Origin: an uncultured Methanosarcinales archaeon
Lineage (GTDB): Archaea > Nanobdellota > Nanobdellia > Woesearchaeales > GW2011-AR9
NCBI GenBank assembly: GCA_964527395.1
Contig: CAZGQD010000003.1
Coordinates: 29,124-93,123 of the forward strand
Direction: 5' to 3'
DNA: 64,000 nt
Part shown: positions 1 to 64,000 of the stretch, in pieces
Position numbering within the stretch: position 1 is the first letter of the stretch
Layout: every line of letters begins with the position of its first letter
The notes under the pieces: model-generated
Database searches by the model: none
Seen by the model: only the letters and a program-made list of their open reading frames with translations
What the model was told of the DNA's origin: nothing
Position numbers and translations under genes: made by a program

Positions 1-458
1 TCATCGTATCTTCCTATAAAATATTTTGAGATTAGGTTTTTGTTTGTTGCTGTTGCAAAGTTATTTAATTCGTTAGCAAGAGTTGCAGAAGCTAAGTGAT
101 AACTTGTTCCGTTTGATACTTCTTCTGCTTTCATAAAAGAAGATTCTCCATTTGGTCTTTCGAAGTTTGTTTCTGTTTTAAAATAGATGGTTTCTTCTAT
201 GTTTTCAAGAGGTCCATTGTGAGTAATTGTTGCTGACTTTGAAGGAGTTTGGTTGTGAGAGGTTAAATTAAAAGGATCAATATCAGAATCGTAAGTAGCT
301 AGAGTGATTAAATATGAAGAACTATTGTATGAACTTGAATTAATAAATCTGGTTTGTTCTTCTAAGAATGAATCTATTGAAGGTTTGCCTCTAGCTGTAT
401 GGATAATCTCTGTTGGAGCTTCAGTTTGTGTAGTTGTAGTAATTGTATCTAGGTCCAT
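1..458 (-). CDS. partial hypothetical protein (ORF runs off the window start; Thr/Ser/Asn-rich)
   Basis: Reverse-strand ATG at 458-456 with an apparently open frame to position 1 on a quick manual translation; not in the supplied ORF table because it lacks a stop in the window. Confidence 0.3.
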   Translation of the reverse strand, partial: MDLDTITTTTQTEAPTEIIHTARGKPSIDSFLEEQTRFINSSSYNSSSYLITLATYDSDIDPFNLTSHNQTPSKSATITHNGPLENIEETIYFKTETNFERPNGESSFMKAEEVSNGTSYHLASATLANELNNFATATNKNLISKYFIGRYD

Positions 459-589
459 TTTTGGATTTTTTGATTGTAGTGATATATAAGAGTTACTCTT
501 CAGTACGGTTTTGTAGGGTTATTTTTTATTCAGAAAATTTAAAAGGGATAATTATTGTAGAAATAGTTTAAGGAAGTTGAGGTTTATTA

Positions 590-901
590 ATGGAATTGAA
601 AGAAAAACAAAAGGAAATTGACTCTTGGATTGCTGAGCATGGAGGATATTGGCCAACTTTGAGTATTTTTGCACGATTAGTAGAAGAAGTAGGAGAATTG
701 GGTCGAGAATTGAACCACGTCTATGGGATGAAAAAGCGAAAAAAAGAAGAGAAAATTAAGTCTATTGAAGATGAAATAGGAGATGTTTTGGTTACTACAA
801 TGATGCTTTCAAATTCATTGGATATTGATTTGGAAGATGTGTTTGATAAGACTTTATGTAAAATGAATGTAAGAGATTCAAATAGAACAAAGGAAAAATG
901 A
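590..901 (+). CDS. MazG-like nucleoside triphosphate pyrophosphohydrolase (small all-alpha NTP-PPase)
   Basis: 103 aa; EEVGELGRE ... EDEIGDVL pattern typical of the MazG/YpjD NTP pyrophosphohydrolase fold. Confidence 0.55.
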   Translation: MELKEKQKEIDSWIAEHGGYWPTLSIFARLVEEVGELGRELNHVYGMKKRKKEEKIKSIEDEIGDVLVTTMMLSNSLDIDLEDVFDKTLCKMNVRDSNRTKEK

Positions 902-960
902 TTATTTTGTGTTTTAATAGAGTGATTTTTTGTTTTTATTAATAAAAATGCTGTTTTTTG

Positions 961-1189
961 GTACGTATTAAGTTGGCTAATTTCGAGCAAAGCTCTCTTG
1001 ACTTAGTTCATACTTCACTAAGTTTGAGTGTGCTTAGAAAATTAGCACTGCGGCACGGCCATACTCTGATTTGCAATAAAAATTAGGAAAATCCTGCGGA
1101 TTTTGTGTTTAAAATGAAAATTGCAAATCAGTGGCCTCGATGGGCGGCAGTGCTAATTCTCTATATTTTATAGCCAACTTAATACGTAC
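961..1189. repeat. 229-bp nested-palindrome element (MITE-like or structured ncRNA) with 19-bp perfect terminal inverted repeats GTACGTATTAAGTTGGCTA
   Basis: 961-979 is the exact reverse complement of 1171-1189. An inner ~36-nt imperfect inverted repeat (ttagcactgcggcacggcc...tgatttgcaat / attgcaaatcagtggcc...ggcagtgctaat) encloses a ggaaaatcc/ggatttt mini-palindrome. The internal motif cgagcaaagctctc is shared with the element at 39363-39695. Confidence 0.5.
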
Positions 1190-1194
1190 GTTTT

Positions 1195-1983
1195 TTGGTC
1201 ATTATATTTATAAAAAGGCCATTTGGCTTTATTTTTATGGATTTTGCAATAATTGCTCCAATAAATGTAATGAGAGAAGTAGCTTCTTTGTCAAGAACTT
1301 CAATGTATCTTTATCATTTGTTTAGAAACCAAGATTATGCAGCTTGCTATGGAGCAGATGGGAATTATCGAATTCTTGATAGTGGTGTGTTTGAGTTAGG
1401 AAGATTGCCTACAGGAAGAGATTATGCCAGAAGAATTGTTGAAATTTCACCAGATGAAATAGTAGCTCCAGATATAGTACATGATTCTAGAAGAACTTTG
1501 GAGTTGACTGATGAGTTTGCAAGAAGATATGCTTCTGAGTTTGATGGAATTAAAATTCAAGGAGTAGTTCAAGCTAGTAGTATAAATGGAGCTATAGATT
1601 GCTATAGGGCTCTAGTAGAAAATCCTTTAATTGATGTAATCGGTTTGCCTTCACGAATGGGTTTTGAATATAAAGGTAGAAGAGTTGGAAGAAGAGATTT
1701 AGTTAAAGTTCTCTTAGATAGGGGTTTGTTAGGAGATAAGGAAATTCATTTATTAGGTTTAAGAGATTTTGAAGATGTTTATTCTTTTAGGATGGTTTCA
1801 GTTGTTAGGTCTTGTGATACTAGTAAATTCTATAAAGATGCAAATGCAGGAATTTCTTATAGGGGAGGAGTTGCTAGGAGTAACTTAGGACAAAGGTTAG
1901 ATTTTAGTGCTGTTAGTGGTAGTGGTTGTTTAGAATTGCTTGAAGATAATATGGATGTTTTAAGGCAGATGATGGAGGAGTGA
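1195..1983 (+). CDS. hypothetical protein
   Basis: 262-aa ORF. The true start may be the internal Met (MDFAIIAP...), since the listed start abuts the palindromic element. The ILDSGVFELG segment faintly recalls the DSGGFQ motif of TGT/DpdA transglycosylases, but no Zn-binding C-terminal motif is present. Confidence 0.35.
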   Translation: MVIIFIKRPFGFIFMDFAIIAPINVMREVASLSRTSMYLYHLFRNQDYAACYGADGNYRILDSGVFELGRLPTGRDYARRIVEISPDEIVAPDIVHDSRRTLELTDEFARRYASEFDGIKIQGVVQASSINGAIDCYRALVENPLIDVIGLPSRMGFEYKGRRVGRRDLVKVLLDRGLLGDKEIHLLGLRDFEDVYSFRMVSVVRSCDTSKFYKDANAGISYRGGVARSNLGQRLDFSAVSGSGCLELLEDNMDVLRQMMEE

Positions 1984-1986
1984 TTA

Positions 1987-2985
1987 TTAATCTTGAGAGA
2001 GATATTTTAAGTATATTTGGAAGAATTTTTTATATGTATTGTTGTATTTTTCTATGATGAATCCGTGCAATTTGTCTTTGTGTTTATTATCAAAGGCTTC
2101 TAAAGCAGCAAAATAGGCTATTCTTTGAGTTTTTCTGATAATTAATGGAGGAAAGTTGTTTCTTAGTAGGATAAGATTGATTAAAAGTCGACCAGTTCTA
2201 CCATTACCATCAGAAAAAGGATGAATCTTTTCAAAAGTTGCATGGAAATTAGCTGCAATTTGTAATGGGTGGAGAGGATTGATTTTGTTTAGTTTGTTTG
2301 TTTCTAATGAGTTGATTAGTTTTTGCATCTCTTTTTTTACTTTTTCAGGAGGAGTTGTTTTTACTTTTCTCCCTAGAAGGAAATTAGGGAGTGTTTTGTA
2401 GTTTGGCTCTATTCCAGTGTTTTTTGTGAGGATTTTGTGAAGTTTGATGATAGATTCTTCTGTAATTTTTGGTTTTTTCTCGAAAATCCAGGTAATTGCT
2501 TCTTTTGTGTTGATAGTTTCGTGAATTTCTCTTAGATTCTTGTTTTTTGGGCTGATATTTTCAGTTATTAAGAAGGTAACGTCCTTTAAAGTAAGGGAGT
2601 TGCCTTCTAAAGCGTTCGATTCGTAAGTGAAATTTACTGTGAATCTGTCGATTATGTCTTGTTTTTGCTTAGTTGTGAGATTTTTAGTTAAGAATTTGTA
2701 ATCTTGGCGGATTTTTTCTAGCTTTTGTATCCTTTCTTTTGAAAAAATATGGTTAGTTTTGTAATAACTTGAAGCAGATTGCATGTAAGCTTGTTCAATT
2801 CTTTCTTTTATTTGGAAATTTGCTTGTTTTAATTGGTTGTTTTTGTTTGTTTCTTTATATGAAATAGGCTTGTGACTCTTTAAGTAGATAGAAATCTTTT
2901 TTACTTTGCCATCTATGGTTCTTATTGATTTTTCTAAGTAATATCTGGTTTTGTTATTGATTATTTTGGCTCTAATGAAGGACAT
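1987..2985 (-). CDS. Fic/Doc family protein (adenylyltransferase-type Fido domain)
   Basis: 332 aa containing the canonical Fic motif HPFSDGNGRTGR. Confidence 0.8.
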   Translation of the reverse strand: MSFIRAKIINNKTRYYLEKSIRTIDGKVKKISIYLKSHKPISYKETNKNNQLKQANFQIKERIEQAYMQSASSYYKTNHIFSKERIQKLEKIRQDYKFLTKNLTTKQKQDIIDRFTVNFTYESNALEGNSLTLKDVTFLITENISPKNKNLREIHETINTKEAITWIFEKKPKITEESIIKLHKILTKNTGIEPNYKTLPNFLLGRKVKTTPPEKVKKEMQKLINSLETNKLNKINPLHPLQIAANFHATFEKIHPFSDGNGRTGRLLINLILLRNNFPPLIIRKTQRIAYFAALEAFDNKHKDKLHGFIIEKYNNTYKKFFQIYLKYLSQD

Positions 2986-3041
2986 AGTTATTTTTACCCC
3001 TACTTTTTTATAAGTTTATTGGTTTTGTAGGGTTATTTCCT

Positions 3042-3458
3042 GTGTTTTGTTTCTTGATTTCGAAAGTAGTTGAAGCTATGAGAGATGATTTAACAAGAAA
3101 GATAAAGGATCTTGAAAATGAGGTTAAGATAGGAGAAGGTTTGATTAGAGATCAAAAAGTAGTTGTAGAGCAAGTTGCTGCTGATTTAAATAGAAGTCGA
3201 TTAATTGGATATGGATTAAGAGCTTTAAGTGCAGTTTTTTTTTTGACTGGTATGCTTGGGCTTTTAGGGATAGAGTATAATAATAGACAAAGAGACTTTG
3301 TTTCAAGTATTGCAAGTTATGATAGATGTCTTGAAGTAGTGGATTCAATGCAGGAAGAAGGTCTTGTAATGGATGGGAACTATGAGCCTTTGAGAAGTAT
3401 ATGTGGAGATAAGAGGTCATATGCTCCGTTACCAAGTAAATTACGTCAACTTTATTGA
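3042..3458 (+). CDS. hypothetical membrane-associated protein
   Basis: 138-aa ORF with one hydrophobic segment (AVFFLTGMLGLLGI); no recognisable motif. Confidence 0.35.
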   Translation: MFCFLISKVVEAMRDDLTRKIKDLENEVKIGEGLIRDQKVVVEQVAADLNRSRLIGYGLRALSAVFFLTGMLGLLGIEYNNRQRDFVSSIASYDRCLEVVDSMQEEGLVMDGNYEPLRSICGDKRSYAPLPSKLRQLY

Positions 3459-3459
3459 G

Positions 3460-6400
3460 TTAATCCAAATCTTTAATACTCTTTAGAATGTCATCGGCTT
3501 TGCCTTTCTTTTCTTTTACTGCAGTTGGGCTTGAACCGCCGTGCCAAGTGAACCTTGGACGCATTTGGATTGGGAAAAGACGTTCGTTGTTATCATCGAA
3601 AAGGATTGCTGCTCCTTTTTGTCTTGGAAGATTGTTTAATTCTACATCAAGACCAGTTCGCATATAACTTTGCATCAGAAGTCCTAGGGCCTCAACATCC
3701 ATTTTAGCTGTAAGTCTGTGGCTTAGGACAATGTCAGATTGAGTCATTACGTCAGTGTGGATCTTTCCTGGCTGTTGTGTTGCTAGTATGAGGGAGATAC
3801 CTGGTTGGCGACCTTCTCTTAAGATTGTGATTAATGGGTCACTTGCAGCAGTTTTACCTTCTCTAGGGAGGAGTTCGTGGCAATTGTGTGCAATTACGCC
3901 ATTTGCTATGAAATTGTGGTTTTGATTTACAGTGATATCGAAGAGTGGTTCAGCTGATTTTGTGGTTCTTTTTTGAATTTTTTCGTAAAAGATATTGTTT
4001 TTTAGTCTTTCTTTAATCCATTTGTCGAAGTTTGGAAAGGATTGGGGCATAGAAACACCACTATTTTTATAAATCCAATCTCTTACTTGGTAACTAGGAA
4101 TATTTAGTTCTTTTGCTATTTTTATTTTTCCCCAGCCAGTTTTTTCTCTGATTTGGAAAGCTTTTTTTCTTAAGTTTTCTCTTTGATTTAAGACGTATTT
4201 TCTGGCTTTAAGGTATTCTAACCATAAAAATCCTGTTTTTTGTTTGATTGAGCAATATCTGTAGCCAACTTTTTCTAAGTATTTTATGGTGTTGTCTACG
4301 CTTTTTGCTAAGGTTATGACTAGTTTAATTGATTTAGTTCCATCTTTTCTGATATTGCCTCTTCTTTGTTTGATTTGGCTGACTTTGATATTAAGGTCTG
4401 AGAAGAGTTTTTTAAGTTGATCAGTGTATTCAACTCCGTTTTCTGTTAGTTCTATGTGTTTATTGCATGAGAATCTGATTGGATTAAAGTCTCCACCCCA
4501 TGTTTTTGATTGTGAAGGAGCCATGCCGTCTGCTCCGAATAATGCTGCTAAAAATTCTGCTTTTTCTTCTTTTGAAGCTTTAGTTAACCATTTTGGAATT
4601 AGCATTTTGATGTTTGTTTTGCTTCCAACTGGAGCCCCTAATTTTTTGAAGTAGTCAAAAGTTTTAGCACTGGCGTTTATTGAGTGACTAGTTCCGTTTA
4701 CTGTTGCAGTTTTTCCTGAGACGTGGGTGATTTTAGAGCTTGTTTTTCTAGAATAGATGTTTGATGAAGTGAAACCTAGTGTTTTTAGGTCTTTTTTGAT
4801 CAAAAGTAGGTCATTTTTGTTTGATTTTCCACTAAAACCAACTTGTTTTGGATTATTACTTAGCCATCCATCTCCGAAAATGTGGCCTAGTAATCTTGCT
4901 CTGATTAGTTTTTTGTCTTGTTTATTTGGGATATTTGTAGGGATTGCAAGTTCTTTAGCATCTTTAGTTTCTTGGAAACCTTTTTTTGTGAATAGTTTGT
5001 GGTCTTCTGTGCATTTTATCTTTCTTCCAGTTTCAGTTGTTAGTTCTATTAGTTGTCTTTTTGGTTTTTTGTAGCTTTTAGTGATATTTTGGAATTCGAA
5101 GTCTTTTGTTTTTTGATTATAGCTCCAGGCTTTTAGTTTTTCTTTATTTTCTACTTTTTTTGTGATTTGTTTTATTGTTAATGTGCCTTGATCTGTAATA
5201 ATTGGGGTGTTTGCAGGGAAACATTCATCTATTGCGAGCCAAACCAAAGGGTCTTGTTGTTTTTCTTTTGTTTCTTTACTAAAATAATGCATTGCTTTGT
5301 CAACACTTTGGAATTCTTCAGATTTTCTGGAAAGCATTCTTTCTTGGAAGAGACGTTTACAGACGAGGCCAGCTACCATGGCTTTAATTTCCCAACCAGA
5401 AGGCATGGTTGCGTATGGACTTACATCTAAAACTGTTACCTGACCACCTTTAACAATGTCTTTTAATGGAGTTCCGTCTTTAGAGAATATTTTCCAGCCT
5501 TTGGCTTTTTCAAATGTGTTAATTACAACAGATTTAGTCACTTTTTGCGCTTCTTTGTCTGCTTTTGTTTGTTCTATTAGGTAATCTATTTCATAAGGTT
5601 CACCTTTATTGTTGGTGTTTAGAACTATTTTGCTGATAAGAACTCCTTCTGCAGTGTTTGATTCAATTTTGAAGGTTTCTAGCCAATCTTCTGGACCAAC
5701 GTCTAAAGGGCTGATTGAGAAAGGAAAGTCAGTAGGAATGCCTTCCTCTTTGTATTTGTAATAGAATCCTGATGGTGTGTAGATTTTCACATCTAGTGAT
5801 TTAGGGTCGAATCCCCATTTTTTAAGGAGTGGGGCATCTTGGTAATTTGGATATTTCATTGTCCAGTAAATACCCATTGTATCGAAAAGGACAATTGAGA
5901 GGTTTTGCTTTACTTCTTTTGGAAGGTCAGCTAAACCTTCAGCGATGGAACCCATGGTGTATGAGTTGTGGACTATAATGTTGTTTGCGATGAAGTTGTG
6001 AGTGTTTGGAACAGTTAAGTCGTATACTTCAAAATTTCCTTCTAAAAGTTCTATTTTGGTGATTTGGTCCCAGATTGCTTCTGAGTTTTGTTTTGATTCT
6101 TTTGGAACTGCAATTTGAGTTTGAATTGGAAGAGTTTGAGCAGCTTGCCAACCTTTTTTTGTTAGAAGTGGGTGCTCAGGAGTTAATTTTATTTGTTTAT
6201 TTGATTTTAGAGTAAGTTTTAGAAGAGTTTTAACTTCTCTTTGATAGAAATGAGTGAAAACAGTTGGGGTGATTTGGTTGTTTTTGTTTAGAGTGAGGAT
6301 TTTTGTTTTGTTTTCTTGGCCTTCTAAATTTTTGATTTTTACTTGTTCTCCACTGTCTAGTTGGATTAAAGTGTCACCATGAAGGCATTTTCCGCTACCT

Positions 6401-6573
6401 CTTTTCCCGCAAAGAAAGATTACGTGGGCTCCTGCAACGTCTAAATAAACTGGATTAGAAAGAGCAGTGGTTTGACCCATCTTTACGAACTGTTTTGCTA
6501 TGAAAATAGTTCCTCTTTTACCGTATTTTTTTACGTCATGTTTACTTCGTCCAATGATCACATCAAAAGCCAT
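3460..6573 (-). CDS. HerA/FtsK-like DUF87 P-loop ATPase interrupted by two inteins (extein about 449 aa)
   Basis: After removing the inteins: N-terminal barrel-like region, Walker A GKRGSGK|S split by intein 1, Walker-B-like LVWLAIDE immediately before intein 2, and a C-terminal LREGRQPGISLILATQQP segment resembling HerA (IAREGRKFGVGLTIVSQRP) and FtsK (GIHLVLATQRP). Confidence 0.65.
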   Translation of the reverse strand: MAFDVIIGRSKHDVKKYGKRGTIFIAKQFVKMGQTTALSNPVYLDVAGAHVIFLCGKRGSGKCLHGDTLIQLDSGEQVKIKNLEGQENKTKILTLNKNNQITPTVFTHFYQREVKTLLKLTLKSNKQIKLTPEHPLLTKKGWQAAQTLPIQTQIAVPKESKQNSEAIWDQITKIELLEGNFEVYDLTVPNTHNFIANNIIVHNSYTMGSIAEGLADLPKEVKQNLSIVLFDTMGIYWTMKYPNYQDAPLLKKWGFDPKSLDVKIYTPSGFYYKYKEEGIPTDFPFSISPLDVGPEDWLETFKIESNTAEGVLISKIVLNTNNKGEPYEIDYLIEQTKADKEAQKVTKSVVINTFEKAKGWKIFSKDGTPLKDIVKGGQVTVLDVSPYATMPSGWEIKAMVAGLVCKRLFQERMLSRKSEEFQSVDKAMHYFSKETKEKQQDPLVWLAIDECFPANTPIITDQGTLTIKQITKKVENKEKLKAWSYNQKTKDFEFQNITKSYKKPKRQLIELTTETGRKIKCTEDHKLFTKKGFQETKDAKELAIPTNIPNKQDKKLIRARLLGHIFGDGWLSNNPKQVGFSGKSNKNDLLLIKKDLKTLGFTSSNIYSRKTSSKITHVSGKTATVNGTSHSINASAKTFDYFKKLGAPVGSKTNIKMLIPKWLTKASKEEKAEFLAALFGADGMAPSQSKTWGGDFNPIRFSCNKHIELTENGVEYTDQLKKLFSDLNIKVSQIKQRRGNIRKDGTKSIKLVITLAKSVDNTIKYLEKVGYRYCSIKQKTGFLWLEYLKARKYVLNQRENLRKKAFQIREKTGWGKIKIAKELNIPSYQVRDWIYKNSGVSMPQSFPNFDKWIKERLKNNIFYEKIQKRTTKSAEPLFDITVNQNHNFIANGVIAHNCHELLPREGKTAASDPLITILREGRQPGISLILATQQPGKIHTDVMTQSDIVLSHRLTAKMDVEALGLLMQSYMRTGLDVELNNLPRQKGAAILFDDNNERLFPIQMRPRFTWHGGSSPTAVKEKKGKADDILKSIKDLD
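3883..5223 (-). mobile_element. large intein (447 aa) with a LAGLIDADG-type homing endonuclease domain
   Basis: Begins CFPANTPIITDQGT after the Walker-B-like DE and ends NGVIAHN followed by Cys. An internal LLGHIFGDGW block matches LAGLIDADG. Confidence 0.7.
5965..6387 (-). mobile_element. mini-intein (141 aa, no endonuclease domain) inserted in the P-loop of the ATPase
   Basis: Begins CLHGDT directly after GSGK and ends IVHN followed by Ser (+1 nucleophile). Flanking extein residues reconstitute GKRGSGKS. Confidence 0.7.
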
Positions 6574-6657
6574 AGTAGTTTTAGAGTTTCTTTTGATATA
6601 AAAGTTGCTAGGGTGGAGAAGGCAAAAGAATAAATATGTGGTTTTAGTTTATAGTTT

Positions 6658-7926
6658 ATGGGACTTAGATTTAATGTTTTGATTGTGTTTACTTTTACTG
6701 TTTTATTATTAGTAGGCTGTAGTGTTGAAGGGCCTGGTGATGATGATCGTCGTGGTGGTCATGAAGGGCCTAATCCTGAATATCTTGATTCTGAAGATGA
6801 TTCTAATGGTGCAGGAGATTCTGGTGGTCCTGATTTGGATGTTGAGGTGTTGCCTTTTCCACAAATAGATGCTAGTTATGTGACTTTTGCTGCTGCTGAA
6901 GGGACTTATGCTTATGATGGAAAAACTCCTGTTTATGTTACTTTTAATTCTCATAATGAAGATTCTTGGGGAAGTGTAGTTGGAAATGAGCAGGCTTATA
7001 CTTCTTATCGTAGGAATTTAGTTGAGAAACTTAAATTGATCTCTGAGAATGGTGCTAAGTTGCATTGGCAAACAGATACAGTTGTGTTGGAGGCTATGGC
7101 AGAGTTTGAAGATAGTATAGATAATGGTGATACAAATGGAAAGCATATTTTGAAGTATATATCTGAAGATCTTGGTTTTAGTATTGATCCTCATTCCCAT
7201 TCTACTTTGCTTTCTGATGTGGCTTATTTAATTGAAGAGGAAGGTGTTTCTTCTTCAAGTGTAGTTGGGGGAGTACTTGCTTTTGAGTGTGAAGATAATG
7301 GGGAATTGGAAGGTTCTTTTTCAGGAAGTGATTGGTATGATGAGTTGTTTTTGTCTGGTGATGGTTTGATTAGTGGAGGAGAGTATGATTATAGTTGGGA
7401 ACCTTCAATTTTGTCTGGAGCTGGAATGGGTGGACATTTTTATGATGATTTTTCTAGTGGAATATGGAAGCCAGGTAATGAAGATGATTTTTATGAGCAT
7501 GATTCAAGAAATGATTTGGTTCATATAGGAACTGGATATTCTTCTGATAAAGCTAATGTTGGGAATTTACTGGCTAGTGGAGCAGTAGTGTATTATGAAA
7601 ATGGAGGTTATGTTAGGGAACTTGCTTCAATGATTGAAAGTGGGAAAGTTCCTAGTGGGAAAATGTATACTGCTACAATTCATTTGAGAGATTTGCCAAC
7701 TGTTCGTGTAAAAGATGGGTCAGTTGTAGATACCTTGGAAGGGTTATCTTTGATTTTAGGGGAGCTAGAGCCTTTAGTTTCTGATGGACTTGTAGAATAT
7801 GTGCTTTATGATGAAGCAGTTTCTATTTGGGAAGGTTCGTATGGGGCTGAAGCTAATATATTGCCGTTTAGTCAGTTCAGTATGTATGATTCTGTGTTAG
7901 AGCAGGCTAAGGGGAGGTGTCGGTGA
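6658..7926 (+). CDS. secreted acidic lipoprotein, function unknown
   Basis: N-terminal signal with lipobox-like LLVGCS, then a Gly/Asp/Ser-rich linker; composition noticeably more GC-rich than neighbouring genes. Confidence 0.45.
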   Translation: MGLRFNVLIVFTFTVLLLVGCSVEGPGDDDRRGGHEGPNPEYLDSEDDSNGAGDSGGPDLDVEVLPFPQIDASYVTFAAAEGTYAYDGKTPVYVTFNSHNEDSWGSVVGNEQAYTSYRRNLVEKLKLISENGAKLHWQTDTVVLEAMAEFEDSIDNGDTNGKHILKYISEDLGFSIDPHSHSTLLSDVAYLIEEEGVSSSSVVGGVLAFECEDNGELEGSFSGSDWYDELFLSGDGLISGGEYDYSWEPSILSGAGMGGHFYDDFSSGIWKPGNEDDFYEHDSRNDLVHIGTGYSSDKANVGNLLASGAVVYYENGGYVRELASMIESGKVPSGKMYTATIHLRDLPTVRVKDGSVVDTLEGLSLILGELEPLVSDGLVEYVLYDEAVSIWEGSYGAEANILPFSQFSMYDSVLEQAKGRCR

Positions 7927-7956
7927 GTGGTTTTTTTTAATATTTTTTAGAAAAAG

Positions 7957-9084
7957 TTACTTTTGAAGATTTTGCATGAAAGCAATTTTGTTTTCGATAG
8001 GAGTTTTTGTTGGACGTCCTAAATCTTTTCTAGCACCTTTGTTAACAAGGATTTCTAGGAAAACTGGACCTTTCATATCTTTAATTTGGTTCAAATACTT
8101 GATTATTTGATTAGAGTCTTGTGCTTTGAAGGCTGTTTTGTAACCTGAAGCTAGAGCAATTTGGGGAAAATTGATCTCGTGAGCTACTGTAGGTTGGCCG
8201 CCAACAGAATCATGAGCGCCATTGTTAAAGATAATATGAATAAAATTTTCTGGAGCTAAGTCAGCAATGATTGGGAAAGAACCCATGTGCATGATTGCTG
8301 CTCCATCACCATCAAAACAATAAATTTTTTTGTTTGGTTTAGTTAGAGCAATTCCAAGCGCAATTGAGGAGGCATGACCCATACAACCAATTGTTAAGAA
8401 GTCTCTGTGATGGCCAGAGTTTGTTGCAACTCTATGCTCGAAAAGTTCTCGTGACGTTTTTCCTGTGGTTGAAACAATTATCGCTTCGTTGCCAATATGG
8501 TCTGAAACTAATTTAACTGCGTCTTCTCTGCTTAATTCGAAATTTGTGTTGGTGTTGTTTTGTAATTTGTATGCTTCGAATGTGTTTTTTTTGATAACTA
8601 AAGCGTAAGGAGAATTGTTTGTTCTCATGAACTCTTTTGCTTTTTGAATAGTTTCGTTGATGTTTTGACTTTCTGAGTGGATTATAGAGTAAGGTATTCC
8701 TAAGAGTTCTAATTGTTGTTGAGTAATTTCACCCATTTTTTTATGTTGAGGTTCATCTTTTACGCCAGGTTCGCCTCTCCAACCTACGATTAAGAGTGCT
8801 GGGATTGAATATGCTTGAGGATCTGTTAATGATGTAGTTGGATTAACTATGTTTCCTAAGCCAGAATTTTGCATGTAGACTACTGCAGGGTTGTTTGTTG
8901 CTAGGAAGTGACCTGCAGCCATGCCAAGAGCGTTTCCTTCATTTGCAGTAATTACGTTTTGTTTAGGATTAGTATTATCAGTAATATAAGCACAAATTGC
9001 TTTTAGAAGAGAATCAGGGACTCCGAAAAAGGTGTCAAATCTGTGATTTTTTAGAGTATTGTAAAAGATTTCAGGTTTTATCAT
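7957..9084 (-). CDS. thiamine-diphosphate enzyme of the phosphonopyruvate/sulfopyruvate decarboxylase family
   Basis: 375 aa. N-terminal TPP pyrimidine-binding region (GVPDSLL...ANEGNALGMAAG) and C-terminal TPP motif GDGAAIMHMGS...NNGAHDSVGGQPT. Size and architecture match single-chain Ppd/ComDE. Confidence 0.6.
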   Translation of the reverse strand: MIKPEIFYNTLKNHRFDTFFGVPDSLLKAICAYITDNTNPKQNVITANEGNALGMAAGHFLATNNPAVVYMQNSGLGNIVNPTTSLTDPQAYSIPALLIVGWRGEPGVKDEPQHKKMGEITQQQLELLGIPYSIIHSESQNINETIQKAKEFMRTNNSPYALVIKKNTFEAYKLQNNTNTNFELSREDAVKLVSDHIGNEAIIVSTTGKTSRELFEHRVATNSGHHRDFLTIGCMGHASSIALGIALTKPNKKIYCFDGDGAAIMHMGSFPIIADLAPENFIHIIFNNGAHDSVGGQPTVAHEINFPQIALASGYKTAFKAQDSNQIIKYLNQIKDMKGPVFLEILVNKGARKDLGRPTKTPIENKIAFMQNLQK

Positions 9085-9152
9085 TTTCTTGATAAGGTAT
9101 TCTAATATTGCCTTTTTAAAGTTTATTTAAGTAGGTTCTTTTTGAAAAGAGG

Positions 9153-10289
9153 TTATTGAATTTGGTTTATTATATTTTTAATATCTTCTTTTGACATTTT
9201 TCGGGGATTGTTTTTTAAACGCTCTAAATTAATGTTGCTAATGATTAATTCTGAGCAATCATTTATGTTTAGTTTAGAAAGACTTGTTTCTAATTCTAAG
9301 TTTTGAATAAGATCTTTGATTTTTTTTGCAGCTTGAGTAGATGAATTTGTTCCTAGAATCTTTTGTAGCTCTAGAAATGTTTCTTTAACGTGATCTAGGC
9401 CTCTTGGATCATTAATGTCGTAGCCTTCTTTTGTTGTTTGTGAATTGAAAAGGAAAGTTGAGGGGAGTGTTAGAGCTACAGCATGACCGTGAGGTATGTT
9501 GAAGTAAGAAGTGAAAGTGTAAGAAATAGCATGACAAGCAGTGGTTTTTGAAATGTTAATTGCTTTTCCAGCCAAATTTGCAGCAATTTGAATCTTTTGT
9601 TTAGTTTCTGAATTGGGGTTTTGAAGATTTTTTACTCCGTATTCAAGGATTAGTTGCAATGCTTCTTTAGCATATTTCTTTGAAATTGGAGTTGAATTAA
9701 CACTCCAGTAAGATTCTAAAGCTTGGGAAAATGCATCCATAGTAGTTGAAGCAGTTATGTATTTAGGAAGACTATTTGTAAGGTTTGAGTCTAAAATGAC
9801 GTATTTAGGTAGCATACTTTGATGGGTTAGAGAATACTTTTGTTTGCTGATGTAGACTACTGCGAAATGAGTTGCTTCGCTTCCAGAACCAGCTGTAGTT
9901 GGAACTGCTATTATAGGGATTCCAGGATTGTTTATTTGCGATTTTTTGGTGATATAGTTTGCTATGTTTTCATTTTGGTCTTGTTTAACTATCAGTGCTA
10001 TAGATTTGGCCATATCTATGACACTACCACCGCCTATTGCAAGAATTATTTTTGAATTTGTTTTTTGGTAAAGTTCAAGTCCTTTTTGCACATCTTCAAT
10101 TTTGGGGTTTTTTGCGAAGTCTGAGAAGAATGTTTTGTTGATATCATTCGTAATTGCTTCTATTTTTTGTTTTGCGCCACTTTTTTCGTAAGAAGTTTTA
10201 CCTGTGACTATGAAGATGTTTTTGATATTATTTGAAGCTATGATCCCTTGAAGATCTTCTAATTTGTGGTATTCTTGCTGGCTATTCAT
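9153..10289 (-). CDS. iron-containing (group III) alcohol dehydrogenase
   Basis: GGGSVIDMAK and PTTAGSGSE motifs. Position next to the Ppd-like gene suggests a phosphonoacetaldehyde-reductase-like role. Confidence 0.7.
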   Translation of the reverse strand: MNSQQEYHKLEDLQGIIASNNIKNIFIVTGKTSYEKSGAKQKIEAITNDINKTFFSDFAKNPKIEDVQKGLELYQKTNSKIILAIGGGSVIDMAKSIALIVKQDQNENIANYITKKSQINNPGIPIIAVPTTAGSGSEATHFAVVYISKQKYSLTHQSMLPKYVILDSNLTNSLPKYITASTTMDAFSQALESYWSVNSTPISKKYAKEALQLILEYGVKNLQNPNSETKQKIQIAANLAGKAINISKTTACHAISYTFTSYFNIPHGHAVALTLPSTFLFNSQTTKEGYDINDPRGLDHVKETFLELQKILGTNSSTQAAKKIKDLIQNLELETSLSKLNINDCSELIISNINLERLKNNPRKMSKEDIKNIINQIQ

Positions 10290-10395
10290 GATGTAAGGAG
10301 TAAAATTGTTTTTTTATAAGTTTTTTTAATGAATAATTAAGGATTTTGATTTAGAAGTTAATAAAAATAATAAAAAAAGTGGTTTAGTTAGTTTC

Positions 10396-11709
10396 TTATA
10401 GGTTCTTTTCGGTTAGGATTTGGATGCTTGTTTTGCCACCAGTTGTATCCTTACCAGCAATTAAGTAACTAACCTTTAATTTTTCAGCTGTTTTTGCTAG
10501 TTCTAAATTAACTTCGCCATCAAGAACAATTGCGTGGATTCCTCCTCCAAGGCTTTTAATGGTGGAATTTAGCTCTGTTAGAGGTACTTTACCTAGAATT
10601 GATAGTTTGCCATCAAAGATGCATGCGCCTCTAGTTCCGAAAAGGTCTTCCAAAGTTTCTTTGAATTTCTTTTTCTCACTGTCAGCTAGAGCTTTTGTAG
10701 GAGTTCTAGCTGCGGGAGTGTCTCTTGGAGATGATCTTTGGTTTGATCTCATAGGTTTTTTGTTCCGATCATTGTTCCTATTTCGATCGTTTCTATCATT
10801 TCTTTTGTTATCGCTTCGTTTGATAACTTTTTGTTTTAATTTGATATCTTGGTTGATCAATTCTCCAGTTTCAGTGATACCCAGGTCTAATCTAGCTTGC
10901 TCGGCTGTGATTTTTCCTCTCAAAGCTTTGTGGATTTCTTTTTTAGTTAGTTCTTCCACTTCTTTTCCATCAGGAGCACGGCAGACGAAGTCAACTTCAG
11001 CTACAGTAACTAATTCTCTGATGTTTAGGTTTCCACCACGGTCACCATCAACAAAAACAGTCATTGATTTCTTTTTAGATAATTCAATTAATGTTTTTGG
11101 AACTGAACTACCTTCCATGGAAATAGCGTTCTTGAAACCGTGCTTTAAAAGGATTAGAACATCAGCTCTACCTTCAACAACGATTACATCTTCACTATCT
11201 TCAATAGCCGGGCCACAAGGTAATTTGTCTTTACCATATTTTTTGATCTCATTCATTCTTACTGATTGTGCAACTTCTTGACTAATTTCTTGAGAGTCAG
11301 GAAGAGTGTGTTCAGTTAAGTTTTGTAAAAGCTCTTTAGCTCTTTTAATTACGTAGAGTCTTTTACTAATTCTGATATCTTCAATGGATTCAACCTTTAA
11401 CTTAGCGTTACAAGGCCCAATTCTTTGAATGATTTCTAGAGCAGCTCCAATAATTGCTGTTTCAGTTTTGTCTAAACTACTTGGAATAACAATTTCCCCA
11501 GTGGTTTTTCCACCAGTTGTAGATAAGTTTACTTCGATTCGACCAACTTTACCTGATCTTTGAAGTTCTCTTAGTTCTAGGTCACTTCCTAGTAATCCTT
11601 CAGTTTGTCCGAAAACAGCACCAATTACGTCTGGTCTGTCTACAATTCCATCAATTTTTATTGAAGTATGAACAATATATTTTGCTGCTACTTGGCTAAT
11701 TTTTGCCAT
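10396..11709 (-). CDS. dnaG: archaeal DnaG-type (TOPRIM) primase / exosome-associated DnaG
   Basis: N-terminus MAKISQVAAKYIVHTSIKIDGIVDRPDVIGAVFGQTEGLL matches archaeal DnaG, TOPRIM acidic cluster VVVEGRADV...DGDRGG is present, and a low-complexity R/N/D linker separates the domains. Confidence 0.8.
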   Translation of the reverse strand: MAKISQVAAKYIVHTSIKIDGIVDRPDVIGAVFGQTEGLLGSDLELRELQRSGKVGRIEVNLSTTGGKTTGEIVIPSSLDKTETAIIGAALEIIQRIGPCNAKLKVESIEDIRISKRLYVIKRAKELLQNLTEHTLPDSQEISQEVAQSVRMNEIKKYGKDKLPCGPAIEDSEDVIVVEGRADVLILLKHGFKNAISMEGSSVPKTLIELSKKKSMTVFVDGDRGGNLNIRELVTVAEVDFVCRAPDGKEVEELTKKEIHKALRGKITAEQARLDLGITETGELINQDIKLKQKVIKRSDNKRNDRNDRNRNNDRNKKPMRSNQRSSPRDTPAARTPTKALADSEKKKFKETLEDLFGTRGACIFDGKLSILGKVPLTELNSTIKSLGGGIHAIVLDGEVNLELAKTAEKLKVSYLIAGKDTTGGKTSIQILTEKNL

Positions 11710-11764
11710 TTTTATTTCACCTTTTGTGTGTTTAATACAAAGTTTATGTTTATTTTTTTCTTTG

Positions 11765-11852
11765 TATGTACTCGTCCGTAAATATTTATTAATACTTGGT
11801 TACGGATTCGAGACACAGTTCCGTAAACGAAACTGCGTGTTTAGAACGCAGT
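11765..11852. promoter_or_regulatory. conserved ~65-nt element (copy 1) with mutually exclusive hairpins built from TCCGTAA / TTACGGA blocks
   Basis: gtatgtactcgtccgtaa...cttggttacggattcgagacacagttccgtaa is near-identical to 33926-34016. The TTACGGA block can pair with either the upstream or the downstream TCCGTAA. Confidence 0.45.
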
Positions 11853-12287
11853 AATAGAATTAGCTCTTACAAAAGCAATAGTTTTGCAATTGTAGTTATA
11901 GTACTAGTCTACTTTCATTGCCAGGTGGTTTTTAGTAGATGTTTAGGTTTGTCAGGTCCTAAGTTGTAATACTTAAATGAGTTAATTGATTATTACTATT
12001 CGTTCAGGTATTGAACTTTGTTTTTTAATTCAATACCGGTTTTGCGATTATCGCAGTGAAGTTGTCAATTTCACTTTCTTACTTTAATGTTTTTAGAAAT
12101 CACTATCATCCTTGCTGCTACAATATCTGGTAGCTTGCAAGCTAAATACTTTTTTTACAAATTAAATGATGAATGTGATTTCTGATATTTGATTGTAATA
12201 CTTAGTTACTGGGTTAGGTACGGGTTTGGGGTTTATAAATGTTGTGTTTGGCTTGGTTTTAGGGTGTTTTTAGTGTGTAAAGTAGGT

Positions 12288-12500
12288 AAAATGATGGTCT
12301 ATTTGGTTTGAATCGGTTAAAATGAGTTTTATTTCGCTTGAATCGGGAGAAACAAGCTTCTTTTGCCGTTTAGAGGTTAAAATGGACTTATTTTCTGTTT
12401 TAACGGCTAAAATGCTCTTTATTTGGCAAATGGAGGTCAAAATGGAGGTATTTTGGCAAAAGAAGGTAAAAATTGTCTTTAAATTGAGTTTAATAACAAT
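12288..12500. repeat. about seven degenerate ~30-bp tandem repeats (ggtWaaaatgRnnttatttNgnttgaa...)
   Basis: Direct reading of the sequence; the units share the gcaaaagaaggt/attttgg core that is also present at 41860-42030. Confidence 0.6.
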
Positions 12501-12673
12501 AAGTTTTACTTAAAATTCTTTGAAATTTTGATGAAGAGAAAAGGACCTCAGAAGGCCACAAGGGCCAACTGAGGAAAGAGGTGGTTTTGAGGTGTTTTGA
12601 TACTACTGTAAAATAGTGTTTACTTTATAAATGTTTGGGTCTTTTTGTTACTTATTAGTAGTTTTCTTGGAAA

Positions 12674-13795
12674 ATGCTTATAAATATGAGTTGTTTTGAG
12701 AGAAAAATGGCAAAAGTGATGGTTCTTACTGATCAAACAACAGGAAGGCGAGTTGTAGTTAGAGGTAACACTCAAATTGGAAGACTCTCTTTTCATGAAA
12801 GAGGAATGTGGAAGGTAAGGGGAAGAAATAAACCTAAAGTTTTTGATAGTTTAGATACTTTAGTTTGTGTTTCTGAAGTAAATAAAGTAGTTTCTAGAAA
12901 TCATGCTGCTTTAATCCAGGGAGTTGATGGAGAATTTCATATTGAAGATATGAATAGTAAGCATGGAACTTATGTAAATGGGGATAATATAAACCCAAGT
13001 AAAAGTGATTCAAGGAGTGTATTATTAAGAGAAAGGGATGCTCTTCAGATTGGAAGAAGAACTCGTGGAATTGATGATTGTTTTTTGAATTTTGAAATTT
13101 CTTATCAAGAGTCTGAAAATTATGCATTGCTTGTTGGTACTGGGTCTGATAATTTAGGGGCTGCGCAAAGAGGTTTAGATTCTTTGGAAAGAGTTCTTAG
13201 GAGAAGAGGGTATGTTGTTAGGGTTTTACCTGAAGAAGAAGCAAGCAAATCTAGATTAAGAGAAGAATTAAGAAATATTGCAAATATGTCTATTGCAGAA
13301 TCACATAATATTATTTCAATTTATGGGCATGGAAGCCATAATGGTTTTATGTTGGGTGGACAAGTAATGAATGCAAGAGAATTTTATAAAGAAGTAGGGA
13401 GGATTGCTGGGAAAAAAGCAGCTTTATTGGAGTTTTGTTATTCAGGATCTTTTGTAAGGGGAAGAAATTTAGGGAGGATTCCTGATGGTACTTTAGTTTT
13501 GACAGCATCTAATGCATTTAGTGAAGCAAATGAGACAGAAGATTATGTTGAAGGTCAAGAAGAATTAAGATCAGAATACATAGGTAGATTGGCTAAACAG
13601 TTTGCAGGATATTTGGAAAGAAACCCAGGGCAAATTAATTTGAGGGAATTTTATGATCAATTGAGTGTAGTTTTAGGTGCTAGGAATTTGATGTTGCAAG
13701 GACCTCAGATAGAAGGAGATTTTTACGAGATTCCTGCGGTGAATGAAGGGTTTCATACAGTTATTCTTGATGTTGATCAAATTGAGAATTACTAG
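12674..13795 (+). CDS. FHA domain fused to a caspase/metacaspase/legumain-like cysteine peptidase domain
   Basis: FHA signature VSRNHAALIQ...IEDMNSKHGTYVNG. C-terminal half has YALLVGTGSDNL, the His motif IYGHGSHNG and the Cys motif LLEFCYSGSF, matching the caspase-hemoglobinase fold (C14/C13) catalytic dyad. Confidence 0.65.
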   Translation: MLINMSCFERKMAKVMVLTDQTTGRRVVVRGNTQIGRLSFHERGMWKVRGRNKPKVFDSLDTLVCVSEVNKVVSRNHAALIQGVDGEFHIEDMNSKHGTYVNGDNINPSKSDSRSVLLRERDALQIGRRTRGIDDCFLNFEISYQESENYALLVGTGSDNLGAAQRGLDSLERVLRRRGYVVRVLPEEEASKSRLREELRNIANMSIAESHNIISIYGHGSHNGFMLGGQVMNAREFYKEVGRIAGKKAALLEFCYSGSFVRGRNLGRIPDGTLVLTASNAFSEANETEDYVEGQEELRSEYIGRLAKQFAGYLERNPGQINLREFYDQLSVVLGARNLMLQGPQIEGDFYEIPAVNEGFHTVILDVDQIENY

Positions 13796-13827
13796 TTTTT
13801 ATGCTGGTTTTTTGAGAAGTTCTTTGG

Positions 13828-13979
13828 TTGCGCAATTTGCTCGTTTTGTTTTGTTTTTCTGCGCAATTTTCCCAGTTGATTCTATTTTGCTTGTTTTTGT
13901 CTGATTTTGTGCTTAAATTTCTTGTTTTTTGGCTGCGCAATTTTCCCGTTTGTTTTTATTTTAGTGCGCAATTTTCCCA
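13828..13979. promoter_or_regulatory. four copies of a palindrome-containing operator-like repeat (T/C)TGCGCAATTT(T/G)C(CC/TC), arranged as two pairs
   Basis: Occurrences begin at 13828, 13859, 13933 and 13965 (spacings 31, 74, 32 bp). TTGCGCAA is a perfect palindrome. Located directly upstream of the RelA/SpoT-like gene. Confidence 0.45.
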
Positions 13980-14013
13980 AAGTTTTAAAAAAGAGGGTTT
14001 CTTTTATGGTGTT

Positions 14014-15081
14014 ATGAAGAAAATTGATCTTAAAAAGTTCTCTAAATCTAAGACAGATTGGGCTGGAAAAGTACTTTGTGATTCTAGTAGGTCGGAAGAG
14101 GATAAAAATGTTGCCTTAGAGATTCTTAGCAATTGGAGGGCTGCACATAGTTATCCTATGCATATTTTTACTAATCGGTTACGTAGAATTTCAGGGAGTT
14201 TGGATTCAGGGGCTTTAGTAGCTCAGAGGCTTAAAAGAGTTCCATCGATAATTAAGAAACTTAAGCGTAGTTATGGTGGCAAAAAGGCTAGTATGAAACT
14301 TAGTCAGATGCAAGATATTGCAGGATGTAGGGTAGTTATGTCAGATATAGATTTAGTTAGGAAGATTTATTCTGAGTATTATGTTAATGGGGATTTGAAG
14401 CATGAAAAAGTTAATGAGAAGAATTACATCTTGAACCCTAAAAGTGATGGATATCGAAGCATACATTTGATTTATAGATTTTTTAGTGACAAAGGTAAGG
14501 CAGATTATAATGGGCTTCTTGTTGAAGTGCAAATACGTTCTAAATTACAGCATTTGTGGGCTACAGCTGTTGAAACTGTTGATTTTTTTACTAGGCAAGC
14601 AATTAAATCTAATCAAGGGCAAAAGGATTGGGCGGATTTTTTTAGATTGGTTAGTTCTGCGTTTGCTCTGTTTGAGGGATGTAGCTCTGTTCCTGGAGTT
14701 CCTATTCGGGAGAAAGAGTTGTATGCTATGATTTTTAAAATGGAAAAAGAATTGCAAGTTCGTCGTAAGATGAAGAGTTGGATGGAATCTATAGAAGTCT
14801 TAGATGAGATGAAGAGTAAATATGGTAGTTCTTACTTTTTATTGGAGCTTGATACTGTTCGAGGAAAATTGATAGTTACTGGTTATTCAAAAAAGCAGGA
14901 GAAAAGAGCTCTTAGAGAATATTCTGAAGTTGAGAAGAGAATATATGGCAGGCCTGAGTATGATGTGGTTTTAGTTGGAGCAGATACAAGTGAAGATTTG
15001 AAGAAAGTGTATCCTAACTATTTTTTAGATACTCGAGATTTTATTAGGTACTTGAATCTTATTTTGAAGAAGGTTAAATAG
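14014..15081 (+). CDS. RelA/SpoT-domain nucleotidyltransferase (small alarmone synthetase / toxSAS-like) with a ~150-aa C-terminal extension
   Basis: All synthetase-domain blocks present: RLKRVPSIIKKLKR, MQDIAGCRVVM, SDGYRSIHLIY, VEVQIRSKLQHLWATAVE. Start trimmed to MKKIDLKKF, because the listed upstream extension translates the operator repeats. Confidence 0.75.
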   Translation: MKKIDLKKFSKSKTDWAGKVLCDSSRSEEDKNVALEILSNWRAAHSYPMHIFTNRLRRISGSLDSGALVAQRLKRVPSIIKKLKRSYGGKKASMKLSQMQDIAGCRVVMSDIDLVRKIYSEYYVNGDLKHEKVNEKNYILNPKSDGYRSIHLIYRFFSDKGKADYNGLLVEVQIRSKLQHLWATAVETVDFFTRQAIKSNQGQKDWADFFRLVSSAFALFEGCSSVPGVPIREKELYAMIFKMEKELQVRRKMKSWMESIEVLDEMKSKYGSSYFLLELDTVRGKLIVTGYSKKQEKRALREYSEVEKRIYGRPEYDVVLVGADTSEDLKKVYPNYFLDTRDFIRYLNLILKKVK

Positions 15082-15088
15082 CTGTTGT

Positions 15089-15322
15089 TTAAGATCCAAG
15101 AGAGATTTTTAGGGGTAATTTTAGGTTAATTTCTGCTTTTTTTGCGGTTCTTTTTTTGAAACCTAAGATGCCAAATCCGACGGTTTCACCAGTTTCTTCA
15201 TCTATTCTTTCAAAGATTCCTTCTTTAATGTCTTTGACGTAACTTTTTGGGAAGTTTCCTAGATTAATCTCTAGAAAATCTCCTTCTTGATCATAATAGA
15301 TGTGTAAATTACCTTTCATCAT
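15089..15322 (-). CDS. DUF2283-like small protein (antitoxin-like partner)
   Basis: 77 aa with the YYDQEGDFLEI motif characteristic of DUF2283; translationally coupled to the upstream gene. Confidence 0.45.
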   Translation of the reverse strand: MMKGNLHIYYDQEGDFLEINLGNFPKSYVKDIKEGIFERIDEETGETVGFGILGFKKRTAKKAEINLKLPLKISLGS

Positions 15323-15654
15323 TGTATTCTCCTCACAAAATGTACTGTAATTATGAAGCCATGTCCATTTAAGTACTTTACTATGACTTTTAGGTATTTT
15401 GCTTTTGATTGTCTATGCTTATAGTAACGATAATATGAATGAACTTGGTGGTCAAAAGAGTAATTTGTGATTTTTATTGGCTCTTTTAGAGTTTCTTTGA
15501 TAAATTCAAGATTATGTTGGACTTCAGGGTGCAAGGAAAGCATAGCTTTCCTGCACAGGAAATTATTAATTTCCTTGTGTTTTGATAGATGATTCCAACG
15601 TTCTTTTGTTAAGCGAATGAATCTTTTTGATTTGTCAATGATTTTGAATATCAT
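15319..15654 (-). CDS. DUF4258-like small toxin-like protein
   Basis: 111 aa; overlaps the downstream DUF2283-like gene by 4 nt; IRLTKERWNHLSKHKE resembles the DUF4258 'T.HA...R..R' block. Confidence 0.4.
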   Translation of the reverse strand: MIFKIIDKSKRFIRLTKERWNHLSKHKEINNFLCRKAMLSLHPEVQHNLEFIKETLKEPIKITNYSFDHQVHSYYRYYKHRQSKAKYLKVIVKYLNGHGFIITVHFVRRIQ

Positions 15655-15848
15655 GAAAGATAATTTTGGAAGAAGTTATTAATGAATAAAGTGGTTCTGG
15701 ATTATTTATATTATAAAATTTTATTAGGTACAAGAAAATTAACAATTTTCTGTACTGAAAATCTTAGATTTTCATGTACTTGAATCTTATTTTGAAGAAG
15801 GTTTAGCCTAAAGTTTTATTATAGAGCTTTGTTTTTCTTTAGTTAATC

Positions 15849-16565
15849 ATGGTTACACTTACATATCAAGAACGGTTCAAAACAGCTAAAGGAGTCTTTG
15901 ATGCTTTTACTAAAAGAAATTTGTTTGAGTTATCACAGCGAGGTTTTTTTGATGAAATTATTTCGCCACTTAAGGTAGGAAAGGAAAGTAATGTGTTTTT
16001 GGCTAGTTCTGGGAAAGGTTTTTTGATAATTAAGATCTATCGTGTACAGAATGCTGATTTTAAAGGGATGTATAAGTATATTAGTTTAGATCCTAGGTAT
16101 GAGAAGTTGAAGAAGAGGAGGCGTGAAATTATATTTTCTTGGGTGCGACGTGAGTATCAGAATCTGTTTGTGGCTAAGAAAAATGGAGTTAGAGTTCCGA
16201 AAGTGTATACAGTGAAGCATAACGTTCTTGTTTTAGATATTGTGGGGAAGAAAAAATCTGGAGAAGTTGCCTTGCCTTTGAAGGATACTGTTCCAGTTGA
16301 TCCTGAGAAGTTTTTAGATGGAATTTTGTTTCAAGTACGTAAATTGTGGAAGAAAGCTGGGTTGGTGCATGGAGATTTGTCATCTTTTAATATTTTGAAT
16401 GATAATGAGAAGCCTGTTTTGATTGATTTTTCGCAGTCGACGCTGGTGAAGTCTTCTAACGCTGATGAGTTGTTACGTAGGGATTTGAAGAATGTTCTTG
16501 GGTGGTTTAGGAAGTTAGGGGTTGTTAGGGATTTGGATGAAGTGTATGCCAAGATTGTTAAGTGA
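15849..16565 (+). CDS. rio1: RIO-type serine/threonine protein kinase (Rio1-like, no N-terminal wHTH)
   Basis: ESNVFLA glycine-loop-like region, LVHGDLSSFNIL catalytic loop and LIDFSQS metal-binding loop. Confidence 0.8.
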   Translation: MVTLTYQERFKTAKGVFDAFTKRNLFELSQRGFFDEIISPLKVGKESNVFLASSGKGFLIIKIYRVQNADFKGMYKYISLDPRYEKLKKRRREIIFSWVRREYQNLFVAKKNGVRVPKVYTVKHNVLVLDIVGKKKSGEVALPLKDTVPVDPEKFLDGILFQVRKLWKKAGLVHGDLSSFNILNDNEKPVLIDFSQSTLVKSSNADELLRRDLKNVLGWFRKLGVVRDLDEVYAKIVK

Positions 16566-16607
16566 ATAGTGGGAAGTTTATTATAGATTAGTTTCTTTGT
16601 TTTTTCT

Positions 16608-16994
16608 ATGTCAGAATTATATCAGTTGTTAGAACAAGCTTATGAATTAGTTTCTAATGTAGATGGACCTAGTTATGTATTGGGGCTTGCTTCAGCTACA
16701 GGGCTTTTTGGTATTGCAGCAGGTGTTGGAAGATGGAGAGATCATGTAGTTCAAAGAGAGTTTAGGAATAAGTCTGCTGCAAGAAAGAAGGCTCTTGATG
16801 ATCTGGTAAAAGAACGTAGTCCTCCTGATTTGAGTGATTATGTTGGGCAGTGGGTGATTATAAGTCCAAATATGGAAGTTATTGGACATGGAGAACATAG
16901 AGAAGCAATGACTATGGCTGAAAAAACAGGATACGATTTAGGGAATTGTGTGATGTTTGGTGTGGATGAGCCTGCTGATGTTTATATTGGGTGA
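16608..16994 (+). CDS. hypothetical small protein
   Basis: 128-aa ORF; GQWVIISPNMEVIGHGEH segment of unknown significance. Confidence 0.35.
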   Translation: MSELYQLLEQAYELVSNVDGPSYVLGLASATGLFGIAAGVGRWRDHVVQREFRNKSAARKKALDDLVKERSPPDLSDYVGQWVIISPNMEVIGHGEHREAMTMAEKTGYDLGNCVMFGVDEPADVYIG

Positions 16995-17077
16995 GGGAGT
17001 TATAATTTATCTTAGATATGATAATTTTTTTCTTTTATGAGTATACTTTTTAAAGTAGAGTTGTTCTTAGGTGCTTT

Positions 17078-17683
17078 ATGGAAGAAAACAAGGTTGAAAC
17101 TGCTCTTGAGTCTATGGAAGTTGAACAAGTAGAAGAATCTAATGATTTAGATATGATGCATGAGGAGCTGAAGATTCCAAAAGATCGAGTTGCAGTATTG
17201 ATTGGGTCTAGTGGGAAGACTAAATTGGATCTAGAAGTTAAAAGTGGATGTAAAATTGATGTGGAGTCTGCTAGTGGGCTTGTGGATATCTCAGGTAGTG
17301 ATCCAATTAAATTATTTGATTGTAAAGATATTGTTTTAGCTGTTGGGCGTGGGTTTAACCCTAAAGTTGCACTTAAATTGTTATTGGAAACACATTCTTT
17401 GGAAGTTATTCGTCTGCGTGACATTGTGGGAAGTAATCAAAAACAAATGGAGCGGATTAAAAGTAGAGTGATTGGTCGGGCTGGAAAGGTTCGAGGGGAA
17501 CTTGAGAGGCTAACTAAATGTGACATTGCGGTTTATGGGAAAACAGTATCTATTATTGGAGATAGTATGGATGTAGCACTTTGTCATAGAGCAATTGAGA
17601 TGCTACTTAAAGGAGCTATGCATAAGACTGTTTATACCTTTTTAGAGAAGCAGGTTAGGCAGGCTGAATTGGCTGGTGTTTAG
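17078..17683 (+). CDS. KH-domain RNA-binding protein (archaeal Dim2/Pno1-like), usual neighbour of rio1
   Basis: Two KH-like units (IGSSGKTK..., IGRAGKVRGELE); adjacent to the RIO kinase as in many archaeal genomes. Confidence 0.6.
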   Translation: MEENKVETALESMEVEQVEESNDLDMMHEELKIPKDRVAVLIGSSGKTKLDLEVKSGCKIDVESASGLVDISGSDPIKLFDCKDIVLAVGRGFNPKVALKLLLETHSLEVIRLRDIVGSNQKQMERIKSRVIGRAGKVRGELERLTKCDIAVYGKTVSIIGDSMDVALCHRAIEMLLKGAMHKTVYTFLEKQVRQAELAGV

Positions 17684-17729
17684 ATTTTGTCAGAGTGTTT
17701 ATATAGTTCTTTTCTTGTTTATTTAGTTT

Positions 17730-18026
17730 ATGGTAAATGATTTGAAAGCGTTGGTTACTAGGTTAGGTGATGAGATAGTAGCAAGTGGAAGAATGACAAG
17801 AGCAGAATTAAATGCTAGGCATGAAGCTCATTGTAGAAGGCTTCCTCCAGCAGATCCTAATTGTCTAATTGATATGTATGGTGGAGCTTGGAGTAGATAT
17901 GAACGTTTAGGAGATAGATTTGGTGGCTTGTCAGATGAATCTCTTGAAAGAGTTGCTAGAGGAGATGGGCTTATAAGCGGATTTTATAATGGGCTGAAAA
18001 GAGAAGAAGTTAATAATTATTCTTAG
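17730..18026 (+). CDS. hypothetical protein
   Basis: 98-aa ORF, no motif recognised. Confidence 0.3.
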   Translation: MVNDLKALVTRLGDEIVASGRMTRAELNARHEAHCRRLPPADPNCLIDMYGGAWSRYERLGDRFGGLSDESLERVARGDGLISGFYNGLKREEVNNYS

Positions 18027-18115
18027 TTTGGTATGATTTAGGGTGTTTTTTGTTTGGGAAGTTCTTAAAACTAAGCGGAATCTTTTTATACGAGTTCTTT
18101 TGAATTTTAGTTGAT

Positions 18116-19804
18116 ATGGCGGGAAGGGTACATGCATCTGAGTTGGCTAAAGGCCAAAAACAAATTTCTGTAGCTGAATTTTTTGAGAAAAATAGGCATT
18201 TGTTAGGGTTTGATAATCCTAGACGTGCTTTGATGACAACAATCAAGGAAGCAGTAGATAATTCACTTGATGCTTGTGAAGAGGCTAGAATATTGCCAGA
18301 AATTTCTGTTGAGATAATTCAACTGAGTGAATCTAGGTACAGAGTTATAGTTGAAGATAACGGACCAGGGATTGTGAAAAAGCAAGTTCCTAACATTTTT
18401 GCACGTTTGCTTTATGGGAGTAAGTTTGGTAAAAGAGTTCAAGCACGTGGACAGCAAGGGATTGGGATCTCAGCTAGTGTTTTATATGGACAGTTAACAA
18501 CAGGGAAGCCTGCCAAAATTGTGACTAAAATAGATAAAGGAAGTAAAGCTTACACTTGTAGAGTTAAAATTGATACTATCAAAAATGCATCAGTAGTTTC
18601 TGATGAGGGTGAAGTTGATTGGGAAGAAGTAGATCATGGAACCAAAATTGAAATAGATCTTGAGGGTTATTATCAAAAGGGAAGAAAAAGTGTTGATGAG
18701 TATTTAAAGGAAACAGCAATTGTTAACCCGCATGTAACTTTGATTTATACAGACCCTAACGCAGAACAGTTAATTTTTCCACGAGTAGCAGAGGTGCTTC
18801 CTCCTAAAGCTAAGGAAATTAAGCCGCACCCGCATGGAGTTGAACTTGGAATTTTGATGAAGATGATGAAAATTAGTTCTGAGAAAACACTTTCTGGGTT
18901 TTTGCAAAATGAATTTGAAAGGGTAGGAAACAAAACCCTTAAAGAGATTTGTTCTAATAGTGCACTTCTTCCTAAGATGAAGATTAAAGATGTTTCACGT
19001 GAACATTGTGAGAAATTGCTTAAAGGAATTGCGCGAACCAAAATTATGGCGCCACCTACAGATTGTATCTCACCGATCACAGCAGATCTACTTGAGAAAG
19101 GACTTCGTAAGGAAATTAATGCAGAGTTTTTTTGTTCAGCTAGTCGTCCAGCAGCAGTATATCGAGGAAATCCGTTCGTAATTGAAGTTGCGCTTGCTTA
19201 TGGTGGAGAACAGCCAGGAGATAAAGTTATTCGAGTAATGAGGTTTGCAAATAGAGTACCTTTGCTTTATCAACAAGGTGCGTGTACAATTAATAGTACT
19301 ATGCAAAAGATGTCGTGGAGAGCTTATGGTCTTCAGCAATCACGTGGTGGTTTACCAGTTGGACCTTGCACAGTAGTTGTACACATGGCGTCAACATGGG
19401 TTCCATTCACATCAGAAAGTAAAGAAGCTATTGCAGGTTATGAAGAAATTTCAAAAGAAATTCGGTTAGCTATTCAAGAAGTTGGACGTAAGTTAGCTTC
19501 ATTTGTACGTAAGAAAAAGAAAATTGGTGATGAGGCTAAGAAACGTGATTATATTGAGAAGTATATTCCACATGTGGCTGAGGCTTTGCAGGAACTGCTT
19601 GGTTTTAATGAAATGGACAAGAAGAAAACTGAAGATAAGTTAGGGGAGATACTTGAGCAAACACGAGGGGAGCTTGAAGATATTTCAGTTAAGAATGAAG
19701 ATTATGATCCAGAATTAGCTAAGATTGGGCGAGATTTGCCTGAGGTAAAAGAAGAGTTAGATGATTCTGATGGGGCTGCTGGGAAGGATAAGAAGAAAAA
19801 GTAA
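18116..19804 (+). CDS. top6B: DNA topoisomerase VI subunit B (GHKL ATPase)
   Basis: N-terminus [39 protein letters not shown]...[15 protein letters not shown] and G-loop [20 protein letters not shown], typical of Top6B. Confidence 0.9.
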
Positions 19805-20091
19805 TGAAAATAATTTGATTAGATGAGAAGAAAAAGATTTAGCAATGTTTTGTTCTTGAATTATATAATTCAAGAAAAGAGCACTGTCAGACTTAGTGCA
19901 GGCATAAACCACTCAGTTTGGAATTTTGGTTTGTTTCAAACCAAAATCTGGTGGTTGGATTTAATGTGCTGGATGACATTGCCAGTAGGTGTCCGCGAGG
20001 AAACCTCTTGGGACTTGGTTCGCGTGCTCACCAAGGGACGGCGCTCTTTTCTTTTGAGAATATAGATAAATTTGTAGGTATTGAGATTAAA

Positions 20092-21207
20092 ATGGCAGGA
20101 AAAGCAAGTGCAGGGAAAGGAGCAAAGGTTGATGTAGTAAAAAAGATTCAAGATGTTGCTAAAGGTATCTATGATGATGTTCTTTTGCTTAAAAAGCCAG
20201 ATTTAGTTATGCCAATTAGGTCGCTTAGTAATGTAGCTTATAACGAAAAGGATGGGTATTTTCAGATACTTAGTAAAGTTAAAACTCGTACGCTTTCTGC
20301 TACTACAATCAAGACTTTTGCACAGACTCTTAGAATGATGGGTCTTTCTAAAGATTTGATTAAAGGAAAAGATCTTGCAACTAAAAGAGAGGCTTATTAT
20401 GTTTCCAAAAACTGGGGAGATGCTAGGTTCAAAGAACAGCCGGAGTCAGATACAGTAATGGATGATATCGAAGCTATGATGCGAGTTAATCGTGAACAAA
20501 TTGGCTTTGTACCTGAGGAGAAAGGTGGAGCTGTTGCTGGTGCACTTACAGTTATTGATAAAGATTCAGAGACAGGAGAGAAGCTTGAGATTGATTGTAC
20601 CAAATTTGGTTCAGGTGCTTATTCGGTTCCTTCATCAGTAGAGCATTTATCGTTTAAAACAAAAGCAAAGTTTGTACTTGCTATTGAAACATCAGGTATG
20701 TTTGAGAGGCTCAATAAGCATAAGTATTGGAGAAAAGCGAATTGTATTTTGATTTCAATGGGAGGAGTACCAACTCGTGCTTGTAGACGGTTTATTCGTA
20801 AATTGTCTGATGAAAAGGATCTTCCTGTATATGTATTTACGGACGGGGACCCCTACGGTTTTTTCTCAATATATCGAACACTTCGTGTTGGGTCAGGTAA
20901 TGCAGCTCACATAAATGAGTTCTTTTGTGTACCTAGAGCTAGGTTTTTAGGAGTAACTCCGCAAGACATTGTTGATTATAATCTTCCTACTCATCCTCTT
21001 AAAGATGTGGATTACAAAAAAATTAAGGATGTTTTGAAAAATGATCCATTCTGTAAACAACATAAAGAGTGGCAAAAAGCTCTTGCGCAAATGGTTAAGA
21101 TGAAGGTAAGAGTTGAGCAGCAGGCGTTTTCTGCAAAGGGATTGAACTACGTTTTAGAGACTTATTTGCCTGAAAAGATTGCTAACCCTAAGAAATGGCT
21201 GCCTTAG
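20092..21207 (+). CDS. top6A: DNA topoisomerase VI subunit A (Spo11-type)
   Basis: TOPRIM region VYVFTDGDPYGFFSIYRTLRVGSGN and upstream 5Y-CAP region. Start set at MAGKASAGKG, which follows the GC-rich leader. Confidence 0.9.
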   Translation: MAGKASAGKGAKVDVVKKIQDVAKGIYDDVLLLKKPDLVMPIRSLSNVAYNEKDGYFQILSKVKTRTLSATTIKTFAQTLRMMGLSKDLIKGKDLATKREAYYVSKNWGDARFKEQPESDTVMDDIEAMMRVNREQIGFVPEEKGGAVAGALTVIDKDSETGEKLEIDCTKFGSGAYSVPSSVEHLSFKTKAKFVLAIETSGMFERLNKHKYWRKANCILISMGGVPTRACRRFIRKLSDEKDLPVYVFTDGDPYGFFSIYRTLRVGSGNAAHINEFFCVPRARFLGVTPQDIVDYNLPTHPLKDVDYKKIKDVLKNDPFCKQHKEWQKALAQMVKMKVRVEQQAFSAKGLNYVLETYLPEKIANPKKWLP

Positions 21208-22312
21208 GTTGATTAAAATTGTTTACTAAAGATTTTAATCTTTCTTTCTTGTGAGGATATCTGAAGCCAATTTCTTTTTGATATAAGGCGATTTGAGATC
21301 TGCTTTTTATTTCTAATGTATAATAATCGTAGTTGTTGCTATGTTTTTTGTAGAGGTTGAAATTTATGTTTAGTTGTTTTAGAATTTCTTGGATTTCTAA
21401 TAGAATGCCTTTACTTGATTGAGACAAACCAATTACAGGATATTTTTGTTTGTCAATTTTGTTACACCAACCATCTCCATCGAAGAACCCAATAATAAAT
21501 TGTTTTTTTAGGTTCATAGGAGCTTTTTGGATAAGTTTAGGGATTTTTAGTCTTCCTTTTTTGTATCCTGCTGGCATTTCGAATACGTTGTTTAGAAGTC
21601 TGTGTAACATCATACTGGTAAAAAGAAGTCTATACCATCTTCCATTGTAAACTGTTTTTACATTTGTTTTTAAGTTGAATTCTTGTTTTAGTATGTGAAG
21701 AAGAGTTTCTAGAGTGTTTTTCTTTTCATCAGTGACGGTTATTTCCCAGCGAAACCTTTTTTCTTGTTTGTATGTTAAGTTTATGTTTCTTAAAGAACCG
21801 TCTGCGTATAGAATACCTAGGAAGTATGCTAAATCTTCTGTTAGTGTTTTTGGGATTTTGATTATTAATGGAGAGTTCATTGCTCTGAAAAATTTAGCTT
21901 GTTGGAAGCATTGGTTGTAGAGGTCTTTTTCTTCTTTTTTTGTTTTATGGCATTTTTGTTTCCAGAATTTGAGTAATATTTTGAGTTTTTTAATTGGAAT
22001 AGGATATTTTCCTTTTCTCCATGAGTAAAAAGTGGGAGTTGGTATGATTTTAATTAATTCTTTTTGGAATTGACCTTTAGGAATGTTTTGTTTAAGGTCA
22101 ATGTAGATGTCAGAGATGATATTTGAAATCCCATCTATGCATATTGGACTTTTGGTTACGTCGTCTATTTTTGGGTCAATTAGTTTGTTGAAGTAGTTGT
22201 TTATTTCCATGGTCTGAAGTCTTTGGAAAGCTTGCTTATAAGCGTTGTCCGCGCCTGTCCAGTGGGTTGTGGGTCGTCTTTTTAAGCATAGATTTTTGGA
22301 TTTTGAGCACAA
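21188..22312 (-). CDS. free-standing LAGLIDADG homing endonuclease (two LAGLIDADG motifs)
   Basis: LAYFLGILYADGSL and FIIGFFDGDGW motifs. Convergent with top6A, overlapping its stop codon on the opposite strand. Confidence 0.8.
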   Translation of the reverse strand: MCSKSKNLCLKRRPTTHWTGADNAYKQAFQRLQTMEINNYFNKLIDPKIDDVTKSPICIDGISNIISDIYIDLKQNIPKGQFQKELIKIIPTPTFYSWRKGKYPIPIKKLKILLKFWKQKCHKTKKEEKDLYNQCFQQAKFFRAMNSPLIIKIPKTLTEDLAYFLGILYADGSLRNINLTYKQEKRFRWEITVTDEKKNTLETLLHILKQEFNLKTNVKTVYNGRWYRLLFTSMMLHRLLNNVFEMPAGYKKGRLKIPKLIQKAPMNLKKQFIIGFFDGDGWCNKIDKQKYPVIGLSQSSKGILLEIQEILKQLNINFNLYKKHSNNYDYYTLEIKSRSQIALYQKEIGFRYPHKKERLKSLVNNFNQPKAAIS

Positions 22313-22363
22313 AATTAGGGTGTCCAGTGAGGTCCTAATTTAACTTAAAAATGGCTGCCTTAG
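21193..22363. mobile_element. putative homing-endonuclease cassette bounded by a 15-bp perfect direct repeat AAATGGCTGCCTTAG
   Basis: Repeat copies at 21193-21207 (last codons plus stop of top6A) and 22348-22363, enclosing the LAGLIDADG ORF. Confidence 0.5.
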
Positions 22364-22609
22364 TTCCAACTCAAATCATCAACTAATCTTAGTCCTTTAG
22401 TTCTAAGCATTGCTTCTAGTTGTTCTTTGTTTCTAGGATCGCTAAGATTGAATTGGGTTTGGCCTGTTATTTTTTCTAGAAGGGTTTTTGTTGGTCTTGA
22501 GTAGGTTTTTGCTTCTGAATTTAGAGTGATTACTTCTGTTTTTGAAGTAGTTAGTATGTTCTTGACTTTAGAAATAGTTAAATAGGTAGTTTGTATACTT
22601 AGTATTAAT

Positions 22610-23953
22610 ATGAGATTTAAATTAGCTGAGACTTTTTGGAATATGGTTAATAGGGGAAGAGGTTCTGGTTCTAGTAATTCCAGTGTTGCTGCTGCTCCAC
22701 CTCAAAGGAGTTTGGATGAATTAGTTGCTATGCTACCAGAAGGTGCTCGAGATGCTGCTCTGATTGGTTTGTCTGCTTCAGGAGTTGATGTTGGAGATGA
22801 TGCTTATAAAGCAATGGTTGAATATCGAAGTGGTGTTGGATTTGGACCAAATGATTTAGCTGGAATAGCGGTATCTCATGGAAGAGTAGATGAAGCTATT
22901 TCTGTTTTGGTTGGAGCAAATTTTGTTAGGAATGCTGCTGAGCTTGCTAAAGAACAAGTAGGTATTGATAGAGCAATTCAAGTTTATACTGATTCTATAA
23001 GAGATGCTGGAGAAGCAAGTAAACCTCGTTGGCATGAATGGGCTGGGGATTTGTACCATGAGAAAGATGATTGGTTTAATGGAAATAATTGTTATAGGGC
23101 TGCTGCTTTTGGATTTTTGAGGAAAGGAGATGTAGGTAATGCCTTAGAAGTAGCCAAAGATAAGTTGAGTGATGTAAATACTCAAATTTTGATAAATATT
23201 CAGGGGGCAGCTAGAGCTAATGATGCAGGATATAAAGGAATGCTTTTGTTTGATGCAGGGAAGTTAGCTGAAGGAGAAGGTTTGTCGTCTGCAAGAGATT
23301 TGTATCAGCAGTCTTTTGATGCAATGTTAGAATCAGATGATGATGATTTTGGTTTGGATCAAAATAGATTACTTATGATTGCAGATGAAAAATTAGGTGA
23401 TGCAGATTCAAGGATTGCAGCTAGAGATAAAGTTCTTTCTGCTAGATATTTAGGAGTAAGTGACCCTAAAAGTTTGAGGTTTGAGCAAGGTGAGTTGGCT
23501 GAAGGACTTGGGCAGTATGAAAAGGCAGCTGGTTTTTATGTTCAAGCTGGACATCATAGAAAAGGAATATCTTTGTTGTTTGATAATGGGCATTTTGATG
23601 AAGGTTTTGCTTTGTTAGAGGCAAACAAAAGAAGGTTAGGAGATAAATATGTTGCTCATTTGGCTTTTGAGCATGGCCGGCCAGAACTTGCACTTGAAGT
23701 TGTACAAAGAAGTTTAGCAGTTGATCATGAATGTGGGACTTTTAGAGATCCAGATTATTTTAAGATTGCTGCTAGAGCTGCTGGTGAGATGGGGAATGAG
23801 GATTTGAAAAGTCAGTATTTAACAGATGGAATAGATAGGTTTGTTAGACTTAGTGATTTTGATGTATGTAGAGAGTTTGCAACTTTGCAAGGAGATATGG
23901 ATGCTGCTGCTGCTTATAAAGGGATGATGGACCTAGGGTCTAATGGAGCTTAG
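22610..23953 (+). CDS. hypothetical Ala/Gly/Asp-rich protein (possible helical-repeat protein)
   Basis: 447-aa ORF; composition is markedly more GC/Ala-rich than its neighbours; no catalytic motif recognised. Confidence 0.4.
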   Translation: MRFKLAETFWNMVNRGRGSGSSNSSVAAAPPQRSLDELVAMLPEGARDAALIGLSASGVDVGDDAYKAMVEYRSGVGFGPNDLAGIAVSHGRVDEAISVLVGANFVRNAAELAKEQVGIDRAIQVYTDSIRDAGEASKPRWHEWAGDLYHEKDDWFNGNNCYRAAAFGFLRKGDVGNALEVAKDKLSDVNTQILINIQGAARANDAGYKGMLLFDAGKLAEGEGLSSARDLYQQSFDAMLESDDDDFGLDQNRLLMIADEKLGDADSRIAARDKVLSARYLGVSDPKSLRFEQGELAEGLGQYEKAAGFYVQAGHHRKGISLLFDNGHFDEGFALLEANKRRLGDKYVAHLAFEHGRPELALEVVQRSLAVDHECGTFRDPDYFKIAARAAGEMGNEDLKSQYLTDGIDRFVRLSDFDVCREFATLQGDMDAAAAYKGMMDLGSNGA

Positions 23954-23959
23954 TTGTAC

Positions 23960-24604
23960 TCATTTAATTTTCTTTGGAGAGATTGAAAGCATGGTTTTTG
24001 CTAGATTTTGTAGGGAAGTGATTGCAAAGAGCTTTTTTTTGGTTTTTCTTGAATAATATTCTGATTCAGTTTTATTTATAGGGCTTTCATTTAAGATTTT
24101 TTGAATGATCTCTTTTTCTTTGTTAGTAAAAATTATTGATAAATTCATTTGAGTGCTTCTTTCTGAGTGTATCTTTTCTTTATCTATTATTAGGTCTGGG
24201 CCGTTTGCTTTGTTGTGTTGTAAAATGAACTCGTTTAGGAAATCATTGTAATTTAATTTAATTTTATTATTACTATTTTTAATAGGGTTGTTTTCTAGGT
24301 TGCTATTTAGTTTTGAAGCTTTTTTGTATAGTTTTGAGTCATTGAAGATTTTTATGGTGATTTTAATTATTTCATGGAATAAGGCTTTTTGCTTTGTTTT
24401 TATTTTGATAAAACTAATATCAGGTGAATGAAGATAGATTAAGAAAGGAAGAGCTTTTAGGTAACGTTCGTTTTTTGTTTTTAAGATAGATAAGATCAAA
24501 TTTTCTATTTTGTTATCGCCAAGCATTTGGTATCCAGCAGAGATTAGCTCGGTGTCTATGTCTTGGATAGGTTTTATGTTTATTTTTCTAGTTTTTATTC
24601 CCAT
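23960..24604 (-). CDS. hypothetical protein translationally coupled (10-nt overlap) to the upstream nucleotidyltransferase
   Basis: 214-aa ORF; no motif recognised. Confidence 0.35.
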   Translation of the reverse strand: MGIKTRKINIKPIQDIDTELISAGYQMLGDNKIENLILSILKTKNERYLKALPFLIYLHSPDISFIKIKTKQKALFHEIIKITIKIFNDSKLYKKASKLNSNLENNPIKNSNNKIKLNYNDFLNEFILQHNKANGPDLIIDKEKIHSERSTQMNLSIIFTNKEKEIIQKILNESPINKTESEYYSRKTKKKLFAITSLQNLAKTMLSISPKKIK

Positions 24605-25224
24605 TTTTTAATCTCTTTAATGTGGTTTTGATCTATTTTGTAATTCCAATCTTTGAATTTGATATCAAGTAGATCCAAAAGTTTTTGTTTTGAATTTGCA
24701 ACTATGGAATTTTGCATGGTTTTATGGTATCTTTCAATAAGATAGCTTAGGTCTATTTTCTTAGATTCTAGAATGCTTTTAATATCATCAAAATCTCTTT
24801 TGTCCCCTCTAGCTAATTTACTAATGATTATATCGTATAAAGATAAGGAGTAAAGTTCTATATTATCAAATTCTTTGATTAATTTTGATTTTTTGAGGCA
24901 ATCATCTAAAAGTTGTGTTCCCATTATGTTTGAGCTGTGAAATAAATCGAAAGCTAGACCTTCTTGTGTTAACCACCGTATAGAGCCTATTTTTTTGAAG
25001 TTGATTTGTTCAAAGATTTTGCAGATGTATTTGTAATCTTTTTCTGAATGAATATTGATGTCAATATCAAGAGTAGAAGGTTTTATGTTAAGAATGGTAA
25101 GGGCAGTCCCACCAAGAGCATACATTTTAATTTTTTTTCCAAAGAATTTACTAATAGATTCCAACAAATCAAATAAATCTTTGGCGTTTGTGGTATTTTT
25201 GTTGTATGGAGGGTTTTTAGGCAT
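24595..25224 (-). CDS. nucleotidyltransferase of the AbiEii/DUF1814-like family
   Basis: YALGGTALTIL...PSTLDIDINI matches the GGTAL...DxD NTase signature of AbiEii-type toxins. Confidence 0.5.
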   Translation of the reverse strand: MPKNPPYNKNTTNAKDLFDLLESISKFFGKKIKMYALGGTALTILNIKPSTLDIDINIHSEKDYKYICKIFEQINFKKIGSIRWLTQEGLAFDLFHSSNIMGTQLLDDCLKKSKLIKEFDNIELYSLSLYDIIISKLARGDKRDFDDIKSILESKKIDLSYLIERYHKTMQNSIVANSKQKLLDLLDIKFKDWNYKIDQNHIKEIKKWE

Positions 25225-25392
25225 AAGGTTTGGAAAGTGACTGTTTTTATAAACTTTTTGGTAATTTATACAATTTTTGTATTTATAAGTACAATTATTG
25301 TATCTTTTATGTTTGTTGATAAGGAGTTATTTTTGGATTAGAAATTAAATTAGAAGTGAAATTAGGGTGTTTTTTAGCAAAAGGCTTATAAG

Positions 25393-26073
25393 TTGAATTC
25401 TTTGATTGATGTTTTTATGGTAAAGAGGATATTAACTAATAGATTGGTAATGGTTATAATGGGACTTTTGGTACTTGGAATGCTTGTTTCTTGTTCTGGG
25501 AGTTCTGATGATGGAGAAAATAATGGAGATGATAATATGAGTAGTGAAGAAAATAGTGGAAGTAACCCTGTTGCAGTGTTTGATACTAGCATGGGAAGTT
25601 TTGAAATAGAATTGTATACAGATGTAATGCCGATTACAGCAGGGAACTTTGAAAAGTTAGTCTCTGAAGGATTTTATGATGGGACTCGATTTCATCGTGT
25701 GATTAAAGATTTTATGGTTCAAGGTGGAGACCCGCAGTCTAAAGATGAAAGTTTACGTTCAAGGTGGGGAACTGGTGGACCAGGATATTCAATTGAAGAT
25801 GAGCATATTGCTGGAGATAAGTTATCTAATGCACGTGGAACAATTTCAATGGCGAATAGTGGGCCTTCATCTGGTGGATCACAGTTTTTCATTAATGTTG
25901 TAGATAACACATTTTTGGATTGGAACAAAGAGCCTAGTGCTTCTAAGCATCCTGTATTTGGAGCAGTTGTTTCTGGAATGGATGTAGTTGATGTGATTGT
26001 ATCAGTTGATACTGTTCCTGGAGATCAACCTGCAGAAGATGTTGTTGTGAACTCTGTGAAGATTAAGGGGTAA
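25393..26073 (+). CDS. cyclophilin-type peptidyl-prolyl cis-trans isomerase with N-terminal signal/lipoprotein leader
   Basis: FDTSMGSFEIELY...GFYDGTRFHRVIKDFMVQGGDP cyclophilin core, preceded by a hydrophobic leader ending LVSCS. Confidence 0.85.
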   Translation: MNSLIDVFMVKRILTNRLVMVIMGLLVLGMLVSCSGSSDDGENNGDDNMSSEENSGSNPVAVFDTSMGSFEIELYTDVMPITAGNFEKLVSEGFYDGTRFHRVIKDFMVQGGDPQSKDESLRSRWGTGGPGYSIEDEHIAGDKLSNARGTISMANSGPSSGGSQFFINVVDNTFLDWNKEPSASKHPVFGAVVSGMDVVDVIVSVDTVPGDQPAEDVVVNSVKIKG

Positions 26074-26381
26074 GTTTAATTGAATATTTTGTTTTTTGTT
26101 ATTTTTTTTATTGTTTATTTTATTATTTGTTTTGATTAGTCATCTATTTGTTCATCAGACTTTTCGAAATTTTAAGACAATTTCCAAACCCTCAACGTTT
26201 TGCTTATGAGGTTAGTGCAGGTACATTCCACTGAGCTTTTGATTTTTCCACTTTGTGAAAAAATGCTCGTGGAAATAGCCTCTCTTTGAATGGGATTGCC
26301 AGTGGAGGGATGAACAAACTGATGACGGTGGAAATGCTGTTGTAGTTAGTTATGGTGGATGTGGTGGTTTATGATAGATAG

Positions 26382-26837
26382 GTGTTTTATATGGTAGTTA
26401 AGGAAGTTGATTATTCGAAGGTAAAGGCTAACCTTTTGGAGCTTGCTAAAGGTTCTATTTTTGAAGAGACTATTGCACATATTAAGTGGAATCGTGCTAA
26501 TGGAGCTTATGGTAAAGTTGATACTTTAGAACATAGATTTAATGGACTTAGTTTGGAAATTTCCGAAGTTAAGAAAGAAGTTGAATCAGGAGATATTAAG
26601 TTGCTAGCAGAAGAGCTTGGAGATGTAATGTGGGATCTTTTGTTTTTGTTAGAAATGTGTGAAGAGAAAGGGGTTTCAATTGAGTCTGTGCTTCGTGGTC
26701 GGATTGAGAAACAGGTACGTAGGGGGCCGCAGATATATGAACCTCAGGAAGAAGTTACGTGTGCTGAGGAACTTGAGATATGGAACAAGGCTAAAAAGAA
26801 GGAGAAGAGTGGGGAGCTTAAGGGGCTTGGGTTTTGA
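26382..26837 (+). CDS. MazG-like nucleoside triphosphate pyrophosphohydrolase (second paralog)
   Basis: LAEELGDVMWDLLFL motif of the MazG family. Confidence 0.55.
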   Translation: MFYMVVKEVDYSKVKANLLELAKGSIFEETIAHIKWNRANGAYGKVDTLEHRFNGLSLEISEVKKEVESGDIKLLAEELGDVMWDLLFLLEMCEEKGVSIESVLRGRIEKQVRRGPQIYEPQEEVTCAEELEIWNKAKKKEKSGELKGLGF

Positions 26838-27004
26838 TATTTTACTTTCTATAATAGAAAAAGTGTGATGTAGAGGGTAAGAATTGAGCATAAATTTTAA
26901 CAATCTATAGTCACCCAAAAAAGTTATTAGGTCTCTAATTAGCTTTTTTGGCTTCCAGACAGCGTTCCAAATGGCGTTTTTCTCCGAAAAACTTTTTTGG
27001 AGCG

Positions 27005-27679
27005 CTATATTTCTTTTTTGATTATCTCTTGGAGTTCTATGAAGTTTTTGATCATTTTATCTGTTATTGTTAGGTCTTGGCTTTGGTTGAAGCCGTTCTT
27101 GATCCCTATGGTTTTGATATTTGCATTTTTAGCTGACGTTGCACCGTTTTTGGTGTCTTCAACTACTATTGCTTCGTTTGGGTCTATCTTTAACTTTTTT
27201 AGAGCTAATTTGTAAACAGTAGGATCTGGTTTGCTAGGGAGATTACTGGTTTGGCCGCTGATGATTACGTTGAAATATTGTTTTAGGTTGAACCTTTTTA
27301 AGACAATGTTGATCCATTCTATGGGAGAAGAAGAGACTAGGGCTATTTTTAGCTTCAATTGTTTGATTAGTTTTAAAGTTTCTAATACGTCTGGGAGGAG
27401 ATTGGTTTCTTCACCATAGATGATTTTTGCAGTGTTGTTGATAGTTTCCTTGTATTCAGGCCAAGTCATTTTGCAATTGTGTTTTTGTTTTAGATGTGTG
27501 TGGATGGCTTTCATAGTCATGCCTACGATCTGTTTTTGGTCTTGTTTATTCCATTTAGGGATATATTCTTTGAAGAAATTTCCTTCACGTTTTTCCCAGT
27601 AGAATTCTGAGTCTATAAGAACGCCGTCCATATCGAAGATTACTGCTTTGATCATGTGAACACTGCACCGTTTAGCCAT
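27005..27679 (-). CDS. HAD-superfamily hydrolase (beta-phosphoglucomutase-like subfamily)
   Basis: Motif I VIFDMDGVLIDS, motif II ALVSSS, and motif III/IV K...VVEDTKNG. The true start is probably the internal Met at 27655 (MIKAVIFD). Confidence 0.7.
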   Translation of the reverse strand: MAKRCSVHMIKAVIFDMDGVLIDSEFYWEKREGNFFKEYIPKWNKQDQKQIVGMTMKAIHTHLKQKHNCKMTWPEYKETINNTAKIIYGEETNLLPDVLETLKLIKQLKLKIALVSSSPIEWINIVLKRFNLKQYFNVIISGQTSNLPSKPDPTVYKLALKKLKIDPNEAIVVEDTKNGATSAKNANIKTIGIKNGFNQSQDLTITDKMIKNFIELQEIIKKEI

Positions 27680-27757
27680 TGATAGAGTAGAACAAGAATT
27701 AAAATAGTTAAAAGAACTATCATTAATTGTGAATTAGCTTTTTTTCCTTTGATTATC

Positions 27758-28117
27758 TTACGAGCTGAGTAATTTCGAGGGAACCAAGTTCGAGCAGAGC
27801 TCTCGTTGCTTTGTTCTTTCATCACAAAACTCTCTTGAGTTTGCTCGTTTCTCGCAAACCTCTTGGATCTTAATTCGTTCCTCATTAAGTTTCTTAATTT
27901 CATTGATTTCTACCCTTATTTTTTGTAATTCTCTTGTTGTATTTATTTGAGCTTTGAGGATTTTTATGTTGTCTTCCAATTCTGATGTAATTAAGTAAAT
28001 ATCAAGTAAAATGATTAGTACTCCAGTAATTAATGGGAGTGAATTTTGTTCTATGCTACCATATAAACTTAGTGAAAAACCGATTACTCCAATTATTATA
28101 TCTCTTGAGGAAATCAT
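27758..28117 (-). CDS. hypothetical membrane protein with coiled-coil tail
   Basis: Two N-terminal hydrophobic segments; overlaps the alternative ORF 27652-27903, so the frame choice is uncertain. Confidence 0.3.
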   Translation of the reverse strand: MISSRDIIIGVIGFSLSLYGSIEQNSLPLITGVLIILLDIYLITSELEDNIKILKAQINTTRELQKIRVEINEIKKLNEERIKIQEVCEKRANSREFCDERTKQRELCSNLVPSKLLSS

Positions 28118-28300
28118 ACCTGTTTTTTGATCTTTTAGTTTAATTGGATTGTTAGTTAGATTTGTATGGTTTCTGAAGTATATATTATTTGCTATAGGTT
28201 GTTTTTAAGGAGAATTTGTGAGAATAGTTTATAAAAAAACAAGGGATTTTGGATTTTGAGTTTGATTGGTTGGTTCTTTAAAGTTGATTAGGTAGAATAT

Positions 28301-29329
28301 ATGGAAAGAGTATTTTTGTTAGAAGAGCTTGTGTCTCAGAATAGTTTTCCTTCTTATAGAAGGTTGTATGAAGCTTTTGATCCTTTAGAAGTTAGAGCAG
28401 AGTTGCTTGGAACTAGAAGGGGTTTTGTGGATGTTGGGCTAAGTTTTGTTCTTGGTCAAGCCTTGAGAAGACGTATGCAAATAAGTGCTGAATTTGATGA
28501 GGAAAAAGGTGGTTTGAAGTATTTTATCTCTGGAGATGGGGTTTTTGTTAATGAGAGCAGTATCAATGGAGATAGGGCTCCTCTTAACTTTGGAGATGTG
28601 GTGGAATTTCCCAAGGCATCTGAAGTAAATGTAAGAAGAGTTTTTCATAATTCTGCAAGTATTGGTGAAATCTGGGAGAAGGAATTTGAGGGAGATGAAT
28701 TTAGAAAAGTAGGGAGTTGGATGGATTACAAAGGGGTTAGTGGAGGTAAATCTAACTATACAGGATGGAAAGTACATGTTGCATTTTCTAGAGATGAGAT
28801 GGACAAAAGGTATAACTTTTTTCAAGAGATTAAAGGGCAGTTAGGCTCTAATGGATTGAATCTGAGGTGTAAGGTACAAGGAGATTTGGCAGCTTCTAGT
28901 AACAAATTTATGGTATTTTATTTAGGTTTTCCTGGAAAAGAGTTGGAAATATTTCGAAGAACTTACCATGCATTTGGAGATGATGAATATTCGATGTTTG
29001 CTAAAAGAGTGGTATTGAATTCGTTTATGACGGCACTTTATGAAAAAGCTAGTTCTGTGGTTAAAGGTTTAGAAGAAGCGTTAGGAGCTTATCCAGTTTC
29101 ACGTGGAAGTAGCTTTGAGGGAAGTTTTGGACTAAGAGGAGTAAAGCAAATGCCGGGAACTTTAAGTCAATCTGGAAGATTATTTTATGGGTATGATCAT
29201 AATATGCCGATTTATAAAGTAGGGGCTAGCTATGTGAGTGCTGCTAGAAGAAGGCATAATATAATTAAGAACCCTGATTTGTTTTGTCCAAGTGAGTTTA
29301 GTTTAGAGCAAGATACTATTGATCTTTGA
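28301..29329 (+). CDS. hypothetical protein (possible FHA-like N-terminal region)
   Basis: FISGDGVFVNESSINGDRAPLNFGDVVEF loosely resembles the C-terminal FHA strands; the remainder is unassigned. Confidence 0.35.
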   Translation: MERVFLLEELVSQNSFPSYRRLYEAFDPLEVRAELLGTRRGFVDVGLSFVLGQALRRRMQISAEFDEEKGGLKYFISGDGVFVNESSINGDRAPLNFGDVVEFPKASEVNVRRVFHNSASIGEIWEKEFEGDEFRKVGSWMDYKGVSGGKSNYTGWKVHVAFSRDEMDKRYNFFQEIKGQLGSNGLNLRCKVQGDLAASSNKFMVFYLGFPGKELEIFRRTYHAFGDDEYSMFAKRVVLNSFMTALYEKASSVVKGLEEALGAYPVSRGSSFEGSFGLRGVKQMPGTLSQSGRLFYGYDHNMPIYKVGASYVSAARRRHNIIKNPDLFCPSEFSLEQDTIDL

Positions 29330-29385
29330 GATTGTTGTATTGTTTTGGCTAAATGTTTATATTGTATTGGGTTTATTTTTAGTTT

Positions 29386-30387
29386 GTGGTAATTATTAAT
29401 GATAAAGTCTATGGTGAAGTAGAGATTACTGAGCCTGTGCTGCTGGAACTTATGTCAAGTGCGCCTTTGATTCGATTAAAAGGAATAGATCAAAATGGAG
29501 TGCCTGGCTTTGATTTGCCCGGTGGGAAGACAAGTCGCTTTGAACATTGTGTTGGGGTGATGATATTGCTTGGACAGTTAGGAGCCTCAGTGGAAGAGCA
29601 GATAGCTGGGCTGTTACATGATGTGCCGCACACTGCTTTTTCGCATGCAATTGATTGGGTTTTTGATGATTCTGAAGGGCAGGAGTTTCATGAGAAATTT
29701 TTTGAGAAGATAATTTTGGGTTCTGAAATCCCTTTGATACTTGAGAAGCATGGTTTTTTAGTAGATTCTGTTTTGGATTATAGCAAATTTGGACTTCTTG
29801 AACGTGATTCGCCTGATTTGTGTGGAGATAGAGTTGATTATACCTTTCGTGATAGTTTGACTTGGTTTGGTGAGAGAGGAAAAGAAGTGTTACTTGCTTT
29901 GCCAAGTTTGGTGAATTTTGAAGGAGAGATGGTGTTCAATGATTCTGAGGCTGCTTTGTTATTTGCTCGAAAATATTTGGCATTAGATAGGGAGTTTTGG
30001 GCAGGGCCTAGGTATATGAGTGGGTTTCATTATTTGGCTTTAGCTGTGAAAAGAGCGCTTGAGATCAAATTGATTGATTTTGATGATTTGTTTTTAACAG
30101 ATATGGATGTTTATACCAAGTTATGTGGGAGTTCGGATTTAGAGATAAAGGATAATTTGAAAATGCTTGAATTTTGTAAAGATGCTAAAGTGGTTTCTGA
30201 GAAAACTGATATTGTTTATAAATCAAAAGTGCGGTTTGTTGATCCTAAAGTGTTAATTGATGGGGTTTTGCTGCCTGTTTCTTCTTTGTTTCTAGAGTTT
30301 GAAAAGGAGTTAGAGGAGCATAAGAAACGGTTTTCTAAAGAGTTGTTTATAAAGGTGGAAGAGGAATATGGGATTAGTAAAGATTAA
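29386..30387 (+). CDS. HD-domain metal-dependent phosphohydrolase
   Basis: SRFEHCVGV ... LLHDVPHTAFSH: H...HD...H...D metal-ligand pattern of the HD superfamily. Confidence 0.65.
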   Translation: MVIINDKVYGEVEITEPVLLELMSSAPLIRLKGIDQNGVPGFDLPGGKTSRFEHCVGVMILLGQLGASVEEQIAGLLHDVPHTAFSHAIDWVFDDSEGQEFHEKFFEKIILGSEIPLILEKHGFLVDSVLDYSKFGLLERDSPDLCGDRVDYTFRDSLTWFGERGKEVLLALPSLVNFEGEMVFNDSEAALLFARKYLALDREFWAGPRYMSGFHYLALAVKRALEIKLIDFDDLFLTDMDVYTKLCGSSDLEIKDNLKMLEFCKDAKVVSEKTDIVYKSKVRFVDPKVLIDGVLLPVSSLFLEFEKELEEHKKRFSKELFIKVEEEYGISKD

Positions 30388-30412
30388 ATAGTTTTATGAC
30401 TAGTTTTATTTT

Positions 30413-31534
30413 ATGAAATTTGTAAAAATTGTATTTATATTGGTTTTATTTGTTTGTTCTTTGTTTGTTGTTTCTTGTAGTGTTGAAAATTCTGAGGGTT
30501 CTCAAGCAGATCCAGGAAAGTTTAATGGTGGAGGGGATTTTGGTGGAGAAGGCAAGACTTATGAGAAATTGATTATGTTTGCATCAATGTCAGAGGGGTC
30601 AATTTATTTTATTGATTATTTAGGAAATGAAGTTGAGAAAATTGATTTAGGTTTTGAGAAAACTTTTGCAAAAATGCAAGGTGAAAGGTTATTTGTTAGA
30701 GCAAATGCGAATTCTAGACCATTGAATGATGTGTCTGGAGCTAAGATAGTTGAAATTGGAAGTTCAGGGGAAGAGGTTTGGGAATATCAAAATAGTTTGT
30801 TTCACCATGATTTTGTCTTGCTTCCAAATGGAAATATTGTTGCTATAGTTTGGGAAGAGATGTCCTCTGAAGCTAAGGAAAGGCTGCCTTTTGATGCACC
30901 TAGTAAATATTATGTTGATTCTTTGTTAGAAATAGATTATGATAGTCTTGAAGTAGTATGGGAATGGCATGCGCAAGATAAAATGGAGTTAGAAAAATAT
31001 GATCTTAATTCTTTTTCAATTACTGATGAGTTTTTACATCTTAATGCGATAGAATATTTGCCTGAAGGGAATAGTTTAATCTCTGAGGAAGGGTTTTTAC
31101 TTAGTTCACGGACACTTAATTTAGTTTTTGCAGTTAGCAAAAGTAGTGGTGAAGTTATTTGGGAAAGTGGAAGAGAGATATTTAAGTCTCAACATAACCC
31201 TACATTGCTTTCAAATGGAAATATTTTAGTTTTTGATAACCTTGGTGGTGAGGGAAGGACTAGTAGAGTGATTGAATTAGACCCAGGGACTTATGAAATT
31301 GAGTGGGAGTATGCACTTAGTGAAGTAGCAGAGAAGATTAGTGGTGCCCAGAGATTGGAAAATGGGAATACTTTAGTAACAAATGGACCAAATGGGATTT
31401 TGGTTGAAGTAGATGCTTTAGGAGAAGAGGTTTTTTCTTATGAAAGCCCATATTTTAGTGAAAATGGTAGAAATGAGCTGTTTCGGGCCTATTCTTATGC
31501 ATATGATGAGCTAAAATGGCTTTTAGAAGGGTAA
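30413..31534 (+). CDS. secreted lipoprotein, beta-propeller-like (arylsulfotransferase/PQQ-like repeat pattern)
   Basis: Signal peptide ending VVSCS; recurring ...LLPNGNIV..., ...LLSNGNILVFDN..., ...ENGNTLVTNG... blades. Confidence 0.4.
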   Translation: MKFVKIVFILVLFVCSLFVVSCSVENSEGSQADPGKFNGGGDFGGEGKTYEKLIMFASMSEGSIYFIDYLGNEVEKIDLGFEKTFAKMQGERLFVRANANSRPLNDVSGAKIVEIGSSGEEVWEYQNSLFHHDFVLLPNGNIVAIVWEEMSSEAKERLPFDAPSKYYVDSLLEIDYDSLEVVWEWHAQDKMELEKYDLNSFSITDEFLHLNAIEYLPEGNSLISEEGFLLSSRTLNLVFAVSKSSGEVIWESGREIFKSQHNPTLLSNGNILVFDNLGGEGRTSRVIELDPGTYEIEWEYALSEVAEKISGAQRLENGNTLVTNGPNGILVEVDALGEEVFSYESPYFSENGRNELFRAYSYAYDELKWLLEG

Positions 31535-31618
31535 TCTTATGAAAATAACTTGTATTTTCAATACTTGCTCTTATGTATCGCAAGCTTTTTAATAAGAACG
31601 TGTTTGTTCTTGTTTTGT

Positions 31619-31761
31619 GGACCTGTAGCCTAGTCTGGATATGGTTAAAATTGGTTTTTTGCTGATTTTTTCTTAGGATTCATATGGCACCAGCCTTCTA
31701 GTTAGCATGAATTTGCTGATAAGACAGCTGGGGGTCGAGGGTTCGAATCCCTCCAGGTCCG
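31619..31761 (+). tRNA. tRNA-Arg(TCT) candidate with two introns, one in the D-loop region and one at 37/38 in the anticodon loop
   Basis: Acceptor ggacctg/caggtcc, U8-A9, T-arm gaggg-TTCGAAT-ccctc, anticodon stem ccagc/gctgg with loop ct-TCT-a interrupted by a ~25-nt insert, and a ~42-nt insert between the D-loop and the D-stem 3' strand. Confidence 0.5.
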
Positions 31762-31801
31762 CTCCTAACTTTTTTATAGTTGGGAAATTGAAGATAATTG
31801 T

Positions 31802-31934
31802 GCGTCCGTGGCTAAGCGGCTAAAGTTAGCGTCTTTTTGGCGTTATTAGCATGCGGTCCCCTGCAGAGGGACAGATCGTGGGAAGTATATAGAAAAATTC
31901 TGTGTACTCACGAATTCGAGTCCCACCGGGCGCT
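31802..31934 (+). tRNA. tRNA-Cys(GCA) candidate with two non-canonical introns, one near position 25/26 and one in the T-arm
   Basis: Acceptor gcgtccg/cgggcgc (one G-U), D-arm gcta-agcggctaaagt-tagc, anticodon arm gtccc-ctGCAga-gggac, and T-stem gtggg/cccac with a ~32-nt insert before the TTCGAGT loop. Confidence 0.45.
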
Positions 31935-31965
31935 CTCTTATCTTTTTCTATTAGAAGGTTTTTTT

Positions 31966-32289
31966 ATGGGAAATTTGGTATCAATCTTGAAAAGTTCTGG
32001 GAAATTCTTTTTAGGTGGAGCAGTGGCAGTGCCTAGCATTCTAGGAGCGTTATTAGGACCAATTTATACTCTTGATTATATGAAAGATCAGCATTGCGGA
32101 GAGTATGAAAATGCTGATGATTTTGCCAATGGAGATTTTTTTTGTATTCAGGATAATGCTAGTTTAGTAGCTGGGTATAGGGGTGACTTTTTGACAATTT
32201 CATATCTGTCTAAACCTGTTTCTGGTTTTGATTTTTCTGTGAAATATAGTGACAAATGGGGCTATGGTGACTTAGTTTCTAGTTTGTAG
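31966..32289 (+). CDS. hypothetical small protein
   Basis: Start trimmed to MGNLVSIL, because the listed upstream extension overlaps the tRNA-Cys candidate. Confidence 0.3.
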   Translation: MGNLVSILKSSGKFFLGGAVAVPSILGALLGPIYTLDYMKDQHCGEYENADDFANGDFFCIQDNASLVAGYRGDFLTISYLSKPVSGFDFSVKYSDKWGYGDLVSSL

Positions 32290-32320
32290 ATTTATATTAA
32301 GCATAATTTTATAACATACT

Positions 32321-33445
32321 TTGATTCTAAAAGAGACTATGAAAGGAGCAGTATCATCAGTGGACTTGTATGCATTGGTTCATGAAATGCAGTTTTTAGT
32401 AGGATCTAAGCTGCAAAAGGTATATCATCCATCGCGTGAGCTGTTTTTCTTTGAATTTCATTGTCCTGGAAAAGGTAAGCAGATACTTCGAGTGATTCCT
32501 GGGAAGCTGGTTAATTTAGGTTCTGAGAAGCAATCTGTAGTAAAACCAAGCGGGCTTAGTATGTATTTACGAAAATATTTGACTGGTGGTCGACTGGTTA
32601 AAATTTGGCAGAAAGGAACTGAAAGAATATTAGTACTTGATTTTGAAGTTAAGAATGCTGATGAGATTAAAGTATTTCATGTAATTATTGAATTGTTCTC
32701 TAAAGGAAATCTGATCTTTTGTTCAAGTGATTGGATAGTTATGAATCTGCTTGGTAGACAGTTGCGAGAAACTGGAGCAGTTACACATAAGAAAAAATAT
32801 GAGTTTCCACCGGAAAAATTGGATTGGGCGAAACTTGTGTTTAAGGATTTTAAAGAAATATTATTGACTAGTGATAGGAAGAATCTTGCTACAACAATTG
32901 CAGTTGAAATTGGTGTTGGGGGATTATATGCAGAGGAAATATGTGCACGTGCTGAGGTAGATGGAAAAATATTATCTGCTACATTGACTGTTGCTAAAAT
33001 TAAGAAAATATTTTCTGAGTTTGAGAAATTGTTGAAGTCACTGAAATCTGCTAAAGGATATAAATATGGCAAAGAAGTTGTTCCAGTGAAGTTGGTTCAA
33101 GAGAAATATGGAGAACTTGAAACTTCTTTTGAATATTTTTATTTGGCACTAGTATCTGTTAATCCTTTAGTTAAGGAAAGTCCTTATGAGAAAAAGATTG
33201 CTAATGTTTTGCGAATTATTGAAAGACAGGAAAAAGCTGTAGATGATATTGAAGAAGGGATATCTAAGGCAACAGCTAAGGGCGAGAAAATATATTCAGA
33301 ATATTCTAAAATATCTAAGTTAATTGAGCATTGTAATGTAGTTGCTTCAGATAAGGGATGGGCTGAGCTATCTAAGGAGTTAAAAGGACTTAAGTCAATA
33401 AAACAAGTTGATTTGAAGAAGAAAATATTGACAGTTGAATTGTGA
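32321..33445 (+). CDS. NFACT-family RNA-binding protein (archaeal Rqc2/NEMF/FbpA homolog)
   Basis: N-terminal NFACT-N pattern (DLYALVHEMQFLVGSKLQKVY ... LFFFEF), a helical middle region and a coiled-coil tail. Confidence 0.65.
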   Translation: MILKETMKGAVSSVDLYALVHEMQFLVGSKLQKVYHPSRELFFFEFHCPGKGKQILRVIPGKLVNLGSEKQSVVKPSGLSMYLRKYLTGGRLVKIWQKGTERILVLDFEVKNADEIKVFHVIIELFSKGNLIFCSSDWIVMNLLGRQLRETGAVTHKKKYEFPPEKLDWAKLVFKDFKEILLTSDRKNLATTIAVEIGVGGLYAEEICARAEVDGKILSATLTVAKIKKIFSEFEKLLKSLKSAKGYKYGKEVVPVKLVQEKYGELETSFEYFYLALVSVNPLVKESPYEKKIANVLRIIERQEKAVDDIEEGISKATAKGEKIYSEYSKISKLIEHCNVVASDKGWAELSKELKGLKSIKQVDLKKKILTVEL

Positions 33446-33571
33446 TGTGAGAAATATTTTTTTGTTTTTTTAGTGATTAGATATATTCTTTAGAGGTTTG
33501 GGAAGAAATATTTTAGGATTATTGCTAGTAAAAAAAGAAGTACACCTCCAATTATAACATCTCTAATATCT

Positions 33572-33937
33572 TTAAGTAGTTTTTTCTTGTCCATTTTCTG
33601 TTTTTTTGTTATTTTTAGTATTAATAAATTGTTCGATTATTTCTTTTTTTGAGGTTTCGATTTGTTCTAATAGATGCCAGTATGAAGCAATGCCTATTGA
33701 AAAAGAGATAGTGAAAATCCAAATGTACCAGTTGAAAGTAAGGCCAGTTGTGCTAAATAAACCAAAAAATATAGCAAGGACAGCTAGACTTTTCCAAACT
33801 TTTTCTAATAATGATCTTATTTTCATAATATTTTTTATTTTTGAAGAGTAGTTTATAACGATTTGTTGTTTGTAGAGGTTGAAGTGAATATACATTTGCT
33901 TTTGGGTAAATGCTAGTATATTTTGGTATATACTCAT
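33572..33937 (-). CDS. hypothetical membrane protein
   Basis: Two hydrophobic helices. Confidence 0.35.
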   Translation of the reverse strand: MSIYQNILAFTQKQMYIHFNLYKQQIVINYSSKIKNIMKIRSLLEKVWKSLAVLAIFFGLFSTTGLTFNWYIWIFTISFSIGIASYWHLLEQIETSKKEIIEQFINTKNNKKTENGQEKTT

Positions 33938-34016
33938 CCGTAACTATTTTCTATAACTTGGTTACGGATTCGAGACACAGTTCCGTAAGAAAAGTTCCAC
34001 TTTCTACTTACGGACC
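33926..34016. promoter_or_regulatory. conserved ~65-nt element (copy 2) with alternative TCCGTAA/TTACGGA hairpins
   Basis: Near-identical to 11765-11852; the second hairpin here is tccgtaag...cttacgga. Confidence 0.45.
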
Positions 34017-34070
34017 AGTATATATGTACTGGAAAGTTTTATTAAGGCAAATGTAATATACTTTTTTTAG

Positions 34071-34556
34071 ATGGGTGGAAAAAGAAAAAAGCAGCTTAAA
34101 TTGGTAAAGTTGCAATTAGTGCTTAGTGTCTTTTGTATGTTTTTAGCAGTTTTTGGTACCTGGTTTATTATGGAAAGAGTAATACTCGATAAGGACAATG
34201 TAAATTCAATAGATTATATAGAGTATAATGGAGTAATGGGTTTGCAAAATCAAGCAGTTTATCATGTGACTGATTTGTGGGCTGAATATGAAGAAGTAAA
34301 TTTTGAGAGATATTTACAGTCAATAGGGATGTCAGAAGAAGAGTATTCTTTTTTGGATGAAAAAGACAGGGATGAAATAAGTGAAGGATATTATAGTCAA
34401 AGTGATAGTTTTCATAATGTTCTTTTAGATGTGAATGAGATCAGTTTTATTTCTTCTTTAGCAAAACTAATGATTTTTTCACTAGGAGTTGTGTTTTTTA
34501 TGATATCTTTATTGTTTAGTTTACAAGGGTATATCAAATACGAAGAAGTAAAATAA
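34071..34556 (+). CDS. hypothetical membrane protein (N- and C-terminal TM helices)
   Basis: Hydrophobic segments at both ends and an acidic middle. Confidence 0.35.
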   Translation: MGGKRKKQLKLVKLQLVLSVFCMFLAVFGTWFIMERVILDKDNVNSIDYIEYNGVMGLQNQAVYHVTDLWAEYEEVNFERYLQSIGMSEEEYSFLDEKDRDEISEGYYSQSDSFHNVLLDVNEISFISSLAKLMIFSLGVVFFMISLLFSLQGYIKYEEVK

Positions 34557-34680
34557 AGACAAATCTACTTTGTATATTCTTGGAAACATAGTTTCCAGAC
34601 GCTGAATTTAATTCAGCATGTTGTAGAGGTTGTTTTTGAGTTGGGCAATGTTTTTAAGTAAAATTCTTTGATAATTTGTT

Positions 34681-35895
34681 ATGACACGTTGGGGAAAAGG
34701 TGGTGTATTGGTTTCTCAAATGATTAGGGGAATGATAGATGCAGGTAGGATTAGTTCTGATCTTGATCTTCATCCTCATGTACAACCCTCAAGTATAGAT
34801 TTTCCAGTAGGAGATATAGCTTGGGAAATGAGAGGAGTAGTACTTCCTAGAAAAGGTGAGAAGATAATTGATTTGGTGGAAAAGTTTAAAGTTCCATTTG
34901 TGAAACCGCTTGATTTAGGTAGCGGAGCTATTTTGGAAAAAGGTAGAACATATCTTGTTCGTAGTGCAGTTAAGGTAAAGTTAGACAAAGGTGTTTTGGC
35001 TGAAGCTAGTCCGAAAAGTAGTATTGGAAGAGTTGATTTACATACTCGGGTGGTGTGTGATGGAAGCTGTAAATTTGATACTATTGAAGATGGATATGAA
35101 GGATATATCTATTTGTATGTTGTGTCCAATTCTTTTAGAATACATTTAGAAAAAGGTATACCTTTAACTCAAGTATTGTTTAGAGTAGGTAATCCAGTAC
35201 TTGATCCAATCGAAACTAAGATGGCTTCTGAAGTGCATGGGTTTTTTAGATCAAATTCAGGTGAAGCTTTAACGGCTAGAGTTGATCATCAAGTTCCTGG
35301 AGCGCTTATGACAGTAGATTTGACTGGCCATAATATTGTAGGATATTTTGCAAAAGATACACATACTCCATTATTTTTAAATCGGCGAGATAACCCAGTT
35401 TCTGAGTTTTGGGAAGAAATACCTAAGCCTTCTGATGGGGCTTTGCATATGCCGCAAGGTAAGTTTGGGATATTTGTAACAAAAGAGCATGTTGCGTTTC
35501 CACCATTTGTAAGAAGTTCATCTAACAAGGCAGTAATGGAACCAGGGTATAGTGGAGTTATGATGATTTATGATCCAACAGCAGGAGAGTTTAGAGCGCA
35601 TTATGCAGGGTTTTTTGATCCAGGATGGGGTTGTAACTTTAAAAAGTCGGAAGTTGATGGGAAAACAGTGTTTACTCGTATGAAAGGTAGAGTTTGGGGT
35701 GCTGGGGTACTTGAGATACGTAGTTTTGAGAAAGATAGAATCATACGTGATGGAGATCCGATATGTAGAATTGTGTATGAAAGGTTAATGGATGTTCCTG
35801 ACTTTTTGTATGGAGCAGAAGGATCTGGGTCGAATTATGGGATGCAAACTGGGCCACGGCTTGCTAAGTTTTTTGTTAGTAAAATAAATAAATAA
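34681..35895 (+). CDS. long-form dCTP deaminase/dUTPase-superfamily protein (PF06559-like)
   Basis: 404 aa with Gly-rich dUTPase-type motifs MEPGYSGVMMI and FFDPGWGCNF. Confidence 0.5.
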   Translation: MTRWGKGGVLVSQMIRGMIDAGRISSDLDLHPHVQPSSIDFPVGDIAWEMRGVVLPRKGEKIIDLVEKFKVPFVKPLDLGSGAILEKGRTYLVRSAVKVKLDKGVLAEASPKSSIGRVDLHTRVVCDGSCKFDTIEDGYEGYIYLYVVSNSFRIHLEKGIPLTQVLFRVGNPVLDPIETKMASEVHGFFRSNSGEALTARVDHQVPGALMTVDLTGHNIVGYFAKDTHTPLFLNRRDNPVSEFWEEIPKPSDGALHMPQGKFGIFVTKEHVAFPPFVRSSSNKAVMEPGYSGVMMIYDPTAGEFRAHYAGFFDPGWGCNFKKSEVDGKTVFTRMKGRVWGAGVLEIRSFEKDRIIRDGDPICRIVYERLMDVPDFLYGAEGSGSNYGMQTGPRLAKFFVSKINK

Positions 35896-35943
35896 AATTT
35901 TTAAACAGTAGATTTTTAAATGAGGTTTTAAAATGTTTAGATT

Positions 35944-36543
35944 ATGGTAATTAAACTAATAATATCTGATATAGCAGGAGTGTTTCTTTCTAATGCTGAT
36001 CTCTCTTTGCTTAAATATTTGGCTGAAGCTAAAGGCTGTTCTGTTTTGGATGTTGAAAAGAAAATTTTACCTTGGATATATAAGTCTGAGAAAGGGGAAA
36101 TTAGCGAGATTGAGTTTATAGAAGGATTTTTATTGGATCTTGGTTTGGAGTTGAGTGCAGTTGAAATTCAGAAAAAGAGGCATAGTTTAACAGTTGAACT
36201 TGAAGGGATACGTGATTTTATAGTTAAATTGAAGCAGAAATATAAAGTTGCGTTTGTGACAAATAGTAATCAGTTTGAATTTGAGCATAATAATAATGAA
36301 TTTGGTTTGTTGGAATTATTTGATTATGGAGTTTCTTCACATCAAATAGGAGCTAGGAAAACTGAGAAAAAGATATTTGAGACAGTTTTAGAGCATTTTG
36401 GTTTTGATTTTAGTGAAGTAGTGTTTTTTGATGATTCTAAGAAGAATTTAGTGGCTGCTAAGGATCTTGGGATAAATGTGATTCATTATCAGTCAGTTTT
36501 GCAGTTGCGAAAAGAGTTGGATTTGTTAGGAGTAGAGTTTTAA
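35944..36543 (+). CDS. HAD-superfamily hydrolase
   Basis: N-terminal IISDIAGV (DxxxG/V motif I) and C-terminal VVFFDDSKKNLVAAKDLGI (motif IV). Confidence 0.55.
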   Translation: MVIKLIISDIAGVFLSNADLSLLKYLAEAKGCSVLDVEKKILPWIYKSEKGEISEIEFIEGFLLDLGLELSAVEIQKKRHSLTVELEGIRDFIVKLKQKYKVAFVTNSNQFEFEHNNNEFGLLELFDYGVSSHQIGARKTEKKIFETVLEHFGFDFSEVVFFDDSKKNLVAAKDLGINVIHYQSVLQLRKELDLLGVEF

Positions 36544-36654
36544 ATGCTTTATAACTTTGTTTTATAGAAATGATAGGTTAGTTCGTCACTAGTCCAAAGA
36601 TGTCCATTGTCCCAAGTAATATCCTCAGGTCCCCATGATGGAGAAGAATATTGT

Positions 36655-37317
36655 TTAATTTTGAATAGGGCTGCATTTTGTGATAAGACTCATTGAATCA
36701 AATCTGCGTTTTTTGGAAGTAAATTGAGAGAAGAAATTGTTGTATTGGTGATCTGTTATTTTTAGGTTTTCATTTCTGAGTAATTTGTTTAAATATAAAT
36801 AATTTATTCTTACTAGGTGAGGGTTTTCAAATTTTAGTTTAAAAATATTATCAATGTATTGAGGGATTGTGCAATCTCCTCTTATACGTTCTTGTGGTAC
36901 AGTAATTATTAGGTTCCCGTTTTTTTTAAGGATCTTTTTTATTTGTTTTAGGAAAATTTTTCTTTTTTTGATGTGTTCGAGAACATGTGAGATAATAATT
37001 AGATCAAATTTTTCTTTACTGAAAAAATCTTTATTAATTTTGAAATATTTAAAATCGCTATATGTTTTTTTTGCGTGGTTTAGAGCGTGTTCGTTGATGT
37101 CAGCTCCACATATTTCGAATTTTTTTTTAGGAAGTTTTTTTTTAATGAAATGTGGAAGGAATCCATCGTTACACCCATAATCAAGAATTCTAATGTTGTC
37201 GTAATCACTTAATATTTTTAAGAGGTAGTTTAATTCATTTTTTTTGAATGGCATATTGTCTCTAGCAAAAGAAGTGATTTTTCTGTTAAGAACAGAATAT
37301 GATTGGTCATATATCAT
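36655..37317 (-). CDS. class I SAM-dependent methyltransferase
   Basis: Motif I RILDYGCNDGF and motif post-II FDLIIISHVLEH. Confidence 0.7.
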   Translation of the reverse strand: MIYDQSYSVLNRKITSFARDNMPFKKNELNYLLKILSDYDNIRILDYGCNDGFLPHFIKKKLPKKKFEICGADINEHALNHAKKTYSDFKYFKINKDFFSKEKFDLIIISHVLEHIKKRKIFLKQIKKILKKNGNLIITVPQERIRGDCTIPQYIDNIFKLKFENPHLVRINYLYLNKLLRNENLKITDHQYNNFFSQFTSKKRRFDSMSLITKCSPIQN

Positions 37318-37463
37318 TTAAATTTGTCACCGTCCCAATATATTATGAAGATTTTATTTTTTTATTTGAATCTCTTTATAAATATAACTGAAGTAGAAAA
37401 CATAGGATTAATTATGGATCTTATTGGTTTGTTTATGATTTAAAACAGTAGGTTTTTAAGTAA

Positions 37464-38717
37464 TTGAGTTCTTTTAGTTTAGTTATGGTTAAGCAGAAAA
37501 ATGGTGGAAAAGGCGCTAAGAAATCTGCTAAGGGTAAAGGATCTACAGAGGCTAATGTCGGACAAAGTCCTCTTGACGTTGCTTGTTCCTCACAAAGTGT
37601 TGTAACTCCATGGGAAGTTAAAGGTAATATTGATTATGACAAACTTGTTCGGGATTTTGGGCTAGTTAAGATGTCTGAGATTAAATTGCCTGCTGTCTTT
37701 AATGAAAATGTTTTATTTCGTAGAGGTTTGATTTTTGCTGGTCGTGATTTTGATCGTATTTTGAAATGTGTCAAAAATGGGAAAGAGTTTGCCATGATGA
37801 CTGGGCTGATGCCATCAGGGAAATTTCATTTTGGTCATAAAATGGTAGCAGATCAAGTTATTTTCTATCAAAAACTGGGGGCTAAAGTATATTTGGCAGT
37901 AGCAGATGTGGAAGCTTATAATTCACGTAATCCAAATATGAAAGAATTACGTAAAGTAGCTATTCAAGAATATCTTACTAATTATGTTGCTCTAGGGCTT
38001 GATTTATCAAAGTGTGATTTTTATTTTCAGTCAGCTCGCTCATTAGATGGAGCAAAATCTAATGCGTATTATTCACTTGCAAATATGTTTGGTCGGCATG
38101 TAACTTATAATGAATTTAAGGCAGTTTATGGTGATGTTGATCCTGGGAAACTTTCTTCGTCACTCCTTCAGGCAGCAGATATGTTGCATGTTCAAGTTGC
38201 TCCTTTTTCTAAGAAACCGGTGCCTGTTATAGTTCCAGTAGGAGCTGATCAAGATCCGCACCTTCGTTTAGCACGAGATCTGGCTAAAAGGTTTAAAGAA
38301 GTTAAGTTTGTGCCACCTAGTTCAACCAATCATAAGTTTATGTCTGGTTTAAAAGGAGGTAAAATGTCTTCCTCTGACTCTAGTTCTTATATTGCGCTTA
38401 CTGATTCTGCTTTTGAGGCAGCTAGAAAGGTTAAGAAATATGCTTTTTCTGGGGGACGTGCTACACTTGAAGAGCATCGTAGACTTGGTGGCGATCCAGA
38501 TATTGATGTAGCTTATCAAATGCTTTATTTTGGAATGGAGCCTGATGATAAGAAGTTGGCGAAGGTTTATGCTGATTATAAATCAGGTAAAATGCTTAGT
38601 GGTGAGCTGAAGCAGTATTTGATTGACAAATTGACTGTATTTTTAGAAGCTCATCAAAAGAAGCGTAAAAAGGCAGCTGCTGTTGTGAAGAGATTCATGA
38701 AGGAGAAAGGGTTTTAG
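37464..38717 (+). CDS. trpS: tryptophan--tRNA ligase (class I aaRS, archaeal/eukaryal type)
   Basis: HIGH-type motif PSGKFHFGH, KMSKS-type motif KMSSSD, N-terminal TPWEV...DYDKLVRDFG block. A length of 417 aa favours TrpRS over TyrRS. Confidence 0.7.
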   Translation: MSSFSLVMVKQKNGGKGAKKSAKGKGSTEANVGQSPLDVACSSQSVVTPWEVKGNIDYDKLVRDFGLVKMSEIKLPAVFNENVLFRRGLIFAGRDFDRILKCVKNGKEFAMMTGLMPSGKFHFGHKMVADQVIFYQKLGAKVYLAVADVEAYNSRNPNMKELRKVAIQEYLTNYVALGLDLSKCDFYFQSARSLDGAKSNAYYSLANMFGRHVTYNEFKAVYGDVDPGKLSSSLLQAADMLHVQVAPFSKKPVPVIVPVGADQDPHLRLARDLAKRFKEVKFVPPSSTNHKFMSGLKGGKMSSSDSSSYIALTDSAFEAARKVKKYAFSGGRATLEEHRRLGGDPDIDVAYQMLYFGMEPDDKKLAKVYADYKSGKMLSGELKQYLIDKLTVFLEAHQKKRKKAAAVVKRFMKEKGF

Positions 38718-39241
38718 TTTGTTTTGTTATTTTTGTTTTGTAAATAAGTTTTGATTGCGTCAAAGCCTCTTGTTCCTATTTTGTCAACAAAGTAAATTCC
38801 AACAGATGTAACGGTTGGTGATACAGAGGCTTTTTTTGTAAAATGAGAATATGCAAGCCTTGCACTGTGACAAATAGTGAAGTAAGCTGCAAATCCTAGG
38901 CAAATTTCATCTAATCCAAAGTTATGGTTTTCTGAGAAGCTATTTAATTTTTGAGCAGCATTGTAAGCACTTTCAGGAGGATTTCTAATTCCCATTGCAG
39001 AAGTAAGGAAAATTGAGTTTGCAATTATTCCTGCAGCTATACTGTCATAAATAGAAAAAGTGTTCTCAGGTAAGTTAGCAAACTTTGCAATTTTAGCTTG
39101 GCGTTCTGGTGGTAGATGAGCTATGCCTAACATAGAAGTAGTTAAAATTGCTGCTTTGTATTTTTTAGGGTGTATTGCCCTATTTTCTGGATTTTGAATA
39201 TATTTTTCTGATAAATCTTTGACTTTTTCTATTAGCTTCAT
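38714..39241 (-). CDS. hypothetical protein
   Basis: 175-aa ORF; 4-nt overlap with the trpS stop. Confidence 0.35.
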   Translation of the reverse strand: MKLIEKVKDLSEKYIQNPENRAIHPKKYKAAILTTSMLGIAHLPPERQAKIAKFANLPENTFSIYDSIAAGIIANSIFLTSAMGIRNPPESAYNAAQKLNSFSENHNFGLDEICLGFAAYFTICHSARLAYSHFTKKASVSPTVTSVGIYFVDKIGTRGFDAIKTYLQNKNNKTN

Positions 39242-39362
39242 TTTGTTGTTATTTTGAGTGTTTTTTATAACTGTTCTGGACTATTGATGTTTTTTGATGT
39301 GTGATTAAGTGTTTTTATCTTCGTAGACTAAGGTTTGATCTTATTTGATCCTTTGTGTTTCT

Positions 39363-39695
39363 CGGCTCTGTAGAAAATCTCACTACGTTCGATGGGGGCG
39401 AGGCCAATGTCGAGCAAAGCTCTCCTGGCTTATTTATCCTCAAAGATTTTTCGGGACTTGACTATTCGCCAAGTTTTCAAGAAAAAATAAATGAATAGGC
39501 TCTTCTCCGTGTTCGTTCGTGCCTCACTCAGGTCGAATTGTATAGCTCTTTCGAAGTTTTAGTGATTCGTGGAAACACAAAGTGTTTCCAGACGCATAAT
39601 TCTTTGAATTCTGCATTCTGCATAGACGCCCCCCATACATACTTAGAAATGGAACATTTCTGGTACCCACTTCGTTAAGGTTTTCTACAGAGCCG
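39363..39695. repeat. 333-bp element with 15-bp perfect terminal inverted repeats CGGCTCTGTAGAAAA; a MITE-like element or a large structured ncRNA
   Basis: Termini are exact reverse complements. Internal long-range complementarity gatgggggcg/cgccccccat. Shares cgagcaaagctctc with the element at 961-1189, and aataggctcttc...ctcaggtcg plus its termini with the 144-bp element at 57294-57437. Confidence 0.5.
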
Positions 39696-39702
39696 TGTTT
39701 CT

Positions 39703-39979
39703 GATGCTAGGTCTTTGTTCTGGCCTTTTGCGATAATTAATGCAAAGTCTTTGGCGCGCTTGCCTCCTCACTGGCAATTACATTATGAAATTACACCAAC
39801 AACAAGCATTTTTGTTCATGAAATAGAACAAAAATTATTGCGTAGTTGTTTAGACCTGCGGTAAGTCTGGCCAAGCGCCATAGGACTTTTATTATAAAAT
39901 CGCAAAATGATGAATTTGCTAAAATTCAGCGTCTGGAAAATGATTTTTCCATAAAGGCCAGCTTAAGTACCCAGCATCG
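39703..39979. repeat. inverted-repeat copy A (277 bp), ~98 percent identical to the reverse complement of 59585-59860
   Basis: Direct base-by-base comparison shows only about 4 mismatches. Contains the TGGAAAA...TTTTCCAGACGC hairpin and the aattgccagtgaggagg motif. Confidence 0.85.
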
Positions 39980-40069
39980 TGTTTCTCGAAAACCTTATAA
40001 GCGATTGTATCTTTTCTATACTAGTTAATTGGTTATAGTGATGGTTAAGAGTAGTTAGAGGTTGTTGGA

Positions 40070-40279
40070 ATGGCTAAGAAAAAAGGTATTTTGAAGAATT
40101 TAGGTTGGAAAGCTAAGCCGATTAGTTCTACGTTTTTTATGACTTCTATTATAGGATTTTTAGCTTCATTATATGCAGTTTATCCAATGAGTGTTAGATA
40201 TGGTTTTTTATTGATGCTCGCATTCGGACTTATGTTTATTGCGTCATTAGTAAGTATGACTAAAGCACCACTTAAATGA
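40070..40279 (+). CDS. hypothetical small membrane protein
   Basis: 69 aa with two hydrophobic segments. Confidence 0.3.
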   Translation: MAKKKGILKNLGWKAKPISSTFFMTSIIGFLASLYAVYPMSVRYGFLLMLAFGLMFIASLVSMTKAPLK

Positions 40280-40291
40280 GGATGGTTAATT

Positions 40292-40921
40292 ATGGCAAAG
40301 AAAAAAAAAGTGAGTAAGAAAAAGGCAAGCTCTAAAAGGAAAGTGGCTGCTCGGAAATCTAGTTCTAAGAAAAAAGTTGTTAAGAAGAAGTCTGCTGTTA
40401 GGGGGAAATCTTCTGCTAAGAGGAAAAGTTCTTCTAGTAGGTCTAAGAGTTCAGGTTCTTCAAGGTCAAAATCTTCAGCTAGTAAAGATTTGTTTTATTG
40501 GAAGTTTCCTAGGCGTGAATTTCAATTACTTCGTGTAGAAATGGCAGTATTGATAGTTTTATCTGGGCTGGTGTTTTTGTATATGTATTTACAGCCTAAC
40601 TTGAATACTTTTGCAGCAGTTGTGTCAGTGATACTGTTTGTGTCAATATATTTTGTAGTATCAGCTGTTTTGCATAAATTACGTAAAGTTGAAGAGATGT
40701 ATGAATTAAGTGCTTCGCATCTTGAGATTCAACGTTATGTGAATGGTAAAAAGACAGATCATCATAAGGTTCCTGTTAAAAAGATTAGTGGGCACAATTT
40801 TGATCACTTTTTTCATGGAGCATATGTAACTTTAGCAGATGGTACACGACATCCATTGTTTTTTGGAAGTTCAGCTGAGAGTCGCCATGTTGAAAGGAAA
40901 GTGAAGAGATATACTAGTTAA
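40292..40921 (+). CDS. hypothetical protein with Lys/Ser-rich basic N-terminal tail and two TM helices
   Basis: KKKVSKKKASSKRK... low-complexity basic region followed by hydrophobic helices. Confidence 0.4.
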   Translation: MAKKKKVSKKKASSKRKVAARKSSSKKKVVKKKSAVRGKSSAKRKSSSSRSKSSGSSRSKSSASKDLFYWKFPRREFQLLRVEMAVLIVLSGLVFLYMYLQPNLNTFAAVVSVILFVSIYFVVSAVLHKLRKVEEMYELSASHLEIQRYVNGKKTDHHKVPVKKISGHNFDHFFHGAYVTLADGTRHPLFFGSSAESRHVERKVKRYTS

Positions 40922-40945
40922 ATCAAATTTGAGGTAAAATAAAAA

Positions 40946-41680
40946 ATGGGAAATAACAAAACAGGAAATTACTTGGTTGCAGTTGTAGCAATTGTAGCTG
41001 TAGTAGGATTAGTTATGATGTTTACTGGGGGAGACTCTAGTGGTGTTAGTTTAGATTCAGGAGATGGAGCTATTGCCGGAATGGCTGTGAAAACAGGTTC
41101 TTTAGAGGGAAAAGGTATTTTGGTTACTGATGATTCTTCTAGGATCCCTTCAATAGATTTATGTGGAAACTCTATTTGTACAGAAGATGAAATGTGTGTT
41201 GATGATACTTGTGTAACATGTGAATCAGAAGATGGTGATAGTTATATATGGGGAGGAGATACTTCTGGTTTGTGGCCTGCTTCTGGAGGATATGAATATT
41301 ATTCAAGTATGAGTGATTATTGTTTAAGTGATGAAATTTTGGCTGAGCGATCTTGTTCAGGTGCTGAGATAGTTCAAGAAAATTTTGTTTGTGCAGATGT
41401 ATTGGATCCAGGTTATTATTGTTCAGAAGGAGCTTGTGTTCGTCAGAAAATTTCTTGTAATGAATTTAGTGATATTAAAGCAGGAGCTTCTTTTAGTATT
41501 GAAAGTGAAGGAGTTGTAGGAAATTATATTCAGCTTAGCGCAGATGAAACTTCAGCTTTGATTCAGCTTAACGCAAGACAAGAATATGTAACAATTGGTG
41601 AAAGAGCAGAAATTGAGGGTTATCAAGTACAAGTATTTGAAGCTGATGAATCGGAAGTTGTATTAAAAATTTATTGTTAA
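40946..41680 (+). CDS. membrane-anchored Cys-rich secreted protein
   Basis: N-terminal TM/signal anchor, then an acidic Cys-rich ectodomain (CGNSICTEDEMCVDDTCVTCESEDG...). Confidence 0.4.
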   Translation: MGNNKTGNYLVAVVAIVAVVGLVMMFTGGDSSGVSLDSGDGAIAGMAVKTGSLEGKGILVTDDSSRIPSIDLCGNSICTEDEMCVDDTCVTCESEDGDSYIWGGDTSGLWPASGGYEYYSSMSDYCLSDEILAERSCSGAEIVQENFVCADVLDPGYYCSEGACVRQKISCNEFSDIKAGASFSIESEGVVGNYIQLSADETSALIQLNARQEYVTIGERAEIEGYQVQVFEADESEVVLKIYC

Positions 41681-41859
41681 TTTTTTTTTTAAATTAAATT
41701 TTATAAATAAAGTTCTATTTTAAGGTTCTAAGATGATTATTGAACCAATAGATACTGCTGTAGATGCTTGGATTCTGGAAGTAAAGAGGGTTTTTCTGAA
41801 GATCTGTATGTGTATATGAGTTTGGATCTTTGGTTTGGTGTTCTTTGTTGTTTTCTTTT

Positions 41860-42030
41860 TCAATTTAGAGCTTATTTTGGCTGATTTAGAGCAAAAGAAG
41901 GTTGTTTTAAGCTATTTGGGCGAAAAGAAGGCTGTTTTGGCCGATTTAGAGCAAAAGAAGGTCATTTTAGGGGATTTGAGGGAAAAGGAGGCTAATTTGG
42001 GCTTTTTAGAAAGGAAGGTTTTTATTGTGT
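41860..42030. repeat. about five degenerate ~30-bp tandem repeats (gatttagagcaaaagaaggtYRttttRRg...), same family as 12288-12500
   Basis: Direct reading; ORF 41835-42050 is a translation of the repeats and is considered spurious. Confidence 0.6.
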
Positions 42031-42043
42031 TGTTAGAGTTTAG

Positions 42044-42844
42044 TTGTTAATGGTAGAATTAGTTACTTTTGTTCTGGTTGTTTTTGTAGGTCTAATTACT
42101 GGTTTTGTTGATTCAGTTATTGGAGCAGGAGGATTGATATCAATACCTTTTTTGATTTTTACAGGAGTTCCGCCACAAGTTGCTATTGCAACAGACAAAT
42201 TTGGTCTGCTTGGGCATATATTTGGGTCTATCCCTAAGTTTTGGAAGGAGAAAAAGATTGTTTGGAAATATGTCCCTTTGTTGTCTTTGTTGGGGATAAT
42301 TGGAGGGTATATTGGAACTAAGATAATAATTAGTGTGAATGAGGCTGCTTTGACAAAAGTTGTTGGGTTTGCTATCTTGTTTTTGTTGCCAGTTGTGTTT
42401 TTTAAGAAAGATTTAGGTTTGATTAAAAAGAAAGTTTCTAATTTGAAGAAAATAATTAGGTACTAGGAAATCGAGGATTTCCTGTACAGGAAAGCTTCGC
42501 TTTCCTTGTATCCGTTGTATTTACTTGCAATGATTTTTGGAGCGTCTATAAGTGCAGGATCAGGACCTATAGTGTTATTGTTTCTAGTATCTTTTTTTGG
42601 TTTAACTTTTATTCAAGCAAATGCAACAGATCAAATATCTTGGTTTTTTTTGTCTATTGTATCTTTGATAGTGTTTGGAATCAATGGTTTGATTGATTTT
42701 TGGCTTGGAATTGCAATATTGATAGGAATGAGTATTGGAGGTTACTATGATGTGAAAGTTGCTGTTAATAAAGGGAATGTTTGGGTTAGAAAGGCATTTG
42801 TAGTGGTTGTGGTATTGTCTGGGTTGAAATTGTTGTTTTTGTAG
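42044..42844 (+). pseudogene. TauE/SafE (DUF81) family anion permease interrupted by a single in-frame TAG at 42464-42466; pseudogene or read-through/recoding candidate
   Basis: ORF 42044-42466 (N-terminal repeat, GAGGLISIPFL) and ORF 42506-42844 (C-terminal repeat, TTG start) are in the same frame, separated only by TAG plus 39 nt. The combined product would be ~265 aa, the usual TauE length. Confidence 0.55.
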
Positions 42845-42863
42845 GTAAGGTTTTTAATGAGAT

Positions 42864-43466
42864 GTGGTTTTGAGTATTTTTATGGTAGTTGATATTGATT
42901 CGTTCTTGAAGATTAGAGCTATTTATGGTTTGAAGGCTATTGAGCGTTCTGGGACAGTTGTGACTGAGAGCGGTTTGGTGCGTCGTGATAACCCTGCGGA
43001 GCATTCTTGGAGTGCAATGGTTTTGGCTGATTATTTGATGAGTCGATTTTCTGTTGAAGTTGATAGGTTGAGGGTGTTAGAGCTGCTTATGTACCATGAC
43101 TTTGTGGAGATCAAATGTGGAGATGTTTGTATTAGTGATACTGAGGGGAGAAGGAAGAAGGCTCAAGAAGAAATGGTGGCAGCGCTGGAGTTCAAGGAGG
43201 AGTTTGCTAGTGGGTTTGGAGATAAGTTTTATTCGCTGTTTTTGGAGTTTGAGGCTTGGGAAAGTCAAGAAGCTAAGTTTGCAATGATGGTAGACAAATT
43301 TGATGCCTTCTTGCATTGTATGGACCATAAAGAAGAATGGGCAGGATGGTCTAAGGAGAAGTTGTTTTCTTACAAAGTTAAATATTTTGAGCCTTTTCCA
43401 GAGATATTAGAACTGTTTTATGCAATAGTTGAAAAATTAGAAAAAGAAGATTTTTTTGGTAAATAG
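42864..43466 (+). CDS. HD-domain phosphohydrolase (YfbR-like 5'-deoxynucleotidase family)
   Basis: HSWSAMVLADYL ... LMYHDFVEIKCGD pattern of the YfbR-type HD fold. Confidence 0.6.
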   Translation: MVLSIFMVVDIDSFLKIRAIYGLKAIERSGTVVTESGLVRRDNPAEHSWSAMVLADYLMSRFSVEVDRLRVLELLMYHDFVEIKCGDVCISDTEGRRKKAQEEMVAALEFKEEFASGFGDKFYSLFLEFEAWESQEAKFAMMVDKFDAFLHCMDHKEEWAGWSKEKLFSYKVKYFEPFPEILELFYAIVEKLEKEDFFGK

Positions 43467-43795
43467 AGTTCTTGAATTATCCTGCTTTAGGGAAAATTCT
43501 TTGAAGCTCTTGTGAATCTTGCCGTGAAAGATTGTAGTTGACAAGATCTTTGAAGAACTTTTCATACATTGGTTTTGGCATGGTATTACCTTTTTATGAC
43601 TTTTTTTTAGTCATTTATGTGGTTGTCAGGCGTTAATGCAGGCGTGACCACTCGCTCTTAATTTTTGTTGAAAAACAACAAAAATGCTCGTTAATATACT
43701 CTTCAGTTGAATTTAATTGCCAGCGAGGAGACAACCACGTCAATGACTTTGGATGTTTATGTGGACTCTTTTGTGTATGAGTTTGTTTTGTTGTC

Positions 43796-44065
43796 TTAGT
43801 TAGCTGGTTCGCTGGAACCTGTTGGAACTGCGCTCTTAGAGATAATTAAGATGTCGCCAACAGCTTTAACTAATTGATGTGGTACAATAACACCCTTAGC
43901 ACTTCCTAAAACTCTAGATAGGAATGAGTTCTTTGTTGATCTGATTTTCCACCCGAAAACCTTGTTACTAGTAATAATACTGTCTTCAACGTCACCAAAG
44001 TAGTCACCTGAATCTGTGTAAACCTTAATATCGTATGTTTGAGATACTTTTTTCATTTTAAGCAT
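43796..44065 (-). CDS. PRC-barrel domain protein
   Basis: 89-aa archaeal PRC-barrel-like sequence (GDVEDSIITSNKVFGWKI ... GVIVPHQLVKAVGDILII). Confidence 0.5.
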   Translation of the reverse strand: MLKMKKVSQTYDIKVYTDSGDYFGDVEDSIITSNKVFGWKIRSTKNSFLSRVLGSAKGVIVPHQLVKAVGDILIISKSAVPTGSSEPAN

Positions 44066-44136
44066 AGTAAATTCACCTCACCTGAGAAGAATTTGGGATG
44101 TAAGTTTATATAGTTTTCTGTGCTTTTGTAGGCATA

Positions 44137-44838
44137 ATGGTGATATATCTACTAGGAACGTCGCATATTTCATCTGCTAGTGTAGCGCAGATCAAAAAGG
44201 AAGTTGGGTCGCTTAAGTACTCTGTTGTGGCTGTGGAGCTTGATCCGATACGACTCAAAAGTATGTTTTCTAAGGAATCTGGGAGCTTATCGCCTCGTTT
44301 GATCTTTCAAGTAGGTGTTGTAGGGTATTTATTTGCTGTGTTAGGTAGGTATGTTCAGCAGAAGCTTGGACGTGTGGTTGGAGTGATGCCAGGAGAAGAG
44401 ATGAAGACTGCTGTAGTTTTGTCTGCTAAAAACAAATTGAAATTGGCTCTGATTGATCGTAGAATAGATAAAACACTTCGGGCTTTTTCAACTGAGTTTT
44501 CTTTTATGGATAAAATGAGGATGGTTTATGACTTTTTTTATGCTATCTTGTTTCAGAAGAAGTATCTTGAGAAGGTTGGGTTTAAGAGTTTTGATTTGAC
44601 ATCTGTGCCTTCATCTGAAGTTGTTAAATTGATGGTTGGGCATTTGGAGAATCGTTATCCTAGTTTGTATAAGGTTTTGATTCATGATCGTAATAAAGTT
44701 ATGGTGAATGGACTTGTTCGATTGAGTCGGAAAGAAGAGAATGAGGGTGTTGATATGTTGGCTGTTGTAGGAGCTGGGCATGTTCCAGGGATGGTTGAGT
44801 TGCTTGAAAAGAAGAAGGTTGAGTTTGTGGTTATTTAG
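44137..44838 (+). CDS. TraB/GumN family protein
   Basis: N-terminal LLGTSHISSASV motif characteristic of TraB-family proteins. Confidence 0.65.
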   Translation: MVIYLLGTSHISSASVAQIKKEVGSLKYSVVAVELDPIRLKSMFSKESGSLSPRLIFQVGVVGYLFAVLGRYVQQKLGRVVGVMPGEEMKTAVVLSAKNKLKLALIDRRIDKTLRAFSTEFSFMDKMRMVYDFFYAILFQKKYLEKVGFKSFDLTSVPSSEVVKLMVGHLENRYPSLYKVLIHDRNKVMVNGLVRLSRKEENEGVDMLAVVGAGHVPGMVELLEKKKVEFVVI

Positions 44839-45566
44839 GTGATTTTTTTGAAATAAAGAGTTGTGGTGTCAGTTGTTGTTGGGGTTAATATGTAAGCATT
44901 TTCTGTTTTTCTTAATTCTACATGGAATAAATTAAGTTTTCTTCTTGCATCAGGAGTTTCTGTGAAGGTTGATTCAATTGAAATTTGTCCTGTTTCTCCA
45001 ATCAATGGAACTCTAGAAACAAAACAAAGGTGGTGAGGAACTCCTTTTGGTCTTTTACTACTTGCATTAGCGTAGCTAACTCCATCAGGGAGAGCAGATC
45101 TCCAGTGTTTAAGAATTACTTGATAGTGTCTTTCAGGATTTTTATTAGGATTTATTGGAATAACAACAGAAGTAAGGTTAGGGGATAGTTCAAGATAAGC
45201 AACTGTGTCAGGTTGACTAAGGGTTCTTTGATTTCCTGTAGCTATTTCATAAAGAGTTTCATTTGAAGTTGTTATTATGTATCCATTCATTTCAGTTAAT
45301 ATTCGTGATCCAGGAACAGTATTTGGGTTTGTTCTTCCAGGAATTATTTGGTTTTCAACGGCAGTAGAGATTGCTCTAGCCATTATGTCTTTTTGAGTTA
45401 TAAAAAGAAGATCAGTTAATCTTCTTCCTTGAGCATTTTCTGAATTAATAGAATGACCAGTATCATAATTGAAGTCTACTCTTTTTTTTCTTCCTCTTGG
45501 AGGACTAGTAGTTCTTACAGAAGGAAGAGAAGCTCTTCCTAATCTAGGTAAATTTGGTAATGGCAT
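44835..45566 (-). CDS. hypothetical protein
   Basis: 243-aa ORF, Thr/Pro-rich, no motif recognised. Confidence 0.35.
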   Translation of the reverse strand: MPLPNLPRLGRASLPSVRTTSPPRGRKKRVDFNYDTGHSINSENAQGRRLTDLLFITQKDIMARAISTAVENQIIPGRTNPNTVPGSRILTEMNGYIITTSNETLYEIATGNQRTLSQPDTVAYLELSPNLTSVVIPINPNKNPERHYQVILKHWRSALPDGVSYANASSKRPKGVPHHLCFVSRVPLIGETGQISIESTFTETPDARRKLNLFHVELRKTENAYILTPTTTDTTTLYFKKIT

Positions 45567-45654
45567 AATGTATATGCTGCATATGGTGCTTTTAAAAGGG
45601 TTTTGGTTGGGATTTTGGAGTAGATTTATAAAAATGAGCTGTATTTTGCTTATT

Positions 45655-46033
45655 GTAGATTACGCTAGGAAGCTGACGGTATCTTTATTGATGCTGAGGA
45701 AGGTCCGCCCACCGTAAATGAGCCTCCTTTTTAGGAGCTGGAGAAATTCAGGGCTCTGGAACAGAAACGACACGTCCTAAGTCTAGGCACTTAAAAACAC
45801 TTTGTGTTTTTAGGGCCAGAAAATCATATGATTTTCTTGGAATGATATGTGTGAAGCTTTGCGTGAGTGAAGGGAGTTAATCACTTGACTGTTTGAAACT
45901 TAGGGAACGATGAAACGGCGAAACCGCTCTGGTGCAAGTCTTTGACGCTTAGTCGAATGCTTCCAAATGCTTATCGGTAGTACTTTATTGTGCTGCTTTG
46001 GAGTATACAGAAGGTGGCCTATTGCGTGACTAC
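45655..46033 (+). ncRNA. rnpB: RNase P RNA candidate
   Basis: GC-rich island in an AT-rich region. 5' block GAGGAAGGTCCGCCCACC resembles P4 GAGGAAAGUCCGGGCUCC, internal ACAGAAACGACACG is present, 3' block ACAGAAGGTGGCCTATTGCG resembles ACAGAACCCGGCUUAUCG, and the terminal gcgtgactac/gtagattacgc can pair as P1. Confidence 0.55.
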
Positions 46034-46171
46034 ACTTTTTTCTTGTTTTTATTGCTTAATTTTTATAAATAAGGCATTATTTTGGGTTTTTATGAGAGAT
46101 TTTTATCGAAGCTTAGATCTAAGAATTAGCTCTGGAAGATTGAGTAGATTTAATATCAGAAGGAGGCTTGA

Positions 46172-46624
46172 GTGATTATGGAACTTACTGGAAATATAAA
46201 GAGAGATGTTTATTCTTTTTTGGATCGTGAGGAATGGAGAAGTCCAGTTAAATTGATTCGTATGATTGAAGGGGAGATGGGAAGAAGAGATTTAACTAGA
46301 AGAGATTTAATTCCTTTAGAACAAGATGGAAGAGGATTTATGCATGAGAATAGTGAAGTTGGTTTTTATATAACTATGAGTGAATTGTATAGGACCTTAA
46401 AAGAATTAGCTGATGAAGGTTATGCTTTAGAGGAAGACAAGGAAGTTGAAGGTTATGATGAGAATTCTTTGGTTGAGGATAGAAGGAAGGTGTTTCCATT
46501 TTATTTGAAGACAGATAAACCGTTTGAACCAGGGACTAGAGGATCAGTTAGGTCTTTTGATAGAGAAGGGGCTAACAATGTGACTTATTTTAATGAAGTT
46601 GGGCTTGAGAGGAGACTTAATTGA
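46172..46624 (+). CDS. hypothetical protein
   Basis: 150-aa ORF; listed start overlaps the end of the RNase P RNA candidate, so the true start may be the internal Met. Confidence 0.35.
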   Translation: MIMELTGNIKRDVYSFLDREEWRSPVKLIRMIEGEMGRRDLTRRDLIPLEQDGRGFMHENSEVGFYITMSELYRTLKELADEGYALEEDKEVEGYDENSLVEDRRKVFPFYLKTDKPFEPGTRGSVRSFDREGANNVTYFNEVGLERRLN

Positions 46625-46762
46625 TTTTTTTAGTTTTCTTTGCAAAGGGTTTATATATAAATAGGTGGATTTGTTAGTTTGATTATGGCATACATGGAAA
46701 CTAAGAGTTTCCAGTCGCCATTTTTCCTTTGAGGATAAAAATTTAAGGTTAGTAAAGAAAAA

Positions 46763-46936
46763 ATGGCAAAAGATAACAAAGTACACATGCCTTCTGGACA
46801 AGGAGGACTTACACGGTATTTTGATGAAGCTTCTAGTAAGATTCAGTTCTCACCGCATGCAGTGATTATAGCAAGTGTAGTGATTTTTGTACTTTTGATA
46901 CTTTTGCATGTTCTAGGTAATAGATATTTAGTTTAG
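46763..46936 (+). CDS. secG: preprotein translocase Sec61-beta / archaeal SecG-like subunit (58 aa)
   Basis: Not in the ORF table (under 60 aa). MAKDNKVHMPSGQGGLTRYFDE...ISPHAVIIASVVIFVLLILL matches the conserved GLxRYFDE region plus single C-terminal TM helix of Sec61-beta. Confidence 0.55.
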   Translation: MAKDNKVHMPSGQGGLTRYFDEASSKIQFSPHAVIIASVVIFVLLILLHVLGNRYLV

Positions 46937-46954
46937 AAGATATAAGGAGTTGAT

Positions 46955-47311
46955 TTGAAAGTGTTCCCAGGGGTTAATCCAAAACAAATGCAGAAAATGA
47001 TGAACAAGATGGGCATCAAGCAAGTTGATCTAGGTGCTCGTAAAGTTATTATTGAGCTTGAAGATAAGAAATTGGTGTTTGATTCTAATGTTTCTGTACA
47101 GCGAGTGAACATGATGGGGCAAGAAACCTTTCAAATAGTTGGACCTTATAATGAGGAGAGCTATGACGATAACCCTAGCATTTCTGATGAAGACGTACAA
47201 GTAGTTATTGCACAAACTGGAGTTAGTCGGGAACGGGCTATTGAAGCTATTACAGGGTCTAAAGGAGATCTGGCTGAAGCTATCATGGAATTATCTGCTA
47301 AAAAAGAGTAA
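46955..47311 (+). CDS. nac: nascent polypeptide-associated complex alpha subunit (NAC domain plus C-terminal UBA)
   Basis: NAC domain (VDLGARKVIIELEDKKLVF...VQRV...ETFQIVG) and UBA-like tail (EDVQVVIAQTGVSRERAIEAITGSKGDLAEAIMEL). Confidence 0.8.
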   Translation: MKVFPGVNPKQMQKMMNKMGIKQVDLGARKVIIELEDKKLVFDSNVSVQRVNMMGQETFQIVGPYNEESYDDNPSISDEDVQVVIAQTGVSRERAIEAITGSKGDLAEAIMELSAKKE

Positions 47312-47333
47312 ATTAGGTTTAGTGAGTAGAGTA

Positions 47334-47729
47334 ATGAAGTCCAAGTCTGAAATTTTTGATAAAATAGCGTCTGTAAAACATATTCTAGAAGTGAGTTATC
47401 CACAAGTTAAAGATAGTCGTTTATTAGTTCGTTGTATGGTGATTTTGTCTGAGGCTTACTCGTCTGTGGCTAGTTCTGTAGGGGCTCATGGTGATTTAGA
47501 GGGGTTAGGTTCTGTTCATTTTAGTGTTTTTGAAGGGTTTTTGGCTAAAAGAGATAGTCTAAAATCTATGATAGAGAACTATGATTGTGGGCCAAAATCG
47601 TTCTCAAGACCTTCAGATTATGTGATTTGTGCAAAGGATTATAAAGTTCAAGTTATTTCTGTTAGTTCTGTAAGGGAGTACTTGACTTTTTTGCAGGAAA
47701 ATTGTGAAATTTTAAGAAGTTGTGAATAA
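47334..47729 (+). CDS. hypothetical protein
   Basis: Start trimmed to MKSKSEIF, because the listed upstream part overlaps the nac gene. Confidence 0.3.
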   Translation: MKSKSEIFDKIASVKHILEVSYPQVKDSRLLVRCMVILSEAYSSVASSVGAHGDLEGLGSVHFSVFEGFLAKRDSLKSMIENYDCGPKSFSRPSDYVICAKDYKVQVISVSSVREYLTFLQENCEILRSCE

Positions 47730-48213
47730 TCTAATGGAAGAACATGTTTTTGAGGCTCGAGAGGAGCTTAAGAGGATTGAACATATTGTTTTTGTTAGTT
47801 TGAAGTATACTCGTACTAGTGATGTATTACATAATGGACTACTTCGATTTGTGAGTTTCTATGATCTTTTGGTTACTGGGTATCTAATGCATGCTCAAGA
47901 AAAGGGTTTGATTGAGAAAATACCTAAGAGTCCTGCTTTAGCTGTGAAGAAGCTTATGGGGCTTTATGAAGATGATGAGAAATTGCAGCAATATTTGGGC
48001 TTTTATTTCTTTATAAAGGAGCTATTGAAGCGAGAGTATGACAGAATCAATGAGTATAGGCGTCATGTTGGGATGTTGTTTCATGGTAATGAAAAAGATA
48101 CTCGGACTGTGGTGATTAATATTGATCATTTAGAGGCGATTGAGTGGTATTTGAACAATTTCTTTTCGTTTTCACTTTTGTTTTTAGGGTTGGTTAAAGA
48201 AGAAGAAGATTGA
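47722..48213 (+). CDS. hypothetical protein
   Basis: 163-aa ORF overlapping the previous gene by 8 nt. Confidence 0.35.
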   Translation: MNNLMEEHVFEAREELKRIEHIVFVSLKYTRTSDVLHNGLLRFVSFYDLLVTGYLMHAQEKGLIEKIPKSPALAVKKLMGLYEDDEKLQQYLGFYFFIKELLKREYDRINEYRRHVGMLFHGNEKDTRTVVINIDHLEAIEWYLNNFFSFSLLFLGLVKEEED

Positions 48214-48263
48214 GTTTAGAAAAATGTTGATTTTTTTATTAGAATGAATTAAAGAAAATAATA

Positions 48264-48602
<339 letters not shown>

Positions 48603-48674
48603 GTATTTAAATAGTTCTTTTTTGATGTTTCTTTACGATAAGTTTAAATATCAATTGATAATTTTAGTTATCAG

Positions 48675-49205
48675 ATGAAAAGAAAGAATGTCAAACAAAA
48701 GATAAAGGAATATTTCTTTATGAATCCGACAAAGAAGCTTAGAGTTAGGCAGATTGAGCGGGAAGTTGAAGTAGCTTTACCTTCTGCTATTAGATATAGT
48801 CGTGAACTTGAGGAAGAAGGGATATTGACTAGTTATGAAGTTGCTGGTGTGCATTTGTATTCTGCAGATAGAAGTTCTTCTATGTTTTTGCTTGAGAAAA
48901 AATTGTTTAATTATAGAACTTTGGCAGCTTCAGATCTGATTGATTTTTTAGTTGGTTATTTGAGTAACCCTTCCATTGTAGTTTTTGGATCTTATTCTCT
49001 TGGGGAAGATATTGAAAGTAGTGATATTGACTTGTATATTGAGACCAGTTCTAAAAAAAAGATTGATTTAAAGGCATTTGAGAAAGAGTTTGGAAGGAAA
49101 ATACAAGTGTTTGTGTACAACAATATTAAAAAAGTAAGGAATAAGGAACTTGCAAATAATATCATGAATGGAATGCTATTACATGGTTATTTGGAAGTGT
49201 TTTAG
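48675..49205 (+). CDS. winged-helix plus minimal nucleotidyltransferase (MNT-type) protein
   Basis: VVFGSYSLGEDIESSDIDLYI matches the GS...DxD signature of the pol-beta NTase fold; N-terminal region is HTH-like. Confidence 0.55.
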   Translation: MKRKNVKQKIKEYFFMNPTKKLRVRQIEREVEVALPSAIRYSRELEEEGILTSYEVAGVHLYSADRSSSMFLLEKKLFNYRTLAASDLIDFLVGYLSNPSIVVFGSYSLGEDIESSDIDLYIETSSKKKIDLKAFEKEFGRKIQVFVYNNIKKVRNKELANNIMNGMLLHGYLEVF

Positions 49206-49220
49206 ATGAAGAAATTAAGT

Positions 49221-49559
49221 CTATCTGATGATATCAATTATTAGTCTGCCTTTTTTTGGAATAGATATGTCAATTTCATCTCCACTATGTAAATTTAAGC
49301 TTCTGATAATGTTTTTGTTGAAGTAAGTTCCTAGTCTTCCGCCAGAGAGATTGATAATTTTTTGTCTGATTTTTAAAGGAGATTCTCTTAATTCTTCAAT
49401 AACTTTTTGTGAGGAAATAGGTTCAAAGCTGAAATAGTCACAACTGTTACATTGATAGCTAGTTACTTTTTGACTTGCGTCTTCTACTTTAACTTGTATT
49501 TTCCTTAATTTTTTCTCGCATTTTGGACAGTTCATTTTCTTACCTATTTCTTTTTGCAT
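49221..49559 (-). CDS. zinc-ribbon plus AbrB/MazE-like (swapped-hairpin) domain protein, antitoxin-like
   Basis: CPKCEKKL...CNSCDY zinc ribbon and C-terminal GGRLGTYFNKNIIRSLNLHSGDEIDISI looped-hinge-helix-like segment. Confidence 0.4.
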   Translation of the reverse strand: MQKEIGKKMNCPKCEKKLRKIQVKVEDASQKVTSYQCNSCDYFSFEPISSQKVIEELRESPLKIRQKIINLSGGRLGTYFNKNIIRSLNLHSGDEIDISIPKKGRLIIDIIR

Positions 49560-49830
49560 TTATTACGTAAAGTATGTTGTCTTTGATCTCAAATAGTAAA
49601 TAATATCCGGCTTGTTCGATTTCAAACTTAGTTCCTTTTTTCCTAGGATTTTTGATAGTAAAAATAAGTTCTACTACTTTGTGCCAAGGAACTTCTCTTT
49701 CATGTTCTTCAATATAATGTTGTGTCTTTTTTATTTCTGTAAAGTAAACCACTAGTTTAGCACCCAGATTTGTAGTCTTTTTGATTATATAAATGTTTTG
49801 TTTGAGAAATGAAATTTGATAATGAAGCAA
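49540..49830 (-). CDS. DUF4258-like small toxin-like protein
   Basis: VVYFTEIKKTQHYIEEHERE block similar to the 15319-15654 protein; overlaps the downstream partner by 20 nt. Confidence 0.35.
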   Translation of the reverse strand: MLHYQISFLKQNIYIIKKTTNLGAKLVVYFTEIKKTQHYIEEHEREVPWHKVVELIFTIKNPRKKGTKFEIEQAGYYLLFEIKDNILYVINAKRNR

Positions 49831-49849
49831 AAGGTTTAAGTTCTATTGT

Positions 49850-50578
49850 GTGTTTTTAGTTTGTATGACACGGTTTATTACACTTTTGTCAGGAAAAGGA
49901 GGGGTGGGAAAAACTTCTACGACTGTCAATTTAGGACATGCACTTGCAGGGCTTGGGAAAAAAGTAGTATTGGTGGATGCTAATTTTGCTACAGCTAATC
50001 TTGGTTTGCATTTAGGGGTTTTAGATCCTAAAGGAACTGTGAATCATTTTATTCGAGGAGAAAAAGCGCTTCGAGAAGTGATTCATGAGCATGATAGTGG
50101 ATTTTCGTTTATTCCAGCAAGTCCATCATATGCAGAGTTTCAAAAGACAAATCCGTCCAAAATTGGGAAATTGTTTAATCATTTAGAGAAGACCTGTGAC
50201 TTTGTTTTGATTGATGCTCCTAGTGGGCTTGGACCTGAACTACATCATTTATTGAAGCACAGTGATGAGACTTTGATTATAACTAATCCACAGCTTAGTT
50301 CAGTAATGGAAGCGCTTAAAAGTTTGACTTTGGCAGATGCAAAAGATAATACTGTTACTGGGATTGTACTTAACAAGAGCAACAAAGGGAGGCATGAGAT
50401 GTCTGTTGAGGAAGTTGAATCTATATTAGGTAGTCGAGTAATTGCTAACGTTAGGCATGATAGGAAAGTTCAGAAGGCTCAGCACGCACAGATGCCAGTT
50501 GGAGCAAAGTATTGGTGGGGAAGAAGCAAACGTGAATATGAAAAATTAGCTTCTTTTTTAGCTATGGAGTTTGATTAG
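49850..50578 (+). CDS. minD: MinD/ParA-family P-loop ATPase
   Basis: Deviant Walker A SGKGGVGKTST; overall ParA/MinD architecture. Confidence 0.8.
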   Translation: MFLVCMTRFITLLSGKGGVGKTSTTVNLGHALAGLGKKVVLVDANFATANLGLHLGVLDPKGTVNHFIRGEKALREVIHEHDSGFSFIPASPSYAEFQKTNPSKIGKLFNHLEKTCDFVLIDAPSGLGPELHHLLKHSDETLIITNPQLSSVMEALKSLTLADAKDNTVTGIVLNKSNKGRHEMSVEEVESILGSRVIANVRHDRKVQKAQHAQMPVGAKYWWGRSKREYEKLASFLAMEFD

Positions 50579-50587
50579 AGGTTTCTA

Positions 50588-51094
50588 ATGGCGCATGTAG
50601 GGACTTTGGATCGTGGGAAAAGAAAGCATTGGGCCAGTTCTGAGATTAAGGATCTGGAGCAAAAGTTGATGGGGACGCATAAGTTTCATGGGAAGTCGCA
50701 GGATTTGATGTTTTTTGTGTTTATGCTCGTGGCTTTTGTGGTTGCTTTTGTGTTTGGATTGGTTGTTTCTCCATTGTGGTTTGTATTTTCTGGGGCTTTA
50801 TTTTCAGTTTTGTTTGTGGGTTTTGCTTTGTTTGCTGGGCTTTTGTATTTGGCATTTATACATATACATTCAGAATTTGAAGCGCAGCATCATGTGTTTT
50901 TGCTGTTTAGTTGTTTATTATTGTCTTATTTGAGTATGTTAGTGGTTGGGTTGATTTATAGTTTACTTGATTCTCACTTTGTATTTGGTGCAGATCTGTT
51001 TGAAGTTTGGTTCTATGGGGCTGCTTATTCTATTGCTTTTACTTTGCCTTATGCAGTGCATTGGTTGCTGGTTATTGTGCGTGGGAAGAAGTAG
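50588..51094 (+). CDS. hypothetical polytopic membrane protein
   Basis: Four hydrophobic helices; possibly co-transcribed with minD. Confidence 0.35.
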   Translation: MAHVGTLDRGKRKHWASSEIKDLEQKLMGTHKFHGKSQDLMFFVFMLVAFVVAFVFGLVVSPLWFVFSGALFSVLFVGFALFAGLLYLAFIHIHSEFEAQHHVFLLFSCLLLSYLSMLVVGLIYSLLDSHFVFGADLFEVWFYGAAYSIAFTLPYAVHWLLVIVRGKK

Positions 51095-51110
51095 AGTAGA
51101 AGATGTTTAG

Positions 51111-51494
51111 TTATGTATGGTATTTTACATCAAACAATTTGAATTCGTCTATTTCAAAAGCAGTTATCATTTTTGCTTCATGGTCCAAAGCTAACATAAA
51201 GAAGTCTTTAGTGTAACCTTGACTTCTTTTGAGGGCTTGGTATCTATTGGCATCTTCATGTCCATTGTGGAAACTGTAGCGTCCGGTGTTTGCTTCAACT
51301 AGTACAATATGGTTTGGGTGTCTTAGCATAGTAGCTTCGTTTGCTTCGTAGAATTTGTCTATATTTTCTAGAGGGGAAGTGTTGTCAGCTGGATTGTAGA
51401 CTATTGTAGGTGTAATTGGAGCAGAAGGTTCTTCTGAAGGGGAGGTTGGTTCTTTTTTAAGGAGTTTTTTGATAATGTCGCATATGAAGGTCAT
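51111..51494 (-). CDS. hypothetical protein
   Basis: 127-aa ORF. Confidence 0.35.
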   Translation of the reverse strand: MTFICDIIKKLLKKEPTSPSEEPSAPITPTIVYNPADNTSPLENIDKFYEANEATMLRHPNHIVLVEANTGRYSFHNGHEDANRYQALKRSQGYTKDFFMLALDHEAKMITAFEIDEFKLFDVKYHT

Positions 51495-51537
51495 GTGTTT
51501 TTTGTTAGTTTTAGTTTAAATAAAGGTTTTGATTAAG

Positions 51538-52776
51538 TTATATCTGGTAATTGAGCTTTTTTAGGTCCATTAGGATTAATTCTTGGATTAGATATTCAAA
51601 TTCTAGGTCGTTTCTTTCGTTAGATTTTTTAGTTAGGTTTAGATATTGATCGAAGTAGCCTAAAGGAAAGTCTAAGATTGGAATTTTGTGATTTCTTAAA
51701 ATGTGAAACATTAGTAGTCTTGAAGTTCTACTATTACCATCATTAAAAGGGTGAATTCTTTGAAATTCGTTATGGAAAAATGCAGCGAAGGAGATAATTC
51801 TTTTAAGATCATTTGAGGTTTTGTTTTTTTCTTTTTTGAATTCATCATAAAGAGTAAGGAGATGGTCTAGTTTTTGGCTTATCTGTTGCCAAGCTGCTGT
51901 TTTGAAATTAGGGTTACCTTTGATTCTGACGTCATGTTTTCTGATTTCTCCTGCACCAAAAGTGTGGTACATAGCTGTTTTGTGGTAGATTAGAATAAGT
52001 TCTTTGGTGATTGTTTTGTTGTTGTTTGCATTTTCTAGCATTAGGTCTACTGCTTTTTTGTAGTTCATTAATTCTTGAATGTTATTCGCAGTGTAATTAG
52101 AAATGCTCTGTCCAGTTAGGATCTTTTGAGTGTCAGGTAAGGTTAAAGGGTTTCCTTCTAAACTTAAACTTTGATGGATGAAAGAGATTTGGGATTTTTC
52201 TTCTAATTTGAATAAATCTATATTATCTTGCTTCTTTATTTTTTTGTATTTAGATAATTCTTTTTTAATTAAAGGAATGATGTCTTGTCTTTTAGTTTGA
52301 TCAAAAGTATTGTCTTTTTTGTGATATTTAAGAAGGTTTTTTAGGAAGTTGTTTTCTAAGAGTTTTGCTTTTAGTGGCTTTTTACTAAATATTAAAACAA
52401 ATCCATATTTTGCTAAGGTGTTGGTATAGTCTGTGAATGTTTTTTGGCTGATGTCTGTACTGTTAGAGTAGAAATATTCTCTAGGAGCTATGTCTAAAAT
52501 GAAATTGATAACTGATTCTTTTAATAAGAAATTGTATGAAAGGTTGTTTTTAATACAAAAATGGATAATGTTGTAAAGATCTTGGCTTTTTTTAGAGTTG
52601 ATTACTTGGAAAGTTTTGTTTTTCTTTGAGATTAGTTTGTTTTTTTTAAGTTCTGAGATGTGATTGTAGATAGAGTTGTAGCTACTTTTTCTTTCTCCTA
52701 GGTATTTATTGATATTAGAAATAGTGCAAGTGCCTTTTCTAGCAATTATGTAAAAAATGTCATATTCTGATACCAT
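51538..52776 (-). CDS. Fic/Doc family protein with N-terminal HTH-like extension
   Basis: Fic motif variant HPFNDGNSRTSR within a 412-aa protein. Confidence 0.75.
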   Translation of the reverse strand: MVSEYDIFYIIARKGTCTISNINKYLGERKSSYNSIYNHISELKKNKLISKKNKTFQVINSKKSQDLYNIIHFCIKNNLSYNFLLKESVINFILDIAPREYFYSNSTDISQKTFTDYTNTLAKYGFVLIFSKKPLKAKLLENNFLKNLLKYHKKDNTFDQTKRQDIIPLIKKELSKYKKIKKQDNIDLFKLEEKSQISFIHQSLSLEGNPLTLPDTQKILTGQSISNYTANNIQELMNYKKAVDLMLENANNNKTITKELILIYHKTAMYHTFGAGEIRKHDVRIKGNPNFKTAAWQQISQKLDHLLTLYDEFKKEKNKTSNDLKRIISFAAFFHNEFQRIHPFNDGNSRTSRLLMFHILRNHKIPILDFPLGYFDQYLNLTKKSNERNDLEFEYLIQELILMDLKKLNYQI

Positions 52777-52999
52777 CTAAGGTGTAGAAAGGGTTATTCT
52801 TTATAAATTTATGCTATTAAGGATATTTTCTGTAGTTTTTCTTAATATTTTGTTCTTTTTGGTCTGTTTTTGGAATTTTTAGGTTAATAATTGACCATTA
52901 AGGATATTTTCTGTAGGTTTTCTTAATATTTTATGCGTTTTAAGTATTCTCTTATTATTATAAGGAAGATTTAAATAAAAGTAATACTTTATTACTTTT

Positions 53000-53257
53000 A
53001 TGGCAGAAGTTAAGACTATTAAGGGAGTTACTGAAGAGACTTGGGCTGAGTTTAAGGGGCTTGCTTCAAGAAATGATGATACTTTAGGTTCTTTTTTTGA
53101 GAAATTGATTGCTTTTTATAAGAAAGAAAGTAAGACTTTTTGGGACGATATTCTTGGGGGAGATCCGATTATAACGGAGGAAGAAGCAAAGGATATAGAA
53201 AAAGAGATAATTTCTCTTCGTAAGCAAAGGAGTTTTAGAGATGACCTTGATTTTTGA
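53000..53257 (+). CDS. VapB-like antitoxin candidate
   Basis: 85-aa ORF overlapping the downstream PIN gene by 17 nt. Confidence 0.45.
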   Translation: MAEVKTIKGVTEETWAEFKGLASRNDDTLGSFFEKLIAFYKKESKTFWDDILGGDPIITEEEAKDIEKEIISLRKQRSFRDDLDF

Positions 53258-53642
53258 TTCTTCAATTCTTATAGATTTGGAGAAAGGGAAGAAGGAAACT
53301 ATCTCTAGTTTGAAAGAATTGGCTTTGAGGTATCCTGCGCCAGTGTTTATAAGTTTTGTTTCCTATTTTGAATTTTATTTTGGAATCTTGAGAAGGTCAC
53401 CTAATAATTTTAATTTAGCTTATGGGTTTTTGCAAAAGTTTCCTTTACTTCTTCCTACGAAAAAGACTGCGGAAATTTTAGGTGAACTTAGAAAAAAGTA
53501 TAATGCACAAGGAAAAATTTTGCCATTAGCCGATTATTTGATTGCTAGTCAAGCTAAGGAACATAATTTGACGTTGGTTACAAGAGATAAAGACTTTGGG
53601 ATGTTTGAAGAAATAAAGGTTATACATTTAGAGAATATTTAG
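53241..53642 (+). CDS. vapC: PIN-domain ribonuclease (VapC-type toxin)
   Basis: LIFDSSILID N-terminal acidic motif and TRDKDF near the C-terminus; PIN fold size. Confidence 0.75.
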   Translation: MTLIFDSSILIDLEKGKKETISSLKELALRYPAPVFISFVSYFEFYFGILRRSPNNFNLAYGFLQKFPLLLPTKKTAEILGELRKKYNAQGKILPLADYLIASQAKEHNLTLVTRDKDFGMFEEIKVIHLENI

Positions 53643-53658
53643 CTGTTTTAGGCTATTT

Positions 53659-54294
53659 TTAAGAATCTTCGTTTAAAAGGAGCCTTAGGATCACTGCGGC
53701 GCTCCGATCTTCTTTGATTTGGTTGTTTAATGTGAGTTTGAGTAGTTCTTCTTTTGTTTTCCACTCTATTTTGATGCATGAAAATCCAAGATTTTCAGCA
53801 CAGGAAATCTTTGATTTCCTTGTGTTTTCACCATCTTCTAAGGATTGCTCTTTTTGATTGTCTTGGTCAACTGTGATTAGAAAATAGTAGAGGTCCCAAT
53901 CTATAGTAGTTCCACACTTGGAGATGTGGATAAGTTCTGTTTTGATTGGAGTGTATCCAGTTTCTTCTTGGCACTCTTTGATTGCTGCTGCCTTGGATGC
54001 GTTTTTTAGTTGGGTTTTGTTGTTTCTGATTTGTTTATAGTTTTCTAGTTTGTCAAAGACTTTTCCACCTGGGAGTCTATAGTCGTAATCTTTGATTTCG
54101 TATCTGAATTCTTTTGTGATTAGGTATTGGTTTTGTTTGTTTTTTATTATGAGTCTGACACCTGGAGCACGTCTGGCAATTTCAAAAATGACTTTCCTAT
54201 CTTCAAGTTTCATAGGGATTTTTACAAATTCTAGAATTCTGCCTGAAGCGATTATTTCTTCTGGTCCATCTTGAGTCTGGATGTTTGATTTCAT
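53659..54294 (-). CDS. NUDIX hydrolase
   Basis: Nudix box GGKVFDKLENY...AAIKECQEETGY (GX5EX7REUXEEXGU pattern). Confidence 0.75.
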   Translation of the reverse strand: MKSNIQTQDGPEEIIASGRILEFVKIPMKLEDRKVIFEIARRAPGVRLIIKNKQNQYLITKEFRYEIKDYDYRLPGGKVFDKLENYKQIRNNKTQLKNASKAAAIKECQEETGYTPIKTELIHISKCGTTIDWDLYYFLITVDQDNQKEQSLEDGENTRKSKISCAENLGFSCIKIEWKTKEELLKLTLNNQIKEDRSAAVILRLLLNEDS

Positions 54295-54350
54295 TGTATT
54301 TGGTCTAGTTTCAGATAGATTCTTATAAAATTATTGGTTCTTTAGTAGTT

Positions 54351-54479
54351 ATGGGAGATTTGAGAGAGAAAATTAGACTTTTAATGAAGGAATTTACAGT
54401 TGAGATGAAGAAGCAGAAAATATCTAAAGAAGATGCTGTTAAGGAAATTGGTTTGATGAGATTAAAAGAAATGAAATAG
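54351..54479 (+). CDS. small hypothetical protein (43 aa)
   Basis: Unlisted short ORF MGDLREKIRLLMKEF... in the gap before secD; weak. Confidence 0.2.
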   Translation: MGDLREKIRLLMKEFTVEMKKQKISKEDAVKEIGLMRLKEMK

Positions 54480-54480
54480 T

Positions 54481-56169
54481 TTATTCATCATCAGAGTCGA
54501 AAAGAATTCTAATAATGTTTGCGTAAGCTGGCCTTGCAACAAATACACCTAAAGTAATACCCATAATAGTTGTGAAAGCGAAACCTTTTAGGAGTCCAGC
54601 ACCTGCGAACCATAAAGGAAGCATTCCTACAGCAGTTGTGAAGTAAGCACCCATAACAATTGCCATAGCGGCTTTGATTTTTTCTGTTAATTTGGTTTTT
54701 TGTGAGACGCCTTTAAGAGTTTCATCACTGATAATGATAAGATGGTCAACACCAGTACCGGCGGCGATGATGATTCCAGCCAAAGCAGCTAAGTCTAAGT
54801 TCCAACCTACTAGGGCTGCGAAACCTAGGATTAAAACTATCTCTGAGAGCATGATAAGGCTCATTGGGATTGCGATTTTTGGTTTTCTATACCTAAGCAT
54901 GATAGTTGTGAAAACAGCTAGGATGGCGATGATTGCTACAATGGTAAGATTGTCTAAGAATTCTTCTCCAAGTTCAGGAGAGATAGTGTCCATCTTAACA
55001 ATTTCTAGTTCTATTGGAAGTGAACCTGTGATTAGAATAGTTTGAAGCTTCTTCATATTGTTTAAAGTGTCTTCAATAGCGTTATCTTGACCATTACCAT
55101 AACCTGAACCTGAAATAGAAATGTCTGTTACAGGTCTTCCTTGCAGATCTGCACCAATTCTTAATGAATCTACTTCTTCATCATCTAAATAGAGGATAAG
55201 GCTTTCACTTAAATATCTTGAATTTGCAGTGTATTCTATAGTTAGTTCTTCTGTTAGGTCTGCTTGTTTTTGTGCTGCTTCTGGACTTAAACTGATAGCG
55301 AATGAGAATGAACAAATGTGTGAACCATCTTGTTGTGCCTGACATCCACGTTGTGGGTCGATACCAGAACAGTCAGCACTTCTACAAACGTAAGTGATAT
55401 CTTCGTTAGCACTTGAGAAAACAGTTTGGTTAGCTATTTTTGCTTCGAACTTACCTTGTTTTGATAACAATTCTCTTACTTCTTTTTCAGTTGCACCAGC
55501 GATTTCAATTACAATGTATTGGTCTCCTGCTAGGTCTGTTGCTGGAGTAATACTGATGTCGCTTAGACCGTAAACGTTTAGTCTTTCGTTAAGACTTTCA
55601 GCTGTAACTTCTAGAGTTTCTTCTGAGACACGTTCTGTTGGAGCTAGTAAGACTCTGGTTCCACCAGCTAGGTCAAGGCCTTTTCTTAAGTTGTTTTTAG
55701 CAGGCTGCGTTACTGAGATTCCTAGGCTGATTTCTTCACCTGGAGAGATTGTGTTAATGTTATTTGTTTGGTTTGTTGAGTTAGTTGTATCGTTATTATT
55801 TGAGGATTCATCTATTGTATCGTCTGAAATGGTTGGAGTTAAAATAGTGTAAGTAGCTTCAGTTGTAGTGATTCTAATAGGTGTTTGAGGTTCTAGATTG
55901 CTTGTAAGTTCGTAGAATTGGTCCGTGCTTGTTATTTTAGTGTTGTCTATTTGCAATATTCTTTCTCTTTGCATTGGAGATGTTTTAGTATCTGGACTAG
56001 ACATACCAGCTTCACTTGCTAAGGAATTTGTTTCTATACTTTGGATAGTAACTCCAGTTGCGAACCAGTTGCTTGGATTTAATGTGAAAATTGAAGTTAG
56101 AGCAAAGACTAGGAAAACTAATAATAGGATTACTCTGAAATTTGTGAAGATCTTTTTTGCTTTTCCCAT
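54481..56169 (-). CDS. secD: protein-export membrane protein SecD
   Basis: GLDLAGGTRVLL periplasmic-domain motif and C-terminal six-TM bundle with AAGTGVDHLIIISD. Confidence 0.8.
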   Translation of the reverse strand: MGKAKKIFTNFRVILLLVFLVFALTSIFTLNPSNWFATGVTIQSIETNSLASEAGMSSPDTKTSPMQRERILQIDNTKITSTDQFYELTSNLEPQTPIRITTTEATYTILTPTISDDTIDESSNNNDTTNSTNQTNNINTISPGEEISLGISVTQPAKNNLRKGLDLAGGTRVLLAPTERVSEETLEVTAESLNERLNVYGLSDISITPATDLAGDQYIVIEIAGATEKEVRELLSKQGKFEAKIANQTVFSSANEDITYVCRSADCSGIDPQRGCQAQQDGSHICSFSFAISLSPEAAQKQADLTEELTIEYTANSRYLSESLILYLDDEEVDSLRIGADLQGRPVTDISISGSGYGNGQDNAIEDTLNNMKKLQTILITGSLPIELEIVKMDTISPELGEEFLDNLTIVAIIAILAVFTTIMLRYRKPKIAIPMSLIMLSEIVLILGFAALVGWNLDLAALAGIIIAAGTGVDHLIIISDETLKGVSQKTKLTEKIKAAMAIVMGAYFTTAVGMLPLWFAGAGLLKGFAFTTIMGITLGVFVARPAYANIIRILFDSDDE

Positions 56170-56194
56170 TTTTGCTTTTCTTTTTTTAATTATA

Positions 56195-57220
56195 TTATTG
56201 AGTATGTAATTCTTTTTTGTCAGCGTCTTTCATGATTTCTTGATGAAGTTCTGCTGTTGTCTTAGGTGCTTTAGATTCTTTTTGTTTTGAGTGATGCTTA
56301 TGTTGCTTAGAGTGTTCTTTAGCTTGAACTTGCTCTTTTTGCCTCTCGTGCTTTTCACCAACAGATTCAAGGTAGAGTCTTAAGATTCCTACGTTCTGGA
56401 TCCAAGTCATAATTAAGTCTACCAAAAGACCGATTACTAAAATTAAAGCGATTTGTTTTACAATTTCACTTTTTACTAAGATCAAGGTGATGATAAGTAC
56501 AATAATTGTAGTTGCAACCATAGTAAGACCTGTTTTCATAGCTTCGTAGACCCTTTTCATAAGCTGTTTTTGGCCACGTCTCTTTAGAAGGTGAGTTGTA
56601 ACTAAGATGTCTGTATCTACAGAATAACCTATAAGCATTAATAGTGCTGCGATTCCAGCTGTTTGGAGCTTTTGGCCAGTTAAGTTGAAAATTGCTACAG
56701 TAATAATAATGTCTGACCCTGCTGCAAGGATAACAGCTAGGCTTGGTGCCAAAGTTCTAAAATATAGGAAAACTACTACACCCATTAGTAAGAATGCTAC
56801 TAATAAAGCAATCATGGTTTGTTTAAAGAAACTTTCACCTAAGGAAGAACCCATAACTTCAGTAGTTAGTTGATCTTCTGTTACTCCTGCTAACTCAGTG
56901 ATTGAGTCAGTTAGAAGTTGCAGATTAGTTTCGTCTTGGATCGTTGATTCGATGATGATTCCTGTCTTGCCTAAGGTTCTGGCGCTTAGTTCTGCGTTTG
57001 GAAATTCTTGTTGTAGGGTGGATTCTATGGTTTCTAGGCTAGTTGTTGTGTCAGTTATAGTGATAGTTGATCCTCCGCTAAGAGATACACCTTTGTTAAC
57101 AAAATCGCCTGTTGCTGCTGTTTGAAGTCCGATTTGGACGAATGCTGCGAATAGTAAGATGAAAGGGATGATTAGAAGAATTTTGTACTTTTCTTCATAA
57201 AATTGTTTGATTGCTTTCAT
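56195..57220 (-). CDS. secF: protein-export membrane protein SecF, with a Lys/His-rich C-terminal tail
   Basis: GVSLSGGSTITI and GYSVDTDILV motifs; archaeal secF-secD gene order. Confidence 0.75.
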   Translation of the reverse strand: MKAIKQFYEEKYKILLIIPFILLFAAFVQIGLQTAATGDFVNKGVSLSGGSTITITDTTTSLETIESTLQQEFPNAELSARTLGKTGIIIESTIQDETNLQLLTDSITELAGVTEDQLTTEVMGSSLGESFFKQTMIALLVAFLLMGVVVFLYFRTLAPSLAVILAAGSDIIITVAIFNLTGQKLQTAGIAALLMLIGYSVDTDILVTTHLLKRRGQKQLMKRVYEAMKTGLTMVATTIIVLIITLILVKSEIVKQIALILVIGLLVDLIMTWIQNVGILRLYLESVGEKHERQKEQVQAKEHSKQHKHHSKQKESKAPKTTAELHQEIMKDADKKELHTQ

Positions 57221-57293
57221 GTTTGCTGTTTGGCGGTTTGGGCTTTTTTAAAGGTTATGGTTGGCTTGAGGTTATATTAGTAGTTTTTTGTGT

Positions 57294-57437
57294 GGGCTCT
57301 GTAGAAACCCTCAATTCGGGGCGAGGTTGAATAGGCTCTTCTTCGCGTTCGCCTAAACGGCTCAGGTCGTTTGATTAAGCTCTAGCGAAGATAGTCTCTT
57401 TTTGCGGAGGCGCCCCCGAGAGGGTTTCTACAGAGCC
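57294..57437. repeat. 144-bp MITE-like element with 18-19-bp terminal inverted repeats GGGCTCTGTAGAAACCCTC
   Basis: Termini are reverse complements; the interior aataggctcttcttcgcgttcgcc...ctcaggtcg is homologous to the interior of 39363-39695. Confidence 0.5.
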
Positions 57438-57481
57438 TTTGTGTGAAATAGTTTATAAATAGAGAGTTTTGAGGTGTTTAT

Positions 57482-58198
57482 ATGTTAAGATTAATTGGAA
57501 ATGACCTGCCAGAATATGTTAGTTCTGAGGTTGGAAGATTCGTTGCAAAATATAAGGAGGAATTAGGTGAAGACTTTTTGTTTGATCCTAGAATCTGTTT
57601 AACTAGAGGTAATGATTATATTGTTGCTTTAGAATCATTTGGTAGAGTTGGAGCAAAGGTGAATGTTGGAGATGTTTCTGGGATAGAATTATCTGATTTG
57701 AGAAGTGGGCTTAGTCATGCAGTAGCTAATTTGCCTTTTTTGTTAAGGGGAGCTAGTGAGAGAGCTTATGCAATACAGCCTTTTGCGTATCAAAGAGATA
57801 AGAGTGGGTTTGATTTAAGTGAAGCTCCAGAAGGAGCTGATGATTTATTTTTGTATGTAAAATATAAAGGTTCACCTTTGGAAGGGAGAGTTGATGTTTG
57901 TTTTGGAGGAGAACAAGCAAGTGGAATTAATTTTTTGGAGTTGCGTGATACTGGAAGGATTTTAGGTGAAGCAGTAGGAGTATTATATCATGAACTTTGT
58001 GAAAGTTCAAATTCAGTTTTTAGTGAGGGGTCATTATTAAGTGAAGCTTGGAAAGAATGGAATAATGTACTTAGAAATATGCATCCATTGCTTATTGCAG
58101 CAGATAAATTTGGAGATAAGTATGATATGTCTTCTCAAGGGAATTGGATTAAGAGTAGAAGTTTTGAAAGAGTGCCTAAGATTACTCGAGTTTATTGA
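57482..58198 (+). CDS. hypothetical protein
   Basis: 238-aa ORF. Confidence 0.35.
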   Translation: MLRLIGNDLPEYVSSEVGRFVAKYKEELGEDFLFDPRICLTRGNDYIVALESFGRVGAKVNVGDVSGIELSDLRSGLSHAVANLPFLLRGASERAYAIQPFAYQRDKSGFDLSEAPEGADDLFLYVKYKGSPLEGRVDVCFGGEQASGINFLELRDTGRILGEAVGVLYHELCESSNSVFSEGSLLSEAWKEWNNVLRNMHPLLIAADKFGDKYDMSSQGNWIKSRSFERVPKITRVY

Positions 58199-58258
58199 TT
58201 CTTTAGTTTCTTGGAAAATGTTTATAAGGATGAAAACAATGCTTTTTTGTGATGAAGA

Positions 58259-58366
58259 TGTTTAGAGGAATGAGAGAAAAGTTAGGACAAGCTACAGTTT
58301 GGCCAGTAGTGGTTTTAGGACTTGTAGTTTTGGTAATATTGGTTTATTTTTTTGGAATTAGATGAG
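58259..58366 (+). CDS. small hydrophobic protein candidate (35 aa)
   Basis: Unlisted ORF MFRGMREKLGQATVWPVVVLGLVVLVILVYFFGIR; weak. Confidence 0.2.
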
Positions 58367-58541
58367 ATTGTTTTTAAAGTTTTTTTAGCATATTTTTTGT
58401 CACTTTTTTCTTAGTTTGTTTACTATTTTTAGGTTTTCTAGTTCATTTTGGCTTAGTGGTTTGAGTATTTTTTATGCACAAACTTATGGAAATAGAGTAT
58501 TATCTAACGTTTTTTAAAGAAAACTTTAAAAAAAGATATTT

Positions 58542-59504
58542 TTGTGCTATTTTATGAGTTTAGATGATTTAGGATATCAGTTCCCTGGAGGAGTTTTTAA
58601 AGGAAATTTTGTTAGAAATGAAGCAGATGTAGCAAATTCTAGAGTGAGAACTGTTTTAAGAGGAGGAGATTTGTCTTATGAAGGTTTTAGAGAGTTTGTA
58701 TCTGAATATTCTGCTAGTGATATCTCTGATGATAAGCTTAGAGGTATTTTTGATGAAGATAGGCGTTTGATGGGTGAATTAGAGACGATAATCAAAGGTC
58801 GAGGTTATGATGGAGTTTCAGATCAGAATGTGAAAGAGATATATTTTGTAGATTCTTTAAAGGAAGATTTGGTGGTAAAGAAACTTTCAAGTTATGGTTT
58901 TGATAGTGTTGTTGAGGATGATGTTAGAGCTTATTTGAATAAGAGAGTTTTATTAGATGATAGGGTTGCTGCTTTGGTTTCTAATAATGGAATCCAGGGA
59001 ATAGAAGGTTCTAAGCTTGAAGGAGTTTTGAATGGAGGATTTTTGACTGGGAATGGGTTGGAGAACGCTATTTATAAAGACCAAGTTGAAAATGATAAAC
59101 ATGATTTTAGGGTGAAGTTTACTTTTTATGATGAACAGTCAGGTTTAGTTAGAGCAGAAGGATTAGATGATTTTGGGAGTTCTATACTTTGGGGCAGATA
59201 TGATGCTGGTACAGGAGAAGTATATTTAATTAAAGAATATAAGAAAGATATTGTTTGTGATAAAAAATTTGGACCTGGAGAAGTAGTAACTTTTACTTCA
59301 ATAATGTATGAGGGGAAGGTATCTGTTGTAGATGAGAAGATAGTTTTTGATTTAAAGTATCATCCAAACATTTCTGTTGTTCCAAGAGATGGGCCTTGTT
59401 CTGGAGTTTCTATTCTTAGTAGAGAATTGAATGATGATGAAAAGCCAACAGATTTTAATTCTGAAGAAGGAAGGACTGAAGCTGTTGATATAGTTGATTC
59501 TTAG
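58542..59504 (+). CDS. hypothetical protein
   Basis: 320-aa ORF; true start likely MSLDDLGYQF. Confidence 0.35.
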   Translation: MCYFMSLDDLGYQFPGGVFKGNFVRNEADVANSRVRTVLRGGDLSYEGFREFVSEYSASDISDDKLRGIFDEDRRLMGELETIIKGRGYDGVSDQNVKEIYFVDSLKEDLVVKKLSSYGFDSVVEDDVRAYLNKRVLLDDRVAALVSNNGIQGIEGSKLEGVLNGGFLTGNGLENAIYKDQVENDKHDFRVKFTFYDEQSGLVRAEGLDDFGSSILWGRYDAGTGEVYLIKEYKKDIVCDKKFGPGEVVTFTSIMYEGKVSVVDEKIVFDLKYHPNISVVPRDGPCSGVSILSRELNDDEKPTDFNSEEGRTEAVDIVDS

Positions 59505-59584
59505 GTAGGATGAAGGTTTTGTTTAGATATTGAGTCTAGGCGCCAAGTTCCTTTGAAGTTAGTAAGTCCTGGAGGCATGGATTT

Positions 59585-59860
59585 GATGCTGGGTACTTAA
59601 GCTGGCCTTTATGGAAAAATCATTTTCCAGACGCTGAATTTTAGCAAATTCATCATTTTGCGATTTTATAATAAAAGTCCTATGGCGCTTGGCCAGACTT
59701 ACCGCAGGTCTAAACAACTACGCAATAATTTTTGTTCTATTTCATGAACAAAAATGCTTGTTGTTGGTGTAATTTCATAATGTAATTGCCAGTGAGGAGG
59801 CAAGCGCGCCAAAGACTTTTTACCAATTATTGCAAAAGGCCAGAACAAAGACCTAGCATC
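59585..59860. repeat. inverted-repeat copy B (276 bp), partner of 39703-39979
   Basis: Reverse complement matches copy A with about 4 mismatches. Confidence 0.85.
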
Positions 59861-59903
59861 ATGGATTTGAAAATGTTTATATACGGCTGGACTTTATTTC
59901 TTT

Positions 59904-60860
59904 GTGAGGATGGCTGTTAAAATTATTGATTTCAAAGGTGTGAGTAAGGAGTATGGTTCTAATCTTATTTTGAATGATGTTAATTTGTCAGTTGAAGAAG
60001 GAGATATTTTTGGAATTATTGGGCCGTCAGGGTCGGGTAAATCTACACTATTGTCTGTTATGGTGGGTTTTTTAGATCCAGATGAAGGGCAAGTTGTGTT
60101 TTATTCTCCAGTTAGTGGAAAAGGTTTTGATTTACATTCTAATTTGAGTTTGCTGCGTAAAAAAATTGGGTTTACACCACAACATTTGTCGTTTTATCCC
60201 AAATTGACAGTTAAGGAGAATTTGCTTCATTTTGGAAGAATGTATCATATACCTGAGAAAGTATTGAAAGAGAATGCTAAGAGTTTGTTGAAGTTTACTG
60301 GGCTTTGGGAGTATCGGAACCATTTAGGGGAACAACTTAGTGGTGGGATGCAAAAAAGGCTTGATATCAGTTGTAGTTTAGTGCATAAACCGAAGATATT
60401 GGTTTTAGATGAGCCTACGGTGGATTTAGATCCTTTACTTCGTCGTGATTTGATGAGATTAATTAAAGAAGTTAATCGCCAGGGTGTTACAATTATTATG
60501 GCTTCGCATGACCATGAAAATGTTGAATTGTTATGTAACAAAGTTGCAATTGTACATAAGAAACACGTGTATGCGTATGGATCAGTTGATGAAATTAAGC
60601 GGAAGTTTGGACGTGATGGAGGACAAGTAAGGTTACATACAGGACAACACCATGAGAAAGTTTTGTCTGTGGTAGGAGGAGTGCCTCTTAGTGCTGCAGT
60701 GGATCATGGGACTCATTTGACGCTTAAAACAAATGATCTTTCGCGAACTTTGCAGGGACTTTTGAATATGAGTAAGCAGCATCATTTGCCTTTTACGCAT
60801 GTAGAACTGAAGTCGCCTACACTTCGCAGTGTCTTTGAAAATGTGATTAATGAAAAGTAG
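59904..60860 (+). CDS. ABC transporter ATP-binding protein
   Basis: Walker A GPSGSGKSTLL, ABC signature LSGGMQKRL, Walker B ILVLDEPTVDLD. Confidence 0.85.
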   Translation: MRMAVKIIDFKGVSKEYGSNLILNDVNLSVEEGDIFGIIGPSGSGKSTLLSVMVGFLDPDEGQVVFYSPVSGKGFDLHSNLSLLRKKIGFTPQHLSFYPKLTVKENLLHFGRMYHIPEKVLKENAKSLLKFTGLWEYRNHLGEQLSGGMQKRLDISCSLVHKPKILVLDEPTVDLDPLLRRDLMRLIKEVNRQGVTIIMASHDHENVELLCNKVAIVHKKHVYAYGSVDEIKRKFGRDGGQVRLHTGQHHEKVLSVVGGVPLSAAVDHGTHLTLKTNDLSRTLQGLLNMSKQHHLPFTHVELKSPTLRSVFENVINEK

Positions 60861-60937
60861 GGAAAAAGGAGTAGTAAATAGAGGAAATGGTGTAATTTAG
60901 TTTTATTAGTAGTTGTAGGAAAAGTATTTAGTTAAGG

Positions 60938-62686
60938 TTGGTTGTAATGGATGCATTAAAAGAAAGGAAGAAGAAAATTAAGGAACAACATAGACGTAAT
61001 AGTTTTTTGGAATTGATGCTTTTAGTTCGTAAGAATGTTGTGCTACTTCTTAGGTCAAGAATGTCAGCTTTGATAGTAATACTTGCACCACTTCTTTTAA
61101 TGTTACTTGTTGGAATTAGTTATGACAGTTTTGTAGGGTATGGACTTACTATCGGAGTTTCTGCTGAATCTTTTGGAGGAGAAATTAAGGATTTTGAGCA
61201 AAGGATTGCAGATATGGATTATAATGTTGTTGAGTATGCTACGATTGATAAGTGTGTGAAGGATGCTAAACTTGATTTAGTGCATGCCTGTGTTGATTTG
61301 CCAGGAAATTTTGTAGTGGATGATAATAGTGCTAAATCTGTTACAATTTATGTTGATCAAAGTAGGGTTAATTTGGTTGGAACTGTACAAGGAATGCTTG
61401 AAGAACAGTTTAATTTGAAGTCAGCAGAAATATCTGAAGCTTTACTTGATGATTTACTATCTAATGTGTTTGATGTAAAAAGTGGGATATCTGATCAGCA
61501 TGTTACGCTTAGTTCTGTTTATGGGACATCTGAAAAGGTTAGTTCTAGTCTAAGTAGTTCTAGTTCTGAAATTAGTTCTGATGAGAATTCTAAGGTTTTG
61601 GGAGTTTTTGAAGAGTATGTTAGTTCAAAATTGTCTTCTTCGCAGACCTATGTGGCAGATGTGAAGACTGCAGTGAGTGCTGTTGAGAATATCAGTTCAG
61701 CTGAAAAAGATGAGATTGAGGCTTTACTAGTTTCACTTGAAGATCAAATAACGAATGCACAAGTACAAATTTCTAGTAATGAGAAGTATAGTTTTACAGC
61801 TATTGAGAAAATAGTTTCAGATTTAGAGAATTCACTAGTTTCTGTTCAAAGAGCTAATGATAATTTAGCTGATACTTTTGGTGAATTTGATGCTGCACTT
61901 AGTGCTCTTGAATCTTACTCTGCTAGTTTAGAAGGTTTGGAAGTAACTGAAGCTTCAACTTTACATACACCACTTGTGACAAATGTGGAGATGCTTAGTT
62001 CGTCTGATAGTAAGTTTAATTATTTGTTTCCAAGTATTCTTGTTTTAGTTGCAATGTTTTTGTCTGTGATGCTAGCTAATACGCTTGTTATGATGGAGAA
62101 AAAGAGTCCAGCTTATATTAGGAATGTACTTTTACCTATAAGTAAGGCTAAATTTGTACTTGCTAATTTTCTTAGTTGTGTAATTTTAGTTGCTGTGCAA
62201 ATGGCTATTTTGCTTGTGGTTTCGCTTTTGTTTATTCAAGATGTGAGTATTGTGAGTTTTCCAGTAATGTTTTTAGCAGTTTTATGTGGAATATGTGTGT
62301 TTACTTTGATTGGAATGTTAATTGGATCTGTATTTAGTTCAGAGCAAACAAGTGTACTTGCTGCAATATCAACTGGGTCTTTGTTTTTGTTTCTAAGTGG
62401 AGTAATTGTCCCAATAGAAGGGATGGCGCCTGAGCTTCGAGGTTTGATTGAGTATAACCCTTATGTGTTGCTTGAGGGAGTTATTCGATCTGAGTTTATA
62501 TTTGGGAATTCTATTATGAGTTATTTTGAACCACTTTCAGTGTTATTGCTTTATTCAGGAATATTATTTGTAGGGATATTGCTTTATGATATATTATTGC
62601 ATAAGAATTTGGTACACAAAGCACTTTATAGATACCACAAAAAGGCAAGGAAGAAGCAAGGGGCTCATGAAGAGAAGAAGCGTTAG
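60938..62686 (+). CDS. ABC-2 type transporter permease with large extracytoplasmic domain
   Basis: N-terminal TM, a ~330-aa soluble domain, then six C-terminal TM helices typical of ABC-2 permeases; follows the ATPase gene. Confidence 0.6.
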   Translation: MVVMDALKERKKKIKEQHRRNSFLELMLLVRKNVVLLLRSRMSALIVILAPLLLMLLVGISYDSFVGYGLTIGVSAESFGGEIKDFEQRIADMDYNVVEYATIDKCVKDAKLDLVHACVDLPGNFVVDDNSAKSVTIYVDQSRVNLVGTVQGMLEEQFNLKSAEISEALLDDLLSNVFDVKSGISDQHVTLSSVYGTSEKVSSSLSSSSSEISSDENSKVLGVFEEYVSSKLSSSQTYVADVKTAVSAVENISSAEKDEIEALLVSLEDQITNAQVQISSNEKYSFTAIEKIVSDLENSLVSVQRANDNLADTFGEFDAALSALESYSASLEGLEVTEASTLHTPLVTNVEMLSSSDSKFNYLFPSILVLVAMFLSVMLANTLVMMEKKSPAYIRNVLLPISKAKFVLANFLSCVILVAVQMAILLVVSLLFIQDVSIVSFPVMFLAVLCGICVFTLIGMLIGSVFSSEQTSVLAAISTGSLFLFLSGVIVPIEGMAPELRGLIEYNPYVLLEGVIRSEFIFGNSIMSYFEPLSVLLLYSGILFVGILLYDILLHKNLVHKALYRYHKKARKKQGAHEEKKR

Positions 62687-62762
62687 AGGTTTTTAAATAA
62701 ATATATTCAATTTTGACTTTTTTAGGCAAAGCTTTTTTAATAAATAAGGATATTTTCTAATT

Positions 62763-62942
62763 ATGGCAATGACAATAGAGCACTTACATGAAGATATTCT
62801 TTCAATGAAGAAAGATTTGGCTTTTATTAAGCATGCACTTGAGGAAAATTTTGAACTTAGTGATGAAGCGAGAAAAGAACTGAAGGAAGCTATGGCTGTT
62901 CCAGATTCAGAATTGGTTAGTTTGAAGGATTTGGAGTTGTAA
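62763..62942 (+). CDS. small antitoxin-like protein (59 aa) upstream of the RelE/ParE gene
   Basis: Unlisted ORF MAMTIEHLHEDILSMKKDLAFIKHALEENFELSD...; ends 4 nt before the toxin start. Confidence 0.4.
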   Translation: MAMTIEHLHEDILSMKKDLAFIKHALEENFELSDEARKELKEAMAVPDSELVSLKDLEL

Positions 62943-62946
62943 TTTT

Positions 62947-63207
62947 ATGTCTTTTGATGTTAAATTAGTTCCTAAAGTTGCTAAGTTTCTAAAAAAGGCA
63001 GATAAAAATTTAAGAAAAAGAATAGGAATGAAGTTAAGGCTGCTTGAAAATGGGGATCCATTTAATTATCTTGAGCATTTTGAAGGAGGAAATTTATATA
63101 AATTACGTGTGGGTGATTTTCGTCTCTTAGTTCAAGTTGATTTTTCTAGGAAAGTTTTAATTGTGAGATATATAGGAGATAGGAAGAATATCTATAAAAA
63201 TATTTGA
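62947..63207 (+). CDS. RelE/ParE-family toxin
   Basis: YKLRVGDFRLLVQVDFSRKVLIVRYIGDRKNIY matches the RelE/ParE C-terminal consensus (YRLRVGDYRIIY...IGHRKDVY). Confidence 0.7.
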   Translation: MSFDVKLVPKVAKFLKKADKNLRKRIGMKLRLLENGDPFNYLEHFEGGNLYKLRVGDFRLLVQVDFSRKVLIVRYIGDRKNIYKNI

Positions 63208-63698
63208 ATATGGCAAAATTGATAGCTATTACAGGAACACCTTGTTCAGGAAAGAGTTGGCTAGCTAAGAAATTGTGTGAGAAGCTTGGTTTCAAAAGGA
63301 TCAAGATGCATGATTTTGAAGCAGAGTGTGGAGAATATAACAGTGAATTTGATTGTTATGATCTTGATATGGAACTTGTTGAGAAGAAGGTGGCTGAGAT
63401 AGTTAATTTTGGTGGAGTTGATGAAGTTTTTGTGCTTGATTCGCATGTAAGTCATTTGTTATCTTCTGATTTGGTTGATTTATGTGTAGTGGTATATTGC
63501 CGTGATTTGAAATTGCTTAAAAAACGTCTTTTGGCTCGTGGGTACTCAGAAGCTAAAGTGGTTGAGAATTTGGAGTGTGAAATTATGGAAGTTTGTTTAG
63601 ATGGTGCTTTGGAGAATGGGTTTGAAGTGTTTATGGTTGATGGGGCTTTGGAGTATAGTGAAGAGTTGCTTTTGGAGATTAAGGGGAAGGTAGAGTAG
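63204..63698 (+). CDS. P-loop nucleotide kinase (archaeal adenylate-kinase-like / Fap7-type)
   Basis: Walker A ITGTPCSGKS at the N-terminus; ~160-aa size typical of Fap7/AK6-like kinases. Confidence 0.55.
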   Translation: MNMAKLIAITGTPCSGKSWLAKKLCEKLGFKRIKMHDFEAECGEYNSEFDCYDLDMELVEKKVAEIVNFGGVDEVFVLDSHVSHLLSSDLVDLCVVVYCRDLKLLKKRLLARGYSEAKVVENLECEIMEVCLDGALENGFEVFMVDGALEYSEELLLEIKGKVE

Positions 63699-63813
63699 GT
63701 TTTAGTTGTTTTTTTTCTGTGATTTGAGTTTATTTTTGTGTTTTTTAGCTAATTTCCGATGAAATTCAAATAATTTGCTGGTTATAAGTTAGGAATTATT
63801 GGATAATTTTCAA

Positions 63814-64000
63814 TGTATATGTTAGGAATTACTGGTTTTTTAGTTTTGGATCAGAAGGAGTTGGTTGCGATTGAAGCTAAGTTGAATTTTAACAAGTCTG
63901 GTAAGAAGCATTTGAGGTATTTTGCTGACAAATATGAGTGTAAGACTTGTGTTGTGGGACTTTATGGAGAAAAAAGACAAGGGAAATATGTGTGGGAGTT
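63814..64000 (+). CDS. partial ORF running off the window end
   Basis: MYMLGITGFLVLDQKELVAIEAKLNF... open to the window edge. Confidence 0.2.

Follow-up and report, generated by a model that had tools for sequence, protein, structure and literature searches.

In IS200/IS605 systems, the target and the element end are recognised by pairing with a short guide adjacent to the foot of a hairpin. Related palindromic repeats of the REP/REPIN type are outlined in one account as 20–40-nt palindromes with an adjacent conserved tetranucleotide, often occurring in pairs (PMC3733652). Rickettsia palindromic elements (RPEs) are dispersed, non-coding palindromic repeats that occupy intergenic sites as well as open reading frames (ORFs); in the latter they keep the reading frame and contribute a peptide at sites compatible with the protein fold (PMC10969869). 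Short mobile coding inserts that are bypassed in translation are known from Magnusiomyces mitochondria (PMC5009743), and a review of archaeal recoding describes such hopping only for phage T4 and yeast mitochondria (PMC8211752).

Within the 64,000-nt stretch of Woesearchaeota DNA analysed here (hereafter, the window), a gene of the TauE/SafE permease family carries an insertion made of a 46-nt double-hairpin repeat, which includes an in-frame TAG (Table 1). The preliminary description had read this gene as two same-frame DUF81/TauE permease halves parted by the TAG, the downstream half opening at a TTG 39 nt past it, and both points were borne out (ORFs 42044/42050..42466 and 42506..42844). 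The N-terminal half matches Pfam PF01925 (TauE) at 4.4e-22 over profile positions 2–113 and the C-terminal half at 6.5e-14 over positions 138–237, while the fused halves reach 1.3e-37 and 130 bits (cutoff 32.6) over positions 2–237. The profile covers both four-helix repeats, which places the gene in the TauE/SafE family (PF01925, TSUP). The break is located exactly between the two Pfam-detected repeats, with the insert in the linker that joins them, at the codon for the first residue, a Tyr, of the fifth transmembrane segment. Downstream of it, the C-terminal half is a clean 112-codon open frame, and gene callers predict both halves as genes.

A total of 91 TauE homologs were found, and 14 sequences, most of them 248 aa long, were aligned with the interrupted gene. 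The 16 columns (48 nt) that hold the TAG and both hairpins are missing from all 14, and the flanks align without gaps. Orthologs had been proposed as the place to look for a sense codon at the TAG; they have no codon of any kind there. Precise removal of the 48 nt brings the Tyr codon TAT (42509–42511) directly after Arg AGG (42458–42460) and yields a homolog-like sequence again. The full insertion consists of the element core plus one copy of a host dinucleotide TA, such that the last codon of the N-terminal half, TAC (42461–42463), is host TA followed by the first base of the element, C. In a relative (L042), the uninterrupted site reads GGG TAC TTT, with the dinucleotide present once.

Table 1. 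Coordinates of the interrupted TauE gene, of the element within it, and of the other element copies in the window
Feature	Position	Strand	Evidence and remarks
TauE/SafE N-terminal half, first 4-TM repeat	42050..42463	+	138 codons, ATG start; Pfam, gene call, homolog alignment
Left copy of duplicated host dinucleotide TA (from Tyr codon)	42461..42462	+	48-nt periodicity; uninterrupted site in L042
46-nt double-hairpin element core, C-T-hp1-GTAC-hp2-T-G	42463..42508	.	16-column homolog gap; covariance model R1 70.8 bits; 15-copy architecture
In-frame TAG, element position 2 (T) plus first two bases of hairpin 1	42464..42466	+	
Hairpin 1, AGGAAATC-GAG-GATTTCCT	42465..42483	.	8 bp, 3-nt loop, perfect
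Central tetranucleotide GTAC (X2)	42484..42487	.	Middle dinucleotide complementary to flanking duplicated dinucleotide
Hairpin 2, AGGAAAGC-TTC-GCTTTCCT	42488..42506	.	8 bp, 3-nt loop, perfect
Right copy of duplicated dinucleotide TA	42509..42510	+	Start of Tyr codon TAT (42509-42511), which would follow Arg AGG after precise 48-nt removal
TauE C-terminal half, second 4-TM repeat	42512..42844	+	Open frame ending TAG 42842-42844
Second copy	15532..15577	.	TG duplicated 15530-15531 and 15578-15579; R1 72 bits
Fourth copy	15731..15776	.	TA duplicated; intergenic
Third copy	53777..53822	.	TG duplicated 53775-53776 and 53823-53824; R1 71.6 bits

The stop itself is a real allele. That position 42464 was missequenced or misassembled, one of the options raised in the preliminary description, is effectively excluded, since 10 contigs of independent origin (several ENA, JGI and Logan assemblies, from different samples) encode an identical 138-aa product formed by the N-terminal half and ended by the TAG; among them is a strain that carries other SNPs. 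A sense-codon or uninterrupted allele was likewise absent from ~15 billion proteins, based on exact-match queries with 7 sense-codon variants and 2 excised forms, and the protein clusters of the two halves contained no members besides themselves. TAG is also a genuine stop elsewhere, as had been stated with top6A as the example: it ends 21 of the 61 called genes, including top6A (19966-21207). Genome-wide reassignment of TAG was rejected on this basis, as TAG ends a third of the genes.

Stable hairpins had been noted directly 3' of the TAG. These are real and beyond chance by RNA folding (−27.2 kcal/mol for 42455–42530, z = −4.67, with 0 of 200 shuffles equally stable), and are better described as two perfect hairpins, for which a single long hairpin is an alternative fold; the stop codon lies partly inside the stem of hairpin 1. 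The window contains 6 occurrences of the motif GGAAA-N7-TTTCC where 0.13 would be expected, and 4 of the complete element (a 52-nt architecture) where the expectation is ~0.07. A covariance model (R1) scored the four window copies at 65–72 bits and everything elsewhere at 28 bits or less. The general plan opens with C-A (C-T in the TauE copy) and closes with T-G; between these lie two 19-nt hairpins, the first of them perfect, joined by G-YR-C, and a duplicated host dinucleotide stands on either side. The second copy lies inside a 111-aa ORF (15322-15654, minus strand), where it is read in the element frame used in TauE, with AAG in place of TAG, and forms an exact 16-aa insertion relative to 11 homologs. 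The third lies inside a Nudix ORF (53662-54294, minus strand) in another element frame, which is open, and is again an exact 16-aa insertion relative to 11 homologs, one of them at 71% identity; the uninterrupted site in a relative (L041) reads GAC ATT, with a single dinucleotide. The fourth copy occupies the spacer of a divergent gene pair whose starts are at 15654 (minus) and 15849 (plus).

Beyond this genome, the architecture recurs in metagenome contigs and in no fewer than four further Woesearchaeota genomes. Copies in the other genomes lie between genes (0 of ~13 intragenic), against three of four intragenic copies in this window. About 8 kb of extra contig sequence beyond the window held no further copies, and a pattern scan of viral_contigs returned 0 matches. 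Rfam searches at gathering and permissive thresholds yielded only sub-threshold, miRNA-like hairpin noise, and our literature search retrieved nothing matching a palindromic in-frame element or mRNA intron in Woesearchaeota or DPANN. This element, which recurs in other Woesearchaeota and whose internal tetranucleotide matches its insertion site, is thus without a description in the literature searched.

Alignment of 15 copies indicates at which level the palindromes may act. Hairpin cells are paired in 98.8% of cases, 8 of 16 pairs show two-sided changes, and G-U pairs occur in 0 of 240; this Watson-Crick-only covariation points to pairing of a DNA-level palindrome on both strands. Loops are variable and conserved bases all fall within stems, while bulges are single nucleotides. 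In all 15 copies, the two middle bases of X2 are the complement of the flanking dinucleotide (TA with TA, TG with CA), so that X2 is able to pair with either element end or to bridge both. This complementarity is analogous to the guide pairing of IS200/IS605 systems, and if the tetranucleotide does reflect guide-directed insertion, the element would be an unusually minimal system for that mechanism. We infer that the element is MITE/REP-like and acts at the DNA level. Terminal inverted repeats are present in 15 of 15 copies (outer arms C-A-WGRAAA... / ...TTTYCW-T-G), the flanking YR dinucleotide is duplicated at insertions and single at the uninterrupted sites in L041 and L042, and non-coding copies are dispersed (4 in 64 kb, besides 4 other genomes and metagenomes). 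No MITE-related or other transposase was detected among the Pfam hits for the genes of the window (lists for called genes and 10 extra ORFs). As in REP/REPIN systems (RAYT, IS200/IS605-type Y1), the palindromic units measure 20–40 nt, have a conserved tetranucleotide next to them, and occur in pairs. Unlike in those systems, the tetranucleotide is G-YR-C (GTAC, GTGC or GCAC) rather than GTAG or CGTC, the dinucleotide is duplicated, three of the four window copies are within ORFs although those of other genomes are extragenic, and the window contains no Y1 transposase gene.

With respect to its host genes, the element resembles RPEs, being found both between genes and in ORFs, keeping the frame, and adding 16 residues in predicted loops. 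It differs from RPEs, which are bacterial and ~150 bp long, in its archaeal (Woesearchaeota) host, in its 46-nt size with two perfect 19-nt hairpins, in its 2-nt duplication, and in an internal tetranucleotide whose sequence varies together with that of the target; that the insert is translated is, moreover, a prediction here. The element and its duplication always amount to 48 nt, and the host frame is therefore kept. Insertions abut highly conserved residues in all three genes, and precise removal of 48 nt restores the conserved sequence in each. In AlphaFold models, the inserts of the Nudix protein (residues 157–172) and of the 111-aa protein (27–42) fall in low-pLDDT loops, sites predicted to be structurally tolerant, which fits a picture in which insertions are translated and those that the protein cannot tolerate are lost; a PDB sequence search with the Nudix protein gave no matches. 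Read in the TauE element frame, the copy in the 111-aa gene gives KEINNFLCRKAMLSL; peptides predicted from the open copies are KEINNFLCRK for the 111-aa protein and TRKSKISCAENLGFSC for the Nudix protein. About 37% of element frames would be open by chance, and two open frames among three genic copies represent no significant excess. Within 64 kb of a small archaeal genome of the DPANN type, three proteins have thus received a 46-nt element that always adds exactly 48 nt, and if its inserts are translated, it would be a source of both new protein loops and gene inactivation in reduced archaeal genomes.

For TauE, we consider it most likely, with a probability of roughly 0.6, that a nonsense codon within the element truncates the permease, i.e. 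that the gene is broken rather than specially decoded. The repeat has inserted into a Tyr codon, with the host TA duplicated and the frame kept at 48 nt; insertions of this kind can be translated as 16 extra residues, the form in which the two other genes of the window carry it. Position 2 of the element is A in 11 of the 15 aligned copies, G in 3, and T only in the TauE copy, a substitution, probably A to T, that would have changed AAG, the first codon made up entirely of element bases, to TAG. TAG ends genes normally in this genome, and ribosomes therefore most likely terminate once the first four-helix repeat is complete, leaving the second one unmade, or made in trace amounts via leaky read-through or re-initiation, and the permease inactivated or truncated. 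Among the options of the preliminary description, a recent nonsense pseudogene hence comes closest to the evidence, except that the damage consists of the inserted element together with a single base difference inside it, and not of a point mutation in TauE sequence. Like an ordinary nonsense pseudogene, the locus has one in-frame stop in a recognisable gene and faster change downstream; unlike one, its stop lies inside a mobile-type insertion rather than in gene sequence, and its downstream frame is intact. What looks like a recoding signal is the mark left by a very small palindromic repeat, and the two TauE ORFs are best annotated as one interrupted gene, neither as a recoded gene nor as two separate genes.

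The C-terminal half shows signs of relaxed constraint, judging from sequence divergence. It has diverged more than the N-terminal half (a difference in identity, N minus C, of +4.9 points, against −5.7 in homolog pairs), and of 8 private changes at otherwise invariant columns, 6 are in this half, including G235D. A diverged strain (L003) differs by 4 synonymous changes and 1 non-synonymous change, all in the C-terminal half, a pattern that looks like purifying selection; these changes are clustered, with 5 in 183 nt against 2 in ~1.8 kb upstream, which also fits an imported tract. All contigs compared for dN/dS are at least 98.8% identical, with only 5 informative sites and a possible recombination tract, and the outcome is equivocal. 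Several observations weigh against the proposed reading of element insertion and truncation, namely the open C-terminal half, the purifying-like L003 pattern, the conserved residues flanking the insertions, the gene 60-like cis features of the TauE copy, the intragenic bias seen in this window only, and the lack of a transposase in it.

Known structures that stimulate read-through begin several bases after the stop. The TauE stop instead lies inside a stem, which is one of several reasons why programmed read-through, also put forward in the preliminary description, is not supported. Decoding of the UAG by a near-cognate or suppressor tRNA, aided by the structure, would yield a 264-aa TauE with a 16-residue insert; the frame is indeed open across the insert and the C-terminal half, stable structure follows and partly surrounds the stop, and the product would probably be tolerable, as the corresponding frame of the 111-aa gene gives KEINNFLCRKAMLSL. 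One report also describes seemingly conserved in-frame stops as common in prokaryotic genes (PMC7918605). In TauE, however, all 14 aligned homologs are gapped at the site and thus have neither a stop nor any other codon there, and the double hairpin is a dispersed repeat that also occurs in intergenic DNA, in two stop-free genes, and between genes in other genomes, so that it was not selected for recoding. Moreover, TAG terminates a third of the genes (21 of 61), with no sign of avoidance, and searches of the window, one portion of the genome, yielded no suppressor tRNA with a CUA anticodon. Overall, read-through appears unlikely, and the hairpins are the element's own palindromes rather than a signal evolved for recoding of the TauE stop.

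Similarly unlikely is a functional split gene, in which the two four-helix repeats would be made separately and assemble, the second by re-initiation at TTG 42506 or ATG 42530. The position of the break exactly between the Pfam-detected repeats, the two intact ORFs predicted by gene callers, and the 4 synonymous against 1 non-synonymous strain differences are all compatible with this arrangement. Yet neither start is preceded by a TATA-like or Shine-Dalgarno-like signal in a survey of 62 genes, only 1 of which uses TTG, and starting at the ATG would lose an invariant Tyr. The C-terminal half has also diverged faster than expected, and independent pairs of half-size homologs were not seen among the TauE hits.

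All of the cis features given for T4 gene 60 are found in the TauE copy: a UAC, a UAG, a hairpin, and a UAU 48 nt on (PMC8211752). A ribosome hopping at this site would carry peptidyl-tRNA-Tyr off UAC (42461–42463), over the element, to re-pair at UAU (42509–42511) and resume at CCG, producing a 248-aa TauE; we regard this as very unlikely, and assign equally low credence to the element being an archaeal counterpart of the gene 60 insert or of the mitochondrial byp elements. The parallels are a ~50-nt coding insert, matching Tyr codons 48 nt apart, a stop right after the take-off codon and within a stable hairpin, and, for the byps of Magnusiomyces, mobility. The return to a homolog-like sequence upon 48-nt removal and the open C-terminal half, with its mostly synonymous strain differences, would also fit. 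However, matched codons follow automatically from the duplicated dinucleotide (UAC/UAU in TauE, CAC/CAC in the 111-aa gene), and the Nudix copy has none. Likewise, a stop in the A site combined with a hairpin is specific to the TauE copy, the other two genic copies having sense codons, and the T that creates the UAG is unique among 15 copies. Additional arguments against hopping are the presence of copies in intergenic DNA, the Watson-Crick-only stems of an element symmetric on both strands, which suggest selection at the DNA level and not at the mRNA level, the signs of relaxed constraint in the C-terminal half, and the restriction of hopping, in the review cited above, to phage T4 and yeast mitochondria.

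Precise excision, either intron-like at the RNA level or from single-stranded DNA, with X2 splinting both ends, would leave all three mRNAs without the 48 nt. The complementarity of the X2 central dinucleotide to the flanks in 15 of 15 copies agrees with this scheme, as do the positions of the insertions next to invariant residues and the restoration of conserved residues by 48-nt removal in all three genes. Nevertheless, the three insertions are in predicted loops or the central linker, a placement unneeded if they were removed, and the element lacks G-U pairs, Rfam matches, and a ribozyme-like conserved core, its loops being variable and its conserved bases confined to stems. Precise excision is accordingly also very unlikely, and the chance that TauE is served by either hopping or precise excision remains low. 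The wider proposal that a mobile double hairpin is neutralised by hopping or splinted excision, with the TauE, Nudix and 111-aa proteins all made without the 16 residues, is doubtful. If the inserts were bypassed or excised, this would represent a new kind of archaeal gene expression tied to a self-spreading element; to our knowledge, neither hopping nor such excision has been reported in an archaeon.

Archaeal bulge-helix-bulge (BHB) introns, such as that of cbf5, are defined by a pair of 3-nt bulges, on opposite strands, with a 4-bp helix between them. The TauE insertion resembles them in being a short insertion in an ORF with strong local structure, whose removal restores the protein. It differs in that this arrangement is absent at the needed spacing, the bulges of the element being single nucleotides. 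An archaeal BHB intron was rejected following a scripted scan of 42400–42570 (canonical and relaxed) and a hand search, as there was no 48-nt candidate and no pair of cleavage sites 48 or 24 nt apart, and other candidates would delete conserved sequence. The scan did return weak AU-rich candidates of 56, 87, 126 and 128 nt that span the TAG, as well as a 27-nt candidate located downstream, clear of the TAG.

On sequence grounds, the interruption of the TauE/SafE permease gene is real and is caused by a 46-nt double-hairpin element. As the preliminary description had it, the gene consists of two ORFs in one frame, separated by an in-frame TAG and 39 nt, and the second of these opens at a TTG. 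Both halves belong to the permease, matching Pfam PF01925 at positions 2-113 (N half) and 138-237 (C half), with 1.3e-37 for the fused halves. When these fused halves are compared with homologs, mostly of 248 aa, all 14 aligned sequences show one exact 16-column gap (KKIIRY(stop-EIEDFLYRKASLSLY)PLYLLAM in TauE vs KKIIGYF----LYLLVM in a homolog), and the TAG and both hairpins thus lie inside a 48-nt insertion; since every homolog is gapped there, none offers a sense codon at this position. The sequencing error initially considered is excluded, because the exact 138-aa TAG-terminated product occurs on 10 contigs, drawn from several samples assembled by ENA, JGI, and Logan. The identity of these contigs to the window is 98.8% or higher throughout, and the stop is seen in one population only. 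Among about 15 billion proteins, we found no sense-codon or excised TauE allele, and neither half shares its protein cluster with any other sequence. Just upstream, a 70-aa ORF (41838-42050) whose stop overlaps the TauE ATG carries a 30/60-nt tandem repeat (41873-42000) with LADLEQKKVVL-type decapeptide repeats.

The element is present in four copies in the window. The motif GGAAA-N7-TTTCC was observed 6 times (0.13 expected), perfect hairpins with stems of 8 bp or more 24 times (5.7 in shuffles), and a fixed architecture at four loci vs 0.07 expected by chance. In order, this consists of tetranucleotide X1, a single base, a perfect 19-nt hairpin (hp1), tetranucleotide X2, another hairpin of 19 nt (hp2), a further single base, and tetranucleotide X3. 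Each hairpin has 8 bp, a 3-nt loop, and the stem WGRAAANN, and an element covariance model gives these loci 65-72 bits, with at most 28 bits in the rest of the window. The Nudix copy sits between an invariant G-E and an invariant I, and one of the homologs lacking it is 71% identical. The 111-aa gene and TauE read the element in a common frame (KEINNFLCRKAMLSL vs stop-EIEDFLYRKASLSL), AAG in the former being TAG in the latter; the Nudix gene uses a different frame of it, likewise open. Frame statistics on the genic copies are uninformative, given that about 37% of element frames would be open by chance alone.

Window coordinates of the TauE ORFs, the element copies, and further selfish-element ORFs
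Feature	Position	Strand	Remark
TauE upstream ORF	start TTG 42044 or ATG 42050, to TAG 42464-42466		N half
TauE downstream ORF	TTG 42506 to TAG 42842-42844		C half
Element copy, TauE gene	42460-42511 (X1 to X3)		
Element copy, 111-aa gene adjoining DUF2283 gene	15529-15580		exact 16-aa insertion vs 11 homologs
Element copy, spacer between two divergent genes	15728-15779		
Element copy, Nudix gene (53662-54294, minus)	53774-53825		exact 16-aa insertion vs 11 homologs
1037-aa ORF	3460-6573	minus	intein/Hint domains
Free-standing LAGLIDADG ORF	21188-22210	minus	end overlapping top6A end

The anatomy of the element was derived from an alignment of 15 copies. The outer bases of X1 and X3 are freely variable, their inner bases are C and G, respectively, in 14 of 15 copies each, and their middle dinucleotides (TA, TG, or CA) are identical within every copy. 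This dinucleotide is single in uninterrupted relatives, with GAC ATT in one (L041) vs AAC A[...]C ATC in the window at the Nudix site, and GGG TAC TTT in another (L042) vs AGG TAC [...] TAT CCG at the TauE site. The simplest reading would be a 46-nt element, C-A-hp1-G-YR-C-hp2-T-G, which together with a 2-nt target duplication adds 48 nt to the site. A surprise lay in X2: in 15/15 copies its two middle bases are the complement of the flanking dinucleotide (TA with TA in 4, CA with TG in 11, the opposite polarity in 0). X2 can therefore lengthen either hairpin by 3-4 bp, leaving one bulged base, and could in principle also bridge both element ends; we infer that this pairing is used in target choice or end recognition.

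Several features suggest that the structure operates in DNA. Across the 15 copies, the two hairpins are 98.8% paired, with two-sided changes in 8 of 16 pairs, above all controls, and no G-U pair in 240 hairpin cells. While the search pattern set part of the stems, it left the inner two pairs and X1/X3 free, and these unconstrained inner pairs are 100% Watson-Crick. The element model also scores nearly equally on both strands. The structure thus looks like a DNA-level palindrome, which might fold on each strand as a hairpin or cruciform or else provide a symmetric site for a protein, and mRNA structure under one-strand selection does not fit this pattern of symmetric strands without G-U pairs. 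Hopping could be proposed from the TauE copy, which formally shows the gene 60 features (UAC, UAG, hairpin, UAU 48 nt on), and yeast mitochondria do have short mobile inserts that are bypassed. Yet the matched codons arise automatically once the target is duplicated, the gene 60 features are missing from the other genic copies, and the structure has the behavior of a DNA element; hopping or excision therefore seems improbable. No BHB intron motif was found at the needed spacing.

The fold following the TAG is indeed stable (-27.2 kcal/mol, z = -4.67, equalled in 0/200 shuffles), but its proposed role as a read-through signal did not stand. Stop-free copies carry the same hairpins, no ortholog has a stop at this position, and TAG is, as first described, a genuine terminator elsewhere, being the stop of 21 of the 61 genes called, top6A (19966-21207) among them. 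The hairpins do not signal recoding; leaky read-through may occur as a side effect. The TAG itself combines element position 2 with the two bases that open hairpin 1. Among the other 14 aligned copies, 11 have A and 3 have G at position 2, T being confined to TauE; as it is complementary to a mirror-position T in most copies, the TauE copy breaks the element symmetry. In the most economical history, an in-frame insertion initially reading AAG would have acquired an A-to-T change. Of the earlier suggestion of a nonsense pseudogene, the loss of function is retained, a truncated or inactivated permease being the favored consequence (probability roughly 0.6), whereas the stop is a one-base variant inside a 46-nt element.

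Evidence on whether the C half is still used points both ways. Its 112-codon frame is intact, and the one diverged contig (L003) departs from the window at 4 synonymous sites and 1 non-synonymous site, every one within the C half, both of which speak for continued use. Counting against use, these five changes fall within 183 nt, with only 2 in 1.8 kb upstream, which suggests an imported tract. In addition, the non-synonymous site is Asp in the window strain vs Gly in L003 and all homologs, 6 of 8 private TauE changes at otherwise invariant columns are in the C half, and the C half is less homolog-like than the N half (+4.9 points); pairs of homologs show the reverse, with higher conservation in the C half (-5.7 points, sd 5.3). 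A functional split gene is possible, but initiation signals are missing: neither C-half start is preceded by a TATA-like or GAGGT/GGTGA-like signal of the kind present ahead of other genes. A TTG start is used by 1 of 62 genes.

In the open copies, AlphaFold models based on homolog alignments place the insert in loops, a long one at residues 157-172 of the Nudix protein (pLDDT <50 at 159-166) and one at residues 27-42 of the 111-aa protein (pLDDT <50 at 27-37), and the TauE insert falls in the linker between two four-helix repeats. Such tolerant sites, in this small sample of three, would be the expected outcome of selection on translated insertions, and Rickettsia palindromic elements show a similar placement (PMC10969869).

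Pattern scans detected the same architecture in four Woesearchaeota reference genomes (CAYHUT01, JAGVYR01, PCYA01, and JABMOA01) and seven metagenome contigs. Copies in the four genomes are intergenic, often within divergent promoter regions, and none is inside a long ORF. Some share longer identical flanks (L007, L015, and L016 from CAYHUT01; L011, L014, L017, L027, L030, and L031 from JAGVYR01 and related metagenome contigs), and L014 has a third hairpin in register; the unit can thus belong to larger repeats or arrays with more than two hairpins. GC-rich look-alikes occur in Roseicyclus genomes (L008, L012, L021, L023, and L025) and a few other bacteria, with the same layout recurring in several of the Roseicyclus genomes (GGAAAAC..GTTTTCC-GCAC-GGGAAAAC..GTTTTCCC), and may represent either an unrelated REP family that happened to match the search or a bacterial analogue. 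As far as we searched the literature, the element family has no prior description, and it outranks the interrupted gene in interest, being ultra-small, always in-frame, equipped with a target-matching center, and found in DPANN archaea.

Partial or degenerate hairpins were also observed. The RNase P RNA (45656-46032) has a ~100-nt expansion vs 26 in the Rfam consensus, with an element-like pair of hairpins, TAAAAACAC-TTT-GTGTTTTTA and AGAAAATC-ATAT-GATTTTCT, around 45787-45842 (27.9 bits with the element model); a degenerate element copy may thus lie within the gene for a structural RNA. Element-like single or degenerate hairpins (10-21 bits) lie just upstream of Sec61-beta (46690-46734), the RNase P RNA (45517-45573), and a tRNA (31535-31578). 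An ORF-poor ~1-kb stretch (about 39.0-40.0 kb, no ORFs of at least 50 aa) contains single element-like hairpins at 39570-39590 and 39639-39700 and the first copy (39702-39978) of a 277-nt inverted repeat with 98% identity, the other being at 59585-59861.

The window is archaeal, with an archaeal RNase P RNA, an intron-containing tRNA, and 34.5% G+C, and homologs of its proteins carry the names Woesearchaeota or Nanoarchaeota. The Rfam tRNA match (31619-31761) spans 143 nt, implying a long intron or introns; ARAGORN reported no tRNA across the window. Immediately upstream of a minus-strand gene (48264-48551) lies a perfect (TTAG)13 microsatellite (48551-48602). The intein/Hint and LAGLIDADG ORFs are further selfish elements, and a 374-aa NFACT_N-domain ORF (32321-33442), whose match runs from position 2 to 359 of the 456-position profile, is a further candidate for a truncated or split gene.
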